Assembly (NCBI GenBank): GCA_030429505.1
Contig: JAUIFI010000001.1
Coordinates: 180,001 to 212,000, forward strand
From: Candidatus Saccharimonadota bacterium
GTDB lineage: Bacteria > Patescibacteriota > Gracilibacteria > UBA4473
Direction of reading: 5' to 3'
DNA: 32,000 nt
Shown here: positions 1-32,000 of the stretch, piece after piece
Layout: every line of letters begins with the position of its first letter
How positions within the stretch are numbered: position 1 is the stretch's first letter
The notes under the pieces: generated by a model
Database searches by the model: none
The model's input: the letters and a program-made list of their open reading frames with translations, nothing else
Told to the model about the DNA's origin: nothing
Translations under genes and position numbers: made by a program

Positions 1-1
1 A

Positions 2-322
2 GAACAAGCTTTTGAAGTTGCAAAGTCAAATTGGTGTGACACGGTAGGAGCTGCTTCAATGTATCGTGGCTCACGGTACTTCACAGACAAAAAAACAGAC
101 AAAGAGACATTTCATTCGTCTGCTCCAGGAGAAAATGTTCGTTCAACCCTTGAACTTTGTAATCAGTCTGAACGAGGAAAAAATAATTATCGAAGACGAA
201 GTTTTCAAAAATATTTAGGAGATTATTCTCTTCAAGAACAGAGAGAACACTATAATCAATACACAGAAGAACAAGACGAAAAGTGGCAAAACTCTTTGGA
301 AGACATAGCCGAAAAACAATAA
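2..322 (+). CDS. hypothetical protein, C-terminal part (ORF open to left window edge)
   Basis: The reading frame is open from nt 2, with no stop before the first ATG at 59. It ends at TAA 320-322 and a terminator hairpin follows. No domain recognised. Confidence 0.4.
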   Translation, partial: EQAFEVAKSNWCDTVGAASMYRGSRYFTDKKTDKETFHSSAPGENVRSTLELCNQSERGKNNYRRRSFQKYLGDYSLQEQREHYNQYTEEQDEKWQNSLEDIAEKQ

Positions 323-350
323 ACAAGAAGAAATCATAAAAATAAGAAAA

Positions 351-381
351 AACCTCATGACAACAGAATGGGGTTTTTCTT
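351..381 (+). terminator. intrinsic terminator
   Basis: AACCTCAT (351-358) pairs with ATGGGGTT (368-375): 8 bp including one G-U, with a 9-nt loop. TTTTTCTT follows. Confidence 0.6.
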
Positions 382-408
382 GAAAAAAGAGCTTATTTCT
401 GTTATAAT
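380..408 (+). promoter_or_regulatory. sigma70-like promoter of the MscS gene
   Basis: TTGAAA (380-385), 17-nt spacer, TATAAT (403-408). The ATG is at 430. Confidence 0.55.
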
Positions 409-429
409 GAAAAGATTATATCATTTAAT

Positions 430-1317
430 ATGTGGATAAATATAGCACATGCCGCAGGGGAAGCCACCAGAGAAACCACCAGAGAAGGCGTAGCTCATCT
501 ATCACAAAGCTTTTTTCAAGCAGTCCCACTCTGGATCGCTGCTGGAATTGTTTTCTTTGTTTCATTTATTGTTGCGAGTTTTATTAAAAAGCTCGTTATA
601 TACCGAGTAACATCACAGAATCGTCACAATTTTAATAAAGAAATAATTCTTCTTATCGATCGTTCAGTTTACTTCGGTATTGTACTGCTTGGTACCATTA
701 TTGCGTTTAAAATAGTGGGAATTAATATCACAACCCTCATCGGTTTTCTAGGATTAGGATTGGGTTTCGCTTTTAAGGACTTACTAGCAAATTTTATTGC
801 CGGAGTAGTTATTTTAACTCAAAAGAAATTTCAGATCGGCGATAATGTTGAAGTCGATAACATTATTGGAAAAATTGTTGAAATCGAAACAAGAACCACC
901 CAAATCGAAGATTTTGATGGCACTCTCCATATCGTACCAAACTCAGAAATGCTGACATCAGTCGTACGAAATTTTACCAAAAATTCATTTCGCCGTATTT
1001 CTTTTGAAGTAGGCGTTCATTATGATACTTCTCTCAAAGAAGCTGTAGAACTCACTCTTGCTTCTCTCAAAAAACATCCGGAAGTAGTTGAAAAACCTGT
1101 ATCACACGTACTGGTGACCGAATTTGCAGATTCTGCTATTATACTCGAAGTGCGCTTCTGGATAGAATCACTCGCCCCCTGGCCTTTAATCCGTTCTGCC
1201 ATTATGCAGCAACTCAAAAAAGATTATGATCAAGCCAATATTACGATACCATTCCCCATCAGAACAGTTCATATTGATGCTCCAGAGCAAATCGGAATAA
1301 TGACTTCTCAAAAGTAA
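430..1317 (+). CDS. mechanosensitive ion channel, MscS family
   Basis: N-terminal TM helices are followed by the MscS core GFAFKDLLANFIAGVVILTQKKFQIGDNVEV..GKIVEIETRTTQIEDFDGTLHIVPNSEM. A C-terminal alpha/beta domain follows. Confidence 0.9.
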   Translation: MWINIAHAAGEATRETTREGVAHLSQSFFQAVPLWIAAGIVFFVSFIVASFIKKLVIYRVTSQNRHNFNKEIILLIDRSVYFGIVLLGTIIAFKIVGINITTLIGFLGLGLGFAFKDLLANFIAGVVILTQKKFQIGDNVEVDNIIGKIVEIETRTTQIEDFDGTLHIVPNSEMLTSVVRNFTKNSFRRISFEVGVHYDTSLKEAVELTLASLKKHPEVVEKPVSHVLVTEFADSAIILEVRFWIESLAPWPLIRSAIMQQLKKDYDQANITIPFPIRTVHIDAPEQIGIMTSQK

Positions 1318-1400
1318 ATATTTCCTCAAAAAAAAGACTAAAAAATTTGATTTCATAAAAAGATATGGTACAAAAAGGATGTTCTATCTTTTTTAGATCT

Positions 1401-1787
1401 ATGAAGAAATTTTTACTAGCATTTTCGGTTCTTGTTCCAACTCTTGCCTTTGCCGGTGGATCCGGAAAAGATATATCAGATTTCTCTATTAGCAATATTC
1501 GTACTTCTAATACAAGCGAAATCATGGAAGTGGAAACACTCACGAATACACAAGGAGACATTTATACAAGAAGAAAGAACTTTTCTTCCGCCTCAAGATT
1601 AAAAGACGAATTACTACAAGGTGATGAAGATTTCGAAAATAGACAAGTGAGAGTTTATAATCCAGAGCGACGTCTGTCATCAAATACTGTTGTCAATCGG
1701 GAAATTTCAAGCCAGAACATAGTCGATCAACAACAGAGATTCGCTAACAAAAAACTGGCGCGTTTTAGATTTCTAAGAGGACGTTAG
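1401..1787 (+). CDS. small secreted hypothetical protein
   Basis: The ORF track starts at 1365, but the ATG at 1401 gives a classic signal peptide, MKKFLLAFSVLVPTLAFAGG. No domain recognised. Confidence 0.55.
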   Translation: MKKFLLAFSVLVPTLAFAGGSGKDISDFSISNIRTSNTSEIMEVETLTNTQGDIYTRRKNFSSASRLKDELLQGDEDFENRQVRVYNPERRLSSNTVVNREISSQNIVDQQQRFANKKLARFRFLRGR

Positions 1788-1816
1788 ATTAGGTCGAATA
1801 TCGAAAAAACCTAAAG

Positions 1817-2194
1817 TCATGACTCCTTCTCGTAATTGAGAAGCCATTGTTTAATATCCAAACCCCAAGCATACCCTCCGAGTCCTCCATTCGAGTGAAG
1901 CACTCTGTGACAAGGGATAATGAGTGGTAATCGGTTTTTTCGCATAATATTCCCCACAGCTCGAGCGGCTCTAGGCGAACCAGCTTTTTCAGCTAGTTTT
2001 TTATACGTGGTAGTCTCTCCAAAAGGAACATCAAACGTCGCCTGCAGTACCTGCCCTTCAAAGGTACTTGTATCAAGCTTGGGGCGAGAAAAATGTTTCC
2101 GTTTTCCTTCTAAATATTCTTTAATCTCTGCCAGAGCATTCTCTGATAAAGGAAGTATCATAAGTCTTTGGAGAAGCGTTGTGGGATAGTTCAT
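1817..2194 (-). CDS. ogt: methylated-DNA--protein-cysteine methyltransferase (short, C-terminal domain type)
   Basis: Active-site IPCHRV is present, preceded by the HTH segment TYKKLAEKAGSPRAARAVGNIMRKN. At 125 aa it has a minimal N-terminal domain. Confidence 0.85.
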   Translation of the reverse strand: MNYPTTLLQRLMILPLSENALAEIKEYLEGKRKHFSRPKLDTSTFEGQVLQATFDVPFGETTTYKKLAEKAGSPRAARAVGNIMRKNRLPLIIPCHRVLHSNGGLGGYAWGLDIKQWLLNYEKES

Positions 2195-2202
2195 AAAAAA
2201 AG

Positions 2203-2775
2203 TTATTTATGAGTACCTCGTTCCAGCATTTGATCCAAAAGTACTCGCTCTTCAGAAGAAAAGCAAGTGACCGCTATACTAGGATTATGAGTAAATGAAA
2301 GAGGAGTATTTTGAGTTTTGGACAGCGTCAAGGCACACGCTCGATGTGTACCTTCAAAGCACACCATCTTTTCTTCATCTTCTATGAAAATCCCAATCAT
2401 TTCTGTTGGTTGTGGGAAGTTTTTCATTATTTGAACAATTTTAGTATTCATGCTGAGGGTGTCATAATGTTTTTCAATTAAATCTTGAAAAGTATGGATA
2501 TTTTTTTTCTCAAAATAAGCTTGCCATCCTCGGAAAGGACCGACTAAAAATTGCGGAATAACCTCATTTGGTTTCGTAATTGTATAGAGTTTCCAAGGTC
2601 TCTGTGAAGCCTGAAATGCTTCAGATGCAAACCTCCGCCAATTTTCCCAATTCGACCATTTTTTGACTTTTGTCGCGCACTCTGTCCATTCTTCTCGACT
2701 TCCTTCTTGTTTTTGCCAACGACCAAAAACCTCTTCCCATGATATATCTTGGATAAATTGTAAAGAAGAAAGCAT
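2203..2775 (-). CDS. hypothetical protein, possible ParB/Srx-like fold at C-terminus
   Basis: 190-aa ORF 8 nt upstream of ogt on the same strand. The segment PTEMIGIFIEDEEKMVCFEGTHRACALTL resembles the P-x-V..(D/E)G-x-HR-x-x-A pattern of ParB-like nuclease domains. The match is by eye only. Confidence 0.65.
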   Translation of the reverse strand: MLSSLQFIQDISWEEVFGRWQKQEGSREEWTECATKVKKWSNWENWRRFASEAFQASQRPWKLYTITKPNEVIPQFLVGPFRGWQAYFEKKNIHTFQDLIEKHYDTLSMNTKIVQIMKNFPQPTEMIGIFIEDEEKMVCFEGTHRACALTLSKTQNTPLSFTHNPSIAVTCFSSEERVLLDQMLERGTHK

Positions 2776-2805
2776 TATGGAAGTATAAAGAATAAGACTA
2801 GTTTA

Positions 2806-2890
2806 TGGTGCCGAGAGAGGGAATCGAACCCTCACGCCTTGCGGCACACGATTTTGAGTCGTGCGCGTCTACCAGTTCCGCCATCTCGGC
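2806..2890 (-). tRNA. tRNA-Leu (anticodon CAA)
   Basis: The reverse complement is GCCGAGATGGCGGAACTGGTAGACGCGCACGACTCAAAATCGTGTGCCGCAAGGCGTGAGGGTTCGATTCCCTCTCTCGGCACCA. It has a 7-bp acceptor stem, anticodon loop CUCAAAA, a long variable arm, a GGTTCGATTCC T-arm and encoded CCA. Confidence 0.93.
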
Positions 2891-3050
2891 TTCGTCTACT
2901 TATAATGATTTGTCCTGACAATAAATCATTTCCACCGTAATCCCATTCTCTCATATTCTGTAGTGAAGACTCCAAAATATGTATTGAGTACCTAAAAAAG
3001 CCTGCAAAGTCTACGAAATATGAAAAAACGGTCAAGGAAAGAAAGAAATA

Positions 3051-4037
3051 TTAGTCCTGAATAATCTTCCACTTAATTTCTTTCTGCAAGTGTCCACCCT
3101 TGACCATAAATCCAGACGCTTTGATATGCCCCCCACCTCCAAATTGCTCAGCCAAAGCTTTGACATCCACATCTTGTTTTCGAGTTCTCAGAGATGCTTT
3201 TACATTCCCTTTTTCATCCTCTGACAAAAGTACAGAATATTTAGCCTCTGGCATAGAGTTGATGAAGTCAATAACCCCCGTCAAATCTTCACGTTTCGCT
3301 CCCAAGGATTCATAATCTTTTCGAGAAACTCCCACAATCGCAGCCCCTTCAGGAGTTAAATATAAGTTTTGTAGCACGCGACTCCATAATTTCAGCATAG
3401 TTGGTTCATGAGACTGAAACACCTTTTTTGCTATTTGCGAAGCATTTGCCCCTAATCTTAAAAGTTGACCAGCTACATCATACGTTGCTGAAGTAGTATT
3501 CTGATGCATAAAAGATCCTGTATCAGTATAAAGACCTAACAATAAACATGTCGCGATTTGGGGAGTTATTTTGGCTCTTAAGCCTTGTAGAAGGTGAAAA
3601 ATAATTTGTGTCGAAGAGGACGCATGTGTAACTACAAAATTTATATCTCCAAAAGAATCATTTGAAGGGTGATGGTCAATATTTATCTTTATCATTTCCC
3701 CTGAAAGAATTCGAGGCTTATCTTCTTCGAAACGAGTCATGGTTCTACTTCCACAATCAACGAAACAAACCGCATCAAAAGATTTTTCGTCAAAATCACT
3801 CTTCATATGTTCCTCAAAAGGAATGAAATGAAACGCATCTGGCACCGGATCTAAACAAGCTACCGAGACATCCACTCCCAGAGATTTTAATCCTGCGAAA
3901 AGTCCCAAGCTTGAACCAACAGCATCTCCATCTGGATTGGCATGCGTGAGAATAATAAGCTTCGGTTTTTGTCTCACAAGATAGTCTTGTAACTTTTGTA
4001 ATTCCGATTCATTAATAAATGATTGATTCATATTCAT
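3051..4037 (-). CDS. nrnA: DHH/DHHA1 family phosphoesterase (NrnA-like oligoribonuclease/pAp phosphatase)
   Basis: DHH motifs are THANPDGDAVGS, DCGS and NIDHHPSN. The DHHA1 motif is GGGGHIKASG. Length is 328 aa. Confidence 0.85.
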   Translation of the reverse strand: MNMNQSFINESELQKLQDYLVRQKPKLIILTHANPDGDAVGSSLGLFAGLKSLGVDVSVACLDPVPDAFHFIPFEEHMKSDFDEKSFDAVCFVDCGSRTMTRFEEDKPRILSGEMIKINIDHHPSNDSFGDINFVVTHASSSTQIIFHLLQGLRAKITPQIATCLLLGLYTDTGSFMHQNTTSATYDVAGQLLRLGANASQIAKKVFQSHEPTMLKLWSRVLQNLYLTPEGAAIVGVSRKDYESLGAKREDLTGVIDFINSMPEAKYSVLLSEDEKGNVKASLRTRKQDVDVKALAEQFGGGGHIKASGFMVKGGHLQKEIKWKIIQD

Positions 4038-4064
4038 AAGATTTTGAAACGTTGATTATTTGAT

Positions 4065-4093
4065 ATTATAAAATATAAAACAAAAAAAGTCAA
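4065..4093 (-). promoter_or_regulatory. sigma70-like promoter of the nrnA-like gene
   Basis: On the minus strand: TTGACT (4093->4088), 17-nt spacer, TATAAT (4070->4065). Confidence 0.55.
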
Positions 4094-4159
4094 TTAAATT
4101 GCCATTCTTACCATAACTAAGTGTTTAATAAAATATGTAAAAAATAAAATCAAGGCAAA

Positions 4160-4171
4160 TTGTGATCACAA
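4160..4171. promoter_or_regulatory. perfect 12-bp palindrome, possible operator
   Basis: TTGTGATCACAA is self-complementary. It lies 2 nt upstream of a TTGACT -35-like hexamer (4174-4179) in front of the DUF378 gene. Confidence 0.3.
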
Positions 4172-4232
4172 AATTGACTCTTAAATCAATTATTCTCACA
4201 ATAGAAGCACAACATCTCTTAACCACTTTAAT

Positions 4233-4442
4233 ATGAAAAGCTGTTGTGATTCTGGTGTCGGAAAGGTAGCTTACGTCCTCGTGCTCATTGGAGCTCTCAA
4301 TTGGGGATTAACTGCTATCGGTTTCAATCTGGTAAATATGCTCTTCGGAAGCATGCCAGGAATTGAAACAACAATCTACGCACTCGTAGGAATATCTGCG
4401 GTGTATATGATTGTTATGTCTATTCAAAGCTGCGGTAAGTAA
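4233..4442 (+). CDS. DUF378-type small membrane protein
   Basis: 69 aa with two TM helices. It carries the IGALNWGL signature typical of DUF378. Confidence 0.8.
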   Translation: MKSCCDSGVGKVAYVLVLIGALNWGLTAIGFNLVNMLFGSMPGIETTIYALVGISAVYMIVMSIQSCGK

Positions 4443-4491
4443 CAAAACAAGTAAGGATCTTACACGAACAAAAACACACATAAAAAAAGAA

Positions 4492-4516
4492 GAAAGTCTG
4501 TATAACAGGCTTTTTT
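4492..4516. terminator. bidirectional intrinsic terminator between convergent genes
   Basis: GTCTGT (4496-4501) pairs with ACAGGC (4505-4510). An A-tract upstream and TTTTTT downstream extend the stem. Confidence 0.6.
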
Positions 4517-4526
4517 CTGCCGAAAA

Positions 4527-5516
4527 CTATTCTGAAAAAAGAGGAGTGTCAGAACCACGAAACCCTAACAATATCTCATGAATAAGAGATGATAGGTTTT
4601 GCGCAAAAGGAGCAATGCTGGAAGATGCCTGCATCGCACGTTGTGCTTGTTTCTCAGCCAAAAAAAGATTTTCAATCGCTGCTAAATGTTTTTGGAACTT
4701 CAGAGCCTGAAGACTATCAGAAAAATGAGTGAGAGCGAATGATATTGCATTTGCCGCTACAGCATTTTTATCATTCTGAGATCGCGTCATGCGATCAGTC
4801 AGATCAATAATAGATTGAAGATGGAGCATTGCTTTATCTTTTTCACCGGCTCGAAGGAATGTCATAAACTGTTGAATTCTTGCTTGAAGCTCAACAAAAA
4901 TTTTGGTCACATTATCTCCATGAAAAAGTCTCAATTGACGAAAAGTCATAATCGCAACTTCTCGGCGGGATACCAATTTATGAGGTCGATACATCCCATC
5001 AGAAGGGAGTTGTGTTATCTGAAATTGGTCTGCATACGCAAAATGCGGTGCATACCAAGCATCTTCAGGAATATCATGCGCTAGATCTTTCGTTCGAGAA
5101 AAATAGTTACGAAAATCAACTTGAGTCGCCCGAAATAAAAATGCCAAAAACTCTGCTTTGGTAGTTGTTGCTTCAGGGCGAAAACGATTTGACTGAGCCA
5201 AAATTGCCTTTGTTTCCACCGCTCTCCCGACCACCGGTGCATACCATGCATTTGGATCTACATCTACAAAAGGAATCGCTCCTTCAAAGGTCGTTGGGAT
5301 AGCAATCCCGCCTGCTCGTAACGCAATCACCAACGCCTCAGCTCGAGTCAAAAGCTTCTCAGGATGAAAATTTCCATCCTCAAAAGAATGCATAATGCCC
5401 ACATCATTCAAATGCTGAAAAATATATCCATGAGGGTCATCTACTGTGATATCAAAAAAAGCCAGACTGGAAAAACAAGGAAAGCAAAGCAATGCACCCC
5501 AGAGAAATCTTTTCAT
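4527..5516 (-). CDS. secreted protein with three N-terminal SLH (S-layer homology) domains
   Basis: The start at ATG 5516 gives the signal peptide MKRFLWGALLCFPCFSSLAFF. Three SLH-like repeats follow: F-D...GI..F.DGNFHPEKLLTRAEAL; FVDVDPNAWYAP...FRPEATTTKAEF; IPEDAWYAP...YRPHKLVSRREV. The C-terminal half is helical. Confidence 0.8.
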   Translation of the reverse strand: MKRFLWGALLCFPCFSSLAFFDITVDDPHGYIFQHLNDVGIMHSFEDGNFHPEKLLTRAEALVIALRAGGIAIPTTFEGAIPFVDVDPNAWYAPVVGRAVETKAILAQSNRFRPEATTTKAEFLAFLFRATQVDFRNYFSRTKDLAHDIPEDAWYAPHFAYADQFQITQLPSDGMYRPHKLVSRREVAIMTFRQLRLFHGDNVTKIFVELQARIQQFMTFLRAGEKDKAMLHLQSIIDLTDRMTRSQNDKNAVAANAISFALTHFSDSLQALKFQKHLAAIENLFLAEKQAQRAMQASSSIAPFAQNLSSLIHEILLGFRGSDTPLFSE

Positions 5517-5524
5517 CACTTTGT

Positions 5525-5552
5525 AGTATAAAAAGAACGATAGCACGGTCAA
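5525..5552 (-). promoter_or_regulatory. sigma70-like promoter immediately upstream of the SLH gene ATG
   Basis: On the minus strand: TTGACC (5552->5547), 16-nt spacer, TATACT (5530->5525). Only 8 nt separate it from ATG 5516. Confidence 0.45.
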
Positions 5553-5573
5553 CTATAACACACAGGAGGAAAT

Positions 5574-5614
5574 AAAAAAAACGCTCCAGAGTCATTGCCG
5601 GCTGACTCTGGAGC
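5574..5614 (-). terminator. strong intrinsic terminator (minus strand)
   Basis: Perfect 12-bp stem GCTCCAGAGTCA (5583-5594) / TGACTCTGGAGC (5603-5614) with an 8-nt loop. On the minus strand, G plus eight U (5581->5574) follow. Confidence 0.85.
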
Positions 5615-5831
5615 TAATATATGTTTTCACCGCCGGGGTGATGGTTCTGCCTTGTCTAAGCTCGTTTCAAATATGGAGCAGGATAGTAAGGCAGTCACCA
5701 AGTCGAAACTAAGTCATAACTCCCTCCTTTTGGGCATGTTTTGGTTAAGTTTCTAACTGAGACTTACGTGAAGTCTCAGGTCTTCTGATGTCTTAAAAGC
5801 ATCTGAACTTATTAAGACTTTTGATGAAGAC
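5574..5831 (-). ncRNA. candidate ~255-nt structured small RNA or leader, unknown family
   Basis: It runs from a promoter-like motif at 5837-5865 to the terminator at 5574-5614. It contains three further hairpins (5780-5831, 5757-5779, 5637-5699). It is visibly GC-richer than its surroundings and has no ORF above about 25 codons. Confidence 0.55.
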
Positions 5832-5836
5832 AATCT

Positions 5837-5865
5837 ATTTATAATGTATTTTGTTTTTTTGTCAA
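5837..5865 (-). promoter_or_regulatory. sigma70-like promoter of the candidate sRNA
   Basis: On the minus strand: TTGACA (5865->5860), 16/17-nt spacer, TATAAAT (5843->5837). Confidence 0.5.
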
Positions 5866-6057
5866 ATGTTTTTTAGACTTTTTTTATAAAAAGCTCATTT
5901 CTGTTTTTATTTAAACTTCTAACACACGAAAAAATAGACGTTAAGCTTTTGTACACAATTTTTCCTCAAAAGATACTTTACCATAGACTATAAAAAAGGA
6001 AATGTATTTTTATTGATTTCTATCATTCTTTTTCGTATCTATTAAGATGAATTCGAA

Positions 6058-7215
6058 ATGAAAAAAATAATCTCCATTTTTATTCTTGGGATAGGAAGCT
6101 TTATTTCAGACGTTTTAGGCGTAAAAATAGAGGGAGAACCCTATATGTTTACCATCACTGGATATTATTCTCCACTTCCAAATCAACCTTTTTATATTAC
6201 TGGGAGTTATGAATCAGAAATCCGCCTCAATGGATCAGGAGTCAGAGGTGCTGATGGCACTCCAGTTTACGCTGGAATGATTGCAGCGCCTCCCAATTAC
6301 GCTTTTGGTACCAAAATTTGCCTTCCTAATCTTGGATGTGGTGCGGTCAATGATCGAGGAGGAGCCATCGTGAAAAAAGGGAAGAGAGCATTAGCTCGAC
6401 ATGATCGACTCGATGTATGGATGGGATATGGAGAGGAGGGGCTTCTTCGTGCTTTAGCCTATGGTGTTCAACATGTTGAAGGACAAGTCTTTCCCAAGGA
6501 ATCTAGCGTGCAAATAGCCATGAATTTTGAAGTTCCACCAAGTCTCCATGAAATTATTGATCTTCCTAATAGACCTATCTTTGACCAAAATCTCGTTATG
6601 GGAGGAAGTGGAGATAAAGTAGCCTCTCTTCAAAAAGCTCTCAATGCGCTAAGTTTGTATGAAGGATTACAAGACGGAATATTTAATGACACTTTGAAAA
6701 ATGCAGTTTTTGAGTTTCAAAAAAGACATTTTATCGTTGAAAACGAAAACTCCCTTGGAGCAGGAATATTCGGACCACAAACTCGATCAAAACTCACCTC
6801 GGTCCTCTATAAAAAGCAAGTCCAGGATCAAATAAAAATGGCTTGGGATGAATTTCATTTCAACGACGAAATTCAGCAAGGAAAGCGAAACGGTGATGTA
6901 TTCCGACTCCAGCAAGTATTAGTACAGGAAGAATTTATGGATGTACATCCAACCGGTTATTTTGGTCCTGTCACAAAAGGAGCCCTTATCGATTTTCAAT
7001 TAGCCCACAATATCATTAAAACATCAAACAGTCCTGGTGCTGGCAGAGTTGGTCCATCTACACAAAAAAAACTCAACGAACTGTTAGAAGAGAAAAAAGC
7101 CATTGCCGCTCAAGAAAAACAAAAAATAATCGCCTACCAAAAGAAAAGACAAAATTTCAACCAATTAGCCGGTAAAAATAACACTCCAAAAAACATTTTT
7201 GCTCAAAAAAATTAA
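6058..7215 (+). CDS. cell-wall protein: 3D domain plus two peptidoglycan-binding (PG_binding_1) repeats
   Basis: N-terminal anchor or signal sequence. The 3D-like region is TGYYSP...GSGVRGADGTPVYAGMIAAP..FGTKI...VNDRGGAI...DVWMG. Two repeats follow, with GD.V..LQ..L.....G.FG..T..A...FQ. Confidence 0.85.
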   Translation: MKKIISIFILGIGSFISDVLGVKIEGEPYMFTITGYYSPLPNQPFYITGSYESEIRLNGSGVRGADGTPVYAGMIAAPPNYAFGTKICLPNLGCGAVNDRGGAIVKKGKRALARHDRLDVWMGYGEEGLLRALAYGVQHVEGQVFPKESSVQIAMNFEVPPSLHEIIDLPNRPIFDQNLVMGGSGDKVASLQKALNALSLYEGLQDGIFNDTLKNAVFEFQKRHFIVENENSLGAGIFGPQTRSKLTSVLYKKQVQDQIKMAWDEFHFNDEIQQGKRNGDVFRLQQVLVQEEFMDVHPTGYFGPVTKGALIDFQLAHNIIKTSNSPGAGRVGPSTQKKLNELLEEKKAIAAQEKQKIIAYQKKRQNFNQLAGKNNTPKNIFAQKN

Positions 7216-7221
7216 ATATAT

Positions 7222-7249
7222 TCCATTTCAAAATGGATTTGATTTTTTT
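7222..7249 (+). terminator. weak AT-rich terminator
   Basis: TCCATT/AATGGA hairpin (7222-7237) followed by TTTGATTTTTTT. Confidence 0.4.
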
Positions 7250-7282
7250 AAAAGAATCTTAATACTACCCAAGTACTGAACA

Positions 7283-8692
7283 ATGAAACAGTTCAAAAAA
7301 CACGCTTTCTTCGTAGGAATTCTCTTGCTAACCGTTGGGCTCGGATTGTCTGCTTGTGTAGGACCTAGTGAATCAGAAGACCATTTTGAACGTCCAGAAG
7401 AAGTCGAAACAGTAACCTTGAAAGGAGAAATATTTCCATTTTCGGTGTCTGTCTCCACGAGTGCTACTCATCGTCTGGAAAGTGACGGAAGACTTGGAGC
7501 TTACCTTGCTTCAGACATTGTAGATTTAAAAGAATTTGAAGGACAAAGTGTAGAAATCGAAGGTGTCTGGCATAAAGAGAAAATGCGTGAAATATTCCGA
7601 GTTGAAGCTGTCCGGCTACAAAATAGTGAAGAAGAAGAGGAAGAAGAGACCGAAAACAGATTTCTCTCTAAAAAATTCACCTTTGTTTATCCTGCCACGT
7701 GGGAATATTCTATGTCTCCGGGAGGAGTGGCACACTTTACCGATAAGAACGATGCCGCCAGACGAGTGTTTCTTATGTTTTCCGTCGAAGATATGACCAG
7801 AGCTGACACAAAAAAAGATCCCAATATCCTTATAGGTGAATTGACTGGCAATAAGAAAATTACTACCGATCAGCTTGATCGAGAACGAGAAGAAATCACT
7901 CTATTTTCCAATCTTTTTGAGACCAAATATAAATTTATATTCACCAGTCAATTTGAAGAATTTGAAAAAAAGAAAGCCTTCTTTAAACTTCTTAACACAT
8001 TTACCGAAGGAGAAGAAAAAGTTGCAGAAGTGATCGAAGAAGAAAAAAGAGTATTAGCCGAAAAAGAAGCTGAAAAAATCAGAAAAGAAAAAGAAAAAGA
8101 GCGTCTTGAAGCTTTGGCTCAAAAAGCCCAAGAGGAAGAGAATGAAGACGATATATCATTCCTTGAAAAAATTCTCAAAAAATCCGAGACAGATGAATCA
8201 GAGGAAGAAGCATTGAATGAAGAAGTCAAAGAATCTTCAGAAGACAAGGAAGCCGCTGACGTGACCAAACTTGCTCAAGAAGCTCAGACAGAAACCGAAG
8301 AAGATCAAAAAGCAGAAACATCACCAGCCGTAACCATCCTGCCAGGAGCAGAGTATACAAACTTGATCAATGAAAAAGCATTTGATTATACCAATGAACT
8401 TCATAAATTTTCTATGCAAGTGCCTTGGGGGTTTTGGTTTTGGAATTTCGGTTCTAGTGACACGGCACTCGTTCGAATAGGCTTTTCCAACCAAGAATTA
8501 TCTACTCCCGCTGGTGCTAAATACTGGTTACAAGTCATTGAATCCGAAGACATTCCAGACAGCTTTACTGAAAACATTGAAGAAGGGCAGGTTGTCATTA
8601 AAGTGCCACGTACGGAAAACTCTTATTTCCAGCTATCAGGTCCTGTCGGGTTTCGAGATGCGATGCTCAGTATCGCATCAACTATTAAATAA
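7283..8692 (+). CDS. acidic lipoprotein, hypothetical
   Basis: Signal peptide with lipobox LSAC (MKQFKKHAFFVGILLLTVGLGLSAC). A long central E/K-rich low-complexity segment lies between two globular ends. Confidence 0.8.
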   Translation: MKQFKKHAFFVGILLLTVGLGLSACVGPSESEDHFERPEEVETVTLKGEIFPFSVSVSTSATHRLESDGRLGAYLASDIVDLKEFEGQSVEIEGVWHKEKMREIFRVEAVRLQNSEEEEEEETENRFLSKKFTFVYPATWEYSMSPGGVAHFTDKNDAARRVFLMFSVEDMTRADTKKDPNILIGELTGNKKITTDQLDREREEITLFSNLFETKYKFIFTSQFEEFEKKKAFFKLLNTFTEGEEKVAEVIEEEKRVLAEKEAEKIRKEKEKERLEALAQKAQEEENEDDISFLEKILKKSETDESEEEALNEEVKESSEDKEAADVTKLAQEAQTETEEDQKAETSPAVTILPGAEYTNLINEKAFDYTNELHKFSMQVPWGFWFWNFGSSDTALVRIGFSNQELSTPAGAKYWLQVIESEDIPDSFTENIEEGQVVIKVPRTENSYFQLSGPVGFRDAMLSIASTIK

Positions 8693-8727
8693 TTAACGAT
8701 TGATACACCCTTTTACAAGAAAATAAA

Positions 8728-8752
8728 GCAAGGTCAAGTCTTTGCATTTTTT
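8728..8752 (+). terminator. intrinsic terminator
   Basis: GCAAGG (8728-8733) pairs with CTTTGC (8740-8745) across a 6-nt loop. ATTTTTT follows. Confidence 0.5.
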
Positions 8753-8769
8753 CCCTAAAAACATACCAT
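8741..8769 (+). promoter_or_regulatory. sigma70-like promoter close to the leuS ATG
   Basis: TTTGCA (8741-8746), 17-nt spacer, TACCAT (8764-8769). It lies 9 nt from ATG 8779, with no SD between. Confidence 0.4.
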
Positions 8770-8778
8770 TTTACCGCT

Positions 8779-11700
8779 ATGAAAAAGTACGATCACCAAG
8801 AAATTGAGAAAAAATGGCAGAACTATTGGCTTAAAAACAAAACTTTTAAGACTACAGAAAATTCGAACAAAGAAAAATACTACGTTCTCGATATGTTTCC
8901 TTATCCCTCTGGGGCAGGACTCCATGTCGGACATCCTTTGGGGCAAACTGCCACAGACATAATAGCCCGTAAACGTCGTCATCAAGGTTACGAAGTTCTC
9001 CATCCTATGGGCTGGGATGCTTTTGGACTCCCTGCTGAAAACTATGCAATTAAAACCGGTATTCATCCTGCGATTACTACCAAAGAAAACAGCGACACAT
9101 TCCGCCGACAAATTCAATCACTCGGCTTTAGTTATGATTGGGATCGAGAAATAAATACCACAGATCCTCAGTACTACCGTTGGACACAATGGATTTTTTT
9201 ACAACTCTACAAAAAAGGTCTCGCCTACGAAAAATCTATGCCTATGTCATGGTGTCCCAAATGCAAGATTGTAGCCGCAAACGAAGAAGTCGAGCAAGGG
9301 ACGCATGAACGTTGCGGTACACCCGTGGAAAGAAAGCACCTCAAACAATGGATGTTGCGGATTACCGAATACGCAGAAAGATTATTAAATGATCTGGATT
9401 CTCCCAATATCTACATTATCCACGGCTGGGGTTCTGATTCTCAGTCCAACTGGTTTGAACGAGCGCGTCAATTTCTCGTGAGCAAAAAAGTACGCGTTTG
9501 CGTCCCGGATTTTCCCCATACCGATAACCCTGTTTACAAAGAATGGAAAACTCATTTTGAATCTCAGTTCATCCAGCTTTGGTCTCAAGACATCCTGATC
9601 GGACACAGCTTAGGGGGAGGTTTTATGCTCAAATATCTGTCTGAAAATGACATACAAATCGACAAATTAATCTTGGTTGCTCCCACCATCAAAGATTATG
9701 ATGTTCTAGAACTCAAAGACTTCTACACCAAAACTTTTGACTACGACAAGATCAAACAATCTGCTCAAAAGATTGCGATCTTTGCCTCAGACAATGATCA
9801 GTACATCCCACTCAAAGACTTCCAATTTTTGGCTCAACAATTAGACGCAGAACTCATATTATTGCCACAACGAGATCATCTGATGGATCCGAATTTTCCA
9901 GAATTATTCGAATATCTGGGAGATATCCAGCGTTCGATTCTCAACTGGCCAGACAAGATCAAAGCCATGCAACGCAACTGGATCGGAAAAAGTGAAGGAT
10001 TGCTTTTTACAGCTCCGGTCAAAGATACCAATATTACTATTCAAACCTTTTCTGCTCATTTTGAAGCATTTTGTTCAGATAATTTTGTTGTTATCGCTCC
10101 AGATCACCCTTTCCTTGAAACTTTACTTGAAGGAATAGATAACAAACAGGAAATTCTTGATTTTTGTAAAGAATTGATTCGAAAACGTATGGAGCGAGGG
10201 TTTGAAGAAGAAAAAGAACCGGAAGGCATCTTTACTGGCAGATATATTATTGACCCAGTCGGAAATGGTGATTTACCTATCTGGATAGCCAGCTTCGCAC
10301 TTGCGGATTATGGAACGGGGATTGTCAAATGTTCCGCTCATGACGAACGGGATTTTGCCTTTGCCAAAAAATATAATATTCCTCTCAAACCCGTCCTTTT
10401 CCCGAAAGACCCGGAAAAAGCAGAAAAAGTTAAAAATCTCGAAGTTTGCTGTACAGATATGGTTGATGGGATCTTAACAGAACCCACCGAATTTACAGGC
10501 AAAAGATCTGGCGATGTCAGACAAGAGATTATAGAGTACATAGAAAAAAAAGGATTTGCCAAGCGACAAACCACTTACAAACTTCGCGACTGGATTTTTA
10601 CTCGCCAGCGTTACTGGGGAGAGCCCATTCCTATCGTCTTTGATGAAAAAGGGCAGGACTATCCACTTGATGACTCAGAACTTCCCTTGCAATTACCAGA
10701 AATTGCAAAGTATGAACCATCTGAAACTGGAGAATCACCTCTAGCAAGTATTGATTCGTGGGTCAATATCCAAGGATACATAACCAAACAGGGGACTGTG
10801 AAAACCATTCAATCAGGAGATAAAGCTCCAAAAGACACGACCATTCAAAAGTTTAAACGAGAAACTTCCACTATGCCCAATTGGGCGGGAAGTTCGTGGT
10901 ATTGGCTACGATTTATGGATCCTTGTAATGAACAAGAATTTTGTTCAAAAGAGAAAGAAAAATACTGGGGACCAGTAGACCTTTACGTTGGTGGAGCTGA
11001 ACATGCAGTCCTTCACCTGCTCTACGCTCGATTCTGGCACAAAGTTTTGTATGATTTGGGCTTAGTCTCCACCAAAGAACCTTTCAAAAAACTCCTCAAC
11101 CAAGGTCTAATCCTCGCCGAAGATGGACATAAAATGTCAAAATCACTCGGCAATGTTATCAATCCCGATGATATTGTGAAAAAATATGGAGCAGACACTC
11201 TTCGCGTCTACGAGATGTTTATGGGACCTTTTGAGCAATCAAAAGCTTGGAATATGAATGCCGTGGAAGGAGCGCGAAAATTCTTGGATAGAGTATGGCG
11301 AGTATCACAAAAAAATAATAAAAATAGAAAAAAAGAATCTATTTCATCCCTTCTTCATCAAACGATAAAGGTTGTCACAGAACATATCGAAGAATTTCGA
11401 TTCAATACCGCCATTTCCCAGCTTATGGTCTTAACCAATGAACTGACTGCACAAGAAGAGATCTCACAAGAGACTCTTGAAATTTTTGTCATCCTTCTTT
11501 CTCCCTTTGCCCCTCATCTAGCTGAAGAAATCTGGAGAGAAATATTGGGACATACAGAGACTGTCGCCTACGAACCATGGCCAACTTGGAATCCTGAATA
11601 TCTGATTGAAAATGAAGTCACTTATGCCGTTCAGATTAACGGAAAAGTTCGGGCTGACTTTACCACTCCAAAAGATACGGCAAAAGAAGAAGTTGTGGCT

Positions 11701-11802
11701 AAAGCGAAGACTCTAGAAAATGTTTCAAAATACTTAGATCAGGGAACAATTATCAAAGAAATATTTGTCCCGGAAAAAATAGTAGGATTTGTGGTGAAAT
11801 GA
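8779..11802 (+). CDS. leuS: leucyl-tRNA synthetase with an extra internal domain
   Basis: HIGH motif (HVGHPLG), KMSKS, WCPKC zinc module, CP1 editing region, YKLRDWIFTRQRYWGEPIP and a C-terminal tRNA-binding domain. At 1007 aa it is about 180 aa longer than usual. Confidence 0.96.
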   Translation: MKKYDHQEIEKKWQNYWLKNKTFKTTENSNKEKYYVLDMFPYPSGAGLHVGHPLGQTATDIIARKRRHQGYEVLHPMGWDAFGLPAENYAIKTGIHPAITTKENSDTFRRQIQSLGFSYDWDREINTTDPQYYRWTQWIFLQLYKKGLAYEKSMPMSWCPKCKIVAANEEVEQGTHERCGTPVERKHLKQWMLRITEYAERLLNDLDSPNIYIIHGWGSDSQSNWFERARQFLVSKKVRVCVPDFPHTDNPVYKEWKTHFESQFIQLWSQDILIGHSLGGGFMLKYLSENDIQIDKLILVAPTIKDYDVLELKDFYTKTFDYDKIKQSAQKIAIFASDNDQYIPLKDFQFLAQQLDAELILLPQRDHLMDPNFPELFEYLGDIQRSILNWPDKIKAMQRNWIGKSEGLLFTAPVKDTNITIQTFSAHFEAFCSDNFVVIAPDHPFLETLLEGIDNKQEILDFCKELIRKRMERGFEEEKEPEGIFTGRYIIDPVGNGDLPIWIASFALADYGTGIVKCSAHDERDFAFAKKYNIPLKPVLFPKDPEKAEKVKNLEVCCTDMVDGILTEPTEFTGKRSGDVRQEIIEYIEKKGFAKRQTTYKLRDWIFTRQRYWGEPIPIVFDEKGQDYPLDDSELPLQLPEIAKYEPSETGESPLASIDSWVNIQGYITKQGTVKTIQSGDKAPKDTTIQKFKRETSTMPNWAGSSWYWLRFMDPCNEQEFCSKEKEKYWGPVDLYVGGAEHAVLHLLYARFWHKVLYDLGLVSTKEPFKKLLNQGLILAEDGHKMSKSLGNVINPDDIVKKYGADTLRVYEMFMGPFEQSKAWNMNAVEGARKFLDRVWRVSQKNNKNRKKESISSLLHQTIKVVTEHIEEFRFNTAISQLMVLTNELTAQEEISQETLEIFVILLSPFAPHLAEEIWREILGHTETVAYEPWPTWNPEYLIENEVTYAVQINGKVRADFTTPKDTAKEEVVAKAKTLENVSKYLDQGTIIKEIFVPEKIVGFVVK
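9400..9945 (+). other. alpha/beta serine-hydrolase domain (YdeN/RBBP9-like) inserted within LeuRS
   Basis: Residues ~208-389: IYIIHGWG..., nucleophile elbow GHSLGG, SDNDQYIP, RDH and FPELFEYL. It is flanked by LeuRS segments LLNDLD and WPDKIKAMQRNWIG, which are contiguous in E. coli LeuRS. Confidence 0.75.
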
Positions 11803-11826
11803 TAATTACAAAAAATTTTTTCTGTC

Positions 11827-11847
11827 ATCCCGAATTTATTTCGGGAT
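11827..11847. terminator. hairpin between convergent leuS and HIT genes
   Basis: ATCCCGAA/TTCGGGAT, perfect 8 bp with a 5-nt loop. There is no clean U-run on either side. Confidence 0.35.
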
Positions 11848-11949
11848 CTAAACATAAAATTCATCGCTAGACCTCAGAATGGAGTTCGTGGTGATAAAAG
11901 CTTTTTGTCCGTTGACCTGGTGACGACTTAAAAAGCCATTATCATTCTC

Positions 11950-12411
11950 TTATAAAGCATTTGACAATCCCCATCTCCTATCTGAAAACTCCTCCGTCCC
12001 AAACAATACATCCATTTCTTGTTTCATTAGCACAATATCTTTATTGTTAAGAGGCTGATATTCTTCTCTGTGTCCAGGAATAATCGGATCACCGAACTTT
12101 TGATATCGAGCATCTTTAGCTCGTCCATAAAGATGAATATGTAAATGTGGTTTCCAGTTCCCGTTATCCTGATAATTTATACGCTGTAACTCAATACCCT
12201 GTTTCCCAAGAGCAAATTTCATAGCTCTCCCCGTGATGATCGTTAATCGCATTAACTCAATAGCCTCTTGAGAAGATAACTGTGTTCTATCTTCGAAATC
12301 TTTTTTGGGTGTTATTTTTACATGCCCACCATCAATCCTATCTACTTCAGGTTTTTGATGAGCCTCAACAACGAAATGCTTTGTCTCATAAATAAGCACC
12401 ATAGAGTTCAA
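11950..12411 (-). CDS. HIT (histidine triad) family hydrolase
   Basis: Histidine-triad motif HLHIHLYGR lies near the C-terminal third. Length is 153 aa. Confidence 0.8.
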   Translation of the reverse strand: MNSMVLIYETKHFVVEAHQKPEVDRIDGGHVKITPKKDFEDRTQLSSQEAIELMRLTIITGRAMKFALGKQGIELQRINYQDNGNWKPHLHIHLYGRAKDARYQKFGDPIIPGHREEYQPLNNKDIVLMKQEMDVLFGTEEFSDRRWGLSNAL

Positions 12412-12434
12412 ATTTTGAAAATCAAAAAAATCTC

Positions 12435-13196
12435 TTACTCTGAATCAGGCAATGCTGGAATAATCACTCGATCCAAAACTTGAATCACGCCATTTTTTCC
12501 TTTGAGATCTGCCTCGACAATCTTAGCACTCTGAGCAAGAACAATGGAACTATCTTCTGCCTGTGTAATTGACAGTTCTACACCAGACAACGTTTCTATT
12601 CCTACCAAATCAATAATTTTTTCAATTGTTAGTTCTCCAGAGGTAATATGCGTCATCAATATAGAAGGTAAAAGTACTTGATCAGAAAAAATTAATTCTC
12701 GAATCTCTGCATCTTCCAAAAAAGGTTGAAATGCACTGTCCGTAGGAGCAAAGACCGTCAATGCATCAGACTTTTGTAAAGCTTCGATCAAGCCAGCTTC
12801 TTGTAAGAATTGTAAGAAAGCTGTAAATCTACCATCCTTTGCGAGTGTTCCTATCACAGAATCATCATTCGCTAACGCTGATAGATCAGGGCTTGTGCTT
12901 TTTGCTTCAGAAGACGGCGATTTTACCTCATTTGTTGTATTATTAGATGTTTCTGTATTATCAGTTACGTTATTTGATTCGATTGTTGTATCATTACCGT
13001 TGGAATCAGATTCTTCATCAGTAATATCGGAATTGGATTCAGACGTTTCTTCGTTTCCCACAGATGTTTCTTCTTCCAATTGATGAGTTTTCTCTTGGTT
13101 AGGATTTTTCTCAGATATTTCTTGAGAAGAATTTTCTTCTCCATTTCCACAGCCAACAAGAACGAAAACGAAAGTTAAAGCAAAAAGTTTTTTCAT
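12435..13196 (-). CDS. fasciclin (FAS1) domain lipoprotein
   Basis: Lipobox LVGC and an S/T/N/E-rich linker. The FAS1 motifs are TVFAPTDSAF and NGVIQVLDRVIIP. Confidence 0.85.
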   Translation of the reverse strand: MKKLFALTFVFVLVGCGNGEENSSQEISEKNPNQEKTHQLEEETSVGNEETSESNSDITDEESDSNGNDTTIESNNVTDNTETSNNTTNEVKSPSSEAKSTSPDLSALANDDSVIGTLAKDGRFTAFLQFLQEAGLIEALQKSDALTVFAPTDSAFQPFLEDAEIRELIFSDQVLLPSILMTHITSGELTIEKIIDLVGIETLSGVELSITQAEDSSIVLAQSAKIVEADLKGKNGVIQVLDRVIIPALPDSE

Positions 13197-13253
13197 AAGA
13201 AATGAATGATTACACTCTCATTCTAAAAAGATAGGCTCTTTTTCACAAGTTTT

Positions 13254-13282
13254 TTGACGAGAAACCTGTGACACAGTAACGT
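13254..13282 (+). promoter_or_regulatory. sigma70-like promoter close to the GT2 ATG
   Basis: TTGACG (13254-13259), 17-nt spacer, TAACGT (13277-13282). It lies 8 nt from ATG 13291. Confidence 0.4.
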
Positions 13283-13290
13283 GATGACAC

Positions 13291-14169
13291 ATGAAAATAT
13301 CGACCATTATTCCAACGATCGGAAGAAAAACTCTCCCAAAAGTTGTCTCCGCCATAATTCATTGCCGAAGATTTGAAGAACTTCAGTCTGAGATTATCGT
13401 GGTATTTGATGGAAAGAAAACAACACCATTTCTCAAACAAGAAGAAGAGATTCTGAAACAAGTTCAGAATGAAAGACTTTTGTTTATAGAGACAAAAACA
13501 AAAAGTTATTCCGGAGGAGCTCGAAACTTAGGATTAGAGAAAGCTACTGGAGATATTATTGCCTTTCTTGGAGATGACACCATTCCCACAGCTCAGTGGC
13601 TCGAAAAAATTGAGTCTTTTCATACCAGATACCCAGATGAAAAAGATGCTTTGCTCGGAAAGATATCGTGGACGCCTGAATTGGCCTCGAAGCCTTTCTA
13701 CCAGTGGCTCGAAGATTACGCTCAATTCGCTTTTAAGAGCATTGCCAAGCATGGAGTCGATTGGCGACATTTTTATACCTCCAATGTTTCAGTAAAGAAA
13801 AGCCTGATAGAAACTGATCGTTTTTCTTCAGAATTTCAGGGATGGGGGTTTGAAGATATAGAGTTTGGTTACCGACTGGCCAAGAAAGGCATGCAATTAC
13901 ATTTTGATCACACCTGCGAGGTACTCCATGATCATCAGCAAACTTTGGAAAATTTTCTGGAAAAAACCAGAAACATGCGAAAAAATGCCCACATTTTCGA
14001 ATCAATGCATCCAGAAATCCATATTCTACCACGAGGATTTAAATTAATAACCCTACAGTTTCTCATCTGGAGCGCTTCAATCCTGTCTCCTTTTTCTCAA
14101 AAACTCCGTTGGATGGTAGCATGGAAAAAGGCTTGGATAGGTATTGACAAGACAAGAGACCAATTCTAA
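13291..14169 (+). CDS. glycosyltransferase family 2
   Basis: N-terminal STIIPTIGR, GGARNLG and the DxD-like FLGDDT motif. This is the GT-A fold pattern. Confidence 0.85.
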   Translation: MKISTIIPTIGRKTLPKVVSAIIHCRRFEELQSEIIVVFDGKKTTPFLKQEEEILKQVQNERLLFIETKTKSYSGGARNLGLEKATGDIIAFLGDDTIPTAQWLEKIESFHTRYPDEKDALLGKISWTPELASKPFYQWLEDYAQFAFKSIAKHGVDWRHFYTSNVSVKKSLIETDRFSSEFQGWGFEDIEFGYRLAKKGMQLHFDHTCEVLHDHQQTLENFLEKTRNMRKNAHIFESMHPEIHILPRGFKLITLQFLIWSASILSPFSQKLRWMVAWKKAWIGIDKTRDQF

Positions 14170-14226
14170 AAAAATAGTGCTTTTTCACAGAAATTTCATT
14201 TTTGAAATATATATGAAGGTGTCATC

Positions 14227-14553
14227 ATGATGAGTGATCGAGAACGAAAGTTAAGAAATTATGTCAGAAACATGAGGAATTATATAAGAAGTCCGATGGA
14301 AAAGGGTGGGTTGGCACATCAACTTACCAAGCAATTCTTTTATGAAGTTGGAAAAATACCTGATAAGGGAGATTTAAAACAAGATTTCTTAAGTCTCTCA
14401 GAAAAGAGAAGGTATCTAGAAAATGTTTTCCCTAGTGATGAAGAAAAACAAGGAAAGCATGAAAGTATGGTTCAGGAACTTGAAACGCTTCTGGCTCAGC
14501 TTGCCCAAGTCTGTGAGGTAGAACTCGCAGAGGAAAAAGAAAAAAATGTCTAA
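14227..14553 (+). CDS. hypothetical protein
   Basis: 108-aa charged, helical ORF followed by a strong terminator. No domain recognised. Confidence 0.6.
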   Translation: MMSDRERKLRNYVRNMRNYIRSPMEKGGLAHQLTKQFFYEVGKIPDKGDLKQDFLSLSEKRRYLENVFPSDEEKQGKHESMVQELETLLAQLAQVCEVELAEEKEKNV

Positions 14554-14588
14554 AAAAGCACAGTCTTTCTTGCTTACAACAAACCACA

Positions 14589-14623
14589 AGCACTATCATC
14601 CTAATGGTTGATAGTGCTTTTTC
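14589..14623 (+). terminator. intrinsic terminator
   Basis: Perfect 10-bp stem AGCACTATCA (14589-14598) / TGATAGTGCT (14609-14618) followed by TTTTT. Confidence 0.75.
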
Positions 14624-14627
14624 TCTG

Positions 14628-15233
14628 TCAAAACTCCCGTCTCTCTGTAATTGCCCTGCCAATAGTTCCAATATCCAGATAGTCTAATTCTCCTCCAGAT
14701 GGAATCCCGCGAGCAATACGAGATATTTTCCCAGAAAAAACAGGCTTTATTTCTCGGGCAATATAAAGTGCGGTGGCATCAGCTTCGGTAGATCCTGACA
14801 TAGCTAAAACCACTTCTTGAAGATCTGAAAGTTCGCGTAAACGATTTGTCAGTTCACTGATCTTCAAATGTTCTGGACCTACTTTGTTAAGCGGAGAAAT
14901 CACACCATGCAGGATATGATAACGTCCTTTAAATTCATGAGTGCGTTCTAGAGCAATGACATCCAAAGGCGTCTCCACCACGCATAAAACAGTATCATCT
15001 CTCGTAGGGTCAGCACACAGAGCACAAATTTCTCCTTCACAAAAATGATAGCAAGACTGACACTGACGAATGTCGCGCTTCAATCTTCCTACACTTTTAG
15101 AAATTTTTTGATCCAACCCCGACTCGTTTTTAAGCAAAGAAAAAATCAGCCTTTCAGCACTTCTCGAACCAATACCCGGCAAACTTGCCAAGTTTTCAAT
15201 CGCTTCAAGTATTGGTTGGGGTAAAGCTTTCAT
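14628..15233 (-). CDS. recR: recombination protein RecR
   Basis: N-terminal HhH (LPGIGSRSAERL), Cys4 zinc finger (CQSCYHFCEGEICALC) and Toprim segment (VLCVVETPLDVIALE). Confidence 0.93.
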   Translation of the reverse strand: MKALPQPILEAIENLASLPGIGSRSAERLIFSLLKNESGLDQKISKSVGRLKRDIRQCQSCYHFCEGEICALCADPTRDDTVLCVVETPLDVIALERTHEFKGRYHILHGVISPLNKVGPEHLKISELTNRLRELSDLQEVVLAMSGSTEADATALYIAREIKPVFSGKISRIARGIPSGGELDYLDIGTIGRAITERREF

Positions 15234-15275
15234 CTCATAAAAATCCTTTCCATTGTAAAGAAAAAGAGAGACGAA

Positions 15276-16559
15276 TCAAAGCTCTGATCTCAGTAAATCT
15301 TTTAAATATTCAATGATCTTATCAAGATCTACTTCTTCTTTTTTTCCGGTTTTCATATTGCGCACCAAAATTTTCTTTTTACGAACTTCCAAATCTCCCA
15401 AAAGTAAAGAAAAAGGTGCTTTGAAACGCTCAGCACGTTTGAGTTGTTCTTCCATGGAAGTTTTTCCCAAATTTCCAACCGCATGAAAACCATGCTGGCG
15501 TAGTTGATATAAAAGAGGAAGTGCTTTCTTTTTTGCCAAAGGACCCGTTGCAGCTACAAAAACTTCTAAAGGTTCGTTTAAATCAGGAAATTGTTTACAC
15601 TTCTGCATTAATTCCGCCATTCTCTTCACCCCTCCTGCAAATCCGGCCCCTCCCAAATCTTTTTCTCCTCCCATGGTAGAAATGAGTCCATCATATCTCC
15701 CTCCAGCCATAAGTTTATTGAGTGTGCCTTTTTCAAAAAATTCAAAAACCGTATGCTGATAATATTCCATCGGTCGAAATAAATAAGGGTCTACTGTGTA
15801 AGCAATCCCAAGAGAATCAAGGTACTCAATCATTTCTTCAAAAAATTTCTGAGATTCAGGAGAAAGAAATTCTGTGATCTTCGGTGCCATTTCCACCAGA
15901 ATAGCTTCATCTTCTGTAAGTGGTGTGAGCAAAGATAGATATTTCTTTTGTTCTATTTTTTCCAATGAAGTAGGGGATAGACTTCGTTCTTTGCCACTAT
16001 AAAAATTCTCTAAAGCTTCCAAATATTTCCTTCTATCTTCAAAAGACCCTACTGTGTTTACTTTCAGCTCACAACGTTTTCGTATTCCTAAATCCATGAA
16101 AATCTGATCAGCTAAAGCAATAAGTTCTGCATCAATCGCCGGATCAGATTCTCCTAAAACTTCTACTCCCACTTGCCAAAAACTCCGTTGAGTATTTGAT
16201 TTTATTCGTTCAAAACGAAAGCAATCTCCAACATAATACACAGACAAAGGAAGTGGCATTTTTGTATGCATCTCATGTTGGATAAATGATCGAACAATGC
16301 CGGTTGTGATTTCTGGTCTAAGTGAATACTGCCGCCCTCTACGATCTTCAAACCCATACATTTCTTTTTGAAGTATTTCTGATGTTGTTCCGAGACTTCT
16401 TTCAAAGCAATCTTGTTGCTCAAATAAAGGAGTGGACATCTGTTTGAATCCACACTGTTCAAAGCGTTTTTGAATCATATGAATCATAAAGCGCACTCGG
16501 CTATATTCATCAGGCAGATAATCATGAGTGCCCATAGGGGCCTTGAAGTATTTAGGCAT
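15276..16559 (-). CDS. hisS: histidyl-tRNA synthetase
   Basis: Class II motifs: LRPEITTG, FRFER, AGGRYDGL and GFAGG. A C-terminal anticodon-binding domain is present. The start is placed at MPKYFKAPMGTHDYLP (16559) rather than the upstream extension at 16592. Confidence 0.9.
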   Translation of the reverse strand: MPKYFKAPMGTHDYLPDEYSRVRFMIHMIQKRFEQCGFKQMSTPLFEQQDCFERSLGTTSEILQKEMYGFEDRRGRQYSLRPEITTGIVRSFIQHEMHTKMPLPLSVYYVGDCFRFERIKSNTQRSFWQVGVEVLGESDPAIDAELIALADQIFMDLGIRKRCELKVNTVGSFEDRRKYLEALENFYSGKERSLSPTSLEKIEQKKYLSLLTPLTEDEAILVEMAPKITEFLSPESQKFFEEMIEYLDSLGIAYTVDPYLFRPMEYYQHTVFEFFEKGTLNKLMAGGRYDGLISTMGGEKDLGGAGFAGGVKRMAELMQKCKQFPDLNEPLEVFVAATGPLAKKKALPLLYQLRQHGFHAVGNLGKTSMEEQLKRAERFKAPFSLLLGDLEVRKKKILVRNMKTGKKEEVDLDKIIEYLKDLLRSEL

Positions 16560-16599
16560 TACACAAAATGAATTATAGATGAACTGATACAAGGTATAG

Positions 16600-16628
16600 T
16601 TTACAAAAAGATCGTTCTGGTGTAAAAT
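16600..16628 (+). promoter_or_regulatory. sigma70-like promoter of the YtxH-like gene
   Basis: TTTACA (16600-16605), 17-nt spacer, TAAAAT (16623-16628). The ATG is at 16649. Confidence 0.45.
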
Positions 16629-16648
16629 AAATCTGAAAAGAAAGGATT

Positions 16649-17080
16649 ATGAAAGGATTTATCAAATTCGTCATCACTATCAGTACTGGAGTCTTGTACG
16701 GGCTTTTATTCGCTCAGAAACCAGGAAAAAAATTTCGATCAGAAATAAAAAAATCAAAAAATCGATTGAAAGATATTTTGAACGAACTCAAAGAAGTCGA
16801 CAAAGAAGCTGTAGCATTAACAAAAGATTGGACTCAAAATTCAGAAGAAATTCAAGTCATGGTTCAAACCGGAAAAGAACACTTTGATCACTTGATAAAA
16901 AAATCAAAAACACTCGGAGAAACACAAATAAAAGAAGCAGAAAATGCACTCAAAGAATTAATTGAAAATGCGGAATATGCCCTAAATGAGTTAAAAAAAC
17001 GAGCGCAGAAAAAAACAGAAAAAGTAAAAAAAGGACTCAAAAAAGAGGTCAAAACCATTGCCAAAAAACTTAAAAAATAA
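16649..17080 (+). CDS. YtxH-like membrane-anchored coiled-coil protein
   Basis: N-terminal TM helix with G..YGLLFAQKPGKKFRSEI, matching the YtxH pattern G-x-L-x-A-P-x-S-G-x-E-x-R. The rest is K/E-rich helix. Confidence 0.7.
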   Translation: MKGFIKFVITISTGVLYGLLFAQKPGKKFRSEIKKSKNRLKDILNELKEVDKEAVALTKDWTQNSEEIQVMVQTGKEHFDHLIKKSKTLGETQIKEAENALKELIENAEYALNELKKRAQKKTEKVKKGLKKEVKTIAKKLKK

Positions 17081-17322
17081 TTCCTCCGATTCTTACTGGA
17101 TTTACTGGAGCAGCTATTATCCTTATAGCTTTTATACTTGTACAAATTCATAAATGGCATGATACAGATTTTCGATATGATCTAAGCAATCTCATAGGGT
17201 CAATCCTTTTAATGATTTATGCATTTTTAGGAAATAGTTGGACATTCTTTATTCTCAATGCTGTCTGGGCAATCGTTTCTTTGAGTGATTGCGTTTACTA
17301 TTTAAAAAACAAAACAGGCTAA
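17080..17322 (+). CDS. small two-TM membrane protein, no canonical start codon (not in ORF track)
   Basis: The frame is open 17074-17322. It encodes IPPILTGFTGAAIILIAFILVQIHKWHDTDFRYDLSNLIGSILLMIYAFLGNSWTFFILNAVWAIVSLSDCVYYLKNKTG. The two hydrophobic helices have gene-like composition. The only in-frame ATG is codon 48, so the candidate starts are ATA 17077 and ATT 17080. Confidence 0.45.
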   Translation: MPPILTGFTGAAIILIAFILVQIHKWHDTDFRYDLSNLIGSILLMIYAFLGNSWTFFILNAVWAIVSLSDCVYYLKNKTG

Positions 17323-17398
17323 TTCTTAAAAATATGACTAAAATTAAGTTGTTATAGAAAGCATATTCAGGTAAAAAGAGCCAGCCAAAAGAAGATAT

Positions 17399-19063
17399 AT
17401 GAGAGAACTCGATCAATACCTAGAACGAAAAGGTGCCAAATATTTTGTAGCACTCACAATGATCTTTTATGTAATTGGAACAGGGATTTTTAATATATAT
17501 CTTCGTTCGCTTGGCATTGCCGAATTCGATCTGGTCAAACTCCGTTATATGTTTGTCGGACTTACCTTTGTCATTTTATCCGCTGTGCCAGTACTTCTTT
17601 TTTTCGGTATCCGAAAACTTGTGCACATTAAAAAATTGCAAGGGAAAAAACTAACCAAGAGGCAAAAAACTCTATTTTGGAACAGATTTGAAAAGGTATT
17701 GATAATATTAATTCTTCCTTGGATTATTTTTTATTCTTTGTATGTTTTTCCTTTGGTTCCCACTGGATTTGGAGGAGCAAAACCTTTTTTGGCCAGACTT
17801 GTAGGACAAAAAGAACAAATCAGAGGCATCAATGAACTTATTGCCTTTGAAACAGGGGTCCCTCTCGAAAAACTTGCTTTTGAACTAGCATCAGAAAATT
17901 CTGATCTGGCGATTGGTGCCAATGTTTTGGTTTTGGACAATAACCCAAGTAGAATTTTCCTTTTACTCACTAAGGATCTCTATCTCCAATCGACTTCAAG
18001 ATTAGCAAAAGACCTAATAGAATCAGGAGCCAGTACCAAAGATTTTCAAATTGAATCAACCAAAGATTTTCAGCTTAAGCCGCTCATTGTCGATGCTAGA
18101 AAAGTAGAAGGATTTACATTGTCACTTGCAGAACCTCCTGAAGTTTTGACTCGTGAAGATTTAGCCGTTGCTGCAGCTGCCATATCCTCTGATCCTCAAA
18201 ATCAAGAAAAAACAACTATTGTCTCAAACTTTTTCGAAGAAAAAGCCCCTAACATTGCTCCACAAGTTATCCAACTTGTGAAAGAAAAAGCCGAGCAACG
18301 AGAAAAAGATTCTCTAGAAAACACTACCAAAGTTCCGGACATAAAAGACTCAGAAAAGAAAGAACCAGTAGAAGTAGATAATACAACGGAAAATATAGAA
18401 GATGCCCGAGATTTAGTAGGAGCAATTGAAAAAATAGTAGATACGGCTTTTTTAGACTTTAGAGAAAAAACTTTCCAAGAAGCAGACAAAATTTGCTATT
18501 ACGAACGAGGTCAAAAAAATTCAAAAGCTCGACTCGAAATGGTTAAAAGTATCTCAGAAACCTTTGAAAAAGAATTCCCTGAAGACTGGAGAAAACTGCA
18601 ACAAAAAAACTACCTCGCGAATGCTCAAGGAGATGAATTTTTTCCTTGTGTTGTGAGCCGTATTTTTGAACGTTCAGAACATCCCTCTGATGTCATAAAA
18701 AGCCTGAATAATACAGAACCAGAAAAAGGCATAACTTTTTTTGATATTATGGATGGAGCCTTGGAGTTGCTTGATAAATCATCAAAAAGTAACACGCCAT
18801 CCAATAGAAAATATGTTAGTCAAGTTCTCATTCGTTACTTTTCTCAAAAAGCTCGAACGTATGCAACCTACTGGAATGAATCAAAATATTTGCAAGAAGG
18901 AAGAAATGATGAAGCTTATTTTAAAAATATTCGACTTGCCATGGTGCAATCAAAATCATGGGAAAGCCTGAAACAAAACTTAGAACGATATTATGAAAAT
19001 TTCGAAGCAAAAGAAGAATCATCACCTCCGGAGTTTACAGGATCAGGATCATCAGTAGAGTAA
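17399..19063 (+). CDS. hypothetical membrane protein (N-terminal TM helices, large soluble C-terminal part)
   Basis: 554-aa ORF with about 3-4 TM helices in the first 125 aa. No domain recognised. It lies 4 nt upstream of the epimerase gene. Confidence 0.75.
   Translation: MRELDQYLERKGAKYFVALTMIFYVIGTGIFNIYLRSLGIAEFDLVKLRYMFVGLTFVILSAVPVLLFFGIRKLVHIKKLQGKKLTKRQKTLFWNRFEKVLIILILPWIIFYSLYVFPLVPTGFGGAKPFLARLVGQKEQIRGINELIAFETGVPLEKLAFELASENSDLAIGANVLVLDNNPSRIFLLLTKDLYLQSTSRLAKDLIESGASTKDFQIESTKDFQLKPLIVDARKVEGFTLSLAEPPEVLTREDLAVAAAAISSDPQNQEKTTIVSNFFEEKAPNIAPQVIQLVKEKAEQREKDSLENTTKVPDIKDSEKKEPVEVDNTTENIEDARDLVGAIEKIVDTAFLDFREKTFQEADKICYYERGQKNSKARLEMVKSISETFEKEFPEDWRKLQQKNYLANAQGDEFFPCVVSRIFERSEHPSDVIKSLNNTEPEKGITFFDIMDGALELLDKSSKSNTPSNRKYVSQVLIRYFSQKARTYATYWNESKYLQEGRNDEAYFKNIRLAMVQSKSWESLKQNLERYYENFEAKEESSPPEFTGSGSSVE
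18032..18079 (+). repeat. in-frame 24-nt tandem duplication (STKDFQIE/STKDFQLK)
   Basis: ACCAAAGATTTTCA occurs at 18035 and again at 18059. Confidence 0.7.
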
Positions 19064-19067
19064 AGCT

Positions 19068-20036
19068 ATGAAAAAGAAGGTGCTCGTGACTGGAGGAGCA
19101 GGATTTATTGGTTCTAATTTCTGTAATATCAATCAAAATAAATTTGATATTGTTGCTTTAGATAACTTATTTTTAGGAGATAAGGAGAATCTTGATCCAT
19201 CTATCACCTTCGTAAAAGGCGATGCATGCCAACGAGAAGATTTAACACGGTGTGGTGATGAGTTTGATGCTGTACTGCATTTAGCGGGAACATCATCAGC
19301 ACCGATGTTTAATGACGATGGATTTGTTAATGGATATGTGAACTCGATCAAAAGTTTTGTTCAAGTATTGGAGTTCGCTCGTAAATCTGGGGCTAAAAAG
19401 TTCCTCTATGCTTCAACTTCTTCTCTCTATGGAAATAATCCCATGCCATTAATTGAGACACAGGTTGTGAATCCTCCAAACCACTATGCTGTCACAAAAA
19501 TATGTTATGAACACTGTGCAGAATGTTATTATCGGGTCTATCCAGAAATGGATATAACAGGTTTTCGGTTTATGTCCGTCTATGGTCCTAATGAAGAAGC
19601 TAAGGGGCAATTTGCGAATATGATATCCCAATTTATTTGGGATATGGTACGTGATTTACCACCTGTCATATATGGGACAGGGGAACAATTTCGTGACTTT
19701 ACTAATGTTCGTGATGTCGTACAGGGAATTACTCTTGCTTTAGAATCAGAGAAGAAATGGGGAAACAAGGTCTACAACATTGGAACCGGAAAAAGCAGTT
19801 CCTTTAATGATATTTTACAAGAAATTAATACAGCACTAGGAAAATCGATAGAACCAATTTATATTAAAAATCCTGTCAAAGAAGGATACGTAAAGGGACA
19901 ACATGCTGATATTACTCGTATCTCTCGTGATTTGGGATATATACCAAAAATAACTTTAAAAGCTGGTATTTACGAACAGACACAAAACATTAATCGAAAT
20001 AAAATCAGAGAAACGAGTTCTGATTATTTACGGTAG
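19068..20036 (+). CDS. NAD-dependent sugar epimerase/dehydratase (extended SDR)
   Basis: Rossmann motif GGAGFIGSN and catalytic YAVTK (YxxxK). Length is 322 aa. Confidence 0.9.
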   Translation: MKKKVLVTGGAGFIGSNFCNINQNKFDIVALDNLFLGDKENLDPSITFVKGDACQREDLTRCGDEFDAVLHLAGTSSAPMFNDDGFVNGYVNSIKSFVQVLEFARKSGAKKFLYASTSSLYGNNPMPLIETQVVNPPNHYAVTKICYEHCAECYYRVYPEMDITGFRFMSVYGPNEEAKGQFANMISQFIWDMVRDLPPVIYGTGEQFRDFTNVRDVVQGITLALESEKKWGNKVYNIGTGKSSSFNDILQEINTALGKSIEPIYIKNPVKEGYVKGQHADITRISRDLGYIPKITLKAGIYEQTQNINRNKIRETSSDYLR

Positions 20037-20090
20037 AAAATTTGACGCCTCGCCAAATTTTCGTACAGTTGGAAAGCTCTTTTTTCGTTT

Positions 20091-20118
20091 TTGAAAGTGA
20101 CATAAAGGGGGATAATAC
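20091..20118 (+). promoter_or_regulatory. possible promoter for the tRNA-Asp transcript
   Basis: TTGAAA (20091-20096), 16-nt spacer, TAATAC (20113-20118). This implies a 5' leader of about 125 nt. Confidence 0.35.
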
Positions 20119-20251
20119 ACGAGCAGAGCGGGGGCTCTAAACGTGGAAAAAACGCGAATCGAGTGAGTGCTCGATGAGCGAGACGAGAAGATGATGATAT
20201 TGGAAGCTTCTGCGAATAGACGAAGCGACTTCACGAAATCAGCTTCGAGGA

Positions 20252-20328
20252 GGGATCGTAGCTCAGTTGGTTAGAGCGCCGCCCTGTCACGGCGGAGGTC
20301 GCGGGTTCGAGTCCCGTCGGTCCCGCCA
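20252..20328 (+). tRNA. tRNA-Asp (anticodon GTC)
   Basis: GGGATCGTAGCTCAGTTGGTTAGAGCGCCGCCCTGTCACGGCGGAGGTCGCGGGTTCGAGTCCCGTCGGTCCCGCCA. The cloverleaf folds, the anticodon loop is CUGUCAC and CCA is encoded. Confidence 0.95.
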
Positions 20329-20346
20329 TAAAAAAACATATTGGTG

Positions 20347-20379
20347 AAAAAAACCGTAACAACTGTTACGGTTTTTTTT
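20347..20379. terminator. bidirectional intrinsic terminator
   Basis: ACCGTAAC (20353-20360) pairs with GTTACGGT (20365-20372) across a 4-nt loop. It is flanked by A7 upstream and T8 downstream. Confidence 0.8.
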
Positions 20380-20437
20380 GTTCTTACTGGCTCTTTGCTG
20401 GAAAAATGGGTGATTTCGCCTATTCTACGCATTATCT

Positions 20438-20809
20438 TCACTTGAGATTTATCATACGTTCCGAGGAGACAAAGGGTTTGGAACCTGCGCCAAGTGTTAT
20501 TCCGCTGTTCTCTTTGTCAGCGTAAACACTGAGGAAGGGGCGACCTTTATCATCTTTCGGCAGGTCATCAAGGCTGAAGGTAAAGCTTTCTAGAACGACT
20601 TTCCACATCAAATCTTCTGGCGTGTACAGTGAGACATCAATGGAGCCTGGCTTTGGAGCGATCTTGAGCCACACATAGACATCTTTATTGCCAGGTACTT
20701 CGAATAAGATATCGCGCAATCCGTTATGGCCATGGACAATAGCAACCACTTCCAAGTTTTCCATATACACTTTTGGGAAGGATGAATTCTTTTTATTTGC
20801 ATTCGACAT
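20438..20809 (-). CDS. hypothetical protein between two tRNA genes
   Basis: The ORF track gives 20438-20842 with an internal ATG at 20809 (MSNANKK), so the start is ambiguous. It looks GC-richer than its neighbours. No domain recognised. Confidence 0.6.
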   Translation of the reverse strand: MSNANKKNSSFPKVYMENLEVVAIVHGHNGLRDILFEVPGNKDVYVWLKIAPKPGSIDVSLYTPEDLMWKVVLESFTFSLDDLPKDDKGRPFLSVYADKENSGITLGAGSKPFVSSERMINLK

Positions 20810-21049
20810 AGCTGCAATCCTTGTTAAAGTGAGTAGAAACATGAATGTATTTTTCCCGCTAGGAACGGGGCAAATGAGCCTTCCAGATGAGACCCAAAGA
20901 ATCAGTAACCCCGTTACTCTGTGACAGAACCGTAAAGAACAACGACTTTTTTTCTTTGTAGTTGAGAAATAAAAAGTATAATTATTTTTTAAATCATTAT
21001 TTTGTATTTGTCAAGTGCATTTATCTCATGAAACATTTGATACGAAATC

Positions 21050-21077
21050 TTCACAAACCTTCTTTTTCGTTTACAAT
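21050..21077 (+). promoter_or_regulatory. promoter abutting tRNA-Pro
   Basis: TTCACA (21050-21055), 16-nt spacer, TACAAT (21072-21077). The mature tRNA 5' end lies 9 nt downstream. Confidence 0.45.
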
Positions 21078-21086
21078 TCTGAAGAT

Positions 21087-21162
21087 CGGGGTGTAGCTCA
21101 GTTGGTAGAGTTCACGGCTGGGGGTCGTGAGGTCGCAGGTTCAAGTCCTGTCACCCCGACCA
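21087..21162 (+). tRNA. tRNA-Pro (anticodon GGG)
   Basis: CGGGGTGTAGCTCAGTTGGTAGAGTTCACGGCTGGGGGTCGTGAGGTCGCAGGTTCAAGTCCTGTCACCCCGACCA. The acceptor stem is CGGGGTG/CACCCCG, the anticodon loop is CUGGGGG and CCA is encoded. Confidence 0.92.
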
Positions 21163-21331
21163 GTTAGGGTTCAATCTCATTATTGGATCCTCATAATTAT
21201 CTGAAAAAGTTAAATAGCGCGTAGCAGTTTTATTGATTTTTATTTTCAGCCTTATCAAGTGGTTTAATGGTATGTTGTGCCATATATTTATGCTTTCGCA
21301 TTTTAACATCCAGATCAAAGTCCTAATTTTC

Positions 21332-21360
21332 TTGACATATTTTTCAATTTCCTTTAATAG
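21332..21360 (+). promoter_or_regulatory. sigma70-like promoter upstream of the GC-rich element
   Basis: TTGACA (21332-21337), 17-nt spacer, TAATAG (21355-21360). Confidence 0.4.
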
Positions 21361-21366
21361 TGAAAC

Positions 21367-21517
21367 TGCGGTAAGTAAAAGTTTGTCTTAACAGTCTCTT
21401 GTTCGCAAGGAGTGAGCGCTTTCAGCTTCCCGGACCAGCTGAGTATCCCCCTTCCGCACTGGGTGATCCGGCCAAAAGCCCCCGCGGTATAACGCTGTAC
21501 CGGGGGGCTTTCTTCTT
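21367..21517 (+). ncRNA. candidate ~150-nt GC-rich structured RNA, unknown family
   Basis: It lies between the promoter-like motif and a GC-rich terminator. Internal helices include a UUCG-capped stem (21397-21413), TCAGCT/AGCTGA (21422-21442) and CCGGA/TCCGG (21431-21471). No plus-strand gene lies downstream. Confidence 0.35.
21475..21517. terminator. GC-rich intrinsic terminator (could serve either strand)
   Basis: GCCCCC-(G)-CGGTA (21478-21489) pairs with TACCG-GGGGGC (21498-21508). TTTCTTCTT follows on the plus strand, and AAAA precedes it (CTTTTGG on the minus strand). Confidence 0.7.
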
Positions 21518-21586
21518 AATATGTTATAGCTTCCGACTTAAATTTCATCAACCAATTGTAAATTTTATATATTTTGAATAATTTTT

Positions 21587-22462
21587 TTATTCAAAAAAAT
21601 CACGCGCCAACATCCCAGCCCCCACAGCCCCGGCATTTTTGATCTGGGAGATCTCAAGTTGAATACGAAGCGGATATCCATTTTCTTCAAAGAGTGTATT
21701 TGTCTTTGTTTCCAAAGTATCGCGAAAATAAGACCAAAAGTGTTTTCCAACTCCACCTCCCAATACAATCACTTCTGGATTAAGTATCAAACTTAAATTG
21801 TAAAACCATTGTGCCATGGCTTCAAAATGCTCTTGAAGGAGTTCTTCAAATTTTACTCGATCCTCTTCCACATGATCCTCAATCTCTCTCATATCAGACT
21901 GCTGTATTTTTTCCTGAAAAAACTTACTCAAGCCCGGACCAGCAAAAAGAGATTCAACTTCTTGATTTTCTGTTCCCAGAAACATATGCCCAATCTCTCC
22001 TGCATAACCGTCATTTCCCTGAAAAATTTTGCCATCCAAGATTATTCCACTCCCAACGCCAGTTCCCAAAATAATTCCTAAAAATACCTTTGGACGAGTG
22101 GGATGAAGATGCTGCTCTGCCAAAGCAAATAAACGAGCATCATTTTCGATTTTAACCGGTAAAGAAAATTTCTCAGATAAAAAATCCGCTAAAGCAAAAT
22201 CTTCAAATCCATCAATATTAGGCGCTTTACTAATCACCCCACGCTCACTCTGGACAAATCCCGCCCACGATACACCAATCGCTTTTACCGACTCATCTCG
22301 CACACTTTCGATCGCTTGTATCAGATTTTTCAAAACAGTATCTCGCCCTTGGTGAGCTTCTGTCGCAATCTTGGTCTCACTTAATATTTTTGAATCACGA
22401 TCAAAGCGAGCCGCATAAATCTTCGTTCCTCCAATATCGAGACCAATGACAGTAGATTTCAT
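21587..22462 (-). CDS. ROK-family sugar kinase (glucokinase-like), lacking the usual Cys zinc motif
   Basis: LDIGGTK ATP-binding motif and the ROK signature GTGVGSGIILDGKIFQGNDGYAGEIGH. No CxCGxxGC follows the GH. The start at MKSTVIGLDIGG (22462) overlaps the GH15 stop by ATGA. Confidence 0.85.
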   Translation of the reverse strand: MKSTVIGLDIGGTKIYAARFDRDSKILSETKIATEAHQGRDTVLKNLIQAIESVRDESVKAIGVSWAGFVQSERGVISKAPNIDGFEDFALADFLSEKFSLPVKIENDARLFALAEQHLHPTRPKVFLGIILGTGVGSGIILDGKIFQGNDGYAGEIGHMFLGTENQEVESLFAGPGLSKFFQEKIQQSDMREIEDHVEEDRVKFEELLQEHFEAMAQWFYNLSLILNPEVIVLGGGVGKHFWSYFRDTLETKTNTLFEENGYPLRIQLEISQIKNAGAVGAGMLARDFFE

Positions 22463-24444
22463 GAGTGTTTGAGAGCTTGATATTTTTCCGAATACCGAAG
22501 TACAGTGTCTACAAAAGTCGAATGACTCCATGTCAAAGGAGCAACAGACAATGGTTTATTGTTAAAAGGGTTAATCTGTTCAGGGAGAAGACCTGCCGTA
22601 CTTGCTTTCGAAGCGACCCATTCAATGATCTCACGAGCTTCTTGTAAATCCTCCGTCTTTCGAGCCAAAGCAATCTTCCAGTTCGCCACCCATAGTGTCG
22701 TAATAATCCAGGGGTTTCCGGGAACTTCTGCTGAATACTGATGATTCCAGTCACGTTGGTAAAAATCACCGGAGTATCGAGCAATTCCTCCTACTTCCGT
22801 TTGTACACGAAGTTCTTTTTGGATGGTTTCCATGGTTGATATGATTTTTGGATCATCTGCTGGCAAAAGTCCCATATCCCATACAAAAGCCAGACTTGCA
22901 TCAACTGTCGGGTCTTCTGCGACAATCACTCCATCACGAAGTTCAACCTTTTTTAAAAATCGATTATGTTCTTCTGAATACAGATGATTCAGGAGGGCAC
23001 TCTTCATTTTTCGAGCGGCTTCACGAAATATTTTTTCATCATGATAATGCCCCGTCCATTTCGATAAGTTCGCTGCCGCTTCCAAACCAGCATAAGTACA
23101 AGCTCCAGTATAAGAAAAAACACCTCTTTGTTCTTCCCATAAATCATACGTAGGCAAAGGCAATCCAGTCTTCTCATCTACAAAATGAACCAAAAATCGA
23201 CCAATCTTAAGAACAGTAGAATTAAAAAGCTTTTGCACTACCTCTAACGTTTCAGAATACCTGTAATACTCCTGAAGTGCCACCAAAATCAAAGCAGATT
23301 CGTCTTCCTGAATAGGAAGCTGCTTTTTCCCATGCTTCCATTTAGGATGCCAGGATGAACCGAGGGAACCTCCGGGAGTATATTTATGCAACAAATAGCC
23401 ATCTTCTGTAATTAATTTATCGCAAAAAAGGAGGAAATTACGGACGATCTCAAAATATTTGGTGCGAGAAAGCGCTGTAGCCACAAATGCCCCATCTCGA
23501 GGCCACATATACGTGTAGGTATCTCGGTTGAATTTCATAATATCAGAATCAGTAGACGCAATAATTGCTCCACGATTATCAATCTGACTACGAATAATAA
23601 GAAGACTTCGATAGAAAAGTTCTTCTGCATTTTCTGACACTCCTATACAGATCGCATGACCTTTTCGAGACCATTCTTTCCAATAATCAGATGTATGTTC
23701 ATATATACGTTCCGCACCGAGTTCCTCTACACGGTTATCGTTGATCAAAACATCCTTGTAATTCTTTCCAACAGCTACCCATAAAAAAAGCACTTTCTGT
23801 TCATAACCTGAAAAATCAGCTTCAAATCCTACTGTCGAATCAACTGATCCTTGCTCAATAGGATTTCCACCCAAGATCCCATCATCAGAAGCATCATAAT
23901 ACGTACCCTGTTTGTCTCCAAAATGAGACTTTCCCGTTGCAAACTGAGCCATACCTTTTCCGGAATCCTCCCATTGACCATCAATCAAAAAATATCTCTT
24001 TTTTCGATAATGAAGAACCGCATTCAGATCCGGTTCGTATTGGGCCGTATCTTGAATTTTATCTCCATAGAGAAAGAAGTCATGAGAAAAAAAGATTTTT
24101 ATCAGACGTTTTTCTTCTCTTAGATTTTCAATAGTTACCTTTCGAAATAAAATATCATGAGTCGTATACACAAAATCTTCAAAACGAAGTTTGATCCCCA
24201 GACGCTCATGCCTTGCCGTAGAATTGCCCACTAAAGTATCCTTGTGATATCGAATATCAAACTTCCATTCTCCACTATCCAGCCACGCAAACTGTCCATC
24301 TACCCAGACTCCTACCCGATGTACATGACCAAACATCGTATGATTTTCATCCCCTACATACGGATAATAAAAATCCCGCATCTGCAGATGCTCATCAAAA
24401 TTTGCCAGAAGATTCCCGTTACTGATGACTAAAGATTGAGGCAT
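22459..24444 (-). CDS. glycoside hydrolase family 15 (glucoamylase/glucodextranase-like)
   Basis: N-terminal beta-domain start is MPQSLVISNGNLLANFD. Catalytic-domain motifs are YMWPRDGAF and DLWEEQRGVFSYT. Confidence 0.88.
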   Translation of the reverse strand: MPQSLVISNGNLLANFDEHLQMRDFYYPYVGDENHTMFGHVHRVGVWVDGQFAWLDSGEWKFDIRYHKDTLVGNSTARHERLGIKLRFEDFVYTTHDILFRKVTIENLREEKRLIKIFFSHDFFLYGDKIQDTAQYEPDLNAVLHYRKKRYFLIDGQWEDSGKGMAQFATGKSHFGDKQGTYYDASDDGILGGNPIEQGSVDSTVGFEADFSGYEQKVLFLWVAVGKNYKDVLINDNRVEELGAERIYEHTSDYWKEWSRKGHAICIGVSENAEELFYRSLLIIRSQIDNRGAIIASTDSDIMKFNRDTYTYMWPRDGAFVATALSRTKYFEIVRNFLLFCDKLITEDGYLLHKYTPGGSLGSSWHPKWKHGKKQLPIQEDESALILVALQEYYRYSETLEVVQKLFNSTVLKIGRFLVHFVDEKTGLPLPTYDLWEEQRGVFSYTGACTYAGLEAAANLSKWTGHYHDEKIFREAARKMKSALLNHLYSEEHNRFLKKVELRDGVIVAEDPTVDASLAFVWDMGLLPADDPKIISTMETIQKELRVQTEVGGIARYSGDFYQRDWNHQYSAEVPGNPWIITTLWVANWKIALARKTEDLQEAREIIEWVASKASTAGLLPEQINPFNNKPLSVAPLTWSHSTFVDTVLRYSEKYQALKHS

Positions 24445-24477
24445 GAAATAAACTTAATCTCATTGTACAGTTTTTTT

Positions 24478-25770
24478 CTATCCCTCCAACTGCTCCACTC
24501 GCTTCTTCAAACGCTCTAGGATATTCATGTAGTGCATAAATGCTTCATACGGGCTTTCATAAGGAGAAAAATACGCATGGACATCACCATCTGCCCAATA
24601 TTTCGTACACATATAATATAAATGATCCGACGTCTGAAGCTTTCGAAAATCATCCCACATTTTTTGATGTTCAGGATGTTTACTTTTTCGGTACGGATGA
24701 AGTACTTGTTCGATACTATGAATCTCATCAAAAGCCGATTTTTGTAAATCATTCTCTAGCCATGCTGAAATATCCCTATGTTCATCCGCCCAAGATAAAT
24801 ACTGAGGAGATGAAAACACACCTTTAGTCTCAAAATCACGAATAGTGTTTGATGGCGTTCGAAAAGTAATCCCTCGTTCAAAACAGTGTGTGGGTAAATG
24901 ACGAAAAAATTCAAAAATTCCCGTATCTTCCCATTGATGTTCTCCAAAAGTCTCAAAATCCATAAATAAATTGACAGTATCTCCCTGCGCTACTTCGATC
25001 CAATGAGCATAACGATCAGCCGTGAGCGGATACTCAGCCCAATTCTTATCTCCAAATCGGAATGCCATGTCGTCGGCCAATTGGTGATTCTTTGTCAAAA
25101 CCGTTAAATATTTCTCCGGTTTTTTCCGGAATCCCAACCAATTTTTCGGAGTATATTGTTTGGCAATATTTTTATCAGACTGAGGAAGATCTATGGTATG
25201 AGCTTTCCGTAAAATATTTGCATTGCCATCTGGCAAGACCGTATGCCACCCTTCCGCCAAAATACCTTTAAACCCTAAAAGCCTCACAAATTCCGCTAAT
25301 TCATCAGAAAAAATAAGCTCAGTATTACGAAACACCTTGGGCGTCACTTCAAATAACCGCTCTACCGTGTGTTTATGAAATTCGACTTGCTCAGCAAACT
25401 CTAGTTTAGAATGTAAAAAAGCCAAAGAGTGATAATACGTCTCTGACAACACCTCCACACGCCCCGTTTCTACCAACCGTTGAAAATGTCGCAACACATT
25501 TGCTCCCGTCTCTCCATAGCGCTCACACTGCTCCAAAAAAACTCCAGAAAAAGAAAACGATATCTGAAACTCAGGATGCTTTTCCAAAAGTTCCAAAAGT
25601 AAGCTTGTCATAGGGAGATAACACTTTTGAGCCACTTTAATAAACACATCCTCATTCCGATATTTTTCTGGACCATCAAAATACTCTGGACACTCATCCG
25701 TCAAAAAAGACCCTTTCGATACTCGAAACGGCTGGTGTACCTGAAAGTAGAAACAAACAGACTGAGCCAT
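24478..25770 (-). CDS. glycoside hydrolase family 57 (alpha-amylase / alpha-glucan-active enzyme)
   Basis: N-terminal CFYFQVHQPFR (the GH57 HQP region) and MDFETFGEHQWE. Length is 430 aa. Confidence 0.88.
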   Translation of the reverse strand: MAQSVCFYFQVHQPFRVSKGSFLTDECPEYFDGPEKYRNEDVFIKVAQKCYLPMTSLLLELLEKHPEFQISFSFSGVFLEQCERYGETGANVLRHFQRLVETGRVEVLSETYYHSLAFLHSKLEFAEQVEFHKHTVERLFEVTPKVFRNTELIFSDELAEFVRLLGFKGILAEGWHTVLPDGNANILRKAHTIDLPQSDKNIAKQYTPKNWLGFRKKPEKYLTVLTKNHQLADDMAFRFGDKNWAEYPLTADRYAHWIEVAQGDTVNLFMDFETFGEHQWEDTGIFEFFRHLPTHCFERGITFRTPSNTIRDFETKGVFSSPQYLSWADEHRDISAWLENDLQKSAFDEIHSIEQVLHPYRKSKHPEHQKMWDDFRKLQTSDHLYYMCTKYWADGDVHAYFSPYESPYEAFMHYMNILERLKKRVEQLEG

Positions 25771-25856
25771 GAAAAATACCTCTTAAAACCCACCTAAATT
25801 ATAAAAAAAATTGACGCTAAAGAAATCAATTCTGCCTTGCACAAACCTGAAAAAGG

Positions 25857-27116
25857 TTAGCAACAAGCCAGTTCTTCGTAGATCTCATGAACTTTTCCCG
25901 CCTGATCGTGCCAATTGAGACCTCGAGTTTCGCGATGTGCTTTTTGTGCCAATACTTTTTGTAAGACTGGATGCTTAGAAACAGCCATTACATATTCTGC
26001 CATTTGTTTTGTGTCCCAAAAATCAACCTTGAGCGAGTTGCTGACGACTTCCTTAGCGCCGGCATTATGACTAACGACTACAGGCACACCATGTTCCACC
26101 GCTTCTAAGACCGTCAAACCAAAGGGTTCAGAGACAGATGGCACAATACAAAGATCCATCTGTTCCCAAATCTTCTTTTTAGCTTCACCATCGACAAAAC
26201 CGAGACAAAAAACATTATTCTGCAACCTTTCTTTTGCAATTTCATGCGTGATACGAGGGAGCATATCTCCATTTCCTACGATAAAAAATTTTACATTCTT
26301 GTCCTTCGCCACGACTTTCTTTGCTACATCCAGAAAATAATCTGGACCTTTCTGAATCGTCACACGACCAATAAAGAGCACATAGGTTTCACCTTTTCGT
26401 TTATGAGGAAAATCTCTCGTTAAAGTCTGATGATGCTGTGAAGTATGCAGATGAGCATTATGTACGACTCGAATTTTTTCAGGATCAGTACCATAATGAT
26501 CGACGAGAATATTTTTGGTATATTCACTTACCGTAATCACCCTATCAGCTTTCTCAAAAGCATATTTTTCTCGATGAAATGTTTCAGGATTAGGATTCCC
26601 CCCGGTTCGATCGATTTCCGTCGCATGGACATGAGTAATCAAAGGAATATCAAAACAATGTTTCAATCGTACCCCTGCTTCAAACGTAATCCAATCATGT
26701 GCATGAATCGCATCAAACTTTTGACCTCGTACCATCTTTTCCATCTGTCGAGCGAATCGATCAATTTCTTGCCACAAATTTTTTCCATACACTTCATTCG
26801 AAAAAGAAAAAAAGTTTTCTTGAGGCACAGAAAAAGACTCCCATTCGGTATTATATTCCTTTTCGTTTGTATATGGAGAGGGGAGACTCGTAGGAATATA
26901 TTTGATGGCAATTTTTTGAATCTCCTCCGGAAAATCAAGAAGAGAAAAATCTTTTGGGATTTCATGCTCAGGAAGTTTTCTGCGAACAAAGTAGGGGAGA
27001 GCAAATGTTAGATCCAATCCTTTTTTTCCTAATGCTGTAGCTAGTTTTTTGCACACCACTCCTAATCCTCCGGAGTAAATCGGTGGAAATTCCCAACCCA
27101 GCATTAAAATTTTCAT
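25857..27116 (-). CDS. GT-B glycosyltransferase, glycogen(starch)-synthase-like (GT4/GT5)
   Basis: N-terminal MKILMLGWEFPPIYSGGLGVV (K/S-GGL motif) and the C-terminal E-x7-E motif SEPFGLTVLEA. Confidence 0.85.
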   Translation of the reverse strand: MKILMLGWEFPPIYSGGLGVVCKKLATALGKKGLDLTFALPYFVRRKLPEHEIPKDFSLLDFPEEIQKIAIKYIPTSLPSPYTNEKEYNTEWESFSVPQENFFSFSNEVYGKNLWQEIDRFARQMEKMVRGQKFDAIHAHDWITFEAGVRLKHCFDIPLITHVHATEIDRTGGNPNPETFHREKYAFEKADRVITVSEYTKNILVDHYGTDPEKIRVVHNAHLHTSQHHQTLTRDFPHKRKGETYVLFIGRVTIQKGPDYFLDVAKKVVAKDKNVKFFIVGNGDMLPRITHEIAKERLQNNVFCLGFVDGEAKKKIWEQMDLCIVPSVSEPFGLTVLEAVEHGVPVVVSHNAGAKEVVSNSLKVDFWDTKQMAEYVMAVSKHPVLQKVLAQKAHRETRGLNWHDQAGKVHEIYEELACC

Positions 27117-27138
27117 AAGATCTCAACAAATTCGAAAC

Positions 27139-27147
27139 ATTGTACCA
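27139..27147 (-). promoter_or_regulatory. extended -10 promoter element for the glucan operon
   Basis: On the minus strand: TGGTACAAT (27147->27139), which is TGn plus TACAAT. It lies 22 nt upstream of ATG 27116. Confidence 0.4.
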
Positions 27148-27252
27148 CAAAAAAGAGACTTTTACTAGACCTAAGAATGCGTTTTTTCATCTTTTCTTCA
27201 GAAAAGAAAAAAGTGCAGAAACAAAAAAATGTGTTATAAAAAAATCACAAAA

Positions 27253-27786
27253 ATGCCAGACGAACTTGTCGATGTCGTAAATGAAAAAGATGAGGTCATT
27301 GGGGAAGCGATGCGAAACCAATGTCACCGTGAAGGTCTATGGCATCGGACAGTGGCAGTACTTGTTGTAAATTTGGCGGGAGATATGCTTCTTCAAAAAA
27401 GAGGTCCTCGCATGTACCATCCCAACCGTTTTTGTGAATCAGGATCAGGACATTTACCAAAAGGAGAGTCGTATTACGATGGAGCTCTACGAGAACTCAA
27501 AGAAGAAGTTGGCATTATTCCCGATAAACTCACCTTAATCGGAAAATTTCAAACCGATGAACCAAAGGTCAAAGAGCATAATCGAGAACACTACGAACTC
27601 TATACGTGCACCTATGACGGTGAAATATCACCCAGACCAGGGGAAGTCACCACTGCCAAATTTGTACCCATCGCTGTCATTAAGGCTCTGATCGAAGATC
27701 AACCCTACCGATTTACCCCAGGTTTCCGAATTCGGTTCGGGCAATATATAGAATGGAAAAATAACTCTTTAGAAAATGAAGAATAA
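27253..27786 (+). CDS. Nudix hydrolase (IDI-like subgroup by N-terminal pattern)
   Basis: Nudix box GHLPKGESYYDGALRELKEEVGI (G-x5-E-x7-REUxEExGU). The alternative start is at 27229. Confidence 0.85.
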   Translation: MPDELVDVVNEKDEVIGEAMRNQCHREGLWHRTVAVLVVNLAGDMLLQKRGPRMYHPNRFCESGSGHLPKGESYYDGALRELKEEVGIIPDKLTLIGKFQTDEPKVKEHNREHYELYTCTYDGEISPRPGEVTTAKFVPIAVIKALIEDQPYRFTPGFRIRFGQYIEWKNNSLENEE

Positions 27787-27790
27787 ACAT

Positions 27791-28243
27791 ATGCAACAGG
27801 CGATTGATATATCTCTCCAAAAGATGGAAGAAAATTGTGGAGGACCGTTTGGTGCCGTTATTATAAAAGACGGGGAAATTATCGCTCGTGGGTGGAATCA
27901 AGTAACTTCCACAAATGATCCTACTGCACATGCAGAAATGGTAGCAATTCGTACAGCCTGTAAGCATCTTCATTCTTTCCAGCTAGAAGGTTGTGAGATA
28001 TATACCAGTTGTTATCCCTGTCCGATGTGCCTAGGAGCAATTTATTGGGCGAGACCTGATAAAGTATACTATGCAAATACAGCAAAAGATGCCGCTCACA
28101 TTGGGTTTGACGATGCTTTTATCTATGAGGAAATAAAGCGTCCTCCAGCGCAAAGAAAAATTCCTTTTCAGCAAATTATGAGAGAAGAAGCATTCAGAGT
28201 ATTTAAAGCGTGGCAAGAGAAAGAAGATAAGTTGGAATATTAA
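27791..28243 (+). CDS. guaD: guanine deaminase (CDA-fold, GuaD type)
   Basis: Zinc motifs are HAEMVAIR and PCPMCLGAIYWA. It is near-collinear with B. subtilis GuaD as I recall it (GGPFGAVI.KDG.II..G.N.VT..NDPTAHAE...YTSC.PCPMCLGAIYWARP). The alternative start is at 27776. Confidence 0.82.
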   Translation: MQQAIDISLQKMEENCGGPFGAVIIKDGEIIARGWNQVTSTNDPTAHAEMVAIRTACKHLHSFQLEGCEIYTSCYPCPMCLGAIYWARPDKVYYANTAKDAAHIGFDDAFIYEEIKRPPAQRKIPFQQIMREEAFRVFKAWQEKEDKLEY

Positions 28244-28264
28244 AAAAACCATCATTACAGTTCC

Positions 28265-28894
28265 TTATATTTCTTTCCGAAAAGCCTTATTTTTCGGCTT
28301 CGGATGAAATCGTAGTTCTGTGTCACTCGTCACAATTTTCGCTCCTGGCAGTGAAAAATCAGGATTCGATTGTATCTTTCGTATTTGAATCCACCGAAGA
28401 AATACCTCGATCCATCGTTTCCACCATATTAATTTTCTATTTTCAAGAATGTGACTTTGCTTCATTGTGATTGGTGGAAACGACTCCCCAAAACGTTGTA
28501 CCCAACTTTGATTTACCTGTACAAATTGAACAAAAAAATTGTTCGGGTCATAAAGGGGTTTGTTCTGAGAAAAGAGATGTGCGCTATACGCATCTTTTTC
28601 TTCAATCTCCAGATTATCAGAAGTTATAAAATGATTCGGACAAATCTTTCCGGCATGATCTTTCTCGGTTGAGATTTGCTTGTGTAATTTGAGTTTGAGA
28701 AAAACCAGAAATCGAGCTGTCCATATCTGCCCTGGTCTAGCAATGATAAAAAAATCAATATCAGACGATTTACTCGCTCTCCCTTGAGCTAGAGAACCGG
28801 ATAAAAAAATTGCCTCCACCGAAGAATACTTTCCCAATTTTTGCGACCAAACATTTGCTTTATCGAGTAATACATTCTCTGAAGGAATCCTCAT
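28265..28894 (-). CDS. nucleotidyltransferase-domain protein (Pol-beta superfamily)
   Basis: GSLAQGRASKSSDIDFF, i.e. the G-S...D-x-D minimal NTase motif. Length is 209 aa. Confidence 0.7.
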   Translation of the reverse strand: MRIPSENVLLDKANVWSQKLGKYSSVEAIFLSGSLAQGRASKSSDIDFFIIARPGQIWTARFLVFLKLKLHKQISTEKDHAGKICPNHFITSDNLEIEEKDAYSAHLFSQNKPLYDPNNFFVQFVQVNQSWVQRFGESFPPITMKQSHILENRKLIWWKRWIEVFLRWIQIRKIQSNPDFSLPGAKIVTSDTELRFHPKPKNKAFRKEI

Positions 28895-28915
28895 ATCTCC
28901 ATTATGCCATAGGTA

Positions 28916-29800
28916 TTACTGATGAGCGATGATATTTGGCTTGTTCAAAGGTAATAAAGTTACATCCCACAAACCACCATGAGCAAAAGACTGTCCATCT
29001 TTATGCAGTTGAAATTCTTCACCATTAAACACGACACTTTTGAGAAAATAATATTTCCGTCGCAATATCTTTGACTCTGTCATGCTTTTACGAAATTTTT
29101 CTCCATGAAGTCGATAAAAAACATAGCTTTCCGCAAAATCCTCAAATGCATTCGAAGCCGCATAACCAGATACAAAGTCTCTTGAAACAGTACCAGATTT
29201 CTTAGTCACTGAATCAATCCATGACAACTTATAGAATCCCAAACTTGGATCATCTTGTGATACAAAATTATTTCCATGTCGAAAAGCACTCTTTTCTTTG
29301 GAATTTCCATTGAGAGTTCCTAGGTCAAATATATGCCCCATTTCATGAACAAAAACAGCTTTCAATTCATCAGATGTATCAATAGACTGAGTATGTAAAA
29401 TCATTTTCTGATCATTTGCCATCCCACGGGAAACGTGCGTTTTGTTTCGTATTTCCAGATTTTTAAGTGATTTCGTATGACTCTTAGGTAAAAGTTGTAT
29501 TACTTCGCGCAAATTATTTTTTATACTTTGGAGGGCAATTCGATCTTTTGGACTATTTTCAAATCTCTGTGCGGAAAAATAGCCATTCCAGGGAACACTT
29601 TGAGTATTAGAAAGTGGTACTGACTTGTTGCGAATAGATTTGGATTGATTTACACGAGGAGAGACTCGCTTTAAACGGAGCCTTCTCACATACTGAGTCT
29701 GACGAGCACTGTGAAGAAAAGATGCATCATGATACACTTCCATTTCAAGACTATAAAAGGAAGAAAAGAAAGAAGCGGCTATTAAAAGGAAAAAGTTCAT
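28916..29800 (-). CDS. secreted putative zinc metallopeptidase
   Basis: N-terminal signal/anchor and an HEXXH motif (VFVHEMGHIFD). A downstream acidic residue lies in FEDFAESY. Confidence 0.7.
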   Translation of the reverse strand: MNFFLLIAASFFSSFYSLEMEVYHDASFLHSARQTQYVRRLRLKRVSPRVNQSKSIRNKSVPLSNTQSVPWNGYFSAQRFENSPKDRIALQSIKNNLREVIQLLPKSHTKSLKNLEIRNKTHVSRGMANDQKMILHTQSIDTSDELKAVFVHEMGHIFDLGTLNGNSKEKSAFRHGNNFVSQDDPSLGFYKLSWIDSVTKKSGTVSRDFVSGYAASNAFEDFAESYVFYRLHGEKFRKSMTESKILRRKYYFLKSVVFNGEEFQLHKDGQSFAHGGLWDVTLLPLNKPNIIAHQ

Positions 29801-29918
29801 AAAAAAAACAAAAGAATGTTTTGAATATCCTTTTTATCTGTGTTTTTGGTTTTGCAATACCCTTTTAAATGAAAATCAAAAAATGTCAAGAATTTTATAA
29901 AAAAATAAATAGAAAATA

Positions 29919-29946
29919 TTGACAAGTATGTCAGAAAAAGTATTAT
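29919..29946 (+). promoter_or_regulatory. sigma70-like promoter close to ATG 29957
   Basis: TTGACA (29919-29924), 16-nt spacer, TATTAT (29941-29946). It lies 10 nt from the ATG. Confidence 0.5.
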
Positions 29947-29956
29947 ACCCAAGAAC

Positions 29957-30457
29957 ATGAGTGATAATAGCTTTGAGCAACGCCTAAACACACAAGCCGA
30001 ACAAGAGTTTGGGAAGGATGTTATACCTCAGGCAAATGAAGCAGTAGAGCAGAAGACAGAGGCTGTGGTTCAGGCTGTTGAAGCCGTTGAAAAAAGTATT
30101 GCTGAGGATATTCCTGCTACATCGGGACAAACTCAAAAGATTGCAACAAAGCAAGGATTTTTGACTCAATTTTCACAAAATATTACCAACCTTTTATCCT
30201 CTAATAAAGCTCATACACAGAAAATTCCAGATAGAGCAACACAAGAAAAAAGAATCAAACACACCCTAGAGAAGGAACAAAGCAAGCTTATCAAGCAAAT
30301 GAAGAAACTAGAAAACAGCAGAAATTATTCAGCAAATAAACTAGAGACTCTTATTGCTCACATCAGACAACTCCAAAAAACGATAAAAGAACTTTTCTAT
30401 CTAGCTATAGAACAACTAGAAGGCTTGTATCGAAAAGTCGTTCTCAAACAAGGATGA
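29957..30457 (+). CDS. hypothetical coiled-coil protein
   Basis: 166-aa ORF rich in Q/E/K with a helical heptad-like C-terminal half. No domain recognised. Confidence 0.65.
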   Translation: MSDNSFEQRLNTQAEQEFGKDVIPQANEAVEQKTEAVVQAVEAVEKSIAEDIPATSGQTQKIATKQGFLTQFSQNITNLLSSNKAHTQKIPDRATQEKRIKHTLEKEQSKLIKQMKKLENSRNYSANKLETLIAHIRQLQKTIKELFYLAIEQLEGLYRKVVLKQG

Positions 30458-30600
30458 ATTCAAAGAGAACAAGAAGATAAAAAATAAATTTGACAAGAAA
30501 TTATTTTTTATTTAAAAGAGTAATTGAAAAAACAAAGAAAAACATAAAAGCCGATTCTCTCAAAGAATCATGGCTTTTCTATCTACATTATTATTTTTCA

Positions 30601-31560
30601 ATGCAAAAAATACTCGCCTGCATCTTCGGACTCATTTTTATCGGGTCATCCACCTACGTCTTCACTTCAGAAGCTCACAATAGATCATATGCCCAGTGGC
30701 ACAATGATCACAGAAAGTATCATCAGCGCCCAATTCGAGGTTTCTCTAATCGTGTTGCAGCTTTTAAATATAGACAGCCTAGCCTTCATCGATTGAAATA
30801 TCATAATTTAGATTACTCACATCCCTCCAGAAGACATGATGCATTTTCACATGATTCATACCGAACACGAACTATCAACTATCGAGTACTCAAAGAATTG
30901 AACAGACTTCGTAATCCCCAATTCTATCCACGAAATGAAAATAGATTCCATACCGGACGAATTGTTGTTCGAAATGGTGATTATCGAGAAGCTTCTATTT
31001 TCCCATTCAGAACACTTGAAGTATATGATCGTGCAAATATTGGAATACGAAATCGAACACAAAATAGAATTGTCGGACATACTCCACCAATAAGAAAAGA
31101 GTATAAATATGACGTGCGAAGACACCTTTACACCGTACCATACGGATTCTATAAGACAAATGATGGTACGTACCGGAGTAAAAGTTCATCCTTGGCATTT
31201 CGAATTGTTCAAACTCCAACTCGCTACAGTTGTGTACAAACAAGCTTTGAAGCCTGCGCTATTGACCTCTCTAAAGAATTTCAAGACAGCCAGAATCTAG
31301 TGTACACCTCTCGAGTTGACAGAAAGATTCGATCAAATCAAACAGTACAAGGTTCGTTCCTCAGAGTTCCAACTGTTACCGAAAGTTTTCACGCGACTGG
31401 TTTTGGAAAAAATAATGCTTATTTCATCCTCAATGCTTTTAATCCAGAAAATGGATCTGTGATTCGTATTGAAGCTGTAGCTAATCACAAAGAAACACGC
31501 CAAGCAGCTCAAATTATGTATAAAGTATTTGAAAGTTTTCGCTTTCAGCTCGCTTCCTAA
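30601..31560 (+). CDS. secreted hypothetical protein, Arg/His/Tyr-rich N-terminal region
   Basis: ATG 30601 gives the signal peptide MQKILACIFGLIFIGSSTYVFTSEA. The TTG start at 30490 in the ORF track adds an implausible extension. Confidence 0.7.
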   Translation: MQKILACIFGLIFIGSSTYVFTSEAHNRSYAQWHNDHRKYHQRPIRGFSNRVAAFKYRQPSLHRLKYHNLDYSHPSRRHDAFSHDSYRTRTINYRVLKELNRLRNPQFYPRNENRFHTGRIVVRNGDYREASIFPFRTLEVYDRANIGIRNRTQNRIVGHTPPIRKEYKYDVRRHLYTVPYGFYKTNDGTYRSKSSSLAFRIVQTPTRYSCVQTSFEACAIDLSKEFQDSQNLVYTSRVDRKIRSNQTVQGSFLRVPTVTESFHATGFGKNNAYFILNAFNPENGSVIRIEAVANHKETRQAAQIMYKVFESFRFQLAS

Positions 31561-31574
31561 GTTTGTAAAATTTC

Positions 31575-32000
31575 ATGAAAAAAATATTCATACTCGCCTT
31601 CAGTTTCTTTTTTATAACCACCAGCGTTATTTCTCTCGGGAGTGCTTCTAGAGATGCCTACCACAGCTATATGATGCAACAAGCGCGAGAAAACTTGTCT
31701 CAAACGCAAGAAAATTACAACTTCTTTACCGAACGCAGAAGACCAATGAAAGAAAAAACATCAGAAAGACAAAGAAGAGCTTTTCAAGTAAGAAGAAACA
31801 GTCGTCAACTTATGCCAACCAGTAAAAATCAAATAAGAAAAATTTCTTTAAGAAGTACACAAGAGCGAAGGAGTATGAGTCTTCGAAAAAATAGATGGCA
31901 ACAGCCACTTCAGGTCAGACCAGGTCTCATCATTAAACGCATGGAAAGCGCCGTACAAACTTTTCAAACCTACGAAAACGAAACCTTTTCTATTCAAATT
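31575..32000 (+). CDS. secreted hypothetical protein, N-terminal part (runs off the right edge; not in ORF track)
   Basis: ATG 31575 opens a frame of 142 codons to nt 32000 with no stop. It has the signal peptide MKKIFILAFSFFFITTSVISLGSA and then an Arg-rich region like that of the preceding gene. Confidence 0.6.
   Translation, partial: MKKIFILAFSFFFITTSVISLGSASRDAYHSYMMQQARENLSQTQENYNFFTERRRPMKEKTSERQRRAFQVRRNSRQLMPTSKNQIRKISLRSTQERRSMSLRKNRWQQPLQVRPGLIIKRMESAVQTFQTYENETFSIQI

Follow-up and report, generated by a model that had tools for sequence, protein, structure and literature searches.

The question raised by this locus is what occupies an intergenic spacer of about 541 nt between two divergent cell-envelope genes of an uncultured Gracilibacteria/Peribacteria-type Patescibacterium: an RNA gene, the leader of the SLH-domain gene that follows it, or something else. 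An initial annotation of the window (the whole 32-kb stretch of DNA analysed here) had described a structured promoter-to-terminator unit of about 255 nt in this spacer, and had left the choice between a stand-alone small RNA (sRNA) and a riboswitch-type leader undecided. In silico, the segment does behave as such a unit, of about 258 nt (Table 1).

The host uses the standard genetic code, as TGA ends 6 of 26 long ORFs. The element is GC-richer than its AT-rich surroundings, as had been remarked, with a GC fraction of 0.43-0.49 vs 0.21-0.27 in the flanks; this is also the GC content of coding DNA within the window. Approximately 90 orthologues of the SLH protein are known, with 47-61% identity and the labels Candidatus Gracilibacteria, Peribacteria or Altimarinota. 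Because no database protein is more than 61% identical to the SLH protein, close relatives of the host organism are probably unsampled in the databases. The sole further copy of the locus (L001), a Logan contig, shows 100% identity over 14 kb.

Table 1. Features of the spacer and its flanking genes in window coordinates, listed from upstream to downstream on the minus strand.
Feature	Position	Strand	Description
Peptidoglycan-binding-domain gene	6058-7215	+	Upstream flank of the element
-35 hexamer TTGACA	5860-5865	-	Preceded by an A-tract (AAAAAAC, to about 5875)
-10 element TATAAA(T)	5837-5843	-	16-nt spacer after the -35; predicted start near G5831
HP1, bulged hairpin	5780-5831	-	Outer helix GUCUUC/GAAGAC; inner helix GUCUUAA/UUAAGAC plus 4 pairs; z = -3.7 alone
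HP2, perfect 9-bp hairpin	5757-5779	-	CUGAGACUU/AAGUCUCAG, loop CACGU; z = -3.9
Weak central hairpin	5705-5753	-	Closed by GAAACU/AGUUUC, tip CCC-AAAAGGA-GGG; z = -1.8, not significant
Shine-Dalgarno-like motif and two-codon ORF	5709-5729	-	AAGGAGG (5729-5723), 5-nt gap, AUG ACU UAG (5717-5709)
HP3, bulged hairpin of about 60 nt	about 5642-5700 (to 5637 in the other pairing)	-	12-nt loop; from the minimum free energy (MFE) fold
HP4, small hairpin	5627-5641	-	UCACC-CCGGC-GGUGA; from MFE and pair probabilities
Intrinsic terminator	5574-5614	-	Perfect 12-bp stem with 7 G-C pairs (5614-5583), G, T8 (5581-5574)
Promoter of the SLH gene, TTGACC-16-TATACT	5525-5552	-	8 nt before the ATG (5516); outside the RNA
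SLH-domain gene	4527-5516	-	ATG at 5516; downstream of the element, same orientation

A stand-alone sRNA gene is expected to carry a promoter of its own, an intrinsic terminator of its own on the same strand, and no coding potential. For the first of these, the TTGACA and TATAAAT motifs that the initial annotation had placed 16 or 17 nt apart, with a start near 5831, are found at 5865-5837 with a spacer of 16 nt. This predicted promoter agrees with the sigma-70 consensus at 11 of 12 positions; position 6 of the -10 hexamer is without the usual conserved T. In the window (both strands, 64 kb of sequence), a sigma-70 match of 11/12 or better occurs at only four places, and each of the three besides this one has a gene directly downstream (380 to 430, 4093 to 4037 and 29919 to 29957). 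In shuffles of the element's own intergenic region, an 11/12 match arises in 2% of cases. These in silico data support a promoter that belongs to the element. A stricter sigma-70 scan omits it, owing to the missing final T of the -10. This imperfect -10, taken by itself, weighs against a stand-alone RNA gene.

A perfect stem of 9 bp or more with a T-run behind it occurs just once in the window, at the predicted terminator, which has the same strand as the element promoter and lies about 250 nt downstream of it; shuffled windows contain 0.05 such sites each. The terminator is present as first described, a perfect GC-rich stem followed by U8, and the pair probability of the stem is approximately 1. 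A generic terminator scan of the window finds otherwise no excess over chance. This terminator falls between divergently transcribed genes, neither of which needs one. Its end is 22 nt from the -35 of the SLH gene. By these signals, the element possesses a same-strand intrinsic terminator of its own.

Between these two signals, the 258-nt RNA is predicted to fold with an MFE of -84 kcal/mol (z = -5.9), which is equalled by 0 of 200 shuffles. The fold is not a product of the terminator only, as the z-score is -4.6 when the terminator is left out; the corresponding values for the parts are -4.65 for HP1 and HP2, about -3.4 for HP3 and HP4, and -6.7 for the terminator. The window has 10 intergenic regions of 120 nt or more. 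A z-score below -3 is reached solely by the one that holds the element (-5.2/-5.6), and the remaining regions range from +1.4 to -2.9. Both the MFE structure and the ensemble consist of local hairpins, which are irregular in size (52, 23, 49, 59 and 15 nt); a long-range or 5'-3' closing helix is absent.

The three hairpins picked out by eye in the initial annotation are recovered in this fold. HP1 (5831-5780) is present in the MFE structure and in the pair probabilities, HP2 has its arms at 5757-5765 and 5771-5779, and the bulged hairpin of about 60 nt placed at 5637-5699 corresponds to HP3 (5700-5637), with helices UGGU/ACCA (or GGUGA/UCACC), CUGCCUU/AAGGCAG and GCUC/GAGC. Two further claims of the annotation do not hold. 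The stretch of about 55 nt that it considered unpaired is predicted to form a weak hairpin (5753-5705; z = -1.8). In addition, the GGUGA/UCACC helices that it regarded as mutually exclusive are reconciled by a register shift (UGGU/ACCA together with UCACC/GGUGA), which lets both hairpins coexist in the MFE structure.

The helices have a second property that bears on their interpretation. All main helices are perfect Watson-Crick helices, and only 1 of the 75 predicted pairs is G-U. As the complementary strand folds at least equally well (-93 vs -84 kcal/mol), folding carries no strand information; the assignment to the minus strand therefore comes solely from the promoter and the T-run. Perfect palindromes of this kind are also compatible with a young insertion at the level of DNA.

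The spacer was compared across 36 loci: 34 were orthologous SLH loci taken from GTDB genomes, and two were the closest Logan contigs. The element is found at the syntenic position in 0 of the 36. The gap between the peptidoglycan-binding and SLH genes is 90-330 nt in most loci vs 541 nt here, and elsewhere the same slot is short or filled by unrelated inserts. In one locus (L023) the slot contains a tRNA-Asp gene that has a terminator of its own, and in another (L012) a promoter followed by a 113-aa ORF, both in the same orientation as the element. Four (L002, L005, L007 and L028) carry long inverted-repeat insertions, and L081 has a different upstream gene. The varied contents of the slot and the absence of the element from relatives together suggest that the element is a lineage-specific occupant of a recombination-prone slot. 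The initial annotation had named a lack of conservation in relatives as grounds for abandoning the RNA. That lack is what was found, with 0 of 36 loci and no homologue; because the nearest relatives are distant (no more than 61% identity in the SLH protein), the absence shows lineage specificity rather than disproof of an RNA gene.

Taken in aggregate, the signals suggest that the element may be a self-contained, lineage-specific, stand-alone transcription unit of the sRNA type, specifying a non-coding RNA of about 258 nt. This is the best explanation and is held with middling confidence. The element would be an orphan bacterial sRNA candidate, with in silico signals as its sole support.

If the element is such a unit, the housekeeping sigma factor would start transcription near 5831 from TTGACA-16-TATAAA, and the transcript would fold into a row of local hairpins in the order HP1, HP2, weak central hairpin, HP3 and HP4. 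Release would occur at the strong intrinsic terminator, giving a 3' end at about 5574-5580, still upstream of the SLH -35 by 22 nt. The resulting RNA would not be a leader of the SLH gene. Since the slot of L023 holds a tRNA-Asp gene in the same orientation, an RNA gene at this site is plausible. Our committed guess for its putative function is a trans-acting regulatory RNA or one that binds protein or the ribosome. The putative interaction site would be the purine-rich loop AAAAGGAGGGAG, which contains AAGGAGG and is displayed at the tip of the central hairpin. As a perfect Shine-Dalgarno mimic followed by AUG-ACU-UAG, it is the most accessible and most unusual feature of the predicted RNA, and it would bind pyrimidine-rich RNA or the anti-Shine-Dalgarno end of 16S rRNA. 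Across 30 translation-start regions in the window, duplex folding with the RNA is no better than with shuffled RNA. In the LeuRS coding region, a perfect complement of 13 nt (11182-11194) is at chance level (E = 0.26) and was rejected as a target.

The absence of coding potential is the third of the properties named above for an sRNA gene. Consistent with the initial annotation, no credible ORF is found in six-frame translation under codes 11 and 25, and the longest AUG-initiated ORF in the transcript has 8 codons. Six-frame tblastn of the intergenic region against the window and about 650 kb of fetched loci returns no protein similarity. A plus-strand ORF of 53 aa has no NCBIfam match and no real homologue in 1.84 billion representative proteins searched with HMMER; its only match there is a repeat protein with an additive score. 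The sequence thus appears to be non-coding.

The Shine-Dalgarno-like motif has to be reconciled with this. A comparable Shine-Dalgarno sequence precedes 0 of the 29 genes in the window, which makes the AAGGAGG-AUG motif out of style for this genome. Several promoters in the window are spaced for leaderless mRNAs, and the host seems not to use Shine-Dalgarno-led initiation. The motif can be read in two ways, as the functional site of an RNA or as the relic of an acquired gene. In the latter case, a small gene would have been acquired and then decayed, keeping its promoter, structured 5' UTR, ribosome-binding site with ATG, and terminator while losing its frame; the remnant would perhaps be transcribed but functionless. 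A perfect AAGGAGG followed after 5 nt by AUG, with one sense codon before UAG, is what such a loss could leave behind. A Shine-Dalgarno style alien to the host fits a foreign origin. The GC content, equal to that of coding DNA in the window, and the absence from all relatives also speak for a relic, and L012 shows a promoter and a 113-aa ORF in the very same slot and orientation. However, the empty tblastn search applies to every frame, and the z-scores of the parts on either side of the mini-ORF (-4.65 and -3.35) are unexpected for a decayed coding sequence. Further, a streamlined genome of about 1 Mb should erode a dead 300-nt cassette, yet here promoter and terminator are intact. A gene relic is considered unlikely, but is the most probable of the alternatives.

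A second alternative places the palindromes at the level of DNA. The element would then be a MITE- or REP-like insertion, or a cluster of protein-binding inverted repeats, whose resemblance to promoter and terminator is incidental. The near-absence of G-U pairs and the equal folding of both strands agree with this, and so do the long inverted repeats in L002, L005, L007 and L028, which share with the element the variable slot and perfect palindromes. These insertions differ from it in that each is one long inverted repeat and has neither promoter nor terminator signals, and they have no sequence similarity to it. The motif GTCTT/AAGAC is found in both HP1 and HP2 and again a short way upstream of the -35. 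An 8-nt direct repeat, GTGTGTTA, flanks the inserted region at 5563 and 5927; as a target-site duplication, it is at chance level. Against an insertion of this kind, neither the 32-kb window nor the related loci contain a second copy of the element, and terminal inverted repeats are absent at the ends of the unit. It is also hard to credit to accident that one of the top four promoters and the only strong terminator of the window stand in the right order on one strand. Together, this makes a palindromic DNA insertion quite unlikely. As a separate matter, the GTCTTAA that the element has in common with a second RNA-like unit at 21332-21515 was set aside as too short for meaning.

The third alternative is that the element acts in cis on the SLH gene, either as an attenuator leader read from a distal promoter or as a non-coding transcript whose read-through would occlude a leaderless promoter. 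The arrangement invites this proposal, since the element lies directly upstream of the SLH gene in the same orientation, with its terminator 22 nt before the -35. A CCUCCU at 5569-5564, just past the terminator, could pair with the Shine-Dalgarno-like loop, in read-through RNA only. In general terms, a structured RNA with an intrinsic terminator upstream of a co-oriented gene is also what riboswitches, T-boxes and attenuators look like. The initial annotation had pointed out a separate promoter-like motif past the terminator and ahead of the SLH ATG, and this motif argues against such a role. It reads TTGACC-16-TATACT and is kept in nearly all orthologous loci (L002-L035). Its distance of 5-8 nt to the start codon indicates that the SLH mRNA is probably leaderless, and in a read-through transcript the AUG, which lacks a Shine-Dalgarno sequence, would be buried. 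Because this promoter follows the terminator of the element, a leader, riboswitch or attenuator role is strongly disfavoured.

The structure gives no better support for such regulation. No competitive antiterminator is apparent, as only 6 nt (GCUCCA in HP3) match a terminator arm vs a stem of 12 bp, and the alternative helices coexist rather than exclude one another. Nor does the element accompany the gene: with about 90 SLH orthologues known, it is absent at all 36 orthologous loci examined. Terminator-controlled leaders differ from the element in each of these respects, and in that it has no Rfam match. Of the two options carried by the initial annotation, the stand-alone sRNA is accordingly favoured and the riboswitch-type leader is not supported; a cis-acting role of any kind is judged very unlikely.

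A more ambitious version of the RNA reading is that the element represents a new class of structured non-coding RNA in CPR bacteria. With its exposed Shine-Dalgarno mimic and mini-cistron, it would be directed at the ribosome or the anti-Shine-Dalgarno sequence as a regulator or decoy, rather than acting as a base-pairing sRNA of the usual sort. We regard this as a long shot.

Searches for homologues and known families were made at several levels. Using the element as query, nhmmer recovers only the window's own sequence from 80 fetched loci. Two single-sequence covariance models, one of HP1 and HP2 and one of HP3 and HP4, find only themselves in the window and 45 related loci (384 kb). Distant-mode blastn against phages and plasmids gives no homologue, three scans of viral contigs with exact or degenerate patterns give one chance match inside coding sequence, and two scans of JGI metagenomes, one with a 22-mer taken from the Shine-Dalgarno loop and one with a 20-mer taken from the tip of HP3, give nothing. 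Beyond the L001 copy, which is 100% identical, no homologue was found by any of these routes.

With respect to families, Rfam 15 at gathering thresholds reports three tRNAs in the window and nothing on the element, which bears out the impression that it matches none of SRP, 6S, RNase P, tmRNA or the riboswitches. When the cut-off is relaxed to E<=10 for the region 5400-6000, the best matches score 9-18 bits vs thresholds of 33-167 and belong to implausible, unrelated families. ARAGORN finds no tmRNA. The tmRNA, SRP, 6S and RNase P classes were rejected on these grounds and because the fold has no closing helix. Another candidate is suggested by the literature: tandem stem-loop TIGR arrays are reported in Patescibacteria and are without repeat conservation (PMC12045711; bioRxiv 10.64898/2026.09.09.750476). 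The element resembles them as a row of stem-loops with a terminator in a CPR genome, likewise with no repeat conservation (PMC12045711; 10.64898/2026.09.09.750476). It differs in lacking units of two 8-12-nt spacers flanked by box C/D motifs, and in the irregular size of its hairpins. When the published rule is re-implemented, it yields 0 TIGR stem-loop units on either strand, Pfam identifies no Nop/Tas-like protein among the window ORFs, and the three largest unannotated proteins of the window have no PDB sequence match. TIGR arrays were rejected on these results, with no Nop/Tas gene within 32 kb. Rfam models can be insensitive on CPR genomes, the element does have the look of an RNA unit, and TIGR arrays are reported in this phylum. 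Even so, it is extremely improbable that the element is a divergent representative of one of the known classes (SRP, 6S, RNase P, tmRNA, riboswitch or TIGR array), and membership in a known family is in effect excluded as far as these tools reach.

The stand-alone sRNA reading can be set beside known systems. Stand-alone bacterial sRNAs with a sigma-70 promoter and an intrinsic terminator include GcvB and Spot 42 of E. coli and SR1 of B. subtilis. The element resembles these as an independent intergenic unit in the range of about 100-300 nt, with several stem-loops, a GC-rich hairpin followed by a U-run, and no ORF. It has no sequence or structure homology to them, however, and no conservation within its own family, and its helices are all perfect and accompanied by a full mini-cistron of Shine-Dalgarno sequence, AUG and stop. 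A further difference is that CPR bacteria are not known to have an RNA chaperone.

For the mini-cistron, the nearest likeness is to the bar minigenes of phage lambda. These consist of a Shine-Dalgarno sequence, an AUG, one sense codon and a stop, and they cause peptidyl-tRNA drop-off in E. coli. The element may be analogous, having a strong Shine-Dalgarno sequence at optimal spacing, an AUG, one codon (ACU) and a stop. In contrast to the lambda case, its host seems to be without Shine-Dalgarno-led initiation, and translation of its mini-ORF would be hypothetical.

The regulatory RNAs of CPR/Patescibacteria are almost unexplored. As the genomes of these organisms are about 1 Mb, with very short intergenic regions, it is unlikely that a 540-nt spacer with a strong promoter, a folded 258-nt segment and the sole strong terminator in 32 kb is idle. 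For the present, the element ranks as a candidate RNA gene. If the element is merely a recent insertion or a gene relic, it marks a recombination-prone slot beside a conserved leaderless SLH gene. If it is transcribed, it would be among the first candidate sRNAs in the lineage, and its Shine-Dalgarno-mimic loop would provide a testable handle on how the ribosomes of a Shine-Dalgarno-poor host treat this motif.

The intergenic region between the PG-binding and SLH genes, which in the window holds the element, a candidate structured RNA with its own promoter and terminator, is a hotspot in which the inserts differ from lineage to lineage. At the orthologous loci of relatives (L-numbers), the same slot contains a tRNA gene, an ORF, MITE-like repeats or other palindromes (table).

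Features of the PG-binding/SLH slot in relatives (positions in each fetched locus) and of the window (window positions)
Feature	Position	Strand	Description
L023 slot insert	about 3780-3860		tRNA-Asp gene with terminator
L012 slot insert	3540-3881		promoter and 113-aa ORF
L002 and L005 slot inserts	about 3240-3380		MITE-like 25-bp inverted repeats
L007 and L028 slot inserts			other palindromes
UUUCCUCCU	5564-5572	-	directly after the element's terminator, 13 nt before the SLH -35
69-aa ORF	4233-4442	+	DUF378 membrane protein, between the SLH and DHH genes
Leucyl-tRNA synthetase gene	8779-11802	+	1007-aa product
Region 5' of tRNA-Asp	20042-20251	+	promoter-like TTGACG-16-TACAGT, then a fairly GC-rich stretch
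Second RNA-like unit	21332-21515	+	promoter-like TTGACA-18-AATAGT, GC-rich folded segment, GC-rich stem

Many relatives (L002-L005, L012, L013, L020, L023, L026, L029, L032) carry the perfect palindrome TTTTTTGTACAAAAAA just upstream of the SLH promoter, adjoining its -35 hexamer TTGACC, and it is therefore likely an operator or UP-type element. The SLH promoter of the window is without this palindrome; a similar sequence, TTGTGTACAAAAG, occurs there on the far side of the inserted unit, upstream of it at about 5965-5949. Between the element and the SLH promoter, UUUCCUCCU resembles the anti-Shine-Dalgarno sequence and is complementary over 9 bp, including two G-U pairs, to AGGAGGGAG in the loop of the element's central hairpin.

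The element's own promoter, TTGACA-N16-TATAAATAGAT, bears a loose likeness to a recurrent motif, TTGAC[AC]-N15/16-T(T/G)TAAAAG(G/A)GT, which occurs at three intergenic sites in the window (29889 and 8737 on the minus strand, 30490 on the plus strand) and may represent a variant promoter type.

A second RNA-like unit lies elsewhere in the window. The ~150-nt segment following its promoter-like motif reaches a GC content of 0.61 and is predicted to fold as a multi-stem junction, with a fold z-score of only -1.8; the unit has no Rfam match, even at E<=10. The unit closes with a stem rich in G and C, GCCCCCGCGGUA.../...UACCGGGGGGC, and then UUUCUUCUU. Alternatively, this stem may serve to terminate the convergent ROK gene. 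The ~180 nt preceding tRNA-Asp (start 20252) are likewise fairly GC-rich (up to 0.51), and represent either a tRNA leader of unusual length or another unannotated RNA.

The GC-rich island in the 490-nt SLH-DHH gap is explained by the DUF378 ORF located there (Pfam, E = 1.4e-16), which is missing from the corresponding gap of the two closest relatives (L081 and L082). In the leucyl-tRNA synthetase, a Ser_hydrolase/alpha-beta-hydrolase domain (Pfam, E = 9e-17) at residues 211-368 separates the catalytic core from the editing domain, a fusion or insertion that is unusual for this enzyme.

None of the 29 gene starts in the window has a recognisable Shine-Dalgarno sequence, and several strong promoters lie only 5-10 nt from an ATG, as for the SLH gene (5516) and the gene at 29957. 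Translation initiation in this host therefore appears to be leaderless or Shine-Dalgarno-independent.

Follow-up and report, generated by a model that had tools for sequence, protein, structure and literature searches.

A YdeN/RBBP9-family serine hydrolase nested in the leucyl-tRNA synthetase of CPR bacteria

Few enzymes are as conserved as the aminoacyl-tRNA synthetases, whose accessory domains have been well catalogued. Bacterial leucyl-tRNA synthetase (LeuRS-B), as known from E. coli (4aq7, 5omw) and T. thermophilus (1h3n, 2bte), is ordered as the HIGH motif, the ZN domain, the CP1 editing domain after ZN, the KMSKS loop, the anticodon-binding domain, and the C-terminal domain. B. subtilis YdeN (1uxo) and human RBBP9 (2qs9, 7oex, 9fcr), of Pfam family PF06821, have a compact, lid-less alpha/beta-hydrolase fold of about 180 aa. 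In this study, we analyzed a stretch of 32,000 nucleotides of a Candidatus Saccharimonadota genome (the window), in which both are found in one protein. Its LeuRS has all the canonical modules in bacterial order but differs from LeuRS-B by an extra 180-aa domain in place of Gly209 (Thermus numbering) and by FSAHFEAF instead of TTRPDT in CP1. The extra domain shares the fold of YdeN and RBBP9 and their order of HG, G-H-S-x-G, Asp, and His, at 20-27% identity. Whereas those proteins are free-standing, it sits within a loop of a class I aminoacyl-tRNA synthetase. We hold it to be almost certain, as to structure and evolution, that a complete YdeN/RBBP9-family alpha/beta serine hydrolase is nested in this LeuRS.

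The leuS open reading frame (8779..11802; this and all features below are on the + strand) is uninterrupted and encodes a bacterial-type LeuRS of 1007 aa. The protein matched TIGR00396 (leuS_bact) at 937.1 bits against a cut-off of 548.4, in two stretches flanking the insert. Its full-length AF2 model had a pLDDT of 90.9 and a pTM of 0.84, and Foldseek matched it to the E. coli, Thermus, and Neisseria LeuRS (5omw, 2bte, 7nu8) at a target TM of about 0.8. By motif position, the HIGH motif of the synthetic site is HVGH at residues 49-52 (8923..8934), and the KMSKS loop is at residues 785-789 (11131..11145). The ZN domain of E. coli LeuRS comprises residues 149-193 (PMC13454842). Its equivalent, placed by the model strands 149-159 and 184-193 and by the Thermus alignment, lies at about residues 149-193 (9223..9357), and in the model the last ZN strand (184-193) immediately precedes the connector holding the insert. 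The CP1 editing domain (PF13603, residues 399-588; 9973..10542) scored 139.9 bits in Pfam and the anticodon-binding domain (PF08264, residues 855-971; 11341..11691) 85.7 bits. The LeuRS host is otherwise complete, with HIGH, KMSKS, CP1, and the anticodon-binding domain all there. Minus the insert it is 827 aa long and its relatives without the insert are 803-851 aa, which agrees with the ordinary LeuRS length proposed in an earlier note made from the DNA sequence alone. A HIT-domain gene adjoins leuS in the window. As a possible functional partner it was looked for in two loci of relatives (L001 and L002), and in neither is it conserved beside leuS.

The inserted hydrolase spans residues 208-387 (9400..9939), as delimited by the alignment to Thermus LeuRS. 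Residues 156-207 aligned with 156-208 of T. thermophilus LeuRS and residues 388-446 with 210-268, and only Gly209 is replaced by the insert. The insertion point is the tip of the two-helix connector joining the ZN domain and CP1, and the hydrolase is nested between helix 195-204 and helix 392-402 of the model. Since the linkers are only about 4-6 residues each, the domain is held as a rigid extra lobe. Pfam Ser_hydrolase (PF06821, cut-off 22) matched residues 211-368 at 62.0 bits in the whole protein and at 66.4 bits in the excised piece. The E-values to YdeN, 1e-18 with the single sequence and 4e-43 with the family profile, exclude a chance match, and the profile search matched RBBP9 at 4e-32. 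The model of the isolated insert had a pLDDT of 96.2. It superposed on YdeN (1uxo) with a TM of 0.90/0.88 and an rmsd of 1.8 Å and on RBBP9 (7oex) with a TM of 0.87, and the next tier of structural matches did not exceed a target TM of 0.73. In Pfam, NCBIfam, and the PDB, the insert matched only alpha/beta-hydrolase families, with no homology to the described editing folds of aminoacyl-tRNA synthetases. The earlier note had read the insert as a YdeN/RBBP9-type domain placed cleanly and in frame before CP1. The profile search (PF06821 at 62-66 bits, with LeuRS matches flanking it) and the LeuRS alignment that resumes past the insert bear out both points, and its boundaries match the aligned ones.

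The catalytic residues were compared in an alignment of 42 embedded and free-standing domains. Ser277, Asp340, and His367 were invariant in this alignment and persist in the orthologues as well as in the copies that occupy other LeuRS sites. The nucleophile elbow G-H-S-L-G (residues 275-279; 9601..9615), with Ser277 at nt 9607-9609, is part of GHSLGG (residues 275-280), and H-S-L-G was invariant both in the alignment and in all LeuRS orthologues. The triad acid Asp340 (9796..9798), within SDNDQ (residues 337-341), aligns with Asp138 of RBBP9, and the triad base His367 is encoded at 9877..9879. The oxyanion-hole HG motif is His215-Gly216 (9421..9426). Gly216 was invariant and His215 at least 90% conserved in the alignment, and both were kept in 14/14 copies compared, including copies at other LeuRS sites. 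Of the triad proposed earlier, Ser277, His367, and Asp340 stood, but Asp338, given as an alternative acid, varies among orthologues and was dropped. The invariant triad, an omega of about 0.12, and a model pLDDT of 96 support the argument of the earlier note that the domain is probably a working enzyme and not a remnant. RBBP9 recognizes its substrates by Glu108, which anchors the free alpha-amine, and by a hydrophobic cage. Glu311 aligned with Glu108 of RBBP9 in the pairwise alignment and with Arg109 in the profile alignment, so that its assignment varies by one residue. Conservation of Glu311 is limited to the site-A clade and the nearest free-standing relatives of that clade, and does not extend to copies at other sites. 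Its place at, or one residue off, the anchor position counts for the mechanism considered below, and the shifting alignment and the lack of conservation at other sites count against it. The lid loop carries a motif that reads DYDVLELKDFY in this protein and DCG[IV]xEIxNFF in most orthologues. This motif is confined to the LeuRS-embedded clade and the free-standing relatives nearest to it, and distinguishes them from YdeN and RBBP9.

A full-protein search and an exhaustive HMMER scan recovered 36 hydrolase-bearing LeuRS from independent assemblies of NCBI, ENA, JGI, and Logan. They belong to Peribacteria, Gracilibacteria, and related lineages, a taxonomy that rests on named relatives including Peribacteria and Gracilibacteria MAGs. 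The insertion is thus found in related CPR genomes, which had been put forward as a check. Among the proteins compared, the position-208 hydrolase clade consists mainly of the closest LeuRS relatives of this protein. The site-A copies form a monophyletic group, and the identity between any two of them correlates with that between their LeuRS cores (r of about 0.5). The dN/dS (omega) was 0.117 and 0.132 for the insert and 0.071 and 0.086 for the LeuRS body. Judged by these values, purifying selection on the hydrolase is almost as strong as on LeuRS itself. The GC content of the insert follows that of the host gene across 0.32-0.49, and the surroundings of nt 9400 and 9939, searched for target-site duplications and terminal repeats, showed nothing beyond short repeats expected by chance. 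The site-A hydrolase is an old, stably inherited domain insertion, and its monophyly is consistent with a single old event. In a census of the PF06821 family, the 2,305 representatives were mostly 170-200 aa and overwhelmingly free-standing. Among the best 150 of them, a sample biased toward relatives of this protein, all nine hosts above 700 aa were LeuRS (9/9), and the remaining fusion partners were small proteins (a methyltransferase, another hydrolase). Free-standing relatives with 44-47% identity also occur. At the one locus checked, such a relative lies among unrelated genes, with no translation-related neighbors.

Intact hydrolase copies occur at no fewer than four LeuRS sites, at profile positions ~208, ~370, ~450, and 651-655, and there are also tandem copies. 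NUDIX, Ham1, and Y1_Tnp-like (Y1-transposase-like) domains and an unassigned mobile module of about 125 aa use the same few loops. On the LeuRS profile, the insertion loops are at ~208, 236-246, 363-382, 450-476, 506, and 651-658. Examples of LeuRS with NUDIX, Ham1, or Y1_Tnp guests are P0099, P0124, P0090, P0157, P0054, and P0155. The very loop that holds the hydrolase here carries NUDIX or Ham1 in other CPR LeuRS, and the one named Ham1-bearing LeuRS is annotated as Paceibacterota. The ~125-aa module is in frame, has a GC content of 33-35% inside a gene of 49% GC, and is represented in a close relative by a recently deleted remnant. Searches with it of Pfam to E=10, of PDB profiles, and of word-indexed profiles gave no credible match. 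LeuRS in Peribacteria, Gracilibacteria, and related lineages is a mosaic. Because NUDIX and Ham1 share the loop of the hydrolase, a permissive loop fits as well as a specific function. The hydrolase also occupies structurally different LeuRS sites, which speaks against a requirement to sit precisely on the CCA path.

In CP1, the canonical T-rich motif TTRPDT is absent and its position is occupied by the variant TFSAHFEAF (residues 423-431; 10045..10071). GTG and HDERD are kept, and the GTG...AHDERD segment (residues 512-525; 10312..10353) retains the conserved editing-site aspartates. The replacement touches the editing-site subtype and not LeuRS membership. Of the 120 nearest LeuRS, 66 have the FSAHFEAF variant, and the hydrolase is missing from 60 of these. 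Among the hydrolase-bearing LeuRS, 21 have the canonical TTRPDT and 6 the FSAHFEAF variant. The earlier note had tied the hydrolase to a degenerate CP1; these counts speak against that link, as FSAHFEAF is a conserved variant found mostly in LeuRS that lack the insert. The idea that the hydrolase compensates for a degenerate CP1 was rejected on the same grounds. With a canonical CP1 in most LeuRS that carry the insert, an editing gap for the hydrolase to fill is not obvious.

RBBP9 removes single hydrophobic aminoacyl groups bearing a free alpha-amine (PMC8866121). Its acyl-enzyme adducts contain a single Leu/Ile, Met, Phe, Tyr, or Trp, and the free alpha-amine is needed (PMC8866121). From this activity, an aminoacyl-carbonyl substrate is our preferred guess for the nested hydrolase. 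The chemistry of the family is compatible with hydrolysis of mischarged tRNA-Leu or aa-AMP, which the earlier note had considered. In the proposed mechanism, Ser277 would attack the carbonyl of an alpha-aminoacyl ester, anhydride, or amide, and the free amino acid would be released. The likeliest substrates would be non-cognate aminoacyl products leaving LeuRS, such as released aa-AMP or mis-acylated tRNA, and this clean-up would supplement CP1, working alongside it and not replacing it. The hydrolase would act as an autonomous hydrolytic site whose benefit depends on physical coupling to LeuRS. We infer the coupling from the repeated independent entries into LeuRS, the triad that is always intact, and LeuRS as the only large host seen. 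The aminoacyl clean-up mechanism, taken by itself, is possible but leans toward doubtful. The whole explanation, in which an old nested hydrolase with an autonomous site serves aminoacyl clean-up, we hold tentatively, at not quite an even prospect. A bolder reading is that the nested domain might constitute a new class of proofreading site in synthetases, without homology to the others. It would be a serine deacylase of alpha/beta fold that removes non-cognate aminoacyl-tRNA-Leu or aminoacyl-adenylates, with CPR LeuRS as a scaffold for repeatedly installed clean-up hydrolases (serine hydrolase, NUDIX, Ham1). We consider this reading unlikely.

Other explanations of the insert were weighed. The source is apparently a metagenome-derived genome, and nothing further speaks for an assembly chimera or a hidden frameshift joining a hydrolase gene to leuS. 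The same junctions recur in at least 30 independently assembled LeuRS, at 45-64% identity and from four data sources, the frame runs on without interruption, and the alignment to LeuRS is taken up again exactly one residue past the break, which leaves such an artifact barely conceivable. An in-frame mobile element, selfish or in decay, or an insertion like an intein that is tolerated without being used, would resemble the module of foreign composition (33-35% GC) and the Y1-transposase-like domain carried by LeuRS relatives. For the hydrolase, this reading is largely refuted and extremely improbable, as the omega is 0.12-0.13, the triad is invariant, the composition is native, flanking repeats are absent, and the site-A copies are monophyletic. 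Inteins are marked by a Hint domain, an N-terminal Cys or Ser, and a C-terminal His-Asn followed by Cys, Ser, or Thr. The Pfam search gave no Hint or intein family, and the C-terminal junction between SILN and WPDK lacks a splice signature; an intein was thus rejected.

The remaining alternatives accept an active enzyme and differ in its task. It may be a passenger in a permissive loop, a housekeeping esterase or aminopeptidase unrelated to aminoacylation, whose expression in a tiny genome is guaranteed by the essential and steadily expressed leuS. The other guests of the same few loops, the overwhelmingly free-standing habit of the roughly 2,300 family representatives, the unrelated genes around the single free-standing relative examined, and a hydrolase presence uncorrelated with loss of the canonical CP1 are all consistent with it. 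However, LeuRS as the sole large host among the best 150, next to small partners only, and at least four independent entries with an intact triad exceed one lucky fusion, and we regard a passenger as rather unlikely. The domain could also supply substrate, as an RBBP9-like aminopeptidase that frees N-terminal Leu or other hydrophobic residues from imported peptides beside the amino-acid site of LeuRS and so helps an auxotroph. RBBP9 is an aminopeptidase that traps such residues (PMC8866121), and CPR bacteria are described as very limited in biosynthetic capacity. This role is nevertheless quite improbable, since it leaves NUDIX and Ham1 in the same loop unexplained and the preference of RBBP9 is for aromatic residues, not Leu. 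Finally, the tethered serine hydrolase, NUDIX, and Ham1 might form resistance modules that destroy aminoacyl-adenylate-mimicking inhibitors at their target. LeuRS is described as the target of natural leucyl-adenylate mimics, such as TM84, the toxic moiety of agrocin 84 (PMC5059758; structure 3zgz). The three kinds of inserted enzyme all break ester, anhydride, or nucleotide bonds, and the HIT-domain gene next to leuS would suit such a role, but this neighbor is not conserved in relatives. We also know of no LeuRS inhibitor in these habitats, and resistance is highly improbable.

The architecture is not unique to this genome, as it is widespread in CPR and present in public databases. Its public records are named only leucine--tRNA ligase, and this label makes it an annotation blind spot. 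Literature searches found no description of it and no publication on a LeuRS-nested hydrolase, and the impression of the earlier note that it is undescribed apparently holds. A catalytically intact hydrolase under strong selection within LeuRS would be a new accessory activity for aminoacyl-tRNA synthetases, all the more because it came into LeuRS more than once, independently and at several sites. Should it act on an aminoacyl ester or adenylate, it would represent a new proofreading fold. CPR LeuRS has also repeatedly taken in whole enzyme domains, and at least one in-frame element that is mobile, a pattern that bears on how organisms with tiny genomes build multifunctional proteins.

The proofreading modules of aminoacyl-tRNA synthetases (CP1 of Leu/Ile/ValRS, ProRS INS/YbaK, AlaX/ThrRS N2, and DTD) are likewise hydrolytic domains joined to a synthetase. 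The insert resembles these modules as a possible aminoacyl-ester hydrolase, but shares no homology with them. The described editing folds are not known to include an alpha/beta hydrolase with a Ser-Asp-His triad, and none is listed in AARS Online. NCBIfam NF040702 (isoleucine--tRNA ligase, N-acetyltransferase domain-containing) is an exception-type model for another class Ia synthetase that carries an unrelated enzyme. It differs from this LeuRS in host, guest domain, and chemistry, and the LeuRS-hydrolase form has no dedicated model. The CPR LeuRS with NUDIX, Ham1, or Y1_Tnp domains have the same host and the same small set of loops, and differ from it in the guest domain.

The leuS ORF (window positions 8779-11802, + strand) is uninterrupted and encodes 1007 aa. 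The protein scored 937 bits against TIGR00396, the NCBIfam equivalog for bacterial LeuRS (cut-off 548), with the match in two stretches, and Pfam assigned tRNA-synt_1, the LeuRS editing domain PF13603 (residues 399-588) and Anticodon_1. Every element of a complete LeuRS is present, and all features of bacterial LeuRS were found except the canonical T-rich motif of the CP1 editing domain. The full-length AlphaFold2 model had a mean pLDDT of 90.9 and a pTM of 0.84, with pLDDT 92-97 in the insert, and its LeuRS body superposed on E. coli, Thermus and Neisseria LeuRS (target TM ~0.8).

Pfam also matched Ser_hydrolase PF06821 (cut-off 22 bits) to residues 211-368, after the first part of tRNA-synt_1 and before CP1; the score was 62 bits within the full protein and 66 bits for the insert alone. 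Residues 156-207 align with T. thermophilus LeuRS 156-208 (…YAERLLKDLE) and residues 388-446 with 210-268 (LNWPEKVKAMQRAWIGRSEG…). Therefore, the hydrolase (residues 208-387, nt 9400-9939, + strand) is 180 aa in place of Gly209 of Thermus LeuRS. Among solved structures, the excised insert matched YdeN of B. subtilis (1uxo) with E=1.2e-18 and human RBBP9 with E=1e-7, and a profile from 42 related domains improved these values to 4e-43 and 4e-32, respectively. The isolated insert model (pLDDT 96.2, pTM 0.92) superposed on YdeN with TM 0.90 (rmsd 1.8 A) and on Phe-bound RBBP9 with TM 0.87; the remaining alpha/beta hydrolases matched clearly less well. HMM score, fold and triad place the insert in the YdeN/RBBP9 family. 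These results support an earlier note on this DNA, which had proposed a clean insertion, now exact to the residue, of a YdeN/RBBP9-type domain, and had correctly located the HG motif (residues 215-216), GHSLGG (275-280; Ser277, nt 9607-9609), SDNDQ (337-341) and His367 (nt 9877-9879). The insert has no homology to any described editing fold, and an intein was rejected.

In the query model, strand 184-193 and helix 195-204 precede the hydrolase, whose first strand is 210-214 and whose last helix is 374-385; helix 392-402 and a strand entering CP1 come next. The ZN domain of E. coli LeuRS comprises residues 149-193, with 184-193 as its final strand (PMC13454842). This order puts the modelled hydrolase at the tip of the helical hairpin joining ZN to CP1, on predicted linkers of only 4-6 residues.

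A whole-protein search recovered the query itself and ~30 LeuRS that share its set of Pfam domains, 45-64% identical. Hydrolase-bearing LeuRS came from NCBI, ENA, JGI and Logan assemblies, including 'bacterium DOLZORAL124_38_8', and a genome scan added Candidatus Peribacteria and Candidatus Gracilibacteria MAGs. Across them H-S-L-G, Asp340 and His367 are invariant and Asp338 is variable, which makes Asp340 the catalytic acid; of the triad proposed earlier with Asp338/340 as the acid, Ser277, His367 and Asp340 stand and Asp338 drops out. Nei-Gojobori dN/dS for two close pairs was 0.117 and 0.132 in the insert, compared with 0.071 and 0.086 for LeuRS outside it. The GC content of the insert tracks that of the host gene in five genomes (range 0.32-0.49). 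In a neighbour-joining tree, copies at LeuRS-profile position 208, the site of the query's insert, group as a single clade; identity between pairs of these copies correlates with identity between the corresponding LeuRS cores (r ~0.5). The nested domain is intact, and purifying selection acts on it. Fold, shared junctions, triad, dN/dS, GC and tree together indicate a single old insertion, vertically inherited and kept functional.

We also examined 120 LeuRS matches, which were aligned and then scanned with local HMMs for guest domains. A small set of loops in these CPR LeuRS repeatedly takes in whole domains. Ser_hydrolase was found at profile positions ~208 (~31 proteins), 370, 450 and 651-655, NUDIX at ~208-216 (3 proteins), 363-382 and 506, Ham1 at ~209 (4 proteins) and a Y1_Tnp-like domain at 246. 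In the large LeuRS hosts counted below (relatives longer than 700 aa), the hydrolase lies before CP1 in P0165, P0173 and P0178, inside CP1 in P0241, in the C-terminal catalytic half in P0299, after KMSKS but ahead of the anticodon-binding domain in P0196 (as in P0057), and as tandem copies in P0171 and P0180. In the neighbour-joining tree, the site-651 copy falls outside the site-208 clade. The association of hydrolase and LeuRS is recurrent, and it follows from these sites and the branching that LeuRS acquired this one enzyme family on several occasions. An index-free HMMER scan of 1.84 billion representatives gave 2,305 family members, mostly free-standing and of 170-200 aa; the best hit has 178 aa and 44% identity. 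Among the best 150 of the 2,305, nine hosts exceed 700 aa, all of them LeuRS.

Other guests share the hydrolase's few loops (profile ~208, 246, 363-382, 506), all in frame: Ham1/ITPase-like domains (P0090, P0106, P0133, P0157, P0241), NUDIX (P0099, P0124, P0127, P0144, P0148, P0158, P0159, P0054, P0171, P0299) and IS200-type Y1 transposase-like domains (P0054, P0155). Some CPR LeuRS combine two or three different guests. The tandem hydrolases of P0171 and P0180 lie before or within the catalytic core and keep Ser and His in both copies; in copy 2, Glu replaces the triad Asp in P0180 and Q-S replaces H-S at the elbow in P0171. At locus L002 (Candidatus Gracilibacteria MAG, + frame from ~nt 857), the LeuRS-containing open frame has 1466 codons, so this LeuRS probably carries several further inserts besides the hydrolase.

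An in-frame module of ~125 aa, absent from the window, occurs 13 times in nine LeuRS relatives (P0049, P0051, P0052, P0059, P0067, P0069, P0076, P0113, P0178), with at most two copies per protein. Its five sites are profile positions 33, 235-237, 453-476 and 658 and the inside of the hydrolase insert. The consensus is …VKKK…F[DN]G..L..HF..K…ER..R…TVIKAL…IGYF…VKTYY…LTK.Y, with H, K, E, R, G, T and Y invariant, and copies are flanked by S[TA]ENS peptide repeats. No relatives were found in Pfam or PDB. At locus L041 (P0069) the module DNA has 33-35% GC within a 49% GC gene; at L042 (P0078), whose LeuRS is 97% identical, only a deleted module remnant is left. These features suggest a mobile in-frame element that does not splice.

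At the T-rich position of CP1 (10045-10071, + strand) the query has TFSAHFEAF where E. coli has TTRPDT, and a second segment (10312-10353, + strand) reads GTGIVKCSAHDERDF. Among the best 120 LeuRS matches, 66 have [FY]S[AT]H[FY]E[AS] with GTGIVKCSAHDERDF and 52 have canonical TTRPDT with GTGIMAVPAHDERD. By sequence, the query motif is a conserved alternative CP1 type, not decay. The hydrolase was present in 21 and absent from 31 LeuRS with canonical CP1, and present in 6 and absent from 60 with the variant (odds ratio 6.8, p 1e-4, in a test that ignores phylogeny). Thus the insert appears, if anything, to be associated with intact canonical CP1, and the suggestion that it is tied to a degenerate CP1 was not borne out. 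CP1 identities correlate poorly with those of all other LeuRS regions (r ~0.25), which suggests that CP1 types were exchanged between lineages.

HIT enzymes hydrolyse acyl- and aminoacyl-adenylates, so the HIT-domain protein gene immediately downstream of leuS and convergent with it (153 aa, 11950-12411, - strand; PF01230 36 bits, motif HLHIHLY) is a suggestive neighbour. A HIT gene beside leuS was not conserved at loci L001 and L002. hisS (15276-16592, - strand) and recR (14628-15233, - strand) are both less than 5 kb from leuS; a tRNA-Leu(CAA) gene (2806-2890, - strand) is found 6 kb upstream. Directly upstream of leuS, a 469-aa protein (7283-8692, + strand) has a lipoprotein-like N-terminus, long Glu/Lys-rich low-complexity stretches and no Pfam match. 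Long ORFs under table 11 indicate that the window probably uses the standard genetic code and not UGA-recoding code 25, which is associated with some Gracilibacteria.

In RBBP9, the nearest characterised relative, a single Leu/Ile, Met, Phe, Tyr or Trp is held as an acyl-enzyme adduct, and a free alpha-amine is needed; its authors concluded that the bonds cleaved are amides, esters or thioesters of hydrophobic amino acids (PMC8866121). By analogy, Ser277 would attack an alpha-aminoacyl carbonyl. The substrates would most logically be LeuRS-linked, namely non-cognate aminoacyl-adenylates or mis-acylated tRNA-Leu, and the hydrolase would add a clean-up activity to CP1 without replacing it. Glu311 is conserved among the site-208 copies and in the free-standing proteins nearest to them, and in the alignments it falls on the RBBP9 alpha-amine anchor Glu108 or one residue off; such a counterpart is suggestive but does not decide the matter. 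Three points speak against a third site with exact placement: the hydrolase sits at structurally different LeuRS loops, unrelated hydrolases occupy the same loop, and canonical CP1 is usually present alongside. For these reasons we propose aminoacyl clean-up only tentatively.

The hydrolase could instead be a passenger in a permissive LeuRS loop, which we rate only slightly below the clean-up activity; the HG motif and Ser/Asp(Glu)/His triad are kept in every hydrolase copy compared. Leu supply from peptides is less likely than a passenger, and detoxification of an inhibitor less likely again. A selfish element ranks below these, and a search for flanking repeats around the insert found none. 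Least likely is an assembly artefact: the junctions are identical in independent assemblies, and a chimera is therefore ruled out.

Hydrolase-bearing LeuRS are present in public databases, labelled just leucine--tRNA ligase. Full-text searches and targeted papers, including the 2024 AARS Online catalogue, yielded no account of LeuRS with a nested alpha/beta serine hydrolase, NUDIX or Ham1 domain; for the hydrolase this agrees with the earlier note, which knew of no such synthetase. The architecture is real and widespread within one part of the CPR; as yet uncharacterised, it lends itself to direct tests. Synthetases with added enzyme domains are already a known kind, one example being IleRS with a GNAT domain, for which NCBIfam keeps an exception model.
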